A stretch of DNA of 64,000 bases from Candidatus Methanomethylicia archaeon (GTDB taxonomy: Archaea > Thermoproteota > Methanomethylicia > Culexarchaeales > Culexarchaeaceae). Position numbers and translations under genes: made by a program. The stretch is taken from NCBI GenBank assembly GCA_038727515.1, contig JAVYVS010000006.1:13088-77087 (forward strand). The letters run 5' to 3'. Below, piece after piece: positions 1-64,000 of the stretch. The notes below the pieces were generated by a model. That model was given only the letters and a program-made list of their open reading frames with translations, made no database searches and was not told where the DNA came from. Numbering within the stretch: the stretch's first letter is position 1; each line of letters begins with the position of its first letter.

Positions 1-768
1 TCTGCTAATGTAGTAGTTGTCGCTGGTGTTAGGTTTATGGCTGAACTTGTAGCTGCAATGAATCCTGATAAGATAGTTTTACATCCAGATCCAAGTGCTG
101 GTTGTCCATTGGCAGATAAGATAAATTTGAATTTAATTTCTGAAGTTAGATCAAAGTTTAAGGGTATTCCAATAATTGTTTACGTTAATTCCCCTTTGGA
201 AGTTAAAGCTTCAGCTGATTTCTTTGTTACAAGTTCTTCAGTTTTAAGACTTATTTCTAAAATTGGTGTAGACACGGTAATCCTTGGTCCAGATAAAAAT
301 CTAGCTGATTACGTTGCTGATGCACTTAAAATTAATGTTATACCTTTACCTAGAGATTCATTTTGTCCAGTTCATGAATATTTACTTGATGAGTACTATG
401 TTAAGAAGGCTCTTGAAAAATATCCTAATGCTAAACTTCTAGTTCATCCAGAAGTTCCTCCAACAGTTCGTAGAATGTCTCATTTTGTGGGTGGAACTAG
501 TCAAATGATTAAAGCTATTGGTGAAATTGAAGGTGATACTTATCTACTTGGAACTGAAGAGGGATTAGCGTATAGAGCTAAATTGATATATGATGATAAA
601 AATATTCTGCCAGTTAATTGTAGAGCTGTTTGTATTGATATGAAAAAGATTACCCCTAGGAAGATTTTAAATTGTCTTGAAAATCTTAAACCTAAAGTTT
701 CTATTGATCGTGAAATCACCGTTAGAGCTCGTGAAGTAATATTTAATTCCCTTGAGCTACTTAGGTGA
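1..768 (+). CDS. nadA: quinolinate synthase A (5' end outside window)
   Basis: Frame is open from base 1 (AGVRFMAE). Motifs AGCPLAD, YVNS, CPVH, HPE and C-x-x-M-K; adjacent to nadC. Confidence 0.93.
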   Translation, partial: SANVVVVAGVRFMAELVAAMNPDKIVLHPDPSAGCPLADKINLNLISEVRSKFKGIPIIVYVNSPLEVKASADFFVTSSSVLRLISKIGVDTVILGPDKNLADYVADALKINVIPLPRDSFCPVHEYLLDEYYVKKALEKYPNAKLLVHPEVPPTVRRMSHFVGGTSQMIKAIGEIEGDTYLLGTEEGLAYRAKLIYDDKNILPVNCRAVCIDMKKITPRKILNCLENLKPKVSIDREITVRAREVIFNSLELLR

Positions 769-772
769 TTTT

Positions 773-1630
773 ATGAGTAGTGAACTTCTATTTAAATCGT
801 TTATTGATTGGATTTTTAAAGATGCCCCACATGGAGATTTAACTTCCAATCTCCTCATTCCAAGGGATTGTATGGTAAAAGCCATTATAATTGCAAAATC
901 TAGTGGTGTAGCTGCATGTGTTGAAGAGATTTCAGAAGTTTTAGAGAAATTTGGTTTAAAAATTCATATTAACGTTAAGAGTGGTCAAAAGTTTTCTGTG
1001 GGAGATGAAATCATGGTTATTGAAGGATCTGCTAGAAATATACTTTTAATTGAAAGGACTTTATTGAATTTACTATCATACCTATTTGGAGTTGCAACTT
1101 CAACTAGAATATTCATTGAGAAAGCTAGAATGGTTAGTTCTAAGGTTAGAATTGCTTCTACACGTAAATTTCCACCTGGATTGGGGTATTTAGCTAAGAT
1201 GGCTGTAAATTATGGTGGTGGAGATACACATAGATTTTCCCTTAGTGATGCTATTATAATTAAAGATAATCATTTAGCTATAATTGGAGATTTATGTGAA
1301 GCTATTAAAATCGCTAAATCAAAAGTTTCCTTTATACATAAAATTGAAGTAGAAGTTAGAAGTTTAAATGAAGCTATTCTAGCAGTTGAATCTGGTGCTG
1401 ATGTGATAATGCTTGATAATATGAGTGTTGAAGAAGTTTCAAAGGTTATTGAAGAACTTAAGGTTAGAGGTCTTAGAGATAAAGTTTTAATTGAAGTTAG
1501 TGGTGGAATAAATATTGATAACATAATTGATTATGCAAAATTAGATGTAGATATTATAAGTACTAGTAAGATAACTATGAATCCTGTAAGTATAGATCTA
1601 AGTTTAGAAATTGTTAATGTGCTTAAATAA
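773..1630 (+). CDS. nadC: nicotinate-nucleotide diphosphorylase (carboxylating)
   Basis: D-x-x-x-G-D-L-T-S, STRK, HRFSLSD, IKDNH, EVEV, MLDN and EVSGGI motifs. ATG 773 follows a GGTGA RBS. Confidence 0.95.
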   Translation: MSSELLFKSFIDWIFKDAPHGDLTSNLLIPRDCMVKAIIIAKSSGVAACVEEISEVLEKFGLKIHINVKSGQKFSVGDEIMVIEGSARNILLIERTLLNLLSYLFGVATSTRIFIEKARMVSSKVRIASTRKFPPGLGYLAKMAVNYGGGDTHRFSLSDAIIIKDNHLAIIGDLCEAIKIAKSKVSFIHKIEVEVRSLNEAILAVESGADVIMLDNMSVEEVSKVIEELKVRGLRDKVLIEVSGGINIDNIIDYAKLDVDIISTSKITMNPVSIDLSLEIVNVLK

Positions 1631-1830
1631 TTCTCAAAATATATGGTTCTATTTCGATTTAAAATTAATATTCTGATTTAATTTTTGATTTTTGTATTTA
1701 TTAATTATTTTTTTGGTGTTTAAAGATTTTATTTTTGATTATATTTGTTAATTCTAGTTATAAATCAATAATAGAAAAAGATAAAAGCTTATTGGATTAT
1801 AAACTAGAAAATAAGGAGGTATATAGTGAA

Positions 1831-2892
1831 GTGGAACTAAAAAAGAGGGTTGAATCAATAGAAGTTAAAGAGAAGAGCATATCTCAACTTCTCTCTGAAA
1901 TGGCTAAAACTGCTTATCAAGGTAGAAAACTTGGAGAAGCTGTTGAAGTTTGGGAAGAAATGATCAAAGATGAGAATGTAACTATAATTATGGGTTTAGC
2001 TGGCTCTATGAGTACTGCTGGTCAATGGAAGATAATTAATTGGCTTATTGAGAATAGATTTATTGATGTTCTAGTATCTACAGGTGCCAATGTTTCTGAA
2101 GATATCGTTGAAGCTATGGGTTTCTCATATTGGCAGGGGAGTCCATATGTAGATGATAGAATTCTAAGAGAAGCTGACATTAATAGGTATTATGATGTTT
2201 ATGGGTTTGAAAAGGATTATCATGCTATGGAGAATTTAATAAAAGATTTCATATTAACTCTACGTGAAGACTATGTGTATTCAACCATGGAATTCCTACA
2301 TTTATTTGGTAAATGGCTTCTTAAAAGGGGTATTAGGAGTATAGTTGCTGTAGCTGCTGAACATGGTGTACCAGTATTTGCACCTGCAATTGCTGATAGC
2401 GCTTATGGTGAAGCTTTTCTATTGGCTAAGAATGAAGGTAAAACTATAATTGTTGATAATGTAAAGGATTTCGATCAATTTGTTAGTATAGGTGAGAAGG
2501 TTAAAGATGTTGGGGTTATATATATTGGTGGTGGAGTTCCAAAGGATTATACACAATTAATAGCTATATCTATATCTCCGAAGACAAGACATGTGGGTGT
2601 TCCAGGTAGAAAGGGATTTTTAAGAAAGAGTATAAAGGAATATTACTATCCACATAAATATGCAATACAGATAACAACTGATTCCCCCCAGTGGGGTGGA
2701 TTGTCTGGATGTACATTGGAGGAAGCTATTAGTTGGGGTAAAATTGATGCTGAAGGTAAAAGGGTTACATGTTATTGTGATGCAACTATAGCGCTTCCAC
2801 TGATTACACATGCACTAAATGAAAGAATTAAATTTAAGAGGAAAGCACCAGATATGTCTTGGCTTTTCAAAGATGTTTCAAATTTAATTTAA
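1831..2892 (+). CDS. dys: deoxyhypusine synthase family protein
   Basis: STGAN, GGGVPKD, GGLSGCTLEEAISWGK (catalytic Lys) and DATIALPL. GTG 1831 follows GGAGGT; the ORF track starts at 1735. Confidence 0.9.
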   Translation: MELKKRVESIEVKEKSISQLLSEMAKTAYQGRKLGEAVEVWEEMIKDENVTIIMGLAGSMSTAGQWKIINWLIENRFIDVLVSTGANVSEDIVEAMGFSYWQGSPYVDDRILREADINRYYDVYGFEKDYHAMENLIKDFILTLREDYVYSTMEFLHLFGKWLLKRGIRSIVAVAAEHGVPVFAPAIADSAYGEAFLLAKNEGKTIIVDNVKDFDQFVSIGEKVKDVGVIYIGGGVPKDYTQLIAISISPKTRHVGVPGRKGFLRKSIKEYYYPHKYAIQITTDSPQWGGLSGCTLEEAISWGKIDAEGKRVTCYCDATIALPLITHALNERIKFKRKAPDMSWLFKDVSNLI

Positions 2893-2947
2893 ATATTCCA
2901 ATAATTTTTCAAAAATTATATAAACCTTTAACTACAAATTTATTTTC

Positions 2948-3406
2948 ATGAACGTGACTCTTCCTTCAAAATTTAGGGATATAGTTAAAATCGAGAGGTA
3001 TAATGCTTTAAACTTGAAACGTTCTTCTAATGTTTCTAATAGTATGGTTAAAGTCCTCATGAAAAGCATAGCATATGATTCTTTAAAACATGCTGATCTC
3101 TTTAAAGCTTTAATTGAAATGTTACGTGGTTTAAGTAAACCTTTAAGTGAAGAAGATTATGCTAAACTTGATAAAGTTATTATTGAACACATAAACATTG
3201 AGTCTATGATGATTAAAGAGATTGAAGCTCTCCTTAAAATAGTTGATGACGAACGGTTGAAATATGTTTTAAGGTATATTCTTGATGATGAAAGACGTCA
3301 TCATTCTCTATTATTGGGTTTACAGGAAGCTGTTAATAGAAGGGAGGTTGTCGGTAAATTTGATTGGCTTAATATTGTTTGGAAAGATGTCCCCTTCTTC
3401 TTTTAA
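2948..3406 (+). CDS. ferritin-like/rubrerythrin-domain protein
   Basis: IAYDSLKH, HINIE and DERRHH di-iron-type helical motifs. Confidence 0.7.
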   Translation: MNVTLPSKFRDIVKIERYNALNLKRSSNVSNSMVKVLMKSIAYDSLKHADLFKALIEMLRGLSKPLSEEDYAKLDKVIIEHINIESMMIKEIEALLKIVDDERLKYVLRYILDDERRHHSLLLGLQEAVNRREVVGKFDWLNIVWKDVPFFF

Positions 3407-3441
3407 TTTAAATTTAAATTACACTTTTTCATTAAATTTAT

Positions 3442-4362
3442 TTGTGGTGTAGTGATTTGATAAGTGAGGAGGCTATTGAAGCTTATAAGCAAGCTGGTGA
3501 AGCTGCGAAGGCTGCTATAAGAAAAGCTTTGGAAATTGTTCATGCTGGTGCAAGTATTAAGGATGTTTGCAATACAATCGAAAATGTAATAATTGAATAT
3601 GGTTGTAAACCTGCATTTCCATGTAATATAGGTATAAATGAAATTGCAGCTCATTATACAGCTGATGAAAATACTAGGGCAGTAATACCAGATAATTGTA
3701 TTGTTAAAATTGATTTAGGAGCCCATTATAATGGGTATATTGCTGATACAGCTATAACTTTGAATATATCATCTGAATTTGAAGATCTTATTAAAGCTGT
3801 TAAGGAAGCTATAGATGTTGTTTCCAATGAGATTGATGTTAATATTCCCATTGCAAAATTAAGTACTATAATTGAGAAGACCATTAAATCCTATGGATTT
3901 AAACCAATAAAGAATTTAGCTGGTCATCAAATTGATAGATATAAACTTCACACTGGCATTTCAATACCAAACTCTAGACAAATTAAAGATGTGTTCACAA
4001 AGCTATCCCCTGGATTTGCATATGCAATTGAACCTTTTGCAACAATAGATTCCGGGCTGGGTGAAGTTAATGGTGTTAGAGGTGGAAATATATTTAAATT
4101 GGTTAGTCCAAGGCCTCCAAAGATGGGTGCAGCTAGAAGTTTATTCTTAAATATTCAAAGAAAATTTAACTATTTACCCTTCACTAGACGTTGGCTTACA
4201 GATTTTAAAGATAATCCATCATATCCCAAATCATTTTCACAACTATTAGAGAAAGGCTATATAACTGAATATCCATATATGGTGGAAGGATATGGAAAAC
4301 CTGTAGCTCAATGGGAACATACATTCCTAGTACTTGAAAAAGAAGTTGTAAAATTAACGTGA
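3442..4362 (+). CDS. map: methionine aminopeptidase type II
   Basis: AFPCN, AAHY, DLGAH..GYIADTA, NLAGH, AIEPFAT and QWEHT. Confidence 0.95.
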   Translation: MWCSDLISEEAIEAYKQAGEAAKAAIRKALEIVHAGASIKDVCNTIENVIIEYGCKPAFPCNIGINEIAAHYTADENTRAVIPDNCIVKIDLGAHYNGYIADTAITLNISSEFEDLIKAVKEAIDVVSNEIDVNIPIAKLSTIIEKTIKSYGFKPIKNLAGHQIDRYKLHTGISIPNSRQIKDVFTKLSPGFAYAIEPFATIDSGLGEVNGVRGGNIFKLVSPRPPKMGAARSLFLNIQRKFNYLPFTRRWLTDFKDNPSYPKSFSQLLEKGYITEYPYMVEGYGKPVAQWEHTFLVLEKEVVKLT

Positions 4363-4377
4363 AAATTTTGATTTAAT

Positions 4378-4977
4378 TTATTTAATGGCTTCCTCAAATC
4401 TCCTATTAACTTCAATCCAATTTATACTCTTAAAGAAGGCTTCAATGTAATCTATTTTCCTCAATCCATAATCTATCATATATGCATGTTCAAATACATC
4501 CATTACCAGTATTGGTGTTAATCCAGCTAAATGTCCAACATCATGTTCATTAATCCATACATTCAGCAATTTATTTGCTGATTTATCATAGTATAATATT
4601 ACCCATCCAATACCTCTCATGGCACCAATACCCTTAAATTCCTTTTCCCAATTCTCATAAGAACCAAAATCTTCTACAATCTTTAGATACATCTTTGAAT
4701 TTTTATCAATTTCTTTAAATTCTTTAGTCATATTTTCAAAGTAGTATTCATGTAGTTTCATACCATTAAATTCCCATCCAAATCTACGTTTTACTTCTGC
4801 ATATTCAGGTGTTCCAATTTTTCCTTCCATAATAAGATTTTTCATAACTTCCAAAAGCTTATTCGTATTATTAACGTATCCCTGATAAAGTGTGAAATGA
4901 TTTCTTAATAGTTGTTCACTAAACCCTTTAATTCCAATTAATTGTTCATAATTCTTTGGTTTATACATGATTACCAC
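4378..4977 (-). CDS. sod: Fe/Mn superoxide dismutase
   Basis: H..LYQGYVNN, LHEYYF and DVFEHAY. Confidence 0.92.
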   Translation of the reverse strand: MVIMYKPKNYEQLIGIKGFSEQLLRNHFTLYQGYVNNTNKLLEVMKNLIMEGKIGTPEYAEVKRRFGWEFNGMKLHEYYFENMTKEFKEIDKNSKMYLKIVEDFGSYENWEKEFKGIGAMRGIGWVILYYDKSANKLLNVWINEHDVGHLAGLTPILVMDVFEHAYMIDYGLRKIDYIEAFFKSINWIEVNRRFEEAIK

Positions 4978-4989
4978 TCACACTTACAT

Positions 4990-5493
4990 CTAGAACCTTC
5001 TAAATTTATCTTTTGCTGCTCTACATAGTGGGCATGTGTCTGGAGCTTCTCCTTCCACGGTATATCCACATATTTCACATATGTATATTGGTCCTATAGC
5101 AATGTCTTCACCTTTATCTACTGCTTGTTTAGCTTTTTGATATAATATTGAATGAATCTTTTCTGCTTCCAATGCCCAACCTGTTGTGCGTTCAGCTCCT
5201 CTTTCATTTTGCATTTTTGCTACTGTATTGTATGCTGGATACATTTCTTCAACTTCATAATTTTCACTATTAATGGCATCTTGTAAGTTTTGTGACGTAT
5301 TTCCTATTTTACCGAGAATTCTATAATGATTTTTTGCATGTATAAATTCAGCGTATGCTATAGCTCTAAATAATCTTGATATATTTTTGAAGCCTTCATC
5401 TTCAGCTTTTTCTGCATAAATTATGTATTTCATATGTGCTTGACTCTCCCCTTGAAATGCGTTTTTAAGATTTTCTTCACTCATTTTCCTCAT
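4990..5493 (-). CDS. rbr: rubrerythrin
   Basis: AFQGESQA, AEFIHA and AEKIH, plus C-terminal rubredoxin CEICG...CPLC. Confidence 0.93.
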   Translation of the reverse strand: MRKMSEENLKNAFQGESQAHMKYIIYAEKAEDEGFKNISRLFRAIAYAEFIHAKNHYRILGKIGNTSQNLQDAINSENYEVEEMYPAYNTVAKMQNERGAERTTGWALEAEKIHSILYQKAKQAVDKGEDIAIGPIYICEICGYTVEGEAPDTCPLCRAAKDKFRRF

Positions 5494-5576
5494 TTTCTAT
5501 CCCCTAAACATATATTTTTTAGACTAAAAATATATATTTTACTTCCGATTTTAGTATTATAAAACTAATTATAGTT

Positions 5577-6023
5577 TTGAATGAGGAGTCCTTTATGGTG
5601 GATTCTTTAGATCTTAGGATTATAGAAGCTTTAATTAAAGAGGGGGATTTAAGTTTTAGTGAATTAGCTCGTAGATTGGGTTTAAGTGAATCTACTGTTA
5701 GAAAGAGGGTTGAGAAGCTAAAGAGGGATAATATTATAAATAAGTTTACTGTGGTTGTTGATCCATCTAAATTAGGCTTTAATTCCACTGCAATTATAGG
5801 TATTGATGTTGATCCCCCTCAACTTTTAAGTGTAGCTAAACGTATTTGTGATCTTCAAGAATCTAAGAGTGTCTTCATTTGTACTGGTGATCATATGATT
5901 CTAGTTGAAGTTTGGGCTAGAGATGGTAATCACCTTTCAAAGATAATATCTGAGAAAATTGGTGTTATTGAAGGTGTTAGAAGGGTTTGTCCCTCCATAA
6001 TTCTTGAAAGATTAAAATTTTAA
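5577..6023 (+). CDS. Lrp/AsnC family regulator (LrpA-like)
   Basis: HTH ELARRLGLSESTVRKR, TGDH and CPSIILE. Confidence 0.9.
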   Translation: MNEESFMVDSLDLRIIEALIKEGDLSFSELARRLGLSESTVRKRVEKLKRDNIINKFTVVVDPSKLGFNSTAIIGIDVDPPQLLSVAKRICDLQESKSVFICTGDHMILVEVWARDGNHLSKIISEKIGVIEGVRRVCPSIILERLKF

Positions 6024-6056
6024 CTTAATATTATAATATTTGTTTATTGATGATTT

Positions 6057-7463
6057 ATGTGTTCTGAAATTGATAAAGTTAAGAGGTATGTTGAAAGTGA
6101 AGTTCCAAATTTGATGAAGATTTTTAAAGTTCCTGGTTTTAGTATTTCTATTGTTAATAAGAGTGGGATAATTTATTGTGAGGGATTTGGATATAGAGAT
6201 TTAGAGAAGGCTCTTCCAGCAACTCCTAATACATTGTATGGTCTTGGCTCCACAACAAAGTCTTTTGTTGCATTATCTATAATGCAATTGGTTGAAGCTG
6301 GTAGAATTTCTCTAGATGATCCTGTATCTGAATATATCCCATTGAAAATTGGATTAAAGGATAAGCCTATACGTATACGCCACCTATTATCTCATTCCTC
6401 TGGAATTCCAGATTTAGGTACATCCACTATAATCTTACAACATGGTTTAGGTCATTACATAGGGATACCATTAGCTAGTGTAAACGATTTTTATAGGTTT
6501 GTTAATGATGCTCAAAGTGAAATTGTTGATGAACCCGGTAGAAGATTCTTCTATTTAAATGCTGGTTATAGAATGTTGGGTCATATAATTCAATGTATTA
6601 GTGGTATGCCATTTCATATTTACGTTACTGAGAATATTCTAAAACCTCTTAAAATGTTTAGGAGTACATTTGTTAGGAGGATCTTTGAAGGAGATCCCGA
6701 TAGAATAACTCCATATAGAATTGATGAATCTGGAAAGCATATTCCAACACCATATCCATATCCAAATATTGAAGATAATCTGGAATTCTCATTTATACTA
6801 GCTCCTGGTGGATTGATAAGTTCAGTTGTAGAATTATCAAATTATCTTATTGCAAATTTGAATTTTGGTGTATTTGAAGATAGGAGGATAATTAGTAGAG
6901 AATCTTTAGAGATGATGTTTCAAATACATATAGATGTTCCAAGGGGATTTTATGGTAGACATGGATATGGATTTGGATGGAGTATAACTGAGAATTTCTT
7001 TGGAACAAAACTGGTTTCACATGGAGGTTCAATACTTGTTTCAACATCACATCTATCTCTATTGCCAGAGTATGGTTTTGGAATAGCTATGGCATCTAAT
7101 TCTGCAGGATTTCCATATGATGAATTTTCACAAACAATATATGCAATACTCCTCGGTAAAAGTCCTGATGATGTACCCTCAGTTAAAGTTAGGAGGAAGA
7201 TGAATGTGCTTTGCGGTCAATATTCTACTTATAAGGGTGTTGATAATATTGAAGTTGTTAATAGAGGTGGAATGCTATATGTTATTCAGAAAGGTGCATT
7301 TGGAAGCATAACTTATCCATTGATTCCAGAAGATCCTCTAATGGAATCCAATAGATTCTACATATATTCTTATGGAGTTAAACAACCTGTGGAATTCGTT
7401 ATAGGTAGAGATGGTAGAATAGACTTATATATTGAAAGAGATGTTTTCCATAAAGTGAAGTGA
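6057..7463 (+). CDS. serine hydrolase, beta-lactamase/peptidase S12 family (Pab87-like)
   Basis: SxxK (STTK), YxN (YLN), LLSHSSG and HGG, plus a C-terminal extension. Confidence 0.88.
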   Translation: MCSEIDKVKRYVESEVPNLMKIFKVPGFSISIVNKSGIIYCEGFGYRDLEKALPATPNTLYGLGSTTKSFVALSIMQLVEAGRISLDDPVSEYIPLKIGLKDKPIRIRHLLSHSSGIPDLGTSTIILQHGLGHYIGIPLASVNDFYRFVNDAQSEIVDEPGRRFFYLNAGYRMLGHIIQCISGMPFHIYVTENILKPLKMFRSTFVRRIFEGDPDRITPYRIDESGKHIPTPYPYPNIEDNLEFSFILAPGGLISSVVELSNYLIANLNFGVFEDRRIISRESLEMMFQIHIDVPRGFYGRHGYGFGWSITENFFGTKLVSHGGSILVSTSHLSLLPEYGFGIAMASNSAGFPYDEFSQTIYAILLGKSPDDVPSVKVRRKMNVLCGQYSTYKGVDNIEVVNRGGMLYVIQKGAFGSITYPLIPEDPLMESNRFYIYSYGVKQPVEFVIGRDGRIDLYIERDVFHKVK

Positions 7464-7490
7464 GAAATTGAATTAAACATCTACACAAAT

Positions 7491-7880
7491 TTATACTTCA
7501 ATTAACTCATATTCATCTTGCTTTATTTTTGCAATTTTTACATATTCAAAGATTTTCTTCATATCCCCCACTATATTGTCTTTGTCATATACTATTATAC
7601 ATGTCATTCTTCCATTGCTATGTACTGCAATCACATTTAACCCATATGTTTCTCCAAGGTTTAAGAGTTCCTTTAACACTTGTATATTTATTTCCCTTCT
7701 ACTTTTTTTACATTCTACAGCTATAGTTTTCCCCTCTTTCACTACTATTATATCTATCGGTGGTTGACCTTTTGGTGTACCTTTACTACTACTAGCTCTA
7801 ATACTTAGATAACCATGTTTTGCAAATTTCATTCTCACATTATATTCGAAGCTTCTACCTTTAACATAACTTGATGGCAT
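7491..7880 (-). CDS. Hjc-like Holliday junction resolvase / PD-(D/E)XK nuclease
   Basis: GRSFE, GY..IRASSS, PIDII and ECK. Confidence 0.75.
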   Translation of the reverse strand: MPSSYVKGRSFEYNVRMKFAKHGYLSIRASSSKGTPKGQPPIDIIVVKEGKTIAVECKKSRREINIQVLKELLNLGETYGLNVIAVHSNGRMTCIIVYDKDNIVGDMKKIFEYVKIAKIKQDEYELIEV

Positions 7881-7906
7881 ACCATTAATTAAACTAACAA
7901 ATTATT

Positions 7907-8455
7907 TTATAAATTCTTGCCATGAAACTTCCTTTTGAATAATTCTATACTTTCCATAACTATTTCTTTAGCTTTTTCAGCATCCCCCCAACTTTTGAAT
8001 TTAACCCATTTACCTGGTTCAAGCTTCTTATATGCTTCAAAGAATTCTCTTATTTCAATTAATATATGTGGATGTACTTGTTCAAGCCTAGTTATACCAT
8101 GGAATCTTGGATCTACTATTGGTACTGAGAGTATTTTTGGATCATCGCCCTTTTCATCTTCAAGTATTAATACTCCTATAGGTCTAACTTTAATTATACA
8201 TCCAATTTCCAATGGTTCATATGATAATGTCATTATGTCCAGTGGATCTTCATCATGATACCATGTTTGCGGTATAAATCCATAATCCACTGGGAATACT
8301 GTTGATGTATGTATTATCCTATCCAATATAAAGACTCCCCACTCTAGATGATACTCATATTTATCTCTAGAACCACTAATAACTTCAACCACCATATTTA
8401 ATATCTCTGGAGGTTTATCTCCTGGGGGTATATCTCTCCATAGGTTTAAAACCAA
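7907..8455 (-). CDS. ppa: inorganic pyrophosphatase (family I)
   Basis: KYE, YGFIPQT, DEDPLD, DEKGDDPK and YKKLE. Confidence 0.96.
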   Translation of the reverse strand: MVLNLWRDIPPGDKPPEILNMVVEVISGSRDKYEYHLEWGVFILDRIIHTSTVFPVDYGFIPQTWYHDEDPLDIMTLSYEPLEIGCIIKVRPIGVLILEDEKGDDPKILSVPIVDPRFHGITRLEQVHPHILIEIREFFEAYKKLEPGKWVKFKSWGDAEKAKEIVMESIELFKRKFHGKNL

Positions 8456-8581
8456 TTTTCAACCTCCACATAGATATTACTCTTAACCTTTAAATCTAGA
8501 AGTTTATTGTATTTAACTTTATTTATGATGGTTCATTCAATTTATATATTTGGTTTAATAGATAACTTTTTGGTTTTAGCT

Positions 8582-9145
8582 TTGTATAGAAGGATTATTG
8601 TTTTAATACAACCTATTGGATTCGTTGATTCAAGTATTCTTGAACGTTTAGCTCTTGATCTAACTTCTAAATTTAACTTCTTTAAAACCTATATCTCAGA
8701 TATCACTCTTCCACTTTTAGATAGAGCTTATAATAAACGTAGAATGCAATACAATTCTTCTCTTCTCCTCCACTATTTAAGTAATATTTCTGGAGCTGAA
8801 AATTATGATAGGATTTTAGGTGTTGTAGATGTTGATATATATGCTGATGAACTTAACTTTGTTTTTGGTGAAGCAATTCTTAATGGTAGATTTGCATTGA
8901 TTTCACTCTTTAGGTTGAGACCTGAATTCTATGGTTATGGAGTAGATTTAGAATTATTTTTTGAAAGGGCTTTGAAAGAAGCTGTTCATGAACTTGGACA
9001 TACCCTTGGATTAACCCACTGTCCAGATAGGAGGTGTGTAATGCATTTCAGTAACAGTATTTTAGATACTGATTATAAGAGTTATGAATTCTGTAGTAAT
9101 TGTAGATTTAAGATTTTAAATGTAGTTTTGAAGCCGAAAGTATAA
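8582..9145 (+). CDS. amzA: archaemetzincin (peptidase M54)
   Basis: LNFVFG, KEAVHELGHTLGLTHC..CVMHFSNS and CxxC. Start uncertain (ORF track 8507). Confidence 0.92.
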   Translation: MYRRIIVLIQPIGFVDSSILERLALDLTSKFNFFKTYISDITLPLLDRAYNKRRMQYNSSLLLHYLSNISGAENYDRILGVVDVDIYADELNFVFGEAILNGRFALISLFRLRPEFYGYGVDLELFFERALKEAVHELGHTLGLTHCPDRRCVMHFSNSILDTDYKSYEFCSNCRFKILNVVLKPKV

Positions 9146-9169
9146 TATCCACGGTAAATTTATATTGTA

Positions 9170-9871
9170 TTGGTGTATGTATTGAAGGTTATTGGTATAC
9201 TTGGAGGTTTAGGGCCTGAAGCTACTGCTGAATTATTCATTAGGATAATTAAGGCTACACCAGCTAAAAGAGATCAAGATCATATTCCAATAATAATATT
9301 CAATAACCCAAAGATTCCAGATAGAACTGCAGCTATACTTTATGGTGGTGAAAGCCCATTGATAGAACTTATTAAAACTGCTCAAAGACTTGAAAGGGCT
9401 GGTGCAGACTTCATTATAATGCCATGTAATACTGCACATTACTATTATGATGAACTTAAATCTTCAGTTAAAATACCCTTCTTAAATATGATTGAATTAA
9501 CTGCTGAATATGTTGCTAAGGTTTATCCCAATGTAAAATTTGTGGGTTTATTGGCAACTACTGGAACTGTTAAAACTGGTTTATATCAAAAGTTATTTGA
9601 GAAGTATGGTTTTAAGATTATTGTTCCAAGTGATGAAGATCAACGTATTGTTATGAGTGGAATTTATGATGGTGTTAAAGCTGGGAATCTAGATTTAGGT
9701 AGAAAGCTTCTCTTGGATATCGCTAATAAACTTATTGATAGAGGTTCTGAACTTATGATTCTTGGTTGTACAGAGGTTTCAGTGGTTATTAAGAGTGGTG
9801 ATTTAAGGGTTCCAGTTGTTGATCCACTTCAAATTTTAGCTGAAGAAGCTGTTAAATTTGCTTTAAAGTGA
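9170..9871 (+). CDS. aspartate racemase
   Basis: GILGGLGPEAT, DQDH, IPDRT, PCNTAH and LGCTE (two catalytic Cys). Confidence 0.92.
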   Translation: MVYVLKVIGILGGLGPEATAELFIRIIKATPAKRDQDHIPIIIFNNPKIPDRTAAILYGGESPLIELIKTAQRLERAGADFIIMPCNTAHYYYDELKSSVKIPFLNMIELTAEYVAKVYPNVKFVGLLATTGTVKTGLYQKLFEKYGFKIIVPSDEDQRIVMSGIYDGVKAGNLDLGRKLLLDIANKLIDRGSELMILGCTEVSVVIKSGDLRVPVVDPLQILAEEAVKFALK

Positions 9872-9878
9872 ATGGTAT

Positions 9879-10631
9879 ATGTTTTTTGATGCTCATATGC
9901 ATATTGGTGGTATTTTTGGTGCATTTACCACGAGGATGTGTGGAGAATATTTAGATTCATTTATGGATAGTGTTGGTTTATCTTATGGTTTTATAACTTC
10001 TATGTCATCTAGTTTAAATCATAATTTATATGTTATGAGTGAAGTTTCTAAATTTCCTAGTAGATTATTTGGTTTTTATTGGGTTAATCCTAAGCGTACA
10101 ACAATATTAAATGAAGTTTCAAAAGCTTTAGAAAATGGTTTTATTGGTATAAAGTTTAGACCTGAAACTGATGGTTACAGTATGTTCAATATATCGTTGT
10201 TAGAATCAATTTTAGATTATGCTTGCAGAGAGAAACTTTTGGTTTATATTCATTGTTCAGGTTTTGGATCTTCACATCCAAGAGCCATTAGATATATATG
10301 TTCTCTATATCCTGAATTGAAAATTATAATTGGACATATGGCTCAAGGATCTATTGAAGCTATTAAAATTGCAGAGGAATATGATAATGTCTTTTTAGAG
10401 ACATCTGTTTATCGTGATAAGAAGTTTATTGAATATGCAGTTAATAAGCTTGGATCTAATAGGATATTGTTTGGCTCTGATTATCCATATTCAAATATGC
10501 AGATGGAGATTTCTAAAATCCTCAATTTAAATATTCCATATGAAGATAAACTTAAAATTTTATTTTTCAATTCCCTATCTCTTCTGCCCTCTAAATATTC
10601 TCCTAATAAACCTCTTAATTCTCATAATTAA
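9879..10631 (+). CDS. amidohydrolase family (Amidohydro_2)
   Basis: DAHMH, GIK, IH, GHM and FGSDYP. Confidence 0.85.
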   Translation: MFFDAHMHIGGIFGAFTTRMCGEYLDSFMDSVGLSYGFITSMSSSLNHNLYVMSEVSKFPSRLFGFYWVNPKRTTILNEVSKALENGFIGIKFRPETDGYSMFNISLLESILDYACREKLLVYIHCSGFGSSHPRAIRYICSLYPELKIIIGHMAQGSIEAIKIAEEYDNVFLETSVYRDKKFIEYAVNKLGSNRILFGSDYPYSNMQMEISKILNLNIPYEDKLKILFFNSLSLLPSKYSPNKPLNSHN

Positions 10632-11132
10632 AATTTCAAGTAAGCTTGGTTCTCTCTCAAATCTATAGACTTCTTTTAATAAAGCTTCTGCAAGTTCTTC
10701 TGCTAATTCATAGTTTATATTTATGTGGAATCTTGATGGAAATAATGTAGCTATTGGTTTTCCATCCTTTAATAATTCTAATCCTCCAGCAGCTTCTCTT
10801 CCATATCTTGGATGTGGTATTGGTGGTACATCAACTATATTATCAACATTAAATTTCCCATAGGCTACTTCTTCTATTCTTTTAAATGTATTTGAATCGA
10901 AGACTATTTGTGGTAGATTGTATATTACATATTCATTTCCAGATATTTCACCTTTTATTGAAGCTCCTCTAAAAACTTCAACCATATCCTTATATTCCTT
11001 AGATGAATACATTATTGTTACAGGCTTCCTAGAAAATTCCATTTCCACTACTATTGATGGTAATGGCCTTGTCCTATGCTCCTCCTCTAAATATTTAAGT
11101 CTCCTTTTCAATTCACGTATTAAAGTTGACAT
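10575..11132 (-). CDS. hypothetical protein
   Basis: 185-aa ORF with typical coding composition; no family recognised. Confidence 0.7.
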   Translation of the reverse strand: MSTLIRELKRRLKYLEEEHRTRPLPSIVVEMEFSRKPVTIMYSSKEYKDMVEVFRGASIKGEISGNEYVIYNLPQIVFDSNTFKRIEEVAYGKFNVDNIVDVPPIPHPRYGREAAGGLELLKDGKPIATLFPSRFHININYELAEELAEALLKEVYRFEREPSLLEILIMRIKRFIRRIFRGQKR

Positions 11133-11176
11133 TTCAATTTTAACCTAAAATAAATGTTCTACTCTCCATATTTAAG

Positions 11177-12175
11177 TTAACTCATCTTTAATACTATAGA
11201 TCCACTATGTTCACCATACTTCAAACTTTTTAAAGCTTCATTTGCATCTTCCAATGAATATATAGTTATCTTTGTTTTAATTTTTACTTTTGATGCTAAT
11301 TCTAAAAATTCCTTTACATCGTTTCTAGTTACATTAGCTACACTTTTCATCTCTTTCTCCAACCATATATCTTGATAATTTATTTTTTCTATTGGAGTCA
11401 TGTATATTCCAGCTAATATTAGTCTCCCACCTCTATCAAGCTTCTTTAAAGCTTCTATTGCAACCCAACCTGCAGGTGCAAATACTATTGCTGCATCTAA
11501 AGTTTCCTCTATTGATTCTCTAGGTTCTCCAACCCATGAAGCTCCTAAATTCAATGCTAATTGTTGTGAATCCTTTGATCTCGTAAATACATATACTTCA
11601 ATTCCCAAGTATTTTGCTAATTGTAGTATCATATGGGCTGAAGATCCAAATCCAAATAATCCAAGTTTATCACCGCTATTAACCTTAGCCATTTTAAAAG
11701 CTCTATAACCTATAGCTCCGCCACATAGTAATGGTGCAGCGTGTAAAACATCTAAACCCTCTGGAATCTCATGTATATAACTTGCTTTTGCAATCATGTA
11801 TTCTGAATATCCACCATCAACACTATATCCAGTGAATAATGCATTTCTACATAGATTTTCAAATCCATTCAAGCAATATTTACATTTTCCACAGCTCCAG
11901 TACAACCATGGAACTCCAAAAATTCTACCCTTCAATTCACTTTTAACTTCAGATCCAACTTCAACGACTTCGCCTAACACTTGATGTCCCAATATTAATG
12001 GTAGTTTTACAGCTTTTAATTCTCCTTCAACTATATGAAGGTCTGTTCTACATACACCACAACACTTTACTTTCAATAATACTTCATCAGGTTTTAGTTT
12101 GGGGAAATCTAAATCTACTAGTTTTAAAGGTTTTTCTTCTATTGGTTTTTGCTCTTCTAGTAACATTGCCTTCAA
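11177..12175 (-). CDS. zinc-dependent alcohol dehydrogenase family protein
   Basis: CGVCRTDLH, GHQ, CGKCKYC...C and GLFGFG. Confidence 0.92.
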   Translation of the reverse strand: MKAMLLEEQKPIEEKPLKLVDLDFPKLKPDEVLLKVKCCGVCRTDLHIVEGELKAVKLPLILGHQVLGEVVEVGSEVKSELKGRIFGVPWLYWSCGKCKYCLNGFENLCRNALFTGYSVDGGYSEYMIAKASYIHEIPEGLDVLHAAPLLCGGAIGYRAFKMAKVNSGDKLGLFGFGSSAHMILQLAKYLGIEVYVFTRSKDSQQLALNLGASWVGEPRESIEETLDAAIVFAPAGWVAIEALKKLDRGGRLILAGIYMTPIEKINYQDIWLEKEMKSVANVTRNDVKEFLELASKVKIKTKITIYSLEDANEALKSLKYGEHSGSIVLKMS

Positions 12176-12231
12176 ATTTTACACCGAGAAATTTTTATCG
12201 TATCCTTAACTATATTTATTTGGGTTTAAAT

Positions 12232-12537
12232 TTGAATGATGAAGAATCTTTAGATATTGAGAGGATTATGCTTGAATCTCAGATTAAAGAGCTTAAACAG
12301 ATAATTGAAATGCTTCAAGATAGATTGAGATTTCTAGAGACTGTATTAAACGCTCATAAATGGCATCCATTTAAGAGTGGTAGTGGTGAATGGGCTTTTT
12401 CAAATGATTTCCCAGAGTTAAAGCAAAGACTTATTGAAGCGAATGCTAGAGAATCAAATTACCTTGAATTTAATGGTTATAGATATAGACTTTCCGGTGA
12501 AGGTGATAAATTCATTCAGAGATTTCCATTGAAATAG
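12232..12537 (+). CDS. hypothetical coiled-coil protein
   Basis: Coding-like 3' part of ORF 11998..12537. TTG 12232 chosen to avoid overlap with the ADH gene. Confidence 0.65.
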   Translation: MNDEESLDIERIMLESQIKELKQIIEMLQDRLRFLETVLNAHKWHPFKSGSGEWAFSNDFPELKQRLIEANARESNYLEFNGYRYRLSGEGDKFIQRFPLK

Positions 12538-12576
12538 ATTTATATCATCACAATCAATATTATCTAGTGAACTCTT

Positions 12577-13530
12577 ATGAATAGTTTCATTAAGGATTTT
12601 AATGCACATGTAACTAGTGTTGTAGATAAGGTTTCTAAAGGTGTTGTAACAATAACCACTGTTAAACTTGGTTTTGAAAGTTTCTTTGGAACTGTTCCAG
12701 TTAGAGGTATAGGATCAGGTTTCCTTATTAGTGAAGATATAATTGTAACTAATGCACATGTGGTTGCAGACGCCAGAGCTGTAGATGTAATTTTCCATGA
12801 TGGTTATAGAACTGAAGGTAGAGTTTTAATTGCAGACTCATATAGAGACATCGCTTTAGTTAGAGTTAGCGATATTCCAAGTGGAGTTAAACCTCTTCAA
12901 ATGGGTGATTCAAATAATCTTAAAGTTGGTGAAATAGTACTTGCAATAGGTAGCCCTCTAGGTCTTCCAGGTCCAACGGTAACTATGGGCGTTGTTAGTG
13001 CAATTGGTAGAAATATCGTGGGGCAGGATGTAGCTTTAGAAGATCTTATTCAAACGGATGCAGCTATAAATCCAGGTAATAGTGGCGGTCCATTGGTAAA
13101 TATAGATGGTTACATTGTTGGAGTAGTTACAGCAATAATACCATATGCTCAAGGTGTGGGGTTTGCAATACCAATAAATACTGTTAAAAGAGTTTTGGAG
13201 ATGATTGAAATTTATGGTAGGCCTGTTAGAGCTATGATTGGTGTTTATGCTGCATCTATAACTCCACAATTAGCTTCAGCCTATAGACTTCCATTAAAAC
13301 ATGGATTACTTGTTATTCGAGTTATTCCAGGTACACCTGCACATGAAGTTAGAATAGCTCCAGGAGACATTATAACTAAGATTGCTGGTAAAGATGTTTA
13401 TGATGTTAGAGAACTTAGAAGGGCTGTAGAAGATTCCATAGCTCAAGGTTATATTGAACTTGAAGTTTATAGGTCTGGATATGGTTATAGGAGGATTAAA
13501 GTTCCAATAATGGTTGAAGAAGTAGAGTGA
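12577..13530 (+). CDS. HtrA/DegP-like serine protease with PDZ domain
   Basis: GSGF, TNAHVV, DIA, QTDAAINPGNSGGPL and C-terminal PDZ. Confidence 0.93.
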   Translation: MNSFIKDFNAHVTSVVDKVSKGVVTITTVKLGFESFFGTVPVRGIGSGFLISEDIIVTNAHVVADARAVDVIFHDGYRTEGRVLIADSYRDIALVRVSDIPSGVKPLQMGDSNNLKVGEIVLAIGSPLGLPGPTVTMGVVSAIGRNIVGQDVALEDLIQTDAAINPGNSGGPLVNIDGYIVGVVTAIIPYAQGVGFAIPINTVKRVLEMIEIYGRPVRAMIGVYAASITPQLASAYRLPLKHGLLVIRVIPGTPAHEVRIAPGDIITKIAGKDVYDVRELRRAVEDSIAQGYIELEVYRSGYGYRRIKVPIMVEEVE

Positions 13531-13570
13531 ATGATAAATCTTATCTCACATTCAAACTTAATTTTTATAG

Positions 13571-13918
13571 GTGAATTTCTTGGAATCAAAAGATCTTTTT
13601 GATGTTGAAGAGTTCTGGAAATTTAAAATGAAAGTTGGATTAGTTAAAAATGCCGAGAGAATTCCTAGAACTAGAAAACTAATTAAGTTAACAGTGGATT
13701 TTGGAAATGAATCTAGAACTGTTATTGCTGGAATTGGAGATCAATATAGTCCAGAGGATTTATTGAATAAGAAGATGATTTTTGTTACAAATTTAAAGCC
13801 CAAAAAGATCGCTGATGTAGAAAGTCAAGCAATGCTTATTGTAGCTGAAGATGAAAATGGGAAAGTTTATTTAATAAATCTAAGTGAAGAAGTACCTTTA
13901 GGGGCTAAAGTCTGGTAA
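13571..13918 (+). CDS. tRNA-binding OB-fold protein (Trbp111/CsaA/MetRS C-terminal-like)
   Basis: KVG, VDFG.E.R, NLKP and ESQAM. Confidence 0.88.
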   Translation: MNFLESKDLFDVEEFWKFKMKVGLVKNAERIPRTRKLIKLTVDFGNESRTVIAGIGDQYSPEDLLNKKMIFVTNLKPKKIADVESQAMLIVAEDENGKVYLINLSEEVPLGAKVW

Positions 13919-15100
13919 AATACTATCTCTCCATCTTTTTACCATATATGAGAGTGTAAATGGAATTATAAGTGTAGTTAGAGTTGAAACTCCAATAAAT
14001 GATGTAAATAGTATTTCATCTATAAAACCAGCTGAATATAATATTTGAGCTGGTATTATACCCATAGAAAACTTTGCACTAATCCCCCAACCTACAACTA
14101 CAATTTCCTTCCAATTCATTCTAGAATACAATCCCACAATAAGTGAAGCTGAAAATTTACTAATGAAATTAGCGAAAAGAAGCAATAAAGTTAAACTTAA
14201 ACTCCTAATAATGCTATCTAGAGTTATACTTAACCCTATTTTAAAGAAGAATATAGGTCCCAGAAACCCGTAAGCTATAGATCTAAGAATCTCAATACAC
14301 CTACCATTACTATTAGATTTTAAGGAGAATTTTTGAAATGTAATACCAGCAATTATAGCGCCAAGTAATATGCCGAGATTGAAATACTCTGAAATCACTG
14401 TAAACGTTATTGCCACTAATAATATAAGCATAGTTAAACTATGAACACTTATTTTCCCCTCAAATAAAGCTAATTTGGGAAATAAGAATCTATTTAGTAA
14501 ACTTGCTAGAAAAACTAAAGTTAACATTCCAAAAATTATATTCACTGGATTAAATAAATATCTACCACCAACAATAACTGAAGCTAAGGATGCTAACGAT
14601 ACTTCTAATACATCATCAATAATCCCGGAGCCTAAAATTAAATTTGCACTTCTACTTCTAATAACATCAAGTTCATCAAGTATAGGTGCAACAGTTGCTT
14701 CAGCAACAGTAGCTAAAGCAGTAGATATTAAAACCGAAATATAAAGTGGATAACCATAAGAAACAATAATTATAGTACCAATCAATGTGGAAAATACTAT
14801 ATTCAGAAAAGATATAACAATAATATTCCAAGATTGCTTCTTAAATTCATTCACATCAATCCTTAAACCAATAAGAAATATCAAAAGCATTATACCTAGA
14901 TTAGAAAGAAAATTATACTCATCACTTAAAGCTAAAACACATAAATTTGAAGTGTATGGAATGACCATGAGAATTATACCAACAAGTAATGGTGCAAGCA
15001 AACTTGGTATATGAAATCTATCAAATGGAAAATGTAGTAAATATGATACAAAAAACATAAAAGCTAATAGACCCATCAGAACAAGATCTTCCTCAATCAT
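13898..15100 (-). CDS. cation:proton antiporter (CPA2)
   Basis: About 12 hydrophobic segments; FLIGL, IIDD, LGAIIAG and FFFKIG. Confidence 0.87.
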   Translation of the reverse strand: MIEEDLVLMGLLAFMFFVSYLLHFPFDRFHIPSLLAPLLVGIILMVIPYTSNLCVLALSDEYNFLSNLGIMLLIFLIGLRIDVNEFKKQSWNIIVISFLNIVFSTLIGTIIIVSYGYPLYISVLISTALATVAEATVAPILDELDVIRSRSANLILGSGIIDDVLEVSLASLASVIVGGRYLFNPVNIIFGMLTLVFLASLLNRFLFPKLALFEGKISVHSLTMLILLVAITFTVISEYFNLGILLGAIIAGITFQKFSLKSNSNGRCIEILRSIAYGFLGPIFFFKIGLSITLDSIIRSLSLTLLLLFANFISKFSASLIVGLYSRMNWKEIVVVGWGISAKFSMGIIPAQILYSAGFIDEILFTSFIGVSTLTTLIIPFTLSYMVKRWRDSILPDFSP

Positions 15101-15355
15101 AAAATCTTAAAATACTAACTAACTCTACCTTTAAACTTTATCACTCAAGATCTTTAAGGAAAAGCATAAAAGAAAGCCTATAAATCCATCATAAACTTTT
15201 TCATTGATTACATTACTTTATATTTTAAACATCTAACTTCAAATAGATAATGAATTTTTAATAATATGTAAACATATTCTACAAAATAATTTTTCATCAA
15301 TACATGGAAACCCTTATTAACTAGTATTTTTATAAAAAAATTGGTGTTATTCTAC

Positions 15356-16690
15356 ATGGAAAGAAAATCAATAATACTAATGATTATATTGCTTATAATT
15401 GGTTTAGCTGCTGGTTCTGTTGTTGGATATTATGCATCTCCTCCTAAGATTGTGGAAAAGGAGAAGATTATTGAAAAACCAGTATATCCACTAAAGGGTG
15501 AAATACCCATAGGAGTAATAGTTGCAAGTACTGGATACTTAGAAACTGAAAGAGCTACTGTTGAGATAGCTATTGAGGAAGTAAATAAATATGTTGAAAG
15601 TCTTGGATTGCCAATAACATTTAAAGCTTATATTGAGGACGCTGAAGGATCTTCAACTAAGGCTTTAGAGAAGCTTCAAAGTTTATATGCGAAGGGTATT
15701 AGGATTACTGTTGGCTGGAGGTTTAGTGGGCAGATAAGGGCTTGCTACGATTATATACAGGCAAATAAGATTTTAGTTATTAGTGATGGTTCAACTTCTC
15801 CATTATTATGCATGGATGATTATGTCTTTAGATTGCCAACAAATGATCTTGTCCAAGGTAAAATAATACCAAAAATAATACTTGAATATGGTGTAAAAGC
15901 AATAGCAGTTCTACAGAGGGCTGATACTTGGGGTGATGGATTATATGCTGTTATTGAAAGTGAATATAAAAAGTTTGGTGGTGTAATTGTTGAAAGGATA
16001 AGGTATGATCCTGAGAAAACTGAGTTTTCAGCTGAGTTAGCCTTATTAAATTCAAAAATTGATTCAGCTATTAAAACTTATGGTAAGGAGAATGTTGGCT
16101 TTTTATTGTTGGCTTTTGATGAAGCAGCAGTAATACAGGCTCAAGCCAAGGATTATCCGCATCTAATGTCAGTTTTATGGTTTGGATCTGATGGTCATGT
16201 ATGGAGCGATAGACTTGTAGAGGAAGCTGGTGGATATGCATATCTTGTACGACATATATGTACATATGCTGCAACTATGAATTCTACATTGAGAATGAGC
16301 TTTGCAGAAAAGCATAAGGCTAAAGTTGGTTACGTTCCAGGAACTTACTCAACATGTCTTTATGATAGTATATGGCTAGTTGCAAAAACTATATTGGAAG
16401 CTGCTACAACTGACACCACTGTTCTTAAAAAGGTATTACCTATGGTTGCAGCAAGATATTTTGGCGCTAGCGGTTGGTGTTTACTTGATGAGAATGGTGA
16501 TAGAGCTATGATGAATTACGATATATGGGCTGTTATAAAGCAGAGCGAAGCACCGCTCTGTAAATTTGTATACTACTATAATGTTACTATTAACGGTGAG
16601 AAGCTGGCTTGGGCTATTGTTGGATCATATGATTCTGTAACTGGAGAAATAACATGGTTCTTTAAACCAAAACTTATGACTACGGGTTAA
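15356..16690 (+). CDS. branched-chain amino acid ABC transporter substrate-binding protein
   Basis: N-terminal membrane anchor; IPIG, STSP, FRL.TND and DENGDR. First gene of a liv-type operon. Confidence 0.88.
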   Translation: MERKSIILMIILLIIGLAAGSVVGYYASPPKIVEKEKIIEKPVYPLKGEIPIGVIVASTGYLETERATVEIAIEEVNKYVESLGLPITFKAYIEDAEGSSTKALEKLQSLYAKGIRITVGWRFSGQIRACYDYIQANKILVISDGSTSPLLCMDDYVFRLPTNDLVQGKIIPKIILEYGVKAIAVLQRADTWGDGLYAVIESEYKKFGGVIVERIRYDPEKTEFSAELALLNSKIDSAIKTYGKENVGFLLLAFDEAAVIQAQAKDYPHLMSVLWFGSDGHVWSDRLVEEAGGYAYLVRHICTYAATMNSTLRMSFAEKHKAKVGYVPGTYSTCLYDSIWLVAKTILEAATTDTTVLKKVLPMVAARYFGASGWCLLDENGDRAMMNYDIWAVIKQSEAPLCKFVYYYNVTINGEKLAWAIVGSYDSVTGEITWFFKPKLMTTG

Positions 16691-16718
16691 TAAACCTATA
16701 ACATAATTATTTTTTATT

Positions 16719-17498
16719 ATGGTGATTTTGATGGGTGATGTACTTAAGGTAGATGGCTTAACAAAACTTTTTGGAGCTTTTAAAGCTATTGATAATGTGT
16801 CTATGGTTGTAGGTGAGAAGAAGATAACTTTACTTGTTGGACCTAATGGTAGTGGTAAAACAACATTATTAAACTGTATATCGGGTGTCTATAAGCCTGA
16901 AGCAGGCAGAATCTTTTATTGTGAAGTTGATATAACTAATAAGAAACCTCATGAAAGAGTTAAGATGGGTTTAGTCCCAACATTTCAAATACCCTCACCC
17001 TTCTATAGACTTACTGTTCTAGAAAATCTATTGGTTTCTTTTCAAAACAATCCTGGGGAAAATTTGTTTAAATGTCTGTTTAGAAGCGTATGGGCTAGGA
17101 GTGAAGAAGAAGCTTTAGATAAAGCATTTAAAATTCTGGATCTGCTGGAACTTATGGATGTATATGATAAACCTGCTCATACACTTAGTGGTGGTCAATT
17201 GAAATTATTGGAGATTGGTAGAGCTCTTATGGTTAATCCAAAGACGTTAATTATGGATGAACCTGCCGGCAGTATAAATCCAGTATTAGCACATAAAATA
17301 TTCCAAAGCTTACTAAAGATAAGAGATGAATTTGGAATTACATTGTTAATAGTGGAACATAGATTGGATTTAGCCATAGATTATGTAGATTATGTTTATG
17401 CTATGCATCTTGGTAAAATAATTTCTCATGGAAAACCTGAAGAAGTTTTTAATGATAGTAGAGTTATTGAAGCTTATCTTGGAGGGGAAATTACATGA
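16719..17498 (+). CDS. livG: branched-chain amino acid ABC ATPase
   Basis: GPNGSGKT, LSGGQ, MDEP, VEH and VIEAYLG. Confidence 0.88.
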   Translation: MVILMGDVLKVDGLTKLFGAFKAIDNVSMVVGEKKITLLVGPNGSGKTTLLNCISGVYKPEAGRIFYCEVDITNKKPHERVKMGLVPTFQIPSPFYRLTVLENLLVSFQNNPGENLFKCLFRSVWARSEEEALDKAFKILDLLELMDVYDKPAHTLSGGQLKLLEIGRALMVNPKTLIMDEPAGSINPVLAHKIFQSLLKIRDEFGITLLIVEHRLDLAIDYVDYVYAMHLGKIISHGKPEEVFNDSRVIEAYLGGEIT

Positions 17499-18205
17499 TA
17501 GAAGTTAATGGACTTAATGCTGGATATGGGAAGCTGCATATATTATATGACGTTGATTTCAGAGTTGGTGATAATGAGATGGTAACTGTGTTGGGACCTA
17601 ATGGTAGTGGTAAAAGTACTTTGCTTAAAACTATTATGGGTTTAACCACCATATATTCCGGTAGAATTTTATTTGATGGTAAAGATATTACTAAGCTTAG
17701 ACCTAATGAAAAGGCTAAGATTGGTATAGCATATTTACCTCAAGTTGGAAGTGTATTTACAAATTTAAGTGTTAGAGAGAATATGATTATGGCTGGTTTA
17801 ACTATTGGTAAAGATGAGTTTAATGATAGATTAGAGTATTCATTGAGTATGTTTCCATTTTTGAAGGGTTGCTTAGATAGGAAAGTTAAAACTTTAAGTG
17901 GTGGTGAGAGACAGATGCTTGCAATGGCTATGGCTCTTATGAGGAAGCCTAAAATCTTAATGTTTGATGAACCTACAGGTAATCTTGCTCCTAAAATTGC
18001 CATGGATGTCTTTAATAAAATTATAGAATTAAAAGATCAATTGGGTATAGCTATATTGTTGGTTGAGCAAAATGTTAAAAGAGCTCTTGAAATTAGTGAT
18101 AGAGCATATCTATTAGTTTCTGGTAGAATAGTTTTTGAAGGTGAATCTAAGGAACTTTTAAATCATCCTGAACTTGGAAAGATGTATCTCGGTTTAAAGA
18201 GGTGA
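17495..18205 (+). CDS. livF: branched-chain amino acid ABC ATPase
   Basis: GPNGSGKS, LSGGERQMLA, DEP, VEQN and YLG. Confidence 0.88.
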   Translation: MIEVNGLNAGYGKLHILYDVDFRVGDNEMVTVLGPNGSGKSTLLKTIMGLTTIYSGRILFDGKDITKLRPNEKAKIGIAYLPQVGSVFTNLSVRENMIMAGLTIGKDEFNDRLEYSLSMFPFLKGCLDRKVKTLSGGERQMLAMAMALMRKPKILMFDEPTGNLAPKIAMDVFNKIIELKDQLGIAILLVEQNVKRALEISDRAYLLVSGRIVFEGESKELLNHPELGKMYLGLKR

Positions 18206-18209
18206 GTTT

Positions 18210-19154
18210 ATGCTTCCACCAGCATTATTAAAGGATGCTATTGTATATGCAAACCTATTGTTAATGTTAACCATTGGTTTTACATTAACATATTTAATAG
18301 CTAAAATACCGAATTTTGCACATGGTGAATTTGCTGGGATAGGGATTTATGTATCATTCACAGTCATTCAGATTTGGAAGATGAATCCATATATTGCTGT
18401 ACCCTTGGCGTTTATAGTATCTGCAATTATTGGAGTCATCATATATAATGGTGTTTTAAGAACATTGAAGAAGTTTGGTGGAACGTTAATTTCACTGACA
18501 ATATCTACATTAGCTATGCAAATAATAATATCAGCATTAATAAATGTATATGCAGATTACCTATATCCAATAGCTGGTGCATATTCTAGATTATTTATGT
18601 TTAGACATATAGACTTTGAATTTATGGGTCAACCAGGAGTTCTAATAGTTTCATCATTACTAGTGTTTACCCTAATAATAGTTTTACATTTAATTTTGAC
18701 TAAGACTAAGTTTGGCATATCTCTTAGAGCTGTTGTAGAAGATTCTGATTTAGCTTCAGTTTTGGGGGTTAATGTTGAATTTGCATGTACTATATCTTGG
18801 GCTTTAACTGGTGGATTAGCTGGTATGGCTGGAGCACTATTGCCATTATGGTTTCAAGGACACCCATATACTGGGAGTATGCTATTGACAAGTGTATTTG
18901 CAGCATCAATACTGGGAGGTATTTCAAGTATTTATGGTGCTATGCTTGGTGGTTATTTAATAGGTTTATCGGAAGTTTTTGGAACATATTTTCTTGCACA
19001 AACCTTTGGTAGTCAGATAACTGCATATAGAATGTTAATACCATTAATAATATTATGCATAGTGTTGTTACTAGCTCCAAGAGGTTTAACTGGTGTAATA
19101 GAAGATTTACAGGCAAAAAGGATTTCGAAAAAAATTGTTAGAATGGGGGGTTAA
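18210..19154 (+). CDS. livH: branched-chain amino acid ABC permease
   Basis: NFAHG, TKFG..LRAV, ILGG and PRGL. Confidence 0.86.
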   Translation: MLPPALLKDAIVYANLLLMLTIGFTLTYLIAKIPNFAHGEFAGIGIYVSFTVIQIWKMNPYIAVPLAFIVSAIIGVIIYNGVLRTLKKFGGTLISLTISTLAMQIIISALINVYADYLYPIAGAYSRLFMFRHIDFEFMGQPGVLIVSSLLVFTLIIVLHLILTKTKFGISLRAVVEDSDLASVLGVNVEFACTISWALTGGLAGMAGALLPLWFQGHPYTGSMLLTSVFAASILGGISSIYGAMLGGYLIGLSEVFGTYFLAQTFGSQITAYRMLIPLIILCIVLLLAPRGLTGVIEDLQAKRISKKIVRMGG

Positions 19155-19157
19155 TGA

Positions 19158-20165
19158 ATGTTTGAAAGTATGGGATGGCTATTGGATATAATTGTGTTTT
19201 TCGCTGTATACTTAATAGTTACACTTGCCTTAAACTTACAGTACGGTTATACTGGTATACCAAATTTTGGATTAGCTTTGTCTGTAGCTGTTGGAGCTTA
19301 TACAACAGGGGCTTTAGCTGGTAGAATTGGTATGTGGTTATGTGGTATAAGAGATTTAGATTATATAATGTATAATGCTATGATTACAAGTATGATAAAC
19401 AATGCTATAAAAGTAGACCCTATGAAGGGTTTAATAATATTTACTTTAACAATTTTAACAGTAATAGTTGTTTGTGCATTTATTGGTTTTATAGCATCGT
19501 ACCCAGCAATAAGGTTAAAGGCTGATTACTTAATGATGGTTTTGATAGCTATGGCTGAAGCTGCAAGAATTATAGGTTTAAATTATACGCCTCTTGTAGG
19601 TGGAACCACATGGGTTTCCGTACCAAACGTATTCATTTGGATTGGTGATTTCGCATCACAATTTACAATAATATTAACATTGATAATTTCAATACTAATA
19701 TTTGTATTCATGCAATTTATAGTTTCTTCCCCATTTGGTAGACTTATAAAATCTATTAGGGAAAATGAACTTACAGCTGAATGTATTGGAAAGGATGTTG
19801 TAAATGTGAAAATTAAGATTATGATGCTTGGTTCAGCAATCGCTGGGATAGGAGGTTCTTTATGGAGCTTTTATCTCGGCACAGTATTAGCTGCAGCATA
19901 TACTAGAACTGATTGGACATTTTGGCCATGGTTAATGGCTATGATTGGAGGTATAGGCAACAATATTGGAGCTTTAGTAGGAGTAGCGGCGGTAATCTTC
20001 ATTAGAAGACTCATAATATACTATAAGTATAGCATAGAAGCATACATACCGTTCTCAGTGGTATGGTTAGAACAATTACTCTTAGGAGTTGCATTAATAT
20101 TAGTAATGATATTTCGTCCCCAAGGATTAATCCCAGAGAAACCTAAGAAGATTAAAAGGAAATAA
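19158..20165 (+). CDS. livM: branched-chain amino acid ABC permease
   Basis: LNLQYGYTG, RLKADYL, SPFGR...IRENE and RPQGL. Confidence 0.86.
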   Translation: MFESMGWLLDIIVFFAVYLIVTLALNLQYGYTGIPNFGLALSVAVGAYTTGALAGRIGMWLCGIRDLDYIMYNAMITSMINNAIKVDPMKGLIIFTLTILTVIVVCAFIGFIASYPAIRLKADYLMMVLIAMAEAARIIGLNYTPLVGGTTWVSVPNVFIWIGDFASQFTIILTLIISILIFVFMQFIVSSPFGRLIKSIRENELTAECIGKDVVNVKIKIMMLGSAIAGIGGSLWSFYLGTVLAAAYTRTDWTFWPWLMAMIGGIGNNIGALVGVAAVIFIRRLIIYYKYSIEAYIPFSVVWLEQLLLGVALILVMIFRPQGLIPEKPKKIKRK

Positions 20166-20287
20166 CTCAATATGTAACTATAATCAGTCAGTTAAATTTC
20201 TTAAAAGATTTAAGAGAGACTCTAAAGTTTATAGTATTAAAAATTATTGAACCATTATAAATCATTCATCACCATCATCTAATCTCT

Positions 20288-20764
20288 TCACTTAAAAATA
20301 TGACTCTTTAAAGAACATCTCTCCTTAACGTATAAGAACATTATTAAACAAAAGATGATGAGGGATGCTATAATTAGAATTACTCCAAATGATGATGTAC
20401 CCTCATCAAATTTATATCCCTGCTCTACAACCTTAAATTTAACCCATAATCCATCAATAACCTTACCAGGAATATAAAATGGTGGAGGCTGATCTCTAAT
20501 AAGGAAATAATTCGAAATAGTTATTGATTCTATCCCAACACCTACACGATAATTTATTGAAGAAAAATACACATCTAATAACTCATAAAATATGTCTGTA
20601 TGATATTCACTAGTGGATGTTAAAGATAAGAGACTTATATCTATAGCTGAACAAGAAGAGCTTTTACTATCCATTAATAGTGCAAGTAAACTTAGCATAT
20701 GAAACTTATTAAAATTGGAATGCAATAAATATGACATGAGAAATATGAAAGCCATGCTCATCAA
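20288..20764 (-). pseudogene. chimeric/remnant membrane ORF whose N-terminus is a fragment of a CPA2 antiporter paralogue
   Basis: First ~27 aa align with the N-terminus of 13898..15100; the rest is unrelated and ends in a TM helix. Confidence 0.5.
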
Positions 20765-20916
20765 AATAATGTTATTTTTAAGCTTAACTACTTAAGATAT
20801 TTAATATTTAGTAAATGATTTAACCTTAACTTCAAATTGGCACTACATGGTTAGATGATTAGATTCTTATACGGTAAACCTTAAATACCTACCTATTATT
20901 ACTACATTTACTAAGA

Positions 20917-21048
20917 ATGGAAGTGCAAGAGATAAAGAAGGAAATAGAGAAATTAAAGGATGTATTCGCTAAATTCAATAAGGAATTCATTGTTAAGAGC
21001 ATTAGGGAGGATAGAGAGGAAATTGAAACAAGAAAGCTATCTCTTTGA
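20917..21048 (+). CDS. putative VapB-type antitoxin (short, possibly 5'-truncated)
   Basis: 43-aa ORF MEVQEIKK...IVKSIREDREE... overlapping the start of a PIN gene; IREDRE-type tail. Confidence 0.6.
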   Translation: MEVQEIKKEIEKLKDVFAKFNKEFIVKSIREDREEIETRKLSL

Positions 21049-21429
21049 TGCATCATCAATATTTGAAGCTATATCAAGAAATAGAATTGAATTACTAGTG
21101 AAAAATTATACTATGAATTAGCTAAATATGAGCTTATCAATATATTATGGAAGCGTCTTTTCTTAGAAAGGGATGTAAGTAAAGAAGAATGTGACCATAT
21201 AATTGAAATCATTAAAAATACACTTAAATTAATGCATCTCCTAAACATAAACTGTAATGAAAAAGAAACATTTGATTTAGCGTCCAAACTTGAAATAACA
21301 ATTTATGATGCATCATACGTATATTACGCGAAGAGGTTAAACTTAAAACTCGTAACAGAAGACCAAAAACTTAAAAGGAAAATTGAAAATTACATTAAAG
21401 TTTGCAGCATAGAAGAAATTCTTGAATGA
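21023..21429 (+). pseudogene. vapC: VapC/PIN toxin, frameshifted
   Basis: TTG 21023 gives YLFDASS...; frame change at ~21101-21115; continues ELAKYELINIIWK...ITIYDASYV...LVTED. Confidence 0.8.
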
Positions 21430-21535
21430 TGATGGTTTTGATAGCTATGACTGAAGCTGCAAGAATTATAGGTTTAAATTATACGCCTCTTGTAGGTGGA
21501 ACCACATGGGTTTCCGTACCAAACGTATTCATTTG
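21429..21535 (+). repeat. 107-bp direct copy of internal livM segment 19533..19639
   Basis: Direct comparison gives 106/107 identity (single G>A). Confidence 0.95.
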
Positions 21536-21581
21536 AATTTAGCGTTTCCCCATAAAAACTTAAGAAAGTATGTGGAAAGTT

Positions 21582-22029
21582 TCATCTAACTTCTTCTCTT
21601 AGAAATCTTATGTATGATAATGCTAGGAATACTATTAGTATGGATGTTATGATTGCTAAATTTGGCCATGAAAGTGATAAGCTATCATATAATGGTATTG
21701 GTTTAAATGCTGAATATCTTATAAACATGCTGAAGGGTTCTATTGAGAATTTTGCATTCAAAATATTCTTACTAAATGTTTGATAATGTTGATCTGGTGT
21801 TAACATTCTTATTACTGTAATAACTTTTATTCTTGTTTCACTATATATTTTCTAGTACCATTGCTCCAATAGCGCTTGAAGCATTATAAATCAATTGTGT
21901 AAATGTTAACCATACAAGTATTGATATCAGTAGTGACATGGATGAATTCTTTGTGGTTATTGATGTAAATATGCTTATAGCCATATACATTAAGAGCAGG
22001 TGATACTGTAGATTATACGAAAATTGCAT
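21582..22029 (-). pseudogene. ABC-2 type permease C-terminal remnant
   Basis: Two short hydrophobic ORFs in different frames, ending SLSLSWPNLA...YIRFLREEVR. Confidence 0.6.
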
Positions 22030-22194
22030 TCCAGATAGTTGAATATGGGTTTAAACTATTTGATTTAGGGTTTATTAACATTTTTAGTATAATTCTAGCT
22101 TTAATATGTGTGTTTTCAACAGTCTTCATAATATATAAGCTACGTTTTAGAAAGTCCTATTAAAGCAGAAAAAGAATATGTGTTGATGATTTGT

Positions 22195-22659
22195 TTAACC
22201 AGTCTTTTGTATTACTGTGATGCTTCTAATAATTATTTGTGTTACAATCCCCTTTTCCATGTCCACTACTACTTGTGCAAATTCGCCTTTACCCTTCGTC
22301 AATAGTATTATTGCTCCTGTAGCTTTTAATGTTACTGTTCCATCTCCTTGAACAACCATTTTTATTACTGGTCTAATATTGGTTACATTATATCCTTGTG
22401 AAATTAGGTTTTGTACATCGCTATCACTTAAAGCAATATTTAACGCTTTTTCTTTGAATTCGTCGCTGATTTCAATAATGAATCCCTTCAACTTTTTATT
22501 CATTACTGGTGGGCAAATGTTTTGTTGCACATTATTATTCCACATCCACTTATACTGTTGCTTCCATACATATCCTGCATATACAGTTGTTAATCCTATG
22601 CCTACCAATGCTAGCACTAGCAAACTTAACAATACTATTTTCTTCATATATTCCACCAA
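22195..22659 (-). CDS. secreted hypothetical protein
   Basis: MKK plus hydrophobic signal peptide; coding-like composition. Confidence 0.75.
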   Translation of the reverse strand: MVEYMKKIVLLSLLVLALVGIGLTTVYAGYVWKQQYKWMWNNNVQQNICPPVMNKKLKGFIIEISDEFKEKALNIALSDSDVQNLISQGYNVTNIRPVIKMVVQGDGTVTLKATGAIILLTKGKGEFAQVVVDMEKGIVTQIIIRSITVIQKTG

Positions 22660-22788
22660 TATATTACCACTCCCCCGTTTTATTTAAGGTATATTTTGAT
22701 TAATGTTTTCCATAAAGTGTGGAAAATGTGTTTCAATATTGAAAAGCATTATATCTTCATGTTACACTATTTATTTGGAGATTTCATT

Positions 22789-23631
22789 ATGAGTTTGAAT
22801 ATTACTGTTTTCTCTGATAATTATGTTTCTATGAGGAGTAGGGGTTGTTGGGCTCAGCATGGTCTTGGAATCTTCTTAGAAGCTATATTTGATGATACGC
22901 GGTTAAATATTATTTTTGATGCTGGTCCTTCAAGTGATATTGTTAAACATAATCTTGATGTTTTAAATCTCGATTTAAGTATGGTTAATGCAATAATTAT
23001 TAGTCATGGACATCATGATCATACTGGAGGTTTAATTGAAATTATTAAACGAATTGGTAAAAGAGTTCCAATAATTACTCATCCAAAAACATTTTCACGT
23101 AGATTTGCTAAAAGAGATCTTAGAGTTGTGGGGGTTCCATTTACTAAAACTGATATTGAAAATTCGAGTGGAATTATCGTTTCATGTAGAAATAGTTTTG
23201 ATATTGCTGGGAGAATTTTTGTTACTGGTGAAATTGATAGAATTAATGATTTTGAAAAGGTTGAAGGTTATGTTATTGAAGAAGATAATATTCTTGTGGA
23301 TGATCATATAATTGATGATAGAGCTCTCATAGTGGATCTTAATGGTGAACATGTTTTAATAACTGGTTGTGCACATTCAGGTTTAATAAATACCATTAAT
23401 TATGCAATTAAAAATTATGGTGTTAAAAAGTTTAAAGCCATAATTGGAGGCTTCCATTTAGAGGGTGCATCAGATGAAAAGATTAATAGAACCATAAATG
23501 AACTTAAAAATATAAATTTTGAATATATTGTTCCAATGCACTGCACAGGAATTAAAATGATTTCAGCATTAATAAATAGTTTTGGGAAAAAAGTTAAGAT
23601 TATAAGTGTAGGTGAAACCCTTAAACTTTAA
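22789..23631 (+). CDS. MBL-fold metallo-hydrolase (MJ0301-like)
   Basis: QHGL, FDAG, SHGHHDHTGG, TGCAHSG, GGFHL and HCTG. ATG 22789 follows GGAG. Confidence 0.88.
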   Translation: MSLNITVFSDNYVSMRSRGCWAQHGLGIFLEAIFDDTRLNIIFDAGPSSDIVKHNLDVLNLDLSMVNAIIISHGHHDHTGGLIEIIKRIGKRVPIITHPKTFSRRFAKRDLRVVGVPFTKTDIENSSGIIVSCRNSFDIAGRIFVTGEIDRINDFEKVEGYVIEEDNILVDDHIIDDRALIVDLNGEHVLITGCAHSGLINTINYAIKNYGVKKFKAIIGGFHLEGASDEKINRTINELKNINFEYIVPMHCTGIKMISALINSFGKKVKIISVGETLKL

Positions 23632-23714
23632 ATCAAATTTTACAATTGTAAGTTTATGCTACAATATGTAGTTATTTGTAGAGTTATCTTGAAATTTAAA
23701 TAAATTTTTAAGTT

Positions 23715-24008
23715 TTATGAAATCTTTTTGTATACAATATCCTTCTCTCTAACTCTTTGATTAACCTTTAAACCTATAAGTTGACCGGCTTCGGCTCTTT
23801 CAACATTTTTATGTTGAATCTGCATAGATTCAACTATCTGCTCAAAATTTGTACTCGCCCCTTTAATTACTATTTTATCTCCAACTGATAATGGTGCACT
23901 TAATTCAACAATAGCAACACTTATACGTGGATAGAAATGGATTACACGACCTACATGAATAAGTTTTTCTTCACTCAAAATCTCAACCAAATACTCTATG
24001 CTCTTCAT
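23715..24008 (-). CDS. small beta-barrel protein (EF-Tu domain 2 / U32 C-terminal-like)
   Basis: GRVIHFYPRISVA...VGD...SMQI...GLKV..RVRE.D.VY. Confidence 0.75.
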   Translation of the reverse strand: MKSIEYLVEILSEEKLIHVGRVIHFYPRISVAIVELSAPLSVGDKIVIKGASTNFEQIVESMQIQHKNVERAEAGQLIGLKVNQRVREKDIVYKKIS

Positions 24009-24125
24009 TAATTAATAAATATTTTGAAAATTTAATGAATTTCTATGGTAAGCTTAAACTGGTAAAACTAAATCAATACGTTGAAGATAGAAAGAATTAA
24101 ATATATTAATTTTTAATTAATGGCT

Positions 24126-24788
24126 TTATATTAGCTTTAACCCCATGACCTTTGGACTATTATCGTATACTTCTTTAACATTTAATATTAAGCATGGTCT
24201 ATCCAATCTAGCTTGTGGTGGAGTGTAATGAAATGCATCATGAACCAAATTTACAAATTCATAATATGGCCCTTCAGTATGGATTTCTATTTCACCATGG
24301 ATTTCAAAACTTATGTTTGGAGGCATATAGTAGAGTAAACAAGCATGTCTATTACTTTGAAGGTTAATCCAAGTATGTTTAGATGAATTAGATCTACGTT
24401 TAGCTAATTCTAGAGTTGAAATTTTAGTGAAATCTACACGTTTATAAGCTTCTTCCTCCTCTTCAAAATATAATATCTCAAGTAATAATTTAATTCCCTC
24501 TTTAGCGTAATCACTTCTACTCATAGTTTCACCACGATCTAAATGTTCCCTGAGCTTCTCTATAGCTTCACTTAGAAATTCAGGTTTTAAAACGAATCCT
24601 GCACCAACAACTTTAGCATTAACAAAAATCTTTTCGTCAATAATACTTGCAGTAGCAAGAATAGGTGTATGCCTCATCATATTAATTAAGAAATCAGTAC
24701 CACTTGGAATTCCCTCAATCAACTGCTTCTTTAAAACTTTAACTCTACCAAAATATCCCCAATTAATAAATTCCTTAGGCAACATCAA
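24126..24788 (-). CDS. hypothetical protein, possibly pyridoxamine-5'-phosphate oxidase (FMN split-barrel)-like
   Basis: HTW.NL..N, SFEI and V.EVYDNS. Confidence 0.6.
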   Translation of the reverse strand: MMLPKEFINWGYFGRVKVLKKQLIEGIPSGTDFLINMMRHTPILATASIIDEKIFVNAKVVGAGFVLKPEFLSEAIEKLREHLDRGETMSRSDYAKEGIKLLLEILYFEEEEEAYKRVDFTKISTLELAKRRSNSSKHTWINLQSNRHACLLYYMPPNISFEIHGEIEIHTEGPYYEFVNLVHDAFHYTPPQARLDRPCLILNVKEVYDNSPKVMGLKLI

Positions 24789-25126
24789 TAATACATAAAC
24801 AACAACATTATTTATTGCTTTTTGACAATTAATACATCTATTAATGTGTTAAGCGTTATCTTTTTTATACTTTCTTATAACTTCATATGTAGCATTTATT
24901 GTCAATGATAGTATGAATATTATAAGCCCAACGTATATTTTATCGTATTCAAATAATTTCTTTATTTGTAATTTATCAAAGATTTGTCAATTCATTTTAA
25001 ATAGTTTTCATTAAGATGTAATTGCAAGTTATGAATATTTAAGTCTGATATGCCTATTAATGTTTAAATAAGTTTTTATCAAACTTTTATTGATTATTGG
25101 TAGTTTGTTAAAGTTTCTCCACTTAA

Positions 25127-25480
25127 CTATTTTTTAAATATTGTAGATGTTTCTCCTTCGAATATTGTATTCATTATGTTAATTATTTTTTTCATACTTT
25201 TACTTTTTATTTCTGTTAGTATTCTTTCTCCTAGTTCTGTTATTTTATAGTATTTTTCTGATTGTTGTGTGATGAAGCTTTCTATGAGCTTTTTATTTTC
25301 TAGTTCTGTTAGTATGTCGTGTATTGTGCTTAAGCTTGGTTTCTTATCTGTTAGTTTTTGTATTGCTTTTATTATTTGGTATCCCGTCATCATTGATTTT
25401 TGGAGTAATGCCAGTATTAGTAGCCTTAATGCTCCCCTTAGAAGCATCCATTCTATTTCTAATAGTTCTATTCCACTCAT
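25127..25480 (-). CDS. PadR family regulator
   Basis: TGYQII, PS.STI..L.ELE and KYYKITELG; translationally coupled to the rSAM gene. Confidence 0.88.
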   Translation of the reverse strand: MSGIELLEIEWMLLRGALRLLILALLQKSMMTGYQIIKAIQKLTDKKPSLSTIHDILTELENKKLIESFITQQSEKYYKITELGERILTEIKSKSMKKIINIMNTIFEGETSTIFKK

Positions 25481-26934
25481 GTACTTCCACTTTCCATAGT
25501 TATGTATTCATTGTATAATTTATTTATCTTTTGCCAATATTCTATGTTTATTTTGCATCCAGGGTCTGGTCCTTGTAGATCGTTGAAGTATGCGTAGGCT
25601 CTTGCTCTACATCCACCACAAATATATTTGTATTGGCATTGTCCGCATCCTTTAAATTCATTTCTATCTCTAATCTTTAATAGTATTGGTGAATTTCTCC
25701 ATAAATCTATGAGTTTATCCCTCTTTATATTACCAATTTTTATTGGTATGAATACGCATGGTGTTACATCTCCATTGGGTTCTAATGCACAATATAATCT
25801 TCCAGCTCCACATCCACCAATAAATTCAGCTAATGCTCTTGCTTTTCCTCTAAGTAGTTCCATTGCTGATTTATTTGAGAAGTGTGTTGCCATTAATGGT
25901 CCATTTCCAAAATTCACTGATACTACTGAGTATTGTGGTGCTGTTGAGAAGGTTTGTATTCTACAATTTGGTTGAATTAGTTTTCCATATAGATATGTTA
26001 AGATTTCTTCTCTTTCTTCAGGAGTTAAATCCATATTAATGATGTTTCTTCCTCTACCTACTGGTATAAAGTTGAATGCTATAAATCTCTTTACACCTAT
26101 ATCTTCAAGTATCTCTATTAATCTTGGTATCTCCTTTATATTGTTTCTAGTTATTGTTGTTGCAACTCCAACATCTAATCCTACTTTTATGCAATTCAAT
26201 ATTCCATCTACACTTTTCCTCCAAGCACCTTTTAAACCTCTAAAATTATCATGTGTTTCTTCCAATCCATCTAATGATATTTCAACGTACTGAACTCCTG
26301 AATCTTTAAGTTTCATTGCAGTTTCATAATTTATTAATGTTCCATTTGTAGCTATTGATATATAGAATTCCCTTTCATATGCATATTTTGAAACTTCATA
26401 GAAGTCTTTTCTCATTAATGGTTCTCCACCTGAAAATGCTATTGCCACAACCCCTGCTTCTTCAAATTGATCTATAACTCTTTTTGCTTCGATGGTGTTT
26501 AACTCATCTTCATCTGGTTTTTTACTTGCATTTTCATAGCAGTGTTTGCATTGTAGATTGCATTGTCTAGTGTAATTCCAAACCACTAGGAATGGTGCTA
26601 TTGTAATTTGTGGTTTCTCTACACCATAAGTTGCTATTCCACCTAGTATGTTTGATATTGCTCTCCTAATTAATGGGTTCTTCATAGCCTCTTTTAATTC
26701 TCCCTCATTTAATCCAAAACTTTTTGCTCCAATACTCAATACTGTTTTTATCGTTTGATACTTTATTTCCTCACTTAAACTTAACTTTACATTCATATCT
26801 GCATATTTCTTTAATATTTTGTTGAAGGATTCTGGATTTCCATTATAAATCTTCTTTAATATCATTCTTGATACTGGATTTCCAATCCATGTTTTTACTG
26901 TATCCACTACTGCTTCTACTTCCCTCATTTCCAT
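25477..26934 (-). CDS. radical SAM/SPASM protein (PqqE/NirJ/Ahb-like)
   Basis: CNLQCKHC, SGGEPL and SPASM motif CGAG..C..PC..CGQC...CGGCRARA...DPGC. Confidence 0.9.
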   Translation of the reverse strand: MEMREVEAVVDTVKTWIGNPVSRMILKKIYNGNPESFNKILKKYADMNVKLSLSEEIKYQTIKTVLSIGAKSFGLNEGELKEAMKNPLIRRAISNILGGIATYGVEKPQITIAPFLVVWNYTRQCNLQCKHCYENASKKPDEDELNTIEAKRVIDQFEEAGVVAIAFSGGEPLMRKDFYEVSKYAYEREFYISIATNGTLINYETAMKLKDSGVQYVEISLDGLEETHDNFRGLKGAWRKSVDGILNCIKVGLDVGVATTITRNNIKEIPRLIEILEDIGVKRFIAFNFIPVGRGRNIINMDLTPEEREEILTYLYGKLIQPNCRIQTFSTAPQYSVVSVNFGNGPLMATHFSNKSAMELLRGKARALAEFIGGCGAGRLYCALEPNGDVTPCVFIPIKIGNIKRDKLIDLWRNSPILLKIRDRNEFKGCGQCQYKYICGGCRARAYAYFNDLQGPDPGCKINIEYWQKINKLYNEYITMESGST

Positions 26935-26984
26935 CTATATTTATAGGTTTAGTTCTTCTATATATTCGTTTTTCGAATGATAAT

Positions 26985-27782
26985 TTACTTTAAATCTTTA
27001 GATAATCTATATTCAGTATCATGTATTTTAAATTCTTCTTCAATCATCCCCACTATAAACATCCTCTTTGTTGAATCAATTGGTATTATTATTTCATTTA
27101 CACCTTTATCCTTTGCATACTTCTTCAACCAATTTAAAACTACTTTTAATGAAGTTTGTGGTTCACTATATGATACAGCTAAATAATCTATGTATAACGA
27201 TTTCTCTGGTTTAAATTCTACTGCTCCACAAAATCTATCTTCTAAGTATATTAGATATGCATCTTCACATTTATAGTACTTATATATCTCTAGGTCTGCC
27301 TTTTCCGTTACAGTACTCCACCATGTTAATGGAATTCCATCGATCTTCTTAAGCTCTTCATTTGAAACTTTAAAACATCTAACTTTAACATTATTTACAG
27401 CTCTCCCTTCATTTAGACTCCACTTCATTAATATTGTTACTCCATCTATTACGTATCCATTCTTTAAATAGAAGGATAATGCTTTCAAATTACTATTTTT
27501 AACGTTCAACCTTACCTTCTCAATACCCTTTCTATAAAGTATCTTCTCAGCTTCATTTAGAAGTCTACTTCCAATACCCATACCTCTAAACTCCGATTTT
27601 ACAGCTATGGCCTCTATATATCCCTTACCTAAACTATAGTATAAGTGTATGAATCCGGTGATCTCTTGATCTAAACATGCAACTAAAAGTATGTTTTGCT
27701 TTTTATTCGCCATAACTATACTTTTGTACCATTCTTCATCTGCATCATCTAACTCCCTTATACTCTCACGATAAACATTCAT
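26985..27782 (-). CDS. GNAT acetyltransferase (two GNAT-like domains; start uncertain)
   Basis: IAV..EFRGMGIG and N..A..FY.KNGY. Homology extends upstream of the ATG (IIREARIED). Confidence 0.85.
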   Translation of the reverse strand: MNVYRESIRELDDADEEWYKSIVMANKKQNILLVACLDQEITGFIHLYYSLGKGYIEAIAVKSEFRGMGIGSRLLNEAEKILYRKGIEKVRLNVKNSNLKALSFYLKNGYVIDGVTILMKWSLNEGRAVNNVKVRCFKVSNEELKKIDGIPLTWWSTVTEKADLEIYKYYKCEDAYLIYLEDRFCGAVEFKPEKSLYIDYLAVSYSEPQTSLKVVLNWLKKYAKDKGVNEIIIPIDSTKRMFIVGMIEEEFKIHDTEYRLSKDLK

Positions 27783-27920
27783 TATACCATTTAAATCTTC
27801 AATTCTAGCTTCACGTATAATTAAATTTTTAAGTCAAGCCGTCTCACTAACCTGCAAGATCCCACCAATCCAAAATTTCAATATCTCTTTTAACATTCAT
27901 ACGTCGATATATAAACCTTT

Positions 27921-28445
27921 TTATAAATTTTCCAATAATTTCATGGTTATCCTAGCGGTTAAACCCCAAATGAAATAGTCTTTATAAAGGTATCCTTCCA
28001 CAAAATTTCCATTTATAATTTTGCCTTCAAATTTAAGTTTCTTTAATGGTATCCACATATAATCCCTAATTTCACGTGAAAGTTTAATTTGTGGTTTAAC
28101 CTTTAATCCAACAACTACTGGGTAAACCTTTAATCTAGGTTCATTTAATGGGTTAAATACTCCTAGGATCCCGATAATATCTTCTCTGCAAAATTTAAAT
28201 CCAATTTCTTCATAGGTTTCTCTAATGGCTGTTTCAATAACATCTACATCATAGTTTTTACATCTACCACCTGGAAAGGCTACTTGTCCAGACCATGGGT
28301 CCATAGGGTTAAAAGTTCTTTTAACATATAATGCTTCTAATTCTTCATGATTAGACAATAGTATGGATACTGCAGCTCTGTTTACATCAACTTTTAAATC
28401 TAAAGTTTTATTTATTAATTTTAAACGTAGATTTTCAAATATCAT
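27921..28445 (-). CDS. Nudix hydrolase, CoA pyrophosphatase type
   Basis: AAV, WSGQVAFPGG, AIRETYEEIG and IWGLTA. Confidence 0.9.
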   Translation of the reverse strand: MIFENLRLKLINKTLDLKVDVNRAAVSILLSNHEELEALYVKRTFNPMDPWSGQVAFPGGRCKNYDVDVIETAIRETYEEIGFKFCREDIIGILGVFNPLNEPRLKVYPVVVGLKVKPQIKLSREIRDYMWIPLKKLKFEGKIINGNFVEGYLYKDYFIWGLTARITMKLLENL

Positions 28446-28590
28446 TAAACTCCTAGATAATATGTTGTTTACATATATAATTACATTGCTTTAATGATTT
28501 AGTTTAATTGTTAATTATCATGTCTAGGTATTTAACGATTTACTGTTTATCATATTGTTTTAAATTGTCTTCTTAACATAAATATTTACT

Positions 28591-29689
28591 GTGAAGATTG
28601 CTTTATGTAGTGATTACTTTTATCCTAAGATTGGTGGTATAACTGTTCATATTGAGAATTTGGCTAAAGCTTTAGAGAATAGGGGTCATGAAGTTTTTAT
28701 AGTTACTAAAATGGCTGATTTTAATGATGAAGTTCATGGTTTAAGGGTTATTAGAGTGAAATCTCTGTTTAGAAGTTCTCAAACTCTTGATATTCCATAT
28801 ACAGATGAATTACTAAATATTTTTAGATTGGAAAAGCCTGATGTTATTCATGCTCATCATGCTTTTTCACCAATATCTCTATTTTCTTTAGCCATTGGAA
28901 AGAAGCTTAAAATTAAAACTGTTTTAACAAATCATTCAATTCAATTCTTATATGATGTAGCTTATCTCTGGAAGCCTTTCTCATATTTACTATTCCCATT
29001 AACGCAATACATTAATTATGCAGATAAAATTATAGCTGTTAGTAAAGCTGCTGCAATTTTCATGTCTCATTTCACAAATAAGTATGTAGAGGTTATTCCA
29101 AATGGTGTTAATGTATGGGACTTTGCTCCTAAAACGAAATTCTTCGATGGTAAGAGCATATTATTTGTTGGTAGATTGGTTTATAGAAAGGGGATACATA
29201 GATTATTGAATGTTATGGTGAATGTTGTTAAAGAGAATAGTGAAGCAAAATTGGTTATTGTGGGATCGGGATATTTGAGTTCAACAATAAAACTTGCAGT
29301 TAAAACCTTGAAACTTCAAGATAACGTTATTCTTAAGGGTAAATTGGGTAAAAATGAATTGATTGAAGAATATAAGAGGGCAAACGTCTTTATTTTACCA
29401 TCAGTATTTGGTGAATCCTTTGGAATAGTTTTACTTGAAGCTATGGCATCAAAAACTCCAATAGTTGCTGTAGCACAAGGTGGAGTGAAGGAAATTATAA
29501 GGAATTGGGAGACTGGTTTACTTGTGGAGGGTGAAAATAAGGTAAAGGATTTAGCTAAAAACGTAAATCTATTGTTAATGGATAAAAAAATTATCTGAGA
29601 GAATTGCTTACAATGCATTTAATGAAGTGCAGAAGTATGATTGGAGTGTACTTGTGAAGGAGATAGAAAGAGTATATGAAGAACCTTAA
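28591..29689 (+). CDS. glycosyltransferase family 4 (PigA-like), frameshifted near the 3' end
   Basis: SDYFYPKIGG, IPNGV, VGRLVYRKG and ESFGIVLLEAMA. ORF stops at 29598, but the C-terminal helix (KYDWS..IERVY) continues in the +1 frame after the A7 run. Confidence 0.85.
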
Positions 29690-29754
29690 TAATATCTCCC
29701 CTAAAATTGTAAATTAAACAAATGATATTAATGTGTTTGAATAATAGATTTTTG

Positions 29755-30993
29755 ATGTTTAAAATTGCTTTTAAAGATTCTAGTAAGTGTATGGATTGTG
29801 GTGCATGTGATCTTATTGTAGCTTGTTCTGCTGGTAGAGTTGGTAATCAAAGGGATTGTATTGGTTGTGGTGCTTGTAGTCTTGCATGTCCTTATGAAGC
29901 TATAAGTATGATTGATATGGAAAGGAAGAAATACATTTCTATTATAGTTAATGGTGAAAAATTTAGTGTTCCTGAAAAGATCACTGTTTTAAAAGCTCTT
30001 GAATTTATTGGATTTAAGATTTCAAGTTTTCCTGGTGAAGGTGATATCTTTGCTCCTTGTGGTGTCGGTGGATGTTGGAGTTGCGCTACAATGATTAATG
30101 GTGAACTTAAACCAAGTTGTATAACCCCCATTAAAAATGGTATGATCATTGAAACTAGACTTCCAGAAAATTATATTCCTAAAAGACTTATTCATGGCTG
30201 GATGGGTCATACTGTTGGAGGTGTTGGCACTCCATGGTGGCTTAAGGGTAGAAGATATATTGAAGCTGCAGCCTTTGCATGTGGCTGTAATCTTAGATGT
30301 CCACAATGTCAAAATTGGACAACAACATACTGTGGTACTGAAACTCCACTTACACCTCGTGAAGCAGCATTATTAATGACTGACACTAGAAGAATTTACA
30401 ATGTTGATAGAATGGCTATTTCTGGTGGTGAATGTACATTAAATAGACCTTGGCTTATCCAATACATAAAAGAATTAAAGAAACTTAATAGAGATGAAAA
30501 AGCTAGATTCCATGTAGATACAAATACAACTATACTAACCCCAGATTACATTGACGATTTAGTTGAAGCTGGTATGACTGATATAGGACCAGACTTAAAG
30601 GGATTGAAAACTGAAACCTTCATGAAGATAACTGGGATAAACAATAAAGATCTAGCAGAAAAATATCTTAAAACATCATGGAATGCCTTTAAATACTTAA
30701 TAGATAAATACTTTGGTAAAATATTCATTGGTGTAGGAATACCATATAATAAAGACCTAATAACACTTGATGAAATTGGAAAAATAGGTGATGAAATATA
30801 TAAAATATGTGGAGAAGTTCAAGTATGTGTATTAGATTATAGACCTGAATTTAGAAATAGAAGTATTTCTAGACCTAAATTCAATGAGATGATTAAAGTT
30901 TGGGAAATATTACGTGCATGCGGATTAAAAACAGTCATATGCCAAACAGAATTAGGCCATATAGGACCTGAAACAAGTAAACTAAAAATATGA
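29755..30993 (+). CDS. radical SAM protein (PflA-like) fused to 4Fe-4S and 2Fe-2S ferredoxin domains
   Basis: CMDCGAC, CIGCGACSLACP, CGVGGCWSC..C, CNLRCPQC, SGGE and DTN. Confidence 0.87.
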   Translation: MFKIAFKDSSKCMDCGACDLIVACSAGRVGNQRDCIGCGACSLACPYEAISMIDMERKKYISIIVNGEKFSVPEKITVLKALEFIGFKISSFPGEGDIFAPCGVGGCWSCATMINGELKPSCITPIKNGMIIETRLPENYIPKRLIHGWMGHTVGGVGTPWWLKGRRYIEAAAFACGCNLRCPQCQNWTTTYCGTETPLTPREAALLMTDTRRIYNVDRMAISGGECTLNRPWLIQYIKELKKLNRDEKARFHVDTNTTILTPDYIDDLVEAGMTDIGPDLKGLKTETFMKITGINNKDLAEKYLKTSWNAFKYLIDKYFGKIFIGVGIPYNKDLITLDEIGKIGDEIYKICGEVQVCVLDYRPEFRNRSISRPKFNEMIKVWEILRACGLKTVICQTELGHIGPETSKLKI

Positions 30994-31165
30994 TGTAGTT
31001 AAAGATGAAATTTATAATTTAGAATAATTTATACATAATTTTTTACATATATAAAATTATATTTTAAATAAATGTAATTTCATATTTCTCATAAATATAC
31101 TTATGTAAATTTATCATAATAATAAGTTAAAAAGATTTATATGTGCATATTCCAAAATTCATCTT

Positions 31166-32782
31166 GTGACTGAGGAAATTTTTGTAAGAAGAGCATCTGG
31201 ATTAGTTAGAGAGCTTGAATGGTATGACGTTATGATTTGGAGTATAGCTTGTCCAGCAGCATCTGGAATGACCTATTATGCAGCTAAGATGTTGGGTGAT
31301 CCTTCTGCTTATGGTGGGAATGTTGCTTTTGCCTTCTTTTTGGCTGGATTAATGTGGTTACCTTTAATAGTTGCATTTGCAATGATTTCTTCATCTTTTC
31401 CAAGAGCAAGTAGTTTGTACGTTTTTGTGTCTAGAACAATTCATCCAGTTCTCGGTTATATACCATTCTGGTACTGGATAATAGGTGGCGGTGCTGCCAT
31501 GGTCTCAGGATTCATACTCTTCATAGGTGTTAAAGCACTTGCAGGTGCTTGGGCTATTGCAGGCATTCTAAGTGGAAGTAAATGGTTAATGGATATTGCA
31601 TATGTAGTTACTGATCCATGGCATCAGTTTGGAATCGCTATAATACTTACCATAATTCTTTGGGCTCTAAATTACTTTGGAATTAGAGTGCTTAAGTGGA
31701 CTCTTAGGATAATCACATGTATACCTTTAGCAATAACCATAGCAGTACTTGTAGGTTTAGCCATTGTAGGTCCTAATGCAGCATTTACTAATTGGGATAA
31801 GATATATGGTGTTGGGACATCTGCTAATATAATTAAGGCAGCATTCGAGGGGGGTGAATGGTTCGGTACTAGTGTTGAACCATTGAGTGCTGTTTCATTC
31901 TGGGAAGGTACTTATGCAATGCTACTTTGGACTCTTTGGGCTTGGACTGGTTTTGAATCTGTAACTTTTGTTGGTAGTGAGGTGAAGAGTCCAACTAAGA
32001 GTTACATAAGGGGGTATATAGGTGCATTCATAACTATAATGGCTTTATACTTAGCCAATGGATTTCTAATACCCCTTGTTGGTAATTATGATTTCATAGC
32101 TGCATACTCTTACTTAAAGATGAATTACCCAGATGTTTTATCAGAGATAGTTCATGGATTACCTGTAGCAGATGCTTCCGTACCTCTAGTAGCTTCTGCA
32201 GCCTTCTTCAATCCCATTATTGCAGTACTTATAGGCATAGCTTACTTCCTATGGTATTTCAATACTGCTATGGTTTGCTGGATAGGTGGTGTTAGAGGAT
32301 TCTTCTCATTATCCTTTGATAGAGCATTACCAGAGAAATTAGCTGAAGTATCACCAAAATGGGCAGCTCCAACCTGGGCTAATCACTTAACATTCATTCT
32401 AGCAATTTTAGGAGTATTCTTTACTCTAGGTGATTCTTTAGGTTCAGAATTAGCTTCTGGTATTGTAGCATTCATGGATTTCAGTTGTTTAATTTTTGTT
32501 TGGCCAGTTGGATTAGCGTTAATGCTCTTACCTTGGTGGAAACCAGAACTATTTAAAGCAATGATTATACCATCAAAAATTGCATCTTTAATAATTGGTG
32601 CATTAGTATTTGCTATTGGATGGTATTTCATGATCTTCACAGCTTATACGGACATACCAGTACTATTAACGAACATTATAGTTGGAACAGTAGGTGTATT
32701 AATTCTGGCTTTCATGATGGCAAAGAATAGAGCAAGAGGGATACCAGTGGAGAAGATATACTCTGAAATACCTCCCGCATAG
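31166..32782 (+). CDS. APC family amino acid permease
   Basis: FVRRASGLVRE, FPRA..YV, E.K.P, FDR.LP and EIPP; many TM helices. Confidence 0.87.
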   Translation: MTEEIFVRRASGLVRELEWYDVMIWSIACPAASGMTYYAAKMLGDPSAYGGNVAFAFFLAGLMWLPLIVAFAMISSSFPRASSLYVFVSRTIHPVLGYIPFWYWIIGGGAAMVSGFILFIGVKALAGAWAIAGILSGSKWLMDIAYVVTDPWHQFGIAIILTIILWALNYFGIRVLKWTLRIITCIPLAITIAVLVGLAIVGPNAAFTNWDKIYGVGTSANIIKAAFEGGEWFGTSVEPLSAVSFWEGTYAMLLWTLWAWTGFESVTFVGSEVKSPTKSYIRGYIGAFITIMALYLANGFLIPLVGNYDFIAAYSYLKMNYPDVLSEIVHGLPVADASVPLVASAAFFNPIIAVLIGIAYFLWYFNTAMVCWIGGVRGFFSLSFDRALPEKLAEVSPKWAAPTWANHLTFILAILGVFFTLGDSLGSELASGIVAFMDFSCLIFVWPVGLALMLLPWWKPELFKAMIIPSKIASLIIGALVFAIGWYFMIFTAYTDIPVLLTNIIVGTVGVLILAFMMAKNRARGIPVEKIYSEIPPA

Positions 32783-32794
32783 AGGAGCTCTTTA

Positions 32795-33748
32795 ATGACC
32801 ACCAAAATATTTTTTTCTGTTGATGTTCATGGTTCAACTTTAGTTTGGAGAAAATGGATAAAGGCTCATGAAATCCATAAACCAGATGTTCTAATATTAG
32901 CTGGAGATTTAACTGGTAAAGTTCTAGTACCAATAGTTGAACAATCAGATGGTACTTATTCTGCAAAATATTTTGGTAAGAAGTGGACTTTAAAAAAGGA
33001 GGATGAAATTAAAGAATTTGAAAGTAGATTGGAGAATTCCGGCGTTTACTTCATAAGAATTACTAAAAATGAGTTGGAAGAATTAAAGAATGATCCAGAG
33101 AAAGTGAAACAAGTAATCTTCAATGAAATGAGAAAACGTTTGAAGAATTGGTTAGATATTCTAATTTCCCATGTAGATACGAAAAAAGTTTTAACTGTAG
33201 TTATGCCGGGTAACGATAATGAATTGATTATTGACGATATTATTAAGGAGTATGAGGATAGAGGAGTTATATATCCTTTAGATAAAATTTTTGAGATAGC
33301 TGGTTACGAAGTCATCTCCTCCCCATATGTTAATCCAACACCTTGGAATACACCTAGAGAACTATCAGAGGGGCCTCTTGAAAAACACTTAGAAAAACTT
33401 ATAAGTAAATTAAAAGCACCTGAAAAATCAATTTTCAATTTTCACTGTCCTCCTTATGGAACTCACCTGGACTTAGCACCAAAATTAACGAAGGATTTAA
33501 AACCAATAATAATCGCTGGTTTAGTTGAATATGAACATGTAGGTAGCAAATCCATTAAGAAAATTATTGAAAAATACAAACCTATCTTAGGCTTACATGG
33601 ACATATACATGAATCAGGAGGATTTGATTACATAGGTAAAACATTGATCTTAAATCCTGGAAGTGAATATAGTGAAGGTGTTTTAAAAGCATATATAATT
33701 GAACTAGATAAAGATGGTGTTAAGAACTTTTGGCGCTTAGAAGGTTAA
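32795..33748 (+). CDS. calcineurin-like metallophosphoesterase
   Basis: DVHGS, GDLTGK, PGND, TPWNTPRE, HCPP, LHGHIHE and NPGSEY. Confidence 0.88.
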   Translation: MTTKIFFSVDVHGSTLVWRKWIKAHEIHKPDVLILAGDLTGKVLVPIVEQSDGTYSAKYFGKKWTLKKEDEIKEFESRLENSGVYFIRITKNELEELKNDPEKVKQVIFNEMRKRLKNWLDILISHVDTKKVLTVVMPGNDNELIIDDIIKEYEDRGVIYPLDKIFEIAGYEVISSPYVNPTPWNTPRELSEGPLEKHLEKLISKLKAPEKSIFNFHCPPYGTHLDLAPKLTKDLKPIIIAGLVEYEHVGSKSIKKIIEKYKPILGLHGHIHESGGFDYIGKTLILNPGSEYSEGVLKAYIIELDKDGVKNFWRLEG

Positions 33749-34203
33749 TCTTGGATAAATCCGAATAGGAAATATATCCATCCACAATAAGTGATCTTAG
33801 ATATCTACAATAGGATACATGTGAAAACTATTCTAGATTTAATAATAGCATACAGTAATCTAAGACTAAGATAAATTTGAGTTTAGCCGTAATCTTCTAA
33901 TGAATTTCTCTCCATTAAAAGATGTAGCGGGATGAGAAGAGGTATTATAATAAGTGCAAGCGAATTCTTCTATTAAACAAGAACAAATTAGAAACAATTT
34001 AAATTACAGAGTTTTAAATGAATTGGATACTTGGCTTAAATCCATAAATCTACTCCTATTATCACTTCTAATTAGCATATAATAAGTATTTATCTGCAAA
34101 AAATGGTATATTCTAAAATCAAATTATGGATTTTATATTCAATTTACTGCTAAAAAATGGAAATATTTATATATGTGATTACCAAAAAATTGTATTGAAG
34201 GTG

Positions 34204-34743
34204 ATGAAAATTAGCTTAAAAACCATTAAGTATAATAAGATGGGTATAAGCCCAGTAATAGCAACAGTAATAATAGTAGCAGTAACAATAACTGTTGCAG
34301 TAGCAATATCATACTGGATGGGTGGAATAGCAGGATTATACACACGATTCGAAAAAATAGAAATATCTTATGCTACCGTAGAATATGACTCTAATAATAA
34401 ATATTGGGTTATAATATTGAAAGTTAAAAATACTGGTTCTGCTGATGCGAGAATAGATGATATCTTACTTAACGGCATCTCCATATTCAATGTTAAGAAT
34501 AACGATGGTAAATATGCTAATTATAATACTAGTTCTTCTAACATACCTACCATTCAACCAAGCAATAATCCCGTGAGTTCAGTATCTATACTTGTGAATA
34601 GTGGTGGTGAAATTTATATAGCAATAGCCCTTCCAGATTCCGCGAAAATGGGTAGTAGTATTGCTTCTTCTGGTTTGAGTCTTGAGATTAAATTGCATAC
34701 TGCTGCCGGTAAGGATTATCCAAAGATCATAACCTTGCCATAG
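34204..34743 (+). CDS. archaeal type IV (major) pilin
   Basis: Class III signal KYNKMG|ISPVIATVIIVAV plus hydrophobic helix; VKNTG. Start uncertain (34126-34204). Confidence 0.85.
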   Translation: MKISLKTIKYNKMGISPVIATVIIVAVTITVAVAISYWMGGIAGLYTRFEKIEISYATVEYDSNNKYWVIILKVKNTGSADARIDDILLNGISIFNVKNNDGKYANYNTSSSNIPTIQPSNNPVSSVSILVNSGGEIYIAIALPDSAKMGSSIASSGLSLEIKLHTAAGKDYPKIITLP

Positions 34744-34750
34744 ATGATAT

Positions 34751-36376
34751 GTGTTTCACATAATTATCCCCCTTTCTTTTTTCGGGGGTGGTGAAGTGTT
34801 AAAGTTGAGTAAATTTAAGTTTCCTTCTGGTGTTAATAATAAGTTTTCTAGTGTTGTTATTGTTAAAGATGTTATGGTTCATCAGCTCCCTGAGGATTGT
34901 AATGTTTTGATGGATTATTGGGTTTATGAGCCGTATGCTAAGATTGTTATTGCTGAAGATGTTTCTGGCGGTTTAAAGTATTATGTTTTAGAGGATCCTT
35001 TAACTTTTGGTGAGAGGATGATTCTTGATAAGATTTTATCTTTTATTGTTAGAGAGAGGGATCCTCCTAAGGGTGATGTGGATAGAGTTAAATTCGTTGT
35101 TTCTGAAGCTGAAGCTTTAATGAATAAGTATAAGAGGCTTCGTCCTTCTTCTGAGGCTTCTAAGAATAAGATTTTGTATTATGTTTCTAGGGAACTTGCA
35201 GGTTTTGGTCCTATTCATCCAATTATGCTTGATCTCAATATTGAGGATATTTCTTGTAATGGTGTTGGTTTACCAGTTTATGTCTATCATAGGGTTTTTG
35301 AGAGTCTTCCTACGAATATTGTTTTTGTTAATGAGGAGGCTCTTGATGATTTTATAATTAAGCTTGCTCATCTTTCTGGTAAGCATGTTTCTAGTGCAAA
35401 TCCGGTTGTGGATGCTACTCTCCCTGGTAAGCATAGGCTTGCAGCTACTTTTATGCGTGAAGTTTCTAATTTTGGTAGTTCATTTTGTATTAGGAAGTTT
35501 AGGGAGAGACCATTTTCTATTGTTGAGCTTATCTCTATGGGTACTGTTAATGAGTGGATTGCAGCTTATTTGTGGATGATCGTGGAGAATAAGATGAGTG
35601 TTATGATTCTTGGTGGTACTGGTGCTGGTAAAACCACTATGTTGAATGCTATTTTAAGTTTAATTAGACCTGAAGTTAAAATTGTTACTGTTGAAGAAAC
35701 TGCTGAAATAAATCTTCATCATGAGAATTGGGTTTCCTTTGTTAGTAGGGAGGAATTGGAATTTTCTGGTGTTAAAGCTAGGTCTATACGTCTATTTGAT
35801 CTTGTTAAAACTTCACTTAGGTATAGACCTGATTATCTTATTGTGGGTGAAGTTAGAGGTGAAGAAGCTTATGTTCTATTTCAAGCTTTAGCTACTGGGC
35901 ATGGCGGTATGTCTACTATGCATGCTGATAGTTTGGATTATGCTGTTAAAAGGCTTACTTCTCCACCGATGAATATATCTCCACTTTATATGCCTCTCAT
36001 GAATGTTTGGCTTCATATTGAACGCATGAGTGATTTAAAATTTAATGGTCGTGGTAGTGTTAGGAGGGTTAAAACTATTTGGGAGATGGATTCTGATGGG
36101 AGTGATATTGTTGTTGCTGAATGGATTCCTGAGGGATTCTTCCATACAGATTTTGGAAGTAGCCTTCTGCTTAAGAAATTGAGTCGTAAGATTGGTTTAT
36201 CAATGAATATTTTGTTATCGGAATTGGAGAATAGAGCTAATTATTTGAAGAAGCTACTTGATCGTGGTATTACATCCCATAAAAGTGTTGCTGAAGCTAT
36301 TAGAAACTACTATAAGTCTTATGCTGAGAATTTTGGGATTACTAATTCTTTAACTATAAATAATGGTGTTGGTTGA
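34751..36376 (+). CDS. type IV pilus/secretion ATPase (FlaI/TadA-like)
   Basis: IEDISCNG, IRKF, GGTGAGKT, VEETAE, LRYRPDY..VGEVRG, TGHGG and TMHA. Confidence 0.92.
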   Translation: MFHIIIPLSFFGGGEVLKLSKFKFPSGVNNKFSSVVIVKDVMVHQLPEDCNVLMDYWVYEPYAKIVIAEDVSGGLKYYVLEDPLTFGERMILDKILSFIVRERDPPKGDVDRVKFVVSEAEALMNKYKRLRPSSEASKNKILYYVSRELAGFGPIHPIMLDLNIEDISCNGVGLPVYVYHRVFESLPTNIVFVNEEALDDFIIKLAHLSGKHVSSANPVVDATLPGKHRLAATFMREVSNFGSSFCIRKFRERPFSIVELISMGTVNEWIAAYLWMIVENKMSVMILGGTGAGKTTMLNAILSLIRPEVKIVTVEETAEINLHHENWVSFVSREELEFSGVKARSIRLFDLVKTSLRYRPDYLIVGEVRGEEAYVLFQALATGHGGMSTMHADSLDYAVKRLTSPPMNISPLYMPLMNVWLHIERMSDLKFNGRGSVRRVKTIWEMDSDGSDIVVAEWIPEGFFHTDFGSSLLLKKLSRKIGLSMNILLSELENRANYLKKLLDRGITSHKSVAEAIRNYYKSYAENFGITNSLTINNGVG

Positions 36377-38193
36377 TGGCGAATTTCAAAGGTTTTTGTT
36401 ACAATCTTTTTGGCTTTTTTGGTGATAAATTTGCATCTATATTTCCTTGGATTGATAAGTGGATTGAAGTTTCAGGTTTAAAGATTCATCCTTCAGTTTA
36501 TTTCTCCATAACTTCCTTTATCCTAATTTTATCTACATTTCCCTCAATACTCTTCATATTATTGGTGTTTATTGCATTTTTACAAATTGATTTACCTCAA
36601 CCATTATTTAACCTGTTTTATTCACTCTCATTTCTACCAATACCTTTAATAATATTCTTAATAATCTTACCTCTCATAGTATTTTCTTTATCCCTATTTC
36701 TTCCAATATTTATTTCTAAAAGTAAGATTTATGGTTTTGAACTTGAATTGCCTTATCTTTCTGCATATTTAACGATTATGGTGTCAAGTGGATTATCATT
36801 GTATAGAGGTCTTAAGAGGGTTATGAATAGCAAGGTCTTTAGTAGGGCTGGTATGTATGTGAGTGAAGTTGAAGTTTCATCTATAGCTAAGGGTATTGAT
36901 CCACTTTATATTCTTGAAGATTTTGCCAGTAAAATTAATGTTAAAGGATTTAAAGAGCTTGTTTCAGGTTATATTTCTACATTGAGGAGTGGTGGTGATG
37001 TTGCTGATTATGTTTATAATAGGACTGAAATCTTATTTCAAGAAATGCTTTCTAGGGTGAAGGCTGTTGCTGATAGACTTGGTCTTTTAATGGAGGCTTT
37101 AATAACTGTTTTATGTCTTGGGGGTATAGGTTTAAACCTCTTCTTCATATGCTCTATGTCTATGAGTGATGTTCTTGGCATTCCAGCTATGAATGGAGAT
37201 ATATTCTTTATATTCTCCTTTATCCTTTTACCGTTGATAAATATAATTTTCATATATTTTGCTGATTCAACTCAAATAAGTTATCCAGAAAAAGTTTTTA
37301 AGAGGTATATTCCCTTTCTAATACTCTTACCAATACTTTTCGTCACCATTTTTCTAATAGTAATTCCATATGTTTTCGATAATCCTATCCCACAATTCCT
37401 AAATCCCATTGTTGAATTTGTTAAGGATATTGCAAGTAGTAGAGCTGGTAATGTTGGATTTACTCCATCAATAATTCTTTGCTTAACTTTAATTATAATT
37501 AGTATTCCAGCTGCTATCTATGATATCTTTCTCTCTAAAATTGAATCTGCATATGAATCTGGTTTAACAAGTTTTCTTAGGGATCTTGTGGAAGTTAGGA
37601 AGAGTGGTTTACCTCCAGAAAAATGTCTAATTCTACTTTCTAATAGGAGGTATGGTAGGTTTAATAAAATCTTAGATAATGTTAGGAGGGGTATTATCTG
37701 GGGTTTACCATTACGTAAAATTTTTGAAAAAGTTTTTAATGAATTGGATAATTGGCTTGTTTCTGTAAATCTATTCCTATTAGTGGATACCATTGAGATT
37801 GGTGGTGGAAGTATTGAAACTCTTGAGTCTATGACTAAGTTTTCTGAGACCTCTATGCTTGTTGAAAAAGAGAGGAAAGCTTTACTAAAACCTTTAATTC
37901 TTGTACCATATTTTGGAGCTATATTACTAATTCTTGTTGGAATATCCTTTCTATCATTTATGAATAATATGTTGAGTATTTCTGGTAGTTCTCTTCCAAT
38001 GGTTAGTTTAATTAAAATTCTTATGACTCCACTACCCATACAAATCTATACACTTGGTTTAGCTGCTGGTAAGATGAGTAGTGGTAGAGTTTCTGGAGGT
38101 TTTATTCATGCAATATTATTAACAACTATCGCTTTGATGGCTATACTCTTTAATTCTTCGATAAATCTCTCTGGATTTATTATGGGGGGTTAA
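36373..38193 (+). CDS. type IV pilus membrane platform protein (FlaJ/TadC, duplicated T2SSF)
   Basis: ELPY..SSGL..SGG and FLRDL.E..KSG..GGG repeats; multiple TM helices. Confidence 0.87.
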   Translation: MMANFKGFCYNLFGFFGDKFASIFPWIDKWIEVSGLKIHPSVYFSITSFILILSTFPSILFILLVFIAFLQIDLPQPLFNLFYSLSFLPIPLIIFLIILPLIVFSLSLFLPIFISKSKIYGFELELPYLSAYLTIMVSSGLSLYRGLKRVMNSKVFSRAGMYVSEVEVSSIAKGIDPLYILEDFASKINVKGFKELVSGYISTLRSGGDVADYVYNRTEILFQEMLSRVKAVADRLGLLMEALITVLCLGGIGLNLFFICSMSMSDVLGIPAMNGDIFFIFSFILLPLINIIFIYFADSTQISYPEKVFKRYIPFLILLPILFVTIFLIVIPYVFDNPIPQFLNPIVEFVKDIASSRAGNVGFTPSIILCLTLIIISIPAAIYDIFLSKIESAYESGLTSFLRDLVEVRKSGLPPEKCLILLSNRRYGRFNKILDNVRRGIIWGLPLRKIFEKVFNELDNWLVSVNLFLLVDTIEIGGGSIETLESMTKFSETSMLVEKERKALLKPLILVPYFGAILLILVGISFLSFMNNMLSISGSSLPMVSLIKILMTPLPIQIYTLGLAAGKMSSGRVSGGFIHAILLTTIALMAILFNSSINLSGFIMGG

Positions 38194-38196
38194 CAA

Positions 38197-38976
38197 TTGG
38201 GTAGAGCTTCTACTGAAAATAGACATAGTTTTGGGGCTTCTGAAATAATTGGGAATTTGATTATAGCTGCCACTATAATGGTTATCACTATTATTTCTGC
38301 TAATTTAGCTTTTACTATTATTGAAGTTCAAGCTGCTCAAGCTGAATTTGAGAGTATAAAGGATTCTATGATCATTCTTGCTGATATAATTGAAGAGGTT
38401 AGTAGTAGGATGTATTCTTCTGGTTATGTTAAATTTAATTGTAAATATGGTCGTATAGATTTTCTTAAAGATAATGTTCATGTTGAAGTTTATTTGATTA
38501 CTGAAATTAATAGTACTAAGATTATTGATGATTATACTTCAAGTATTAGGTATACTTCTAGTTTGAGTTTTTCTGTAGTTGATGAGTATATTAGAGGTAG
38601 TAGTGGTATAGGGATTGGAGAATATTCTCAAGTTATTTCCATTAGAACTCTAATGAGTTATGGTTTTCCATCTATAATTTTGAGTGGTGGTAGTATTAGA
38701 TTTCTTAGGGAGGGTGAAATATTTCTTTTTAGTAGGGGGATTTATACAAACGTTTATGAGCTTGTCTTTATAAGGTTGAAAATAGGTTCAACTTTTGGTT
38801 CTGGAAGTATTAATGTTAAAGCTTATAGTAAAAATGTTTTATTAAAAACTTTCTTTGTTGATTCCAATGGCATTTTAAAATTGTTTTTGAATGGTGTTCT
38901 CATTGATTCCAAGGGTATTATTTCTCCAGCAATATTGTATGTAGCTTTATTGGAGGTTGAATTATCAACTGTGTGA
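38197..38976 (+). CDS. putative minor pilin
   Basis: RHSFG|ASEIIG plus hydrophobic helix; pilus operon context. Confidence 0.65.
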   Translation: MGRASTENRHSFGASEIIGNLIIAATIMVITIISANLAFTIIEVQAAQAEFESIKDSMIILADIIEEVSSRMYSSGYVKFNCKYGRIDFLKDNVHVEVYLITEINSTKIIDDYTSSIRYTSSLSFSVVDEYIRGSSGIGIGEYSQVISIRTLMSYGFPSIILSGGSIRFLREGEIFLFSRGIYTNVYELVFIRLKIGSTFGSGSINVKAYSKNVLLKTFFVDSNGILKLFLNGVLIDSKGIISPAILYVALLEVELSTV

Positions 38977-39502
38977 GGTGATGGTATTGACATCTATAAT
39001 CACCCATATATTCTCTCTATCTTCATTATTGATAATATTGTTTGCTTCCATAGTTTTTGTTCAAGATATGCAATTACTAAGTGTTATGAATACTTCAAGA
39101 TTTCTTTGTATGGAGATTTCACATAGAATTGCTTCTGATATTTCTAATCTCGTTAATATCGCTTTAACTACGGGTTCTAATAATATGATTATGGTTAAGG
39201 AACTTAATATTCCAAGTAATATTTTGGGTAGAAGTTTTATTGTCAGTTTAAAGGTTTATGGTGGATTTTATTATGTTGAAGTTGGAATTATTGATTGGAA
39301 ATGGGTTAATTCTTCATCTATAATTTCATTGAAAGCTTCATCTGATAAAGTTGTCTTTGAATTTGGAAGTGGGATTCTTCATTTTAGGGATAAAACAATT
39401 TATTATTCAAGTTCTTTTCTTGGAGGTGTTAAGAATTTGGTGATTTGGGTTTTTAAAGATGATCAATTGGTTAAAATTGGTTTAGGGGTGATGAAGAATT
39501 GA
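38957..39502 (+). CDS. pilus-associated membrane-anchored protein
   Basis: N-terminal TM helix, then I(A)S...L.IP..I.G pattern; operon context. Confidence 0.6.
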   Translation: MNYQLCEVMVLTSIITHIFSLSSLLIILFASIVFVQDMQLLSVMNTSRFLCMEISHRIASDISNLVNIALTTGSNNMIMVKELNIPSNILGRSFIVSLKVYGGFYYVEVGIIDWKWVNSSSIISLKASSDKVVFEFGSGILHFRDKTIYYSSSFLGGVKNLVIWVFKDDQLVKIGLGVMKN

Positions 39503-40665
39503 ATAGTTGGATGGAATATGTTCTTTCAGCCTTCCTACTTGTACTCCTATTTTTATCTACTGTAACATACTTTATTCCTGTCTCTCTGTATAGAGCTACG
39601 TATATAGCTGAAGGTCAACTTCAATTGGAAGCTGAAAAGGTTTTAAATCAATTACTTTTATCTCCAGGTGATCCTCCGGATTGGGGTTGCCTCAACATTT
39701 CCATTTCTGAATTGAAAGCCTTTGGTTTAGCTGCTATTAATGGTGAAAGTTATAGTTTAGATGCTGATAAATTAATTAGGGTATTTGATTTCAGTTTAAG
39801 TGAATTTTCAAATATTGTACCTATTAATTTAAATGATGTAATTAGTATACTTGGCTTGAAGGGTAAATATGGTTTGTATATGAAGCTTACACCTGCATTA
39901 AATTTATCTTTGCATAAGATTTCTGATTATGTTTATAGGGTTGTTGTTAAAACTCATGAAGATATTCCTGTTGTTAATGCTAGGATTAAAGCTGTTAGAA
40001 TTGCTGCATACTTTGATAATAATGAGAAAACCGTTACTTATGTTGAAGATGTTTTAGATAGTGTTTATACTGATTATGATGGTAGTGCAATTTTAAATTT
40101 CACTGAAGTTGGGATGGAGGGTGGTGTTGGCTTCTTTATGGTTTTATATGTTGATTTTCATGGTTTTTCCGTTGTTTCAAGTTTTATTTATGGTAATAGT
40201 GGTTATGGTGTTATAATTGGAAACGATCTTTATGTTGGTCATATAGATGATGATTTCAATTTACAGGAGATTAAAACTAGGAAGGGTAAACCTAATAATC
40301 CTGGTGGTGGCGCTATACATCTACTTCCTGCAGCTTTAATTGTTACTCCAAAATCCATTGAATCAACAGTGCTTTTTGATGGAAAAATTCTACCAATAAC
40401 TCCTCAAGGTGGTGCTAGACCATACTATAAATTTGAACTTGAAGGTTTAGATTCTGATGCTGTTATTGTGGCTTTTGTAATTAAGAATCTTGGTCAATAT
40501 AAGTTGGTTGTAGCTAGGAGGGCATATAATTCTCTTGAGGGTGGTGTAAGAGGATTTGATAATAGTTTTTTTGCTCGTGGAGTTCATGTTAGAAGACTCG
40601 TAAAGATATGTGGCTTCTTATATTATTTTGATATTGTTTTATGGAGGATTGTGGAAGAGGGTTAA
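39499..40665 (+). CDS. pilus-associated membrane-anchored protein
   Basis: N-terminal TM helix; LLLSPGDPPDW and FGLA; operon context. Confidence 0.62.
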   Translation: MNSWMEYVLSAFLLVLLFLSTVTYFIPVSLYRATYIAEGQLQLEAEKVLNQLLLSPGDPPDWGCLNISISELKAFGLAAINGESYSLDADKLIRVFDFSLSEFSNIVPINLNDVISILGLKGKYGLYMKLTPALNLSLHKISDYVYRVVVKTHEDIPVVNARIKAVRIAAYFDNNEKTVTYVEDVLDSVYTDYDGSAILNFTEVGMEGGVGFFMVLYVDFHGFSVVSSFIYGNSGYGVIIGNDLYVGHIDDDFNLQEIKTRKGKPNNPGGGAIHLLPAALIVTPKSIESTVLFDGKILPITPQGGARPYYKFELEGLDSDAVIVAFVIKNLGQYKLVVARRAYNSLEGGVRGFDNSFFARGVHVRRLVKICGFLYYFDIVLWRIVEEG

Positions 40666-41136
40666 TTGATGAATAGAATTGGGCAATTTAGAATTATTGA
40701 AACTCTAATAACTATTTTCTTAGTTATTGGGTCTATGATTATTGCAGTAAATTTACAGAAGGTTCCAAGTTCTTGGATTACTTATAGTGGTGAAGATCTT
40801 AAGAATATGGCTTTCAATATACTATGTGAAATCTCTATACCCATCATTGAACATGAAATTTTCAATCAAAATGAGAATTGGGAGAACAATATATTTTTTG
40901 CATTAAATACATTAATTCCAAAAAATATTTACTTTAATATAACCATATATGAAGTACTTCCCATGGATTCTAACGTTTCATTATTGAAAGTTGTTAATAG
41001 AATACCAATAACTAACATCCCAATTAATTATTATGGTAGAATTATGGAGGCTAAATCTGCTATTTATGTGCATACTTCGATGGATGGTAGAGTGTATATG
41101 ATTGTTTTAACTTTGATTAGAGGTGGAGGAGGTTGA
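40666..41136 (+). CDS. putative minor pilin
   Basis: NRIG|QFRIIE plus hydrophobic helix. Confidence 0.65.
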   Translation: MMNRIGQFRIIETLITIFLVIGSMIIAVNLQKVPSSWITYSGEDLKNMAFNILCEISIPIIEHEIFNQNENWENNIFFALNTLIPKNIYFNITIYEVLPMDSNVSLLKVVNRIPITNIPINYYGRIMEAKSAIYVHTSMDGRVYMIVLTLIRGGGG

Positions 41137-41960
41137 AAAAGGATTCTAAAGGACAGCTTCCAATAATTATTGCTATAACTTTAAGTGGTATAATTATTTT
41201 TTCTGCATTAATTGCCTATAGAACTTCTTTACTTCCTAAGAGTATTGAGAGTTCTGATTGGATCCATGTAATAGTAAATGTTGATAGAGATTTCAAACGT
41301 ATACTCAGAATTTCTCTAGCCAATTTTACACGTGAATTAATTGAAACGGGAAATGCAACTTCCTCTGAGTTTAAAGCTAGAGTTAAACTTGAAGTTTGGA
41401 GAATTGCATTTTCACTGGGTTATGTTGCTTCAAACTTAAATATTAGTATACATCCTAAGGGTAAAATTCTACTTAATGAATTCAGCTATACACTTCAAAT
41501 AATTAAAGATGGTTCTATTTACAATCAGATTGTTAATATCCCATATTTGAAGATTAAAGACGAGTTCTTCTTCAATTATAGTTGGGATCAGCCTTACAGT
41601 GTATCAATGGCTTATGCATCAATAAATCTAGATGTAGCTAAAGATGGAATTTATGGTTGGAATAATTCATATACGGTCTTTTCATCTATAAATATAACGA
41701 AGATAATTATAGATTCAAATTTTAACATAATCATGATATACTTTAATTTCCGTACTGAAGATGATTCATATTCAAAACTTAATGAAAATTGTATTTCCAT
41801 TATTATTAATGATACTCCAATATCCTTTGATAGTTTAATTTATTATGGTTTAGGTAATTATAGTGTTAAAGCAAAATACACTTCTTACCCTCAAAAAATA
41901 GCTTTAATTGTAATTGATGGTAGGGGTATAATTGTTGCATCCAAAGTGATTCTCAATTAA
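41133..41960 (+). CDS. putative minor pilin
   Basis: KDSKG|QLPIII plus hydrophobic helix; C-terminal D.RGIIV. Confidence 0.65.
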   Translation: MKKDSKGQLPIIIAITLSGIIIFSALIAYRTSLLPKSIESSDWIHVIVNVDRDFKRILRISLANFTRELIETGNATSSEFKARVKLEVWRIAFSLGYVASNLNISIHPKGKILLNEFSYTLQIIKDGSIYNQIVNIPYLKIKDEFFFNYSWDQPYSVSMAYASINLDVAKDGIYGWNNSYTVFSSINITKIIIDSNFNIIMIYFNFRTEDDSYSKLNENCISIIINDTPISFDSLIYYGLGNYSVKAKYTSYPQKIALIVIDGRGIIVASKVILN

Positions 41961-42018
41961 TTCTCCATTTACAAAACATTTATATATTTCATATGTAATT
42001 TATTGTTGGTGTTGACAT

Positions 42019-43311
42019 GTGGCAACAATGAACAAAAAGGAAGTCATAAAAGAAATTTTAAAGGAGTTGCATAGAGGTGTTAGTATAGATGTTTTGAAGG
42101 AAAAGTTTAGTGATGTTTTGAAGAGTATTTCTTCAATGGAAATACCATTAATTGAGCAGGAACTAGTTAAAGAGGGTATCCCAATTCAAGAAATTCTAAA
42201 ATTATGTGATTTACATGTTGCCTTATTTAGAGATTTCTTAGTTTCAAGAGAACTTAGTAATATTCCAAAGGGGCATCCATTAGAATTATTGTTAAAGGAG
42301 AATGAATATTTGCTTAAGGGAGCTGAAGCTTTAAATATTTATGCTATGGCTTTAACTAAAGCTGTTGGTGATGATGAAAGGAAATCTCTATACTCAAGTA
42401 TTAGGGATGTTTTAAATGATTTGAGGAAGATACGTATTCATTATAGGAAGATTCAGATGTTAATATTCCCCTATCTTGAAAGACGTGGTATAACTGCTGT
42501 TCCAAGGGTTCTCTGGGGTCGTGAAGATGAAGTTATCGTTAAAATGAGGAGTTTATTTAGATTAATGGATTCAATGGATTACCAAGAGATTTCTAAGAGG
42601 GCTATTGAATTGGCTAATGCTATTAGTGAAATAATATTTAGGGAAAATAGAATACTATTCCCAGCTGTTTGGTCATTATTTTCTGAAGGTGAATGGGCTG
42701 CATTTATGAATGAAGCTAATAGGATTGGTTGGATTGTGAAATCTGATGTGGAATATATCTCTAGAGAGAAGCCTATTATGCCATATGAAATTAAAGGTGT
42801 AATTACAGAGGAGCAATTGAATAAACTTCCACAGGAAATGAAGATTATGGCTTTAAGTGGTGGTGTACGTCCAGATGAATATGAATTGATTAGAAATGGA
42901 GATTTAGATTTGGATACTGGATTCTTAAATATAAACGAGATTAAAAATATATTTCCAAGTTTACCATTGGAATTAACTTTTGCTGATGTAGATGATAGAG
43001 TTAGATTTTTTGTTGAAAGTAGGTTTCATAAAGGTTTTGTTAGAACAAAAACTATTTTGGGTAGGAGAGTTGAATATTGTCATCCACCGAGACTTGAAGC
43101 TTTTATTAGGAAAGTTTTAGATGAACTTAAGAGTGGAGTTAAAGATCATGAAGTCTTCTGGACTAAGATGGGTGATAGAATTCTTAGAGTAATAGTTATT
43201 GCAGTTAAAGATGTTGATGGAAGGTATCTTGGTGCTTTAGAGATTGTTGAAGATTTAACTGAAGTTGTAGAGAATCCTGAAGAAGTGAAAAAGAAGATAT
43301 TGGTAGTATAG
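42019..43311 (+). CDS. DUF438/hemerythrin/PAS domain protein
   Basis: IEQEL..EG, LCDLH, GHP, HY.K...FPYLE, EN.ILFP and CHPP. Confidence 0.85.
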   Translation: MATMNKKEVIKEILKELHRGVSIDVLKEKFSDVLKSISSMEIPLIEQELVKEGIPIQEILKLCDLHVALFRDFLVSRELSNIPKGHPLELLLKENEYLLKGAEALNIYAMALTKAVGDDERKSLYSSIRDVLNDLRKIRIHYRKIQMLIFPYLERRGITAVPRVLWGREDEVIVKMRSLFRLMDSMDYQEISKRAIELANAISEIIFRENRILFPAVWSLFSEGEWAAFMNEANRIGWIVKSDVEYISREKPIMPYEIKGVITEEQLNKLPQEMKIMALSGGVRPDEYELIRNGDLDLDTGFLNINEIKNIFPSLPLELTFADVDDRVRFFVESRFHKGFVRTKTILGRRVEYCHPPRLEAFIRKVLDELKSGVKDHEVFWTKMGDRILRVIVIAVKDVDGRYLGALEIVEDLTEVVENPEEVKKKILVV

Positions 43312-43313
43312 TT

Positions 43314-43733
43314 ATGAGGAATCCATTGGAAATTGGCTATAGGTATGTAATTCCATCTTTGAAATCTCATTTAGTTAGATTACTCAATAATGAGTATGGT
43401 TTTGATCAAGTGGATATAAGTAGAATGCTTAAAATGTCTAGATCTACAGTTTCAAGGTATATCTCTATGAAGCGTGGTTCAACAATTGATTTAACAATTT
43501 TTGGTGATGTTAATAACATGCTTAAGGATCTTGCTAATAAACTAATACGTGGAGAATTGGATAAATATCTCTTGGAATTTGAATTTATTCGAATTACAAT
43601 GTATATTTTAGGTAATAAGTATCTTTGTGGATTTCATGCGAAATTGGATTTAGATGTAAATCCAAATACATGTATGATATGCCCAAAGATATTTGGAAGT
43701 TTAAAAATTAATTATTCAATTGGTAATATATGA
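43314..43733 (+). CDS. HTH transcriptional regulator with C-terminal Cys/His motif
   Basis: Q.DISRML.MSRSTVSRY...KRG; C.FH...CMIC. Confidence 0.8.
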   Translation: MRNPLEIGYRYVIPSLKSHLVRLLNNEYGFDQVDISRMLKMSRSTVSRYISMKRGSTIDLTIFGDVNNMLKDLANKLIRGELDKYLLEFEFIRITMYILGNKYLCGFHAKLDLDVNPNTCMICPKIFGSLKINYSIGNI

Positions 43734-44021
43734 TTGAGTGATCTATTAATGGAAGACATCTCTCTAAATAATGTTTTGAATAGGGTTATTGAAGAATATA
43801 ATAGGTTTAGAAGTCCTGAAGCTATTGCTTCAATAATTAAATTAGAAGATAATTACTTTATAATATCTTTTAAAGGACACTTCTGTTTTACATGTGGATT
43901 TTATGATTGGTTTGAAGATTTTAGATTGATATTAGAGGATTATGGTTTTAAAACTGAAATTAATGAGATAAATCAAGTGGATTTAGATTGCTTCCATGTA
44001 AAATTTACTTTAAAGTCTTGA
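43734..44021 (+). CDS. conserved hypothetical protein (CxxC)
   Basis: YNRFRSPEA and FKGHFCFTCGFYDWFEDF. Confidence 0.7.
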   Translation: MSDLLMEDISLNNVLNRVIEEYNRFRSPEAIASIIKLEDNYFIISFKGHFCFTCGFYDWFEDFRLILEDYGFKTEINEINQVDLDCFHVKFTLKS

Positions 44022-44280
44022 TTAATTTGCTTCCAGCATTTTGGTGGTTCACCATATCTAACTCTTTCCTTTGAATTCCATTTAAACCTCCATAGACCTC
44101 TACCAACATCCTCCAATGCTAATTTTAATTCTACCAACCCTAGTTTTATGATTTCTAATATAGCCGATGAAATTCCTCATGTATCTCAATAAATTATGAA
44201 ATATTAAGAATATGAATAGTTCAATTTCACATTTTAGAAACCTTTAAAATCTAAATTAAACTACTTTTAAAGGTGTTTAA

Positions 44281-45231
44281 ATGGTTTTGGCGAGGATTAT
44301 TGGCACGAGTAATGCAGGACCCTTCTTAAGTATTGGTATTGAAATTTTGAAGAAGGGTGGATCAGCTATTGATGCTGTGGAAGCTACTGTTAATGCCGTG
44401 GAAGATTATCCCTTTGAGTATACTGTTGGTTATGGCGGTATACCTAATCTTTTAGGTGAAGTTGAACTTGATGCTTCTATTATGGATGGAAAAACCTTAA
44501 GAGCTGGTGCTGTTGCAGGTATAAAACACTTTAAAAATCCAATTTCCATTGCAAGGAAGATTATGGAATTAACACCACACGTTCTATTGATAGGTGAAGG
44601 AGCTGAACTATTCGCTGAAACCATAGGATTTAAGAAATGTGAATTATTAACTGAAAACTCTAGAAAGATCTATAACGCTTTTCTTAAAGATGCAATAGAT
44701 GAACTTGAGGGAATATTTGAAGATGAAGAAACTAAAATCCACTTATATCAGTATGTTAAAGATTTTAAGTTAAGAGATTGGTATGAGAAGTTGCATGTGA
44801 AACATGAAGGTACAACAAATGTTATTGCTATGGATTCTGAAGGAAATATATGTGTTGGTGTTTCCACCAGTGGAACACTATTAAAACTTCCTGGTAGAGT
44901 TGGAGATTCAGCTATTATTGGAGCTGGAAATTATGCCGATAATAATTATGGTGGAGCTGCATGCACTGGAAGAGGAGAATTAACCATAAGATGCTCTACT
45001 GCAAAAAGCATAATATACTATCTTAAAGAAGGTTTAAGTGTGGAAGAAGCATGTATAAAGGCGATAAAAGATATAAATAGATTAAATGAAAAGGGAGGAG
45101 TAAACTGTATAGCTATGGATAAAAATGGAAATACATGGGCTGCATCCAATAGAAGAACGCCAATATACTACTACATGGATATCAACATGGAAAAACCAGA
45201 AAAGAGGGAAGGATCCTTAATAAAACAATAA
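44281..45231 (+). CDS. isoaspartyl peptidase/L-asparaginase (Ntn hydrolase)
   Basis: DAVE, VGYGG.P, ELDASIMDG, G|T nucleophile, STSG, GRVGDS and TGRGE. Confidence 0.92.
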   Translation: MVLARIIGTSNAGPFLSIGIEILKKGGSAIDAVEATVNAVEDYPFEYTVGYGGIPNLLGEVELDASIMDGKTLRAGAVAGIKHFKNPISIARKIMELTPHVLLIGEGAELFAETIGFKKCELLTENSRKIYNAFLKDAIDELEGIFEDEETKIHLYQYVKDFKLRDWYEKLHVKHEGTTNVIAMDSEGNICVGVSTSGTLLKLPGRVGDSAIIGAGNYADNNYGGAACTGRGELTIRCSTAKSIIYYLKEGLSVEEACIKAIKDINRLNEKGGVNCIAMDKNGNTWAASNRRTPIYYYMDINMEKPEKREGSLIKQ

Positions 45232-45326
45232 TACAATACTCTTTTACATATGTTAAAACTTATACATGAAAAGATTTAAATGCAAAACCTACATAAAATA
45301 TATTTTTGGAGGTGGTTTAACCCCCA

Positions 45327-45352
45327 ACCAATTAATTAGTTAATTAATTGGT
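45327..45352. repeat. perfect 12-bp inverted repeat ACCAATTAATTA-GT-TAATTAATTGGT
   Basis: Read directly from the sequence. Confidence 0.85.
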
Positions 45353-45811
45353 ATAAACCCTCATACAATTAAATACAAACATTCCCTTTTAAAACGTATA
45401 AAATCTCTTAAACCTTTCCAAATTTTGGAGGGGGGCAGCGACCCATAAACCATCCCCAATATCCTCATCATTTTTCATCAACAAAAGCTTAACATTAAAC
45501 TAGCAATGTAATAAAATTCAAATCAACCTTTTTGGAGAACCACTATTAACCATTATTAAAGGCTCCCCAGCCATCTACAAATTTGTGTACATTGTAGTCT
45601 TCATTGCTATCAATTGATTTAAGGTCGCCCCAAACCTCCAAACTACACTATTTTTAATATCTTCTCATTTTTTTAACAAACATGATTATTTAAGAAATAA
45701 TCTCCATAATTGTATAAATTAAATATAAAATGAGGAAAACTTAAAATCCTACAATAGATTTCCATTAAATGTGGCAATTACAATAGTTGCAATAAAGTTA
45801 TAAGTATAATT

Positions 45812-47062
45812 ATGATTAGTATAATTGTGATTAGTATAATTAGATTTAGTGATCTTGATAGATGGAGAAATGTAGGTAGATGGGTTCTTGTTTATGGTAG
45901 GAGAAAGACTGGGAAGAGTTATTTCATTAGGAATAATGTGAAATGGGATCAGTATTATTTTGTTGGAAGGAGTGGCGATATATTTATTGATGATGAGAAA
46001 ATAAATTATGAAACCTTTAGAAGAGAAGTTCTTCAAAGGTTAGAAAGTGGGGAAATTGTAGTTATTGATGAAGTGCAAAGACTTCCAAGGGAGTTTTTCG
46101 ATTTACTCCATAAAGTTGGAGTGAAGGGTAATTTAATAGTAATTTCATCAACCCTCTGGCTTACAAAAGAATTATTAGAAAGTAGATCACCATTACTAGG
46201 TTTATTCTCGGAATTTCAAATGAATCTAATAGATGAAAGAGACATAATATTAAACCTATACAATTATGTTAAAGATCCAAGGGAACTCATAGAATATGCG
46301 GTATTCCTTAGAGAACCATGGCTGATCCCAATATGGGAACAAGCAGAAGATATATTCAATGTAATACCATTCAATGTAAAGATTACAATACCAGCTCTCA
46401 TTGGAGAAATATTCATAGAAGAAGAAAGAGAATATTCTCGCATTTATGATGCAATACTAAAAGCTGTAGCCAATGGAAAACAAATATCAACGGAAATAGC
46501 ATCCCACTTATACTCACTTAAACTCATACCAAAGGATGATCCAAGCATGATACAACCATTCCTAAAAATACTACAAAGCATAGGTTTAATAGAAAAGATA
46601 AAAATCTATGATAAAAACAAATACTACTATAGACATTCATCCCCAATAATAGACTACTACTATTACCTAGATGCAAAATATGGAATAAGTGAAAGAGAAA
46701 TCCAAACAATACAAGCAAGAAAAACATTAGAAACAAAACTACCAAAATACATTGAACAATTCATAATGAACTTAACATCAAAAACCCTAGGACTATGGCC
46801 AGAAAAGATAGTAAACAAAAACTATGAAATAGATATAGCACTACTAGACTACAAAAAACTAAAAGTAATAATAGAAGTTAAATGGAAAAAGGAAATAACC
46901 AATGAAACCATTAGAGAAGTAGAAGAGAAAATGGAGAAATACAATTGCAGAAAAATACTCATAGTACCAAATGAAGAAGAAATCCCACAACAACCAAAGA
47001 AAATAGAAGTATGGGACGCAAAGAAAATACTAGAAATCATACAATCCAAACAGAAAACATAA
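45812..47062 (+). CDS. archaeal AAA ATPase with C-terminal PD-(D/E)XK (DUF234-like) domain
   Basis: YGRRKTGKS, VIDEVQRL and EIDI...EVKW. A 15-bp tandem duplication at the start means the true start may be 45827. Confidence 0.85.
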   Translation: MISIIVISIIRFSDLDRWRNVGRWVLVYGRRKTGKSYFIRNNVKWDQYYFVGRSGDIFIDDEKINYETFRREVLQRLESGEIVVIDEVQRLPREFFDLLHKVGVKGNLIVISSTLWLTKELLESRSPLLGLFSEFQMNLIDERDIILNLYNYVKDPRELIEYAVFLREPWLIPIWEQAEDIFNVIPFNVKITIPALIGEIFIEEEREYSRIYDAILKAVANGKQISTEIASHLYSLKLIPKDDPSMIQPFLKILQSIGLIEKIKIYDKNKYYYRHSSPIIDYYYYLDAKYGISEREIQTIQARKTLETKLPKYIEQFIMNLTSKTLGLWPEKIVNKNYEIDIALLDYKKLKVIIEVKWKKEITNETIREVEEKMEKYNCRKILIVPNEEEIPQQPKKIEVWDAKKILEIIQSKQKT

Positions 47063-47284
47063 CTCTAATGACAATATCTATAACCACCTCTTTCACCTAA
47101 ACTTTCCCATTAAATTTAATAAACATAACATTTACACTTGTTTTTGATGTACAATTTTACAATTTTCTCTATAGTCTTTATAAAAGTATCCTTCATTTCC
47201 ATTTGATCATTAAAATTCAACATACCAAATATCATTTTTCAACATTATCATTTAAATCTTTTAACATTTTAACAATGTAGGTTA

Positions 47285-47688
47285 TCATGGTATTCTTATC
47301 ACTTCCACTGGAACTTCAATAACATTCTCTATCCTCGCATCAGTTGTTACAATTATCCCTTTCAACATAATAGCCAATGCTACTAAATATGAATCTGCCA
47401 ATGACAATCTATCATAATACTTAAGTTTTATTCTAGCAGCTTCAATAGTCTGCTTCTCATCCGGAGAAACAACAATTATCGGACTATTCCTAATTAACTT
47501 ATTCCTAACTAAAGTTGACTCCCAACCAAATACTCTCGCATAATTATATAGAAATTCAGCTAAATTAATCTCACTAATATAAGCTTCAGAAACCTTCTCA
47601 TAGACCTCATCCATATACCTTTTAGACTCTAAAACTCCTGCAAAAATGCAGAAAGAAAACCAGCGTCAAGAATGTACTTCCTTCTCAA
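47285..47688 (-). pseudogene. vapC: VapC/PIN toxin, frameshifted
   Basis: TTG 47688 gives RKYILDAGFLS; frame shifts around the T5 run (47642-47646); continues to INLAE...LSLADSY...TTD. Confidence 0.8.
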
Positions 47689-47911
47689 CTTCTCCCACCC
47701 TAGACTTCACTATCAACCTAGCTACTTCAAGAGCCTTTAAACCATCAACACCAAAAAGACTCCTAAAATCTTCAGGAACCTTAATCCTAACACCCTCATC
47801 ATCAACAAAAAGCTCAACAACAGACCCCTCAGCAATACCCAACTTCCTCCTAACTTCAGCTGGAATGACAATAATACCTTTCCTATGCACTTTAACCCTA
47901 TAAACTTCCAT
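47666..47911 (-). CDS. AbrB/MazE/SpoVT family antitoxin
   Basis: KG.IVIPAEVRRKLGI.EG; overlaps the vapC start. Confidence 0.9.
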   Translation of the reverse strand: MEVYRVKVHRKGIIVIPAEVRRKLGIAEGSVVELFVDDEGVRIKVPEDFRSLFGVDGLKALEVARLIVKSRVGEVEKEVHS

Positions 47912-48278
47912 AAAAATCAACTAGATATAGTTAAACCATGAATATAAAGTTTAACGTTTAATCACATGGATACTTCATTTAAACTTTTGTTTTACATAAT
48001 CTTTATAATCGTATAAAACCTAAATTACTGCATAAAATAGTAATAGAGGAATATTAAATAAGTATTCTAATAAAAATTGACAGAAAGTTTATTTGCATCA
48101 CGTTCATTTAATAGTGAAAATGTATTTTAACAAGACATTAAATCTAAATTATTAATGTAAAATATATAATCCATTCAAAGCAGTAACAAAATTACATAGG
48201 AGGATATAGCCTCAACCATGAATAAGATTAAGAAATTTATTCGATCAATGTTATTTATTGTTTGGTAAATAATGTTAT

Positions 48279-49352
48279 TTATTGTGGTTTGAGTTGTTGG
48301 GCTATCTCCTTTAATTTGTCTTCAATTATTCTGCCATTTTCCATTATTAGGTTATCATCGAGCCATATTGATGAGTTTAATGTTATTCCATCTGTATGTG
48401 TCGGTGCTGGTATTGGTTCACTGCCAGTCAATCCTGAGCCTACATAGCCGATGCCCCATTCAGTGGCGCCCCATATTCTTTCAGCTTCAACTATATTTCC
48501 CGTTAATTTAGCTCCTGGATTTACTCCCATGGCTACATGTGCTAATCTAAACATTTGTGGGTGATTGAAACTTTTCAACCAGTTTTCGAAGGCTGTGGCT
48601 TCTCTTCCACCTTCTATCCTCTTTATTTCACCTTTTTCAATGTAGAGTTTTATGGGTTCTTTAAGTGGTTCTGTGAATGGTGGGTTTATTATGCCATCAA
48701 ACACTATTACGCCATTTATGGATTCAAAGGTGGGCGCCCAACTTATTTGTCCAGGTACCATGTGTGATCCCGGTATGGATGCATCACCTTTATGATTTCT
48801 TATTGGATGTTTTGGATTCATTTCAAATTTTACATCAGTTCCAGCTGGACTTGTTATCCTCACATTTCTCGTCTTCTTTAACATTTCAACAAGTGTATCC
48901 TGAAGTTTTTGGAGGAGGGGGATATTAACCTGCCCTATGAGTCTAACCAGCTGGTCAACGCCCATACCAGCTAAACACATGTATCTAAGCTTCTTATTCT
49001 CTTTAAAGGCATTTTCAAATACTGTAGAGTAGAGGAGCCATTGATAATTGAATTCTATCCAAACATCAACTTTTGATAGTAATGCACTTAAAGCTTCAAC
49101 AGGTATCACTAGATCTGTTTGTTTACCTACACCATAAGGTGAAGCAAGCATCCAAATTGCAATAACTTTAGCATTAGCATTTTGAGCTGCACTAGCCACA
49201 GCATCTACAACTCTTTCATCAGACATGGTATCAGCAGTTACTGCAACAACTTCATTGGGTTTAACCTTAAAAACATCGTTTACTAATATGTGAGCTGCAT
49301 GATATAACTCCCACTCATAAAATTTAGTCATAACTTCACCATTTTCTCTCAC
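48279..49352 (-). CDS. M29/aminopeptidase T-like metalloprotein (leucyl aminopeptidase/NicX-like)
   Basis: TSPAGTD, NGVIVFDG, G.NPGA, EAER and HTD. Confidence 0.75.
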   Translation of the reverse strand: MRENGEVMTKFYEWELYHAAHILVNDVFKVKPNEVVAVTADTMSDERVVDAVASAAQNANAKVIAIWMLASPYGVGKQTDLVIPVEALSALLSKVDVWIEFNYQWLLYSTVFENAFKENKKLRYMCLAGMGVDQLVRLIGQVNIPLLQKLQDTLVEMLKKTRNVRITSPAGTDVKFEMNPKHPIRNHKGDASIPGSHMVPGQISWAPTFESINGVIVFDGIINPPFTEPLKEPIKLYIEKGEIKRIEGGREATAFENWLKSFNHPQMFRLAHVAMGVNPGAKLTGNIVEAERIWGATEWGIGYVGSGLTGSEPIPAPTHTDGITLNSSIWLDDNLIMENGRIIEDKLKEIAQQLKPQ

Positions 49353-49435
49353 CTATACTTAGTATGCATATAAACATTTTGGATTATAAATTAGCTGCTT
49401 AATACTTAAAAAAGGTTATAGCCATAAATTATAGG

Positions 49436-50113
49436 TTGGGTGTATTACCATTGGTTCACTTAATAGGACTTATTAGGGTAGTAACTTTAACAGATGAGTA
49501 CATGTTGAATCTTCACGGTAAAATAATTGAAAAAGCTTTTCCAGAATTGAAGGTTATTAGTAAATGTATTGAAGGACATCCTAAAGGCCTATACGATAGA
49601 GAATCTGTAGAAAAGGCAAAACCAAAAATACTCAGATTAGCACAAGAATTTGAGAAGCAAGATGTTGAAGCTATTATCATTAGTTGTGTTGCAGATCCCG
49701 CAGTAAATGAAGCTAGAAGAGAATTGAAAATACCTATAATAGGTGCAGGTTCTGCTGCAGCATCCATAGCCCTTGCCCTCGGAGAGAGAATTGGTATATT
49801 GAATCTTACTGATGAAACACCTGAAGTTATTAGAAAGATACTTAAAGATCATCTTGTTAAAGAAGTTGCACCAAAAGATGTAAAGAATACTTTAGATCTA
49901 TTAACAGATTGGGGTAGAAAAGCTGCAATAGAAGCCCTTAAATTACTCATTGAAGATAAAGTTGACACCATTATACTGGGTTGTACGGGTTACTCCACCA
50001 TAGGCTTTGCCAAAATAGCTAAAGAATTAACCAATATACCCATCATAGATCCCATAATAGCTGCAGGAACTATAACACTCAACACCCTTAAACAGAAAGA
50101 ATTTTTCTTTTGA
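49436..50113 (+). CDS. Asp/Glu/hydantoin racemase family protein
   Basis: ISCVADP, IPIIGAG, LGCTG and IDP. Confidence 0.87.
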   Translation: MGVLPLVHLIGLIRVVTLTDEYMLNLHGKIIEKAFPELKVISKCIEGHPKGLYDRESVEKAKPKILRLAQEFEKQDVEAIIISCVADPAVNEARRELKIPIIGAGSAAASIALALGERIGILNLTDETPEVIRKILKDHLVKEVAPKDVKNTLDLLTDWGRKAAIEALKLLIEDKVDTIILGCTGYSTIGFAKIAKELTNIPIIDPIIAAGTITLNTLKQKEFFF

Positions 50114-50254
50114 ACTCAAACATACACTCATTTTAATTAGGATTTCTTTGTTAAACCATAATGAAGCAAAATTTTACCTACAATACTAAAGCAAAGCTTT
50201 TCTATATTATAGGTTTAATTAGAATAAGTCTTCTGCAACCATAGTATGATGTAG

Positions 50255-51313
50255 TTATGGGAATATTGTTTTGATTACTCTTTGAAATTCTTTGATGACA
50301 TCTTTATTGTTTGGCGTTAAATCGTCTATTATTTGTATTCCAAGAGTTTTTAATTGTTGTTTTACATTGTTTGGTATTGATTTTGTAGATGTTAGAATCA
50401 TGTGGTCAGGCTTATAATTTCGTAAGTATTGGATCACTTGTTTTTCTAAATCCGTTTGCCATTTATCGAATTCTTCATTTTTACATTCAATAATCAAATC
50501 TATTTTCTCAAGTTTGTTTGCATATGGATGTTTACCTTTACAAATAACGATATCAGGTCTAATGGCAGCTTTACCCTTTTCTGGTTTTCTAGTTAGAATA
50601 TGTTCCATTGAATTACGTTGGAACTCAAACCATATTGAGAAGCATTCATTCCCCCTTTTAGCAAAGATTGGATTAACTGGACCCTGTCTAATAAGAACAC
50701 GTGATTCTCCGATAGTATCTCTAATAGATTCTATATTTAAAGCATTGTAAGTTAACATCATAACCCACATTTGATTTATCCACTTCATAGCTACACTCAA
50801 ACTTTTTAACCTTGCTATATCATTTTGGAGACTTAAAGATGCAAAAAGACCTAATTCAGGATTTTTAAACACCCTATTGATATTAGAGGCGGATTTTAGA
50901 AAATCTATCTTAAAACCGAGTCTACTAGCATATTCTTTAACTTCACTTATCATAATCACGTAATCCCTTTTAAACTCTAAAATTCTCCTTCTCAATAACG
51001 GATCTACAACTTCTATTTCTAATTGAAAGAGTTCTTCATTTTTAACAATTCTTTTACTACCCCAGTCCAGAAATTTATCACCTTCAAAAGCATATACAAT
51101 TAACCTTCCAGAATTAGTAAAGTAAAATAGATAAATCGTTTTACCTTTAACACTATCTCTCGTAACCTCATATTTAATAAAACCGTTCTCCTTTATTTCT
51201 CTTAAAGAATATTCATTTATACGTCGAAGAATATTTCCTTCACGAACATAATAAAACGTACTTCCTTTAGCTTTACGATGTTCTTCCCATACCACTATGA
51301 TATCATTTATCAA
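50255..51313 (-). CDS. hypothetical protein with C-terminal PD-(D/E)XK nuclease motif
   Basis: RPDIVI...LIIECK...QV..Y. Confidence 0.65.
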   Translation of the reverse strand: MINDIIVVWEEHRKAKGSTFYYVREGNILRRINEYSLREIKENGFIKYEVTRDSVKGKTIYLFYFTNSGRLIVYAFEGDKFLDWGSKRIVKNEELFQLEIEVVDPLLRRRILEFKRDYVIMISEVKEYASRLGFKIDFLKSASNINRVFKNPELGLFASLSLQNDIARLKSLSVAMKWINQMWVMMLTYNALNIESIRDTIGESRVLIRQGPVNPIFAKRGNECFSIWFEFQRNSMEHILTRKPEKGKAAIRPDIVICKGKHPYANKLEKIDLIIECKNEEFDKWQTDLEKQVIQYLRNYKPDHMILTSTKSIPNNVKQQLKTLGIQIIDDLTPNNKDVIKEFQRVIKTIFP

Positions 51314-51396
51314 GATTTTAGCATCCCACTAAATCATCATTTATATTTATAATTATGATTTGTGGTTATATTAGATAGAAAAATGGAAAAAGGATT

Positions 51397-52602
51397 TTAC
51401 ATTTTTACTGTTAAGTCTTCTATGTTTTTGCTGTATTTGGTTACTGGTTCTGGTTTCTGTTTTCCTATGATTACTGTGTCTGAGTGTCTGAATCCTCCGA
51501 AACCGTAAATGTATATTCCAGGTTCAACTGAAGTTACCATTCCATATTTCATTATTCTATAGTTGAAAGCTGTATCATGCCAATATTCATGTCCAGCTAA
51601 GCCCATTCCATGTCCAGTTCTATGCATAATGTATTCTCCAAATCCTGCTTCTTCAATAATTTTTTGTGCTGTTGAATCTATATCGCATACTCTTCTTCCT
51701 TCAATGCATACTTCTAGAGCTGCGATTTGAGCTTTTGTCGCTATTTCGAAATACTTTAACTGTTTTTCAGAGGGTTTACCTACGAAAAATGTACGTTCAT
51801 TTTCCACGTGATACCTATTTAAAACTACTCCTATACCATTTACAATTACATCTCCAATTTGAATCTTCCTACCAGAATATCCTCCAGGCCCATGGGGCAT
51901 AGCGCTAAATGGACCGTCACCAGTACCTCCAGCAAAAATTTGAATTTCATAATCAGGGTATTTTTCAGTGGCAATTCTAGTTAATTCTAAAGTTGTTTCA
52001 GCTCCAATTTCAAGTAGGGTTTTTCCTGGTTTAATGTTTTCTTTAAAGATTTCTTGTCCAATATCACTTAATTCACCTGCACGTCTCATTAAATTCAATT
52101 CTTCTTCACATTTAACAAGACGCATATCCCTTAAAAGTCTATGAGCATCCACTATGCTTACCTCTGTTAAATATCCTCTAATTCTTTCTTGCAACATATG
52201 AGGATTATCACAAGCAATTTTACCACGATCTAAACCCTTCTCTTCTAGAAGTCCAGAGAAATATTTACCCCACTCCACTACTGTTGGTAGCCTATTCATT
52301 TGTCTTGGATGTTCAACATAGAAATATGCTTCTTTAATTATTCCTCTACCCTGCTCCAAGTGGAATTTGAAGCTATTAGTTGAAAGTTCATTTAGAAATA
52401 GGAATGGTTCACCATCTAGAGGTATAACAGCGGCTACAGGTCTTTCCCATGGAGCAACATCCAAAAAGAAACCAGAAATATAGGTAATGTTAAGTGAATC
52501 TAAAACTACTAAAGCCTTTAAATCACGTTTAGAAAGATACTCCTTTATCCTATCATGTCTATTCTTCAATACACTATAACTCCAACCATCAGTATAACCC
52601 AT
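51397..52602 (-). CDS. Xaa-Pro peptidase (M24B) family protein
   Basis: R.VK..EE, PHG, ERT, HRTGHGMGL..HE, SVEPGIY and FRHSDT. Confidence 0.88.
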   Translation of the reverse strand: MGYTDGWSYSVLKNRHDRIKEYLSKRDLKALVVLDSLNITYISGFFLDVAPWERPVAAVIPLDGEPFLFLNELSTNSFKFHLEQGRGIIKEAYFYVEHPRQMNRLPTVVEWGKYFSGLLEEKGLDRGKIACDNPHMLQERIRGYLTEVSIVDAHRLLRDMRLVKCEEELNLMRRAGELSDIGQEIFKENIKPGKTLLEIGAETTLELTRIATEKYPDYEIQIFAGGTGDGPFSAMPHGPGGYSGRKIQIGDVIVNGIGVVLNRYHVENERTFFVGKPSEKQLKYFEIATKAQIAALEVCIEGRRVCDIDSTAQKIIEEAGFGEYIMHRTGHGMGLAGHEYWHDTAFNYRIMKYGMVTSVEPGIYIYGFGGFRHSDTVIIGKQKPEPVTKYSKNIEDLTVKM

Positions 52603-52671
52603 GAAAACTCACCAAATAAACCTAGGAGATAAATAAATTTAAGAATTACTAAAAGAGGTAAATTAATAGTT

Positions 52672-52728
52672 ATGATGAATGGCGGGCTTATAGACAGAAG
52701 TAAGGATGAAGAAACTATGGGGGGCTGA
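52672..52728 (+). ncRNA. box C/D 2'-O-methylation guide sRNA
   Basis: C box ATGATGA 52672-78, D' CAGA 52695-98, C' AGGATGA 52703-09 and D CTGA 52725-28, with two G-rich guides. Canonical spacing in an AT-rich intergenic gap. Confidence 0.75.
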
Positions 52729-52888
52729 ACAAACTAAAATTAGCATTAATCTCTCCAAACTTATTTTCAGAAAGATTGTAATTTAAAAGTTGAAAAGAAA
52801 GGAATTCTCCCCTATATATCGACAATAACAATTATTCAAAAAGAAGGAGGAATAAAGCGGAGATTATTTCTTAAGATTTATATTGAAA

Positions 52889-54694
52889 TTATTTATAGTT
52901 GTTTATCGTATTTTGATTTGAGACGGCTTCTATTTGTATTCCATATAGTTTTGAGTATAATCCTCCTTCTTTTAATAGTTCTTCATGGGTTCCTTCTTCA
53001 ACTATTCTTCCATCTTCTATAACTATTATTTTGTTTGCTCTTGTTATGGTTTGTAGTCTATGTGCAATTATTATGGTTGTTTTTCCTTTAATCAATTTTT
53101 CTAATGCTTGTTGTAGTTTTGCTTCTGTATGTGGGTCTATGCTGCTTGTGGCTTCATCTAATATTATTATTGTTGGGTTTGATATGAATACTCTTAGGAA
53201 GGATACCATTTGCCTTTGCCCTACTGATAGATTTTTCCCTCCTTCTAGTACTGGGGTTTCTAATCCCTTTGGTAGTGTTTTCACTATTTCTTCTAATCCC
53301 AATGTTTTTATTGCGTTTTCTACATCTACTCTATTGGCGTTTGGATTTGCTAATAATATATTGTCTAATACTGTTCCTGAGATTAGTAAGGGTTCTTGTG
53401 GTATCATTATCATTGAGCTTCTAAGTATATTTAATTTGTATCTTTCTATGTTTACTCCATCAATTAGTATTTCACCGTTCCATGGTTCATAGAATCTTAG
53501 TAGTAGGTTTATTATGGTTGTTTTCCCTGCTCCTGTTGGTCCCACTATAGCTGTGAATTCTCCTGGGTTTACTTTGAAACTTACGTTTTTGAGTACTGGT
53601 ATATCCTTTTTGTATCCGAAGGTTACATTTCTAAATTCTATTTCTCCAATTCTTGGTGGAACTTCTATTTCCCCTAAATCTTTCTCTACTTCCCAATCTA
53701 GAAATGTAAATACCCTTTCTGTTGCTGCTAGTGTTGATTGTATCATTGTTAAGAACATTACCAACATTCTTATTGGTCTAAAGAATGAGCTTAGATAATT
53801 GTAGAAGGCTATTAATGTTCCTAAACTTATCGCTCCACTTATCATTAGGCTTCCACCATAAACTAGTATTGCTACTACACCTACTGCTTCTATTATTGCC
53901 ATTAATGGGCTCATGGTTGATGATACTGCTTCTGCTTGTACATTTGTTCTAAGGGTTTCTTCACTAACTCTTCTAAATTCCTCTATGTTTCTCTGTCTTC
54001 TAAATGAGAATGATTGTACTATTGCTGCTCCTGATACGTCTTGTGATACTCTACTAGTTATTTCAGCTATCTTTCTTCTGGTTTCTCTATATGCCCTTCT
54101 AGCTTTTCTAATTATAATGTAGTTTACAGTTATTATTATTGGTATTAATGCGTAGATTATTAAGCTTAGGTTTGGGCTTAAGCTCCACATCATTATTATT
54201 GCTCCACTAAGTGTTACCATGTCTGCGATCATATTTATTAATCCCGTAGTTGCCATTCCACCTATGGTGTCAACGTCATTCATTATTCTAGAAACTATCT
54301 TACCAGTTGCTTCTTCTGAAATTTGATCCAACCTTAACCTATACAAGTGATTATACATTTTACATCTTAGGTCATACATTATTTTGCTCATTAAGTATGA
54401 TGATGAGTAATCTCCAGCGAAGTTTGCCATTAAACTTGTTAGTATTAAAGATAGGTATACTATACTCCAATATGTTAATGCACTTATACTTCCATAAACT
54501 ATGCTATCCACCAAGTACTTCATTATGAAGGGTGAAGCTATTGAGAATATTATTCTGAAGACTACTGAAAGCACCATTAAAGTAAAATGTAATTTATAGT
54601 TGAGGGATAGTTTAATCAATCTACCTATTAAAACTCTATCTGGATACTTTCTTTCCCTTTCAGTTTTTTCTTCATCAAATCTAAACCAAAACAT
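52889..54694 (-). CDS. ABC exporter permease/ATPase (consensus half, TM288-like)
   Basis: TMD plus GPTGAGKT, LSVGQRQ, LDEATSS and IAHRL. Confidence 0.92.
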   Translation of the reverse strand: MFWFRFDEEKTERERKYPDRVLIGRLIKLSLNYKLHFTLMVLSVVFRIIFSIASPFIMKYLVDSIVYGSISALTYWSIVYLSLILTSLMANFAGDYSSSYLMSKIMYDLRCKMYNHLYRLRLDQISEEATGKIVSRIMNDVDTIGGMATTGLINMIADMVTLSGAIIMMWSLSPNLSLIIYALIPIIITVNYIIIRKARRAYRETRRKIAEITSRVSQDVSGAAIVQSFSFRRQRNIEEFRRVSEETLRTNVQAEAVSSTMSPLMAIIEAVGVVAILVYGGSLMISGAISLGTLIAFYNYLSSFFRPIRMLVMFLTMIQSTLAATERVFTFLDWEVEKDLGEIEVPPRIGEIEFRNVTFGYKKDIPVLKNVSFKVNPGEFTAIVGPTGAGKTTIINLLLRFYEPWNGEILIDGVNIERYKLNILRSSMIMIPQEPLLISGTVLDNILLANPNANRVDVENAIKTLGLEEIVKTLPKGLETPVLEGGKNLSVGQRQMVSFLRVFISNPTIIILDEATSSIDPHTEAKLQQALEKLIKGKTTIIIAHRLQTITRANKIIVIEDGRIVEEGTHEELLKEGGLYSKLYGIQIEAVSNQNTINNYK

Positions 54695-54705
54695 TCCTAT
54701 CCCTC

Positions 54706-56436
54706 CTAAATTTCTGGTGGTTTATTACTTATTGCTCCAATTAATTTTGAGTATAATCCTCCCTTTACAATAAGTTCTTCATGTCTCCCCTCTTCCACCA
54801 CTCTACCATCATCAATAACAATTATTCTATCTGCAAGTCTCATGGTGCTAGGTCTTTGTGTTATCATTATTACTGTTTTACCCTTAAAGTGTTTTGTAAC
54901 TGCATCATATATTGCCTTTTCAGTTTCTGCATCTACATTTGACATTGAATCATCTAATATTATTATCTTTGGGTCTATCAATAGAGTTCTAGCTATGGCA
55001 AGTCTCTGTCTTTGTCCTCCTGAAAGGTTTATGCCTCTTTCTCCAACTATTGTATTATAACCTTGTGGTAAACTTGATATGAATTCATGTAGCATTGCAA
55101 TTTTAGCTACATTTTCAATTTCTTCCATGGATGCTTCGGGTTTTCCATATGCAATATTGTTTCTTATGGTTTCTGGGAATATGTATATGTCTTGGTGTAC
55201 AATTCCAATATTCCTTCTAAGAGAATCAAGTTTTATGTTTTTAACATCGATACCATCAATTAAAATTGAACCTTTTTGCGCATCGTATAGTCTAGGTATT
55301 AAATGGACTAATGTGCTCTTACCACTTCCAGCTGGACCTACAATAGCCACTACTTCTCCAGGATTTACCTTAAAGCTTATACCCTTTAAAATCCAATTCT
55401 TCCCATCATAACTAAACCATACATCTCTTAATTCCACTTCACCTCTCTTAACTTCTATGGGTATAGCATTTTCAGCTTCTTTAACTTCAGATTCAGTTTT
55501 TAGGATTTCAAAGATTCTTGATGCTGCTGCTAAACCATGGACGTATTGAACTGTAAAGAATCCTATGGATATGAAAGGCCAAGTTATCATTCCAGCATAC
55601 ATAGCCATAGCCACTAAGCTTCCTATATCCATAATTCCACTAGTTACCATTCCACCTCCAATCCAAATAACTATTAAAACGCTTAAGCTAGATATGAATC
55701 CTACAAATGGCCATGTTGAAGCTCTCAATTTTGCTGCTTTAAGAGATAATTGTAGATGCTTATTGCTTGTGGATATGAATCTATTCCAAAGTAGATTGAA
55801 GGCATTTAATGCTCTTACAACTCTTAATCCACTGGTAACTTCAGTTACATGTGAAGTTATTTGTCCATACAATTCTCTAGAGAGATCAAATATGTTTCTC
55901 ATATTCTTCGCGAAACGTCTAACTAAGAAGAATATTATTGTAAGTGGAGCTATAGCATATAATGTTAAAGTTACATTTATTGAAGTCATAAAGTATAGTG
56001 CTGCTGCTAAAGTGAATATTGCACTAATTAAACCTGTAAACGCCATACGCATAAACCCAGTAATTACTTCAACATCACCAGTAGCTCGCGCTACAAGTTG
56101 ACCAGTATCAATACGTTTATAAAATCCAAGTGAAAGTTCTTGTAGATGCTTGTAGACATCGTTTCTAAGGTTGAAAGCAACCTTTTGAGAAGTATATTGT
56201 GAAATAATATTTGTGATATAACCAATAAAGCCTTGAGCAATTATAAGGGCTATTATCGGTAGAGTTAATGGTAAAATATAATCCAATCTATTTTCAACAA
56301 GCATATTTACAGCTCTCCCAGTGAGAATTGGCGTATACATACCAGCTAAAGAACCAATTAATGTGAGAATTACAATTAATAGAATAAATTTCCATTGTTT
56401 AACCACATAGTAGAGCAATCGCATACTTTGCTTCAT
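54706..56436 (-). CDS. ABC exporter permease/ATPase (degenerate half, TM287-like)
   Basis: TMD plus GPAGSGKS, LSGGQRQR, LDDS (E>D) and ITQR (H>Q). Confidence 0.92.
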   Translation of the reverse strand: MKQSMRLLYYVVKQWKFILLIVILTLIGSLAGMYTPILTGRAVNMLVENRLDYILPLTLPIIALIIAQGFIGYITNIISQYTSQKVAFNLRNDVYKHLQELSLGFYKRIDTGQLVARATGDVEVITGFMRMAFTGLISAIFTLAAALYFMTSINVTLTLYAIAPLTIIFFLVRRFAKNMRNIFDLSRELYGQITSHVTEVTSGLRVVRALNAFNLLWNRFISTSNKHLQLSLKAAKLRASTWPFVGFISSLSVLIVIWIGGGMVTSGIMDIGSLVAMAMYAGMITWPFISIGFFTVQYVHGLAAASRIFEILKTESEVKEAENAIPIEVKRGEVELRDVWFSYDGKNWILKGISFKVNPGEVVAIVGPAGSGKSTLVHLIPRLYDAQKGSILIDGIDVKNIKLDSLRRNIGIVHQDIYIFPETIRNNIAYGKPEASMEEIENVAKIAMLHEFISSLPQGYNTIVGERGINLSGGQRQRLAIARTLLIDPKIIILDDSMSNVDAETEKAIYDAVTKHFKGKTVIMITQRPSTMRLADRIIVIDDGRVVEEGRHEELIVKGGLYSKLIGAISNKPPEI

Positions 56437-56632
56437 AATTTCACCCCTACATCAAATGGGGGAATACTAATGTTTTTCGTAAACAAATCATCGCTATGCA
56501 CTAGTTATTTCACCTATATATGTATTTAATATACCTATATATATTACTTACTTTAAAATTAACTAAACATTCATTTCACGATATGTTAGTTTAACCTTAT
56601 ATGTTTCCTCCTTCCTTAAATTTAGATTCTTC

Positions 56633-58006
56633 TTATTGTTTATATGTATTCTTTATTTTGATGTAGAGTGATGTGTATAAGCCTGCAGCCAATTGAATTT
56701 TAACCAATTTATCAATGTTTATTACAGTATAATTTAATTCTCTCTCCAATTTTTCAGCTCTAATTTCTAATTCGTTTTCCATGCTACTTAATACTTCACT
56801 TATAATGCTATCTCCTTCTTCAGCTTTTAACATTCTACAGAAGAGTCCCAAGGTTAATAATCTATAGAATTCTGAAACTAGATAATTATCAAATTCTTCT
56901 GCTATAGTTGCCATTCTATCCAATTCTGGTGAACTTTTAGCCCAATTTTCTTCAGCTACAATCGATTTTGGGAAAACTTCTAAATAATATTCTATCGATT
57001 CTCTAAATCTACTCTGAACTTTTAATCTATCTTTAACTTTATCAAAGGATGATTTAATTAGATTGTAAAATGATTTTGATTGTTCAATTTCATCTAGTAC
57101 AGCCTTCCTCCTATGGGTTTTTGAAGGATTTAAATCTTCTATTCTAGGATCATAATAATATGGTACTTCAGTTACCAGTTCAAATACTTGTGGATTAAAC
57201 TTTCTTGCATAATCAAAACTACTTGTACCAGTCTTTATTATTTGAGCTGGATCTCTACCAGCATATTTCTCTAGATAATCATAGTATTCTGGTGTAGAAA
57301 GCATAAGATATATTGCTGGAGCTAACGTTTTAGCCCATGGAACTTCAGGTTCACCTAAAGATAAAGGTACACCTAGATCTCTTGGAAACTTTGTATATAT
57401 TGGGTATAATAACGGTATCTTTTCAGTAACATAATAATATACTCCACCAAAACCTGCATTATGAAGACTATATATGAAATCTGGTTTCTCCATTTCAATA
57501 ATATTCATTAAAACTCTAGTTTCTGGGAGTGGTTCATTAAATTTTAAAGTTTTATATTCTATTGGGAAGGTCCATTCCACTTGTTTATTCCCAGCAGGTC
57601 TATAATAGTTTTTAGCATAATTTAGGGGTGTGAAAGGTCCTTTAAGCCATCCCTCATTAAGCTTTAATCCATCTACATCAATAACCTTCACAATATACCA
57701 TGTGAAATCAAGTTCATCCCTCAATTCACTATTCTCAGCAAGCTTCCAACTTAAATAATCTAAAACTAATGTACCTACAGGTTCATTGGGATGTGGACAT
57801 CCAAACCATAAAGCTTTATTCCTACCATCACCAATCTTTAAAAGATAAATGGAATTTCCATCTCTACTATAACCAACATTAAAAACTTTAACGATATCAG
57901 GATATTTTTCAGTCAATTTAAATGTAGATTCATTAAGTTCCTCTACATTCATAAATACACTATACTTTGGAACATGATCAATAACATCAGAAATAACATC
58001 TAACAT
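56633..58006 (-). CDS. M14 zinc carboxypeptidase family protein
   Basis: GYSRDG, HPNE, D.DG, SLHN and EVPY. Confidence 0.85.
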   Translation of the reverse strand: MLDVISDVIDHVPKYSVFMNVEELNESTFKLTEKYPDIVKVFNVGYSRDGNSIYLLKIGDGRNKALWFGCPHPNEPVGTLVLDYLSWKLAENSELRDELDFTWYIVKVIDVDGLKLNEGWLKGPFTPLNYAKNYYRPAGNKQVEWTFPIEYKTLKFNEPLPETRVLMNIIEMEKPDFIYSLHNAGFGGVYYYVTEKIPLLYPIYTKFPRDLGVPLSLGEPEVPWAKTLAPAIYLMLSTPEYYDYLEKYAGRDPAQIIKTGTSSFDYARKFNPQVFELVTEVPYYYDPRIEDLNPSKTHRRKAVLDEIEQSKSFYNLIKSSFDKVKDRLKVQSRFRESIEYYLEVFPKSIVAEENWAKSSPELDRMATIAEEFDNYLVSEFYRLLTLGLFCRMLKAEEGDSIISEVLSSMENELEIRAEKLERELNYTVINIDKLVKIQLAAGLYTSLYIKIKNTYKQ

Positions 58007-58087
58007 TGATATTATCCCCCACTTAAAGATAATTATATCAGATTTTTATTATAAATTATTGTCTTATAGATTTTAATTGTAAATTAC

Positions 58088-58325
58088 TCATGTATGATGA
58101 ATCAATCCCATACCCTTATTTTTCATCATTTCTTCAGCTAATGGATGCGTATAGAATGCAAACATTAATTATTGGATATTTAATAATCTCCATCAATTTC
58201 TCAATAGATTCATTAAATCTCCCTAATTCATGTTCATATACCCTCGATTTCACATCCCCATTACCCACTATCTTTTCATCACCCTTGAAACCTTCAACAT
58301 ATAAATTCACTTCTACTTCTTCTTT
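58088..58325 (-). pseudogene. remnant of an archaeal PD-(D/E)XK-like (paREP/DUF3782-type) protein C-terminus
   Basis: EEVEVNLYVEG...VKSRVY..., then a frameshift to FAFYTHPLAEE...; no N-terminus. Confidence 0.45.
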
Positions 58326-58582
58326 ATAAGTTTCCTAAGTTCTTCAGCTCTTTCTTTATCCACATACCCTCTAACTTCTAAATCATAAATACATTTTTCT
58401 GCATAACCACACCATGAAAGACATGTTTCAGTTGGTTCACGATGTACAATTTTACCACAATTTGGGCATTTTAATTGATTTTCATATTCAAAGAATTCTA
58501 TTTCTTCACCACAAAATGGACAACTCCTAACAATTATCTTTGGATCAATTAAACTTTTCACTCCAGGACATCTTTTCAACAT
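58313..58582 (-). CDS. small Cys-rich zinc-ribbon protein
   Basis: CPG, CPFCG, CPNCG and C..WC.YA.KC. Confidence 0.75.
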   Translation of the reverse strand: MLKRCPGVKSLIDPKIIVRSCPFCGEEIEFFEYENQLKCPNCGKIVHREPTETCLSWCGYAEKCIYDLEVRGYVDKERAEELRKLIKKK

Positions 58583-58788
58583 TCATATCTTCCTCTAATT
58601 GTAGAATATCAATCAAATATCCTTATAATGATTTCCATAAATCTTCGAGTTAACAATTCAATATACATCACCACTCTTTGAATCATCCATTGGTTAAATG
58701 ATATCATCAGTTTTATTCCAAAAGATACTTCCCAATACTAAATCTATTAAAATTAAGAAAATCCCCATTTACAAATCAATTTAACTTA

Positions 58789-59580
58789 TCACACATGTAC
58801 CTCAATAACCTCTATTTTACTTAAATCCGCAATACCCAAACCAGCTTTCTGAGCAAGTTTAAGATGTGATATTGTTAATGGATTCTTACCAAGATAGCTT
58901 GCCCCTACAGCATCTGCAGCAACTAAATCCTCAGACATAATCATTACACCAATCTCCTTAGGTCTTGCTCCAAGCTCCCCTCCCAATCCAGCAACCCTCC
59001 CATCTATAACAGCCAATCTCGGCCTAAGATAAAGATTAATATCAACTATACTTTCATCAAGCTTCCTATGAAACCTACCCTTCTTAGCAACCCTCGCCCT
59101 TCCACCTATCGTTGCACCAAGCATATTCTTTAAAGAAAGAGTCACCTTCGTTATAGAATGCTCCTTCAAAACTGGAACAGAAACTATATAAGCATTCTTA
59201 AGCGTCAATGGAAACTCAAACTCCCTCAAGAAAAACGCATTCGGATTCTTCACAACCTCAAAATCATCATTATTAAGATCAACAAGCTTAACCCCATATT
59301 TCTCCTTAAGCTTCAAATAACCAAGCTCTCGATAAGCTTCAAAAGTTTCACACCAACCAGACCCCTCAGCAACCACAACCTCAAACCCACCCCTCAAATA
59401 ATACTTAACCAAAGCTTCAACAGTTTCACAAGGAGTCGTCGTAGGAGGAGGCTCAGCAAGAATCAAATTCGGCTTAAGAACAACCCTCCCAACCGAAGGC
59501 TTAACAAAATACTCTAAACCCCTCTCAACCATACAATAAGGATCCCTACCCCTAACAACCACAACCCTCGACATAAACAC
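58789..59580 (-). CDS. DUF362 domain protein
   Basis: VLKPNL, VAEG, VPVLKEH, TLSLKN and D.VAAD. Confidence 0.87.
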   Translation of the reverse strand: MFMSRVVVVRGRDPYCMVERGLEYFVKPSVGRVVLKPNLILAEPPPTTTPCETVEALVKYYLRGGFEVVVAEGSGWCETFEAYRELGYLKLKEKYGVKLVDLNNDDFEVVKNPNAFFLREFEFPLTLKNAYIVSVPVLKEHSITKVTLSLKNMLGATIGGRARVAKKGRFHRKLDESIVDINLYLRPRLAVIDGRVAGLGGELGARPKEIGVMIMSEDLVAADAVGASYLGKNPLTISHLKLAQKAGLGIADLSKIEVIEVHV

Positions 59581-59668
59581 AAGAAAATTAACCCTAACAC
59601 AGCTTAAAAATTACGCTCAAGAAAAATCCCCTAACCACATCTTCAAACTTTAAACCAAAATTCCTTTC

Positions 59669-59756
59669 CTAACAATCCCCCTTACCGAGTTCATTTACAG
59701 TTGCCCACTTTAGAGTCTTTACAAAGCTATATCTTTCAATTCCCTTCATTGGGTTC
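59669..59756 (-). CRISPR. detached degenerate trailer repeats (repeat-spacer-repeat)
   Basis: 59733..59756 matches the repeat at 22/24; 59669..59692 matches at 16/24; separated by a spacer-length 40 nt. Confidence 0.75.
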
Positions 59757-59817
59757 ACTAGCCCTCTTATCCATTCTTCAACTTCTCAAATAACGATGAA
59801 TCATAAGATCGAAGCAC

Positions 59818-61917
59818 CTACACTGTCTTTATTCTCCAGCCGCTTATGTCGTTTGCGCATATTATCCCTGAGATTGCGGTCGCCTCTACACCGCCTCCTG
59901 GGAATGTTGAGGCGCCCACTAAATACAGCCCTTTTATTGGCGTCTTGAAGTAGGGCCTTTTAGTTTCGATTGATTGGTCAAATGCGTAAATTGCTCCCTC
60001 AGGCATAGAAGTGTATCTCTCAAATGTTTTGGGAGTCGCCGCATCTAAGACAATGATATGCTTGCTTAAGCCCGGTATTATCTTCTCCGCTTTCCGTATT
60101 AATGCCTCTGCAGCCTCCTTCTTCCTCCTCAAATACTCTTCCGTTCCCCTCGGCGGGAAGTCATGGTAATTTGCCAACGTTATAATTGTTAGACTGGCCA
60201 TGCCCCTAGGCGCTAGGGTTGGGTCAGCATTAGAATTGATAACTATTCCGTAGCCCCCATCAAGATCCTTTATGAGCGTTGGATAACCCGTTAAGTCCAT
60301 ATTGACTCCTAGGAAGACCATGAATGCTGATGGGGACATCCTCATCCCCCTAATGTAATCGGCGTATCCCCTATCCAAGTGCTCCTTACCGACGAGCTCT
60401 AGTAAGGCAGTTTTAGCGTTCGCATTAGCAACGACAACCCTACTTCTGAAAACATTACCTCCAGCAATAACTCCCCTCACTTCCCTATTCTCAACTATTA
60501 TCCTGTCAACCCTATGCTTAACCAGGACTTTCCCGCCACTTCTCTGGATGGCGTCCTTTAGGCTGTTTGCGAATTTCTGCGCCCCACCCCTCGGATAATA
60601 TCCTCCATGGACGTAGTAGGAGACACATGCCGTTAAGGCGCTCGCGGCTGAAACCTCTTCTGCCCCAGCTCCAACATAGCCTAACAGCGCGCATAGCAGC
60701 GCCTTCAAATCCTCATTCGCGAAGAACTCGTCGAGCTTCTGCCTGAAGGTCTTATTCATCCAGTCGTAAAAGTGCGGGTGCCCCCTCGGGTAATCCACTA
60801 GTCTCTTTACTCCAAAGACCTTTGCTATCAGCTCTGCTGGGAGCGGCGCACCGTAAATTTCAGCCTCTTTATAGCATTCCTCGTAGGCTCTCTTAGCATC
60901 CTCAAAGAATGAGACAATATTCTTCCTCTCATGGGGGAACATTTCTAAGAGAATCTCCATGAATTCCTCTAGATTCTCCGGCTCAATAATCCTCTCTTTG
61001 AAAATGTATCTTACCCTATTCTTCACGAATAAGTCCTCTTTATTCAATCCCAGCTCACGTAATAGGAATGTTATTGGACCCTTTTCCCATAGTCCGCTTA
61101 CGTCCTCGACGCCCGTGTTAAATGTGAAATTCTCCCTCTGGAATGATGAGCAGTATCCCCCAACCTGATAATGCTGCTCCAATACCAAGACCTTATAGCC
61201 CCTTTTCGCGAGCAGGCTGCCGCATGTTAACCCTCCAACCCCAGCGCCCACAACTATCACGTCATACTCGTCCTCGCCCCTGGAGACGCCGGGCGAAACC
61301 TGAACGCTCCAATCAAATTTTCTAAATGGCTCAACATACTTCTTAATGACAAAGTATTCTGGCGCCTTCATTGGGAAGATTATTGAGAAAATTATGCCAA
61401 AAACAATTAGAGCGTTTGAGAGCACTACCTTATACGGCATGCCAAGAAGGAAGATTAATGCGTTGACAACGAAGATGATAGTCCATGCGGCTGAGATAAC
61501 ATTGTTGATCAGCAGAAACGATTTCTCCCTCCAGTAGGTCTCAGGCCAATCCCTCTTGGCAACCTTAAACGTGAATGGAGACTTCATTGCTATTGAGGAT
61601 ACCGCCATCAATGATAATGCGAGATATCCTATAAACCCGCTATACTCGACGAAAATATTCATGCTGAATATGAAAGTGCATATGGAGGCTATGCTGAAGT
61701 AGATAGTGCTGAAGGCATCCATCAAGTAATACTCTCTTCTTCTAATCTGTGGAACCAGTATGACCATTGATACAATGAGCGCGAGGAGTACGCTAAAGCC
61801 GAAACCAAAGCCAGATAAGATCCAATAGAGGATCCATGGAATAAAGGAGAACACGATACAAACAATTCCAGGAAACCTTCTAACCGCGCCCACCCTAACC
61901 ACCAATAAACTATTCAA
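59818..61917 (-). CDS. FAD-dependent oxidoreductase (phytoene desaturase-like/COG1233) with N-terminal membrane domain
   Basis: ~6 TM helices, then YDVIVVGAGVGG, LEQH..GGY, GGYYPRGG, ATPKT..RYT, TPIKGLYLVG and PGGGV. Start may be GTG 61893. Confidence 0.88.
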   Translation of the reverse strand: MNSLLVVRVGAVRRFPGIVCIVFSFIPWILYWILSGFGFGFSVLLALIVSMVILVPQIRRREYYLMDAFSTIYFSIASICTFIFSMNIFVEYSGFIGYLALSLMAVSSIAMKSPFTFKVAKRDWPETYWREKSFLLINNVISAAWTIIFVVNALIFLLGMPYKVVLSNALIVFGIIFSIIFPMKAPEYFVIKKYVEPFRKFDWSVQVSPGVSRGEDEYDVIVVGAGVGGLTCGSLLAKRGYKVLVLEQHYQVGGYCSSFQRENFTFNTGVEDVSGLWEKGPITFLLRELGLNKEDLFVKNRVRYIFKERIIEPENLEEFMEILLEMFPHERKNIVSFFEDAKRAYEECYKEAEIYGAPLPAELIAKVFGVKRLVDYPRGHPHFYDWMNKTFRQKLDEFFANEDLKALLCALLGYVGAGAEEVSAASALTACVSYYVHGGYYPRGGAQKFANSLKDAIQRSGGKVLVKHRVDRIIVENREVRGVIAGGNVFRSRVVVANANAKTALLELVGKEHLDRGYADYIRGMRMSPSAFMVFLGVNMDLTGYPTLIKDLDGGYGIVINSNADPTLAPRGMASLTIITLANYHDFPPRGTEEYLRRKKEAAEALIRKAEKIIPGLSKHIIVLDAATPKTFERYTSMPEGAIYAFDQSIETKRPYFKTPIKGLYLVGASTFPGGGVEATAISGIICANDISGWRIKTV

Positions 61918-61940
61918 AAGTTTTTAATACTCAATTTCAC

Positions 61941-61948
61941 TATATAAA
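61941..61948 (-). promoter_or_regulatory. putative archaeal TATA box (TTTATATA) for the oxidoreductase gene
   Basis: About 24 nt upstream of TTG 61917; preceded by the purine-rich repeat end GAAAG-AAA (BRE-like). Confidence 0.55.
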
Positions 61949-61951
61949 TTT

Positions 61952-64000
61952 CTTTCAATTCCCTTTGTTGGGTTCATGTATGGGACTGCAGGGCGACTAT
62001 ATGGCTTGACAACTTTCAATTCCCTTTGTTGGGTTCAGTGCTAGGCGTGCTCTTCTGCCTATTGTGCCTTTTTCCTTTGCTTTCAATTCCCTTTGTTGGG
62101 TTCTTTACATGAGGTGATTAGACATGAAAGTTGTACTTCTTTCAATTCCCTTTGTTGGGTTCTTTGCTTGCTTTTAAGCTTTTCGGTTCACTCTGCAGCT
62201 TTCAATTCCCTTTGTTGGGTTCCCCGGTTTGCGGCAGAAACATTAGGCTTAAAGGATTCATTACTTTCAATTCCCTTTGTTGGGTTCATATAACCGTAGT
62301 GTTAAGCATTGGCGGAATAATATCTTTCAATTCCCTTTGTTGGGTTCGGATCCTCCATGAACCCACCATCAGCCCTGCTTCTTTCGGCTTTCAATTCCCT
62401 TTGTTGGGTTCAGAGATGCAGCGACATCAAAGAATCAATTAAGGACAGTTATCTTTCAATTCCCTTTGTTGGGTTCGGTATCAAAGAGCTTCAAGGTCAT
62501 CTTCGCTCCGACTCGCTCTTTCAATTCCCTTTGTTGGGTTCGTGTTTATGCATCCAAATTTGGAGAAAACACTTAGGATAGCTTTCAATTCCCTTTGTTG
62601 GGTTCTATGGAACAGTAAGATTCGGTTTAGAGGTGAATAAAGAACTTTCAATTCCCTTTGTTGGGTTCTACATATTACAATATTTTTTCTAAAAATGTTC
62701 TTATTGACTTTCAATTCCCTTTGTTGGGTTCATATGTTTTGTCTCGAAATGTGTAGGTTTCGGGTATCCATCCTTTCAATTCCCTTTGTTGGGTTCTTAA
62801 TATATAACATTATTGGAACAATAATATTCACGATCACTTTCAATTCCCTTTGTTGGGTTCATAAGTGTTAGTGCCATTCCATTAAACCAACATGTATCAA
62901 CTTTCAATTCCCTTTGTTGGGTTCATTTTCGCAGTAATATCAACACTATATGGGTTCTACATTCTTTCAATTCCCTTTGTTGGGTTCCGAGCACTTACTA
63001 GAGAGTCCGAAATGCCGTAGACAGGTACTTTCAATTCCCTTTGTTGGGTTCAGGCAAATACGTAGTCTGGACAGATGTGGATGCCCTGATCTTTCAATTC
63101 CCTTTGTTGGGTTCTGATGACAAAACCTTTTTGTCATCAAAGGTCTTCCTTCAGCTTTCAATTCCCTTTGTTGGGTTCTCCCCATTCCTCCTCTTGGCTA
63201 TCTCAAGGAAGTCATCTATCTTTCAATTCCCTTTGTTGGGTTCATAGAGGATAAAAGAAAGGGATACAATAGGATAAAAGAAAGCTTTCAATTCCCTTTG
63301 TTGGGTTCGAATATTATGGTCCGCACTCGAGATAGTCCACTACGCAGTCTTTCAATTCCCTTTGTTGGGTTCGTTGGGGGGAGCATGGAGTACACTAAAA
63401 CAGAAAAACTAAAACTTTCAATTCCCTTTGTTGGGTTCACTGCTTTCTACCCTTAACCTCGATGAGTCCAAGCTCAATTCTTTCAATTCCCTTTGTTGGG
63501 TTCAAAACGATAGAGACATGATAGCATGTTTAAACCTCTTAAAACTTTCAATTCCCTTTGTTGGGTTCTAAGCCCCTTCTTAAGCAGAAATTTAATACCA
63601 AAAAATACTTTCAATTCCCTTTGTTGGGTTCATGACGCAAACCAATACTATAGGATTAGGGAAGATCTGGACTTTCAATTCCCTTTGTTGGGTTCATACG
63701 GACATGTAGAGTTCATTGTAAACCTAAATGCTTACTTTCAATTCCCTTTGTTGGGTTCCGAGGTAATTACTGATAGCGATGAAGGAAGGAGAATACACTT
63801 TCAATTCCCTTTGTTGGGTTCTTCAATGTGAGAGCCATTATTCCGCCATTAGCTTTTAATCTTTCAATTCCCTTTGTTGGGTTCAAGTTCAAGCACAAAT
63901 ATTCATAACCCATTCTACATTACACTTTCAATTCCCTTTGTTGGGTTCCCTAAGAGCATACGTAAAAAGGAAATACGGCAGCAAAGCATTCACAAACTTT
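61952..64000 (-). CRISPR. CRISPR array, repeat GAACCCAACAAAGGGAATTGAAAG (24 bp); 32 complete repeats plus a partial one at the window edge
   Basis: Identical CTTTCAATTCCCTTTGTTGGGTTC copies from 61952 to 63948 with ~35-43 nt unique spacers. The ATTGAAAG 3' handle and degenerate repeats on the left imply minus-strand transcription, with the leader beyond 64000. Confidence 0.99.

Follow-up and report, generated by a model that had tools for sequence, protein, structure and literature searches.

CRISPR arrays are regarded as barriers to horizontal transfer, so how does a whole enzyme gene come to lie inside one? The question is raised by a hot-spring Methanomethylicia archaeon in which some strains hold a giant spacer carrying an entire enzyme gene and sister strains do not. 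We analyzed the locus in a 64,000-nt stretch of one such genome (the window), for which an earlier note had described a gene embedded inside a CRISPR array that might act as a gene-cassette landing pad or expression platform.

A foreign gene in one spacer slot

In the array segment of the window (61952..63948, minus strand), 31 spacers of 35–43 nt separate 32 perfect 24-nt repeats, and the contig end truncates one further spacer at 48 nt. The leader is absent from the window's contig, and transcription of the minus strand was assigned from the conserved leaders of five arrays on another contig of the same genome (C1). Directly downstream of the last perfect repeat (61952..61975, minus strand) lies the giant spacer, or pseudo-spacer, 2,195 nt of foreign archaeal DNA (59757..61951, minus strand) that occupies the second-oldest spacer slot of this type I-A array. 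It is followed by a repeat with 22/24 matches (59733..59756, minus strand; CA changed to TG at repeat positions 9–10, in the hairpin loop), the 40-nt anchor or oldest spacer (59693..59732, minus strand), which is identical in every examined assembly of the locus, and a degenerate terminal repeat with 16/24 matches (59669..59692, minus strand). Matches of 16/24 occur elsewhere at 4.8e-5 per position outside arrays, and this one sits in exact 64-nt register and is kept in 6/6 other assemblies reaching it; hence the terminal repeat is beyond chance. The layout that the earlier note had read from the sequence (repeats, 34 nt, open reading frame, 61 nt and 40-nt spacer) holds at every coordinate. 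Ordinary spacers of the genome (n = 247) measure 35–45 nt with a mode of 40 nt (73/247), none of them is oversized, and the longest spacer in sister-genus arrays is 67 nt. Beside the array trailer and outside the insert, a host DUF362 gene (58789..59580, minus strand) provides a context marker in both filled and empty strains.

The insert is foreign and unameliorated. As the earlier note had observed, it is more GC-rich than the host, with a GC content of 0.459 versus 0.317 for window positions 1–58000, and the GC3 of its gene (0.546 versus 0.214 ± 0.046 for the host) is the highest of 701 long open reading frames. Given that the flanking host DUF362 gene itself has 41% GC, GC alone is no marker of the insert's left boundary. 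The cargo gene is intact and encodes 691 aa (59818..61893, minus strand). The frame of the 699-aa reading proposed in the earlier note (61917–59818, TTG start) was right, but homologues and the NCBI call place the start at the GTG at 61893. The protein is predicted to be membrane-anchored, and its N-terminal part, about 200 aa long and hydrophobic, is fused to an FAD oxidoreductase domain of the CrtI/phytoene-desaturase/retinol-saturase (RetSat)-like type. It belongs to the same superfamily as the carotenoid equivalogs (CrtI, CrtD and CrtH) and falls outside them, scoring below the curated NCBIfam thresholds at 190.8 bits versus a cut-off of 586.9 (TIGR02730) and 139.5 bits versus 238.1 (TIGR02734).

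The gene is nested among 87–90% identical copies from Bathyarchaeia and other archaea, and a tree groups it with the Bathyarchaeia-type copies (100/99); a single clade with two genomes of the host's own family (G003 and G004) is rejected (p-AU 0.0003). The pairwise dN/dS of 0.10–0.14 against donor-like copies stems largely from evolution that preceded the transfer and is no demonstration of function in the host. No viral hit pointed to viral carriage of the gene. A TATA-box-like TTTATATA (61941..61948, minus strand) begins 3 nt past the repeat end, and elements of this type have a genome frequency of 4.2e-4 per position. Donor-like copies have TATA-like elements at similar places, which indicates that the TATA box arrived with the donor DNA. 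The corresponding BRE position would overlap the last bases of the repeat, and a BRE supplied by the repeat is plausible on sequence grounds.

Filled and empty alleles of the same array

The insert is present in the genome studied here (G000) and in two other assemblies, GCA_038728745.1 (L141) and GCA_038880635.1 (L149), in which both junctions are identical base for base. It is absent from five conspecific strains (L164, L166, L167, L168 and L169), so that the comparison of related genomes suggested in the earlier note did find the empty array. In all five, a perfect repeat leads straight into the common anchor spacer, the terminal repeat and the DUF362 gene; the flanks are 98.8–99.6% identical, and L166 is a single 1.58-Mb contig. 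The repeat that lies downstream of the insert in filled strains is perfect in 5/5 empty-site strains, and the degenerate terminal repeat is unchanged between filled and empty strains. Spacers preceding the perfect repeat at 61952–61975 differ by strain: C1 and L141 have 39 plus the leader, and L149 lacks one of those 39. The gene thus lies inside one CRISPR array, as first described, given that the empty strains share its end.

The window ends a metagenome-assembled contig and the assembly branches at the right junction, as might be expected of an artefact. However, the two other assemblies have the same junctions, C1 begins with the identical 99 nt (61877–61975) before continuing into a different spacer, and one run (X1) contains exact pieces of the insert locus that include the right junction. 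Likewise, if the gene were ancestral and merely stood beside an independent decayed array, the left repeats should not recur as they do in the five empty-site strains, where they are the trailer of the very same array. We therefore reject both misassembly and an ancestral gene, which together have a vanishingly small probability. In three further runs (X2–X4), host-like contigs (98–99%) end exactly at 59756, and pieces over the insert are about 87–92% alike among the matches listed, a hint that these runs sampled empty strains.

The empty sites do not by themselves give the direction of change. Had the insert been lost by deletion between repeats, the anchor spacer would likewise be preceded by a perfect repeat, and the empty sites hence fit either gain or repeated loss.

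Junctions, PAM and routes of entry

The insert takes the place of a single spacer, with a complete repeat on either side, and its 3' end is donor-like to the last base. Against the homologous Bathyarchaeia locus (L053), 54/61 positions match before the 3' junction and 17/60 after it. Homology halts at the last base ahead of the downstream repeat, with no unaccounted bases between source homology and repeat, no homology between donor and repeat, and no microhomology at this junction. The last 18 nt of the insert (59757..59774, minus strand) are the first six codons of the donor's next open reading frame, which reads MDKRAS here and continues from MDKKTS in L053. A frame severed after six codons points to an arbitrary cut and not to a cassette end. 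At the other end, homology fades at about 61907–61917 in every copy, leaving the insert's 5' 35–45 nt without a matching donor flank. This flank was found neither in the L053 genome (where only the 3' half is assembled) nor in 47 family genomes, and at ten loci of 85–88% copies none extends past about 61917. Within the insert we found no terminal inverted repeats, transposase, integrase, att core or short target duplication, which extends the earlier note's remark that transposase, terminal repeats and target duplication are lacking. An IS element, a MITE and an integrative element are therefore rejected.

These junctions also bear on Cas-independent illegitimate insertion, in which foreign DNA used to mend a break in the trailer would have ended at repeat edges by coincidence. 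Arrays sit in variable regions, and the gene family is very mobile, with 85–88% identical DNA copies in many unrelated contexts. Against this, both flanking repeats are whole, the anchor spacer is intact and the 3' junction falls exactly on the first base of the repeat without microhomology, making such an insertion very unlikely.

The host has the machinery for capture: complete adaptation genes (csa1, cas1, cas2 and cas4), a type I-A effector operon and cas6, so that Cas1, Cas2, Cas4/Csa1 and Cas6 accompany a leader-bearing array. A TCN PAM was inferred from 5/6 overlapping spacer pairs, a sample of six short overlaps of which two come from the sister genus. A TCA triplet matching it (59797..59799, minus strand) stands exactly 40 nt before the downstream junction; TC precedes the last 40 nt of the insert and also the last 37 nt, and with a TC frequency of 0.056 in the insert the likelihood ratio is about 5. 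Direct protospacers were found neither in 62 genomes of the class (where matches were mostly repeats) nor in a phage collection (chance mycobacteriophage matches only) or IMG/VR.

The triplet is modest evidence for untrimmed capture, and a second route predicts it equally. Here, two ordinary spacers taken 2.2 kb apart from the same donor molecule would have served as homology arms, and homologous recombination or gap repair would have exchanged the intervening repeat for donor DNA without any oversized Cas1 step. Such bridging predicts exact junctions and, as seen, a PAM within the insert at about 40 nt from the 3' end; overlapping spacers indicate that the host samples the same molecules repeatedly, and recombination with pre-existing spacers is one of two routes proposed for the SiL-E1 pseudo-spacer (PMC3718332). 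However, the two spacers would have to be correct in order and strand, arms of only about 40 nt would have to suffice for recombination, 0/588 spacers of the host and sister genus match the insert, and neither arm is kept in any empty strain. We consider bridging possible, if on the improbable side.

The altered downstream repeat raises a third route, in which the array of another organism first took up the fragment. A circle carrying it and one repeat would then have been excised and have entered the present array by crossover within the 3' half that the two repeats share, so that the donor array's loop ended up downstream. The loop is indeed the sole site of difference in the downstream repeat, and it is also where the repeats of related genomes vary; the variant is one change from AATAAA, the main repeat loop of a G004 array, and a crossover 3' of position 10 would put a foreign loop downstream. 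On the other hand, a search of 400 Thermoproteota genomes gave no exact copy of the variant repeat, 47 genomes of the donor-like family had none with up to 2 mismatches, and loops of the AATAAA type in the host's own trailer repeats mean that drift or an older host state explains the variant. This exchange still requires a first capture by another route, and we regard it as quite unlikely.

Of the two entries suggested in the earlier note, oversized Cas1–Cas2 capture and repeat-mediated recombination, capture is the best supported, by the base-exact 3' junction and the PAM signature, and it stands with less than certainty: we give about an even chance to the reading that Cas1–Cas2 integrated a correctly measured non-PAM end while the PAM end was never trimmed. 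The type I-A machinery (Csa1–Cas1–Cas2–Cas4) would have made an oversized spacer from the DNA of a co-occurring archaeon. The complex would bind the TCA PAM, measure and trim the non-PAM end at 40 nt, and join that end to the repeat first, as in Cas4 systems; with the PAM end uncut, the whole 2.2-kb molecule would be joined in, the far end by a second Cas1 step or by repair of a half-site intermediate. In type I-C and I-G Cas4 systems, the non-PAM end is joined first and PAM cleavage follows (bioRxiv 10.1101/2022.05.30.494039), an order known from these types and not from I-A. In Sulfolobales, the PAM end is leader-proximal (PMC4390879). No report of kb-sized Cas1–Cas2 integration in vivo was found in the literature searched. 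As the slot lies at the trailer and not at the leader, untrimmed capture must assume array collapse or internal integration, and most likely it took place when the array had collapsed to the anchor spacer. Later spacers would have been gained upstream and then lost in blocks while the insert stayed. With its two loop changes, the downstream repeat would be less prone to take part in deletions between repeats, which would help retain the insert, and selection for the enzyme possibly contributed. The cargo gene is probably transcribed from its own imported promoter. Read-through from the array, if cut by Cas6, could yield a second, repeat-bounded transcript, and release of the cargo mRNA in this way is plausible from the arrangement of repeats and gene. 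Nothing shows the arrangement to be adaptive.

Giant spacers, known and new

Giant spacers have been published before. The SiL-E1 pseudo-spacer in CRISPR_2 of Sulfolobus islandicus LAL14/1 (Jaubert et al. 2013, PMC3718332) is about 2 kb, and faulty protospacer processing or spacer recombination was proposed for it with the mechanism left open. Like SiL-E1, the present insert is strain-specific foreign DNA of about 2 kb between two repeats (the downstream one 22/24), followed by spacer–repeat units. In SiL-E1 source similarity runs up to the repeats, as it does at the 3' junction here. In contrast, SiL-E1 has identical repeats on its two sides and consists of five ORFs from a pING1-like conjugative plasmid, whereas this insert carries one whole enzyme gene with its promoter and without a known mobile-element link (no viral hit), adjoins the anchor spacer beside a mutated downstream repeat, and has paired empty alleles and an internal PAM. 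An 899-bp pNOB8-like fragment in CRISPR locus F of Sulfolobus solfataricus (reviewed in PMC4390879) is likewise an oversized foreign fragment between two repeats of an archaeal array, but that fragment is plasmid-derived and its locus is leaderless and inactive, whereas the present array has a leader (in C1 and L141) and spacer sets that differ by strain. Hence, what is new here is the whole, non-mobile enzyme cargo, the filled and empty alleles of one species, and the clue to mechanism from a PAM-like triplet at ruler distance from a base-exact, donor-like junction.

As in canonical type I-A acquisition (Csa1–Cas1–Cas2–Cas4; Sulfolobus and Pyrococcus), entire repeats flank the insert and any further target duplication is lacking, and the genome has a putative TCN-type PAM and the full adaptation gene set. 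However, the giant spacer is 55 times the normal length (2,195 versus 35–45 nt), retains a PAM-like triplet inside and would be unable to act as an ordinary guide. Prophage integration into CRISPR repeats has reportedly been described in Streptococcus pyogenes. IS or MITE insertions in arrays are also known (PMC4390879); all of these are large foreign DNA interrupting an array, but the present insert lacks integrase, transposase, att core and inverted repeats.

The idea of a landing pad or expression platform is not supported. Integron cassettes are single genes between recombination-site-like repeats, co-oriented with an upstream promoter, and the cargo here is also a single gene between repeats, but it brings its own promoter and a cut neighbour gene and is not cassette-shaped. 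The five other strains hold ordinary spacers only at the same repeat position, other arrays of this genome and the examined arrays of G003 and G004 contain no cargo gene, and the search for genes bracketed by the repeat that the earlier note had proposed gave no clean second case among about 140 homologous loci. This is one rare event and no new system.

In a broader reading, failure to trim the PAM end would allow type I-A Cas1–Cas2 to insert whole genes of neighbouring archaea into the array. There they would be expressed, either from their own promoter or as mRNA released by Cas6; a mutated repeat would lock them in and selection would keep them. We consider this unlikely; if true, CRISPR adaptation would offer archaea a way, rare but recurrent and independent of homology, to acquire genes from other archaeal classes, and new genes would have a nursery in the arrays. 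The locus itself suggests that an array can be an occasional entry point for a foreign gene, and it shows that the cargo need not be plasmid or virus debris: here it is an enzyme gene of cellular type, intact and derived from another archaeal class. If Cas1–Cas2 completes kb-sized integrations in vivo, this has implications for how faithful the integrase is and for its use in DNA recording or insertion. Untrimmed capture predicts that other giant spacers, too, contain a PAM at a distance of one spacer length from their leader-distal end.

A whole foreign gene at the old end of the array

The earlier note's coordinates for repeats, insert and ORF all proved right on re-inspection of the sequence. 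The window forms the end of contig JAVYVS010000006.1 in an assembly (GCA_038727515.1) of 1.59 Mb, 12 contigs and about 33% GC. The insert, a 2,195-nt giant spacer (59757–61951, minus strand), lies between the repeats at 61952–61975 and 59733–59756, followed by the oldest spacer (the anchor, 59693–59732), a 16/24 terminal repeat (59669–59692) and, beyond the trailer, a DUF362 gene (58789–59580). Five further arrays with the 24-nt repeat lie on another contig (C1); their conserved leaders, about 205 nt long, place array transcription on the window's minus strand and the insert at the array's old end. The terminal repeat is genuine: the background of such matches is 4.8e-5 per position, and this one is in exact register and kept across strains. 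Elsewhere, one spacer is duplicated inside an array (C1:745–785 and 1131–1171) and several spacer pairs overlap across arrays in the same or opposite orientation (for example, C1:87891 and 89101; window 62348–62387 and C1:101453), pointing to the same targets being sampled repeatedly.

Misassembly is ruled out. The first 99 nt of C1 are identical to window 61877–61975, after which C1 enters another spacer; the assembly branches here, and both paths contain the junction. Two further assemblies, GCA_038728745.1 (L141) and GCA_038880635.1 (L149), carry the identical insert and junctions behind the C1 spacer set, L149 without one spacer. These two may come from one population and do not represent independent events. 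No spacer is common to the window's 31 and the 39 of C1/L141, so either the spacers upstream of the insert were rebuilt in two strains or a contiguous run of at least 32 spacers, reaching up to the insert, was deleted from one long array; under both histories the insert outlasted neighbouring spacers.

Tracing the DUF362 gene through assemblies located five conspecific assemblies without the insert (L164 and L166–L169, L166 being a single 1,584,239-bp contig), with flanks 98.8–99.6% identical over 7.7 kb. At the end of each array, a perfect repeat leads into the same 40-nt anchor, 16/24 repeat and DUF362 gene, and the oxidoreductase gene is missing (the L164 sequence starts at the perfect repeat preceding the anchor). 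Spacer sets are disjoint between strains except for the anchor and one spacer common to L168 and L169, which indicates that this array collapses and regrows. L166 is nearest to the window lineage (32 differences versus 79–84). A single gain is the most parsimonious history and this polarity is likely, though not proven, because recombination between repeats could easily delete the insert and would likewise leave a perfect repeat. In the filled strains only, the loop of the downstream repeat has changed from CA to TG (C to T and A to G at 59747–59748, crRNA-sense strand), leaving the predicted hairpin unchanged; both changes are deamination-type on one strand and, speculatively, could arise in a single-stranded repeat after integration.

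Nearby, window 58000–59700 has a strong strand skew (GC skew −0.4 to −0.5; DUF362 gene 41% GC), is also present in the empty strains and is perhaps an older foreign segment. A 352-aa ORF at 50255–51313, which matches nothing in Pfam and carries a PD-(D/E)xK-like motif close to the C terminus, occurs in L164 and L167–L169 and is not called at the same place in L166, making it a strain-variable candidate nuclease.

Origin of the cargo gene

In the product of the gene (59818–61893, minus strand, 691 aa), an N-terminal hydrophobic stretch of about 200 aa is joined to a CrtI/RetSat-like FAD domain; the protein did not reach the cut-off of any curated equivalog, and we infer a role in isoprenoid or lipid redox chemistry. 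Among 701 long host ORFs (mean GC3 0.214, s.d. 0.046) the gene ranks first, and its GC3 of 0.546 falls within the 0.51–0.58 of donor-like copies, so there has been no amelioration. Copies with 87–90% protein identity lie in differing, non-CRISPR neighbourhoods of assemblies labelled Bathyarchaeia, Nitrososphaerota, Desulfurococcaceae and Methanomethylicia, and a 29-row tree that left out partial genes such as L053, a donor-like Bathyarchaeota locus, nests the window's gene among them (support 100/99). Placing it in one clade with the copies of two same-family genomes (G003 and G004) was rejected (p-AU 0.0003). Synonymous distance to the nearest copies is 0.43–0.46, and the true donor is thus not among the sampled genomes; the longer terminal branch of the window's gene (0.10 versus up to 0.04 in sister tips) may reflect an unsampled lineage or relaxed selection.

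Three nearly identical copies with the same upstream flank (L142, L148 and L150) are filed as Nitrososphaerota, Methanomethylicia and Desulfurococcaceae assemblies, which points to either a mobile segment that moved very recently or faulty binning. Close to the 3' end of the gene, at 59930–59950, the codons of the conserved TPIKG motif look like the 5'-proximal two thirds of this repeat family, and in some homologues the likeness is stronger; no junction lies there, and the similarity is probably coincidence.

Junctions and route of entry

L053 (JZ_bin_36.1) can be aligned at 87% down to 59757, the base adjoining the downstream repeat, with 54/61 matches past the stop codon and 17/60 in the next stretch, and the insert's final 18 nt are the six opening codons of an ORF that runs on in L053. 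The break that produced the fragment thus fell within an adjacent gene, and the fragment's end was attached to the first base of the repeat without microhomology. At the 5' junction, the 35–45 nt before the start codon are shared by none of the gene copies compared. Donor-like copies have a TATA-like element at a similar distance, indicating that the promoter arrived with the fragment. The archaeal BRE, upstream of the TATA box, has A at −3 and a purine at −6; here the repeat could plausibly supply the −6 base.

One locus of this genome holds csa3, cas7, cas5a, cas3', cas3'', cas4, cas2, cas1 and csa1, with cas6 elsewhere. Overlapping spacer pairs give the 5' flanks TCC, TCC, TCA, TCG, TCT and one uncertain TGC (a looser pass adds one GTT), which makes TCN the probable PAM. 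TCA exactly precedes the insert's last 40 nt, the commonest spacer length (73/247), and TCG stands ahead of the final 37 nt. Given a TC frequency of 0.056 per position, this internal placement has a likelihood ratio of about 5. Type I-C and I-G systems with Cas4 integrate the trimmed non-PAM end first and cleave the PAM later (bioRxiv 10.1101/2022.05.30.494039), and in Sulfolobales the PAM end normally points toward the leader (PMC4390879). We give roughly even chances to a route in which the donor fragment's non-PAM end would have been measured correctly and integrated while its PAM end was never cut, leaving an internal PAM one spacer length from the 3' end. Recombination with donor DNA that bridged two earlier spacers would leave the same internal PAM and another before the insert's 5' end; we regard it as a possible but doubtful alternative. 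Import from another array through a crossover in the repeat would account for the odd loop, one change away from a sister-genus repeat, but that variant was not found in 400 phylum genomes or 47 donor-family genomes, and we consider this route unlikely; Cas-independent repair seems very improbable. None of 588 spacers targets the insert.

Precedents and possible further cases

Direct precedents are SiL-E1 of S. islandicus LAL14/1, about 2 kb with five plasmid ORFs between identical repeats and of unclear mechanism (PMC3718332), and an 899-bp fragment resembling pNOB8 in locus F of S. solfataricus (PMC4390879). In contrast to both, the cargo here is a whole non-mobile enzyme gene with its promoter, alleles lacking the insert are documented, one junction is exact, and a PAM clue opens the mechanism of giant-spacer origin to testing.

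The earlier note's suggestion that the array acts as a landing pad or expression platform gained no support, since no second cargo was found at the slot, among this genome's other spacers or in the sister-genus arrays examined. A 3.4-kb gap in G003 was rejected as a second case, being flanked by two arrays with different repeats and containing a leader, and about 140 homologous loci yielded no cleanly repeat-bracketed gene copy.

Records 11 and 18 of two sequencing runs (X2 and X3), matching window 59811–60283, belong to another organism's contig (704 nt in X2). About 470 nt of this contig, 87% alike and interrupted by frameshifting gaps, correspond to the 3' end of the gene family; they directly follow 27 letters matching the 3' part of a longer CRISPR-type repeat found in the same-class genomes L230 and L231, and another repeat-like stretch lies on the opposite side. 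This may be a further oversized spacer, in antisense, from that gene family. At L064:3026–6846 (also L024:2537, in Candidatus Wolframiiraptor allenii, and L065:351), a 19/24 orphan local repeat stands shortly before a homologue, co-oriented with an array 3.8 kb off on the gene's other side (reached in 1/300 shuffles), and could mark an older multi-gene insert at an array trailer. Another homologue (L008:1204–1505) is not bracketed: a convergent CRISPR array lies beside it, and the degenerate trailer repeat of that array is about 280 nt from the end of the gene. On an Atribacteria contig (L035:2048–4600), two direct repeats of about 80 nt, nearly identical and each with a hairpin, flank a homologue; this arrangement resembles a cassette and bears no relation to CRISPR.
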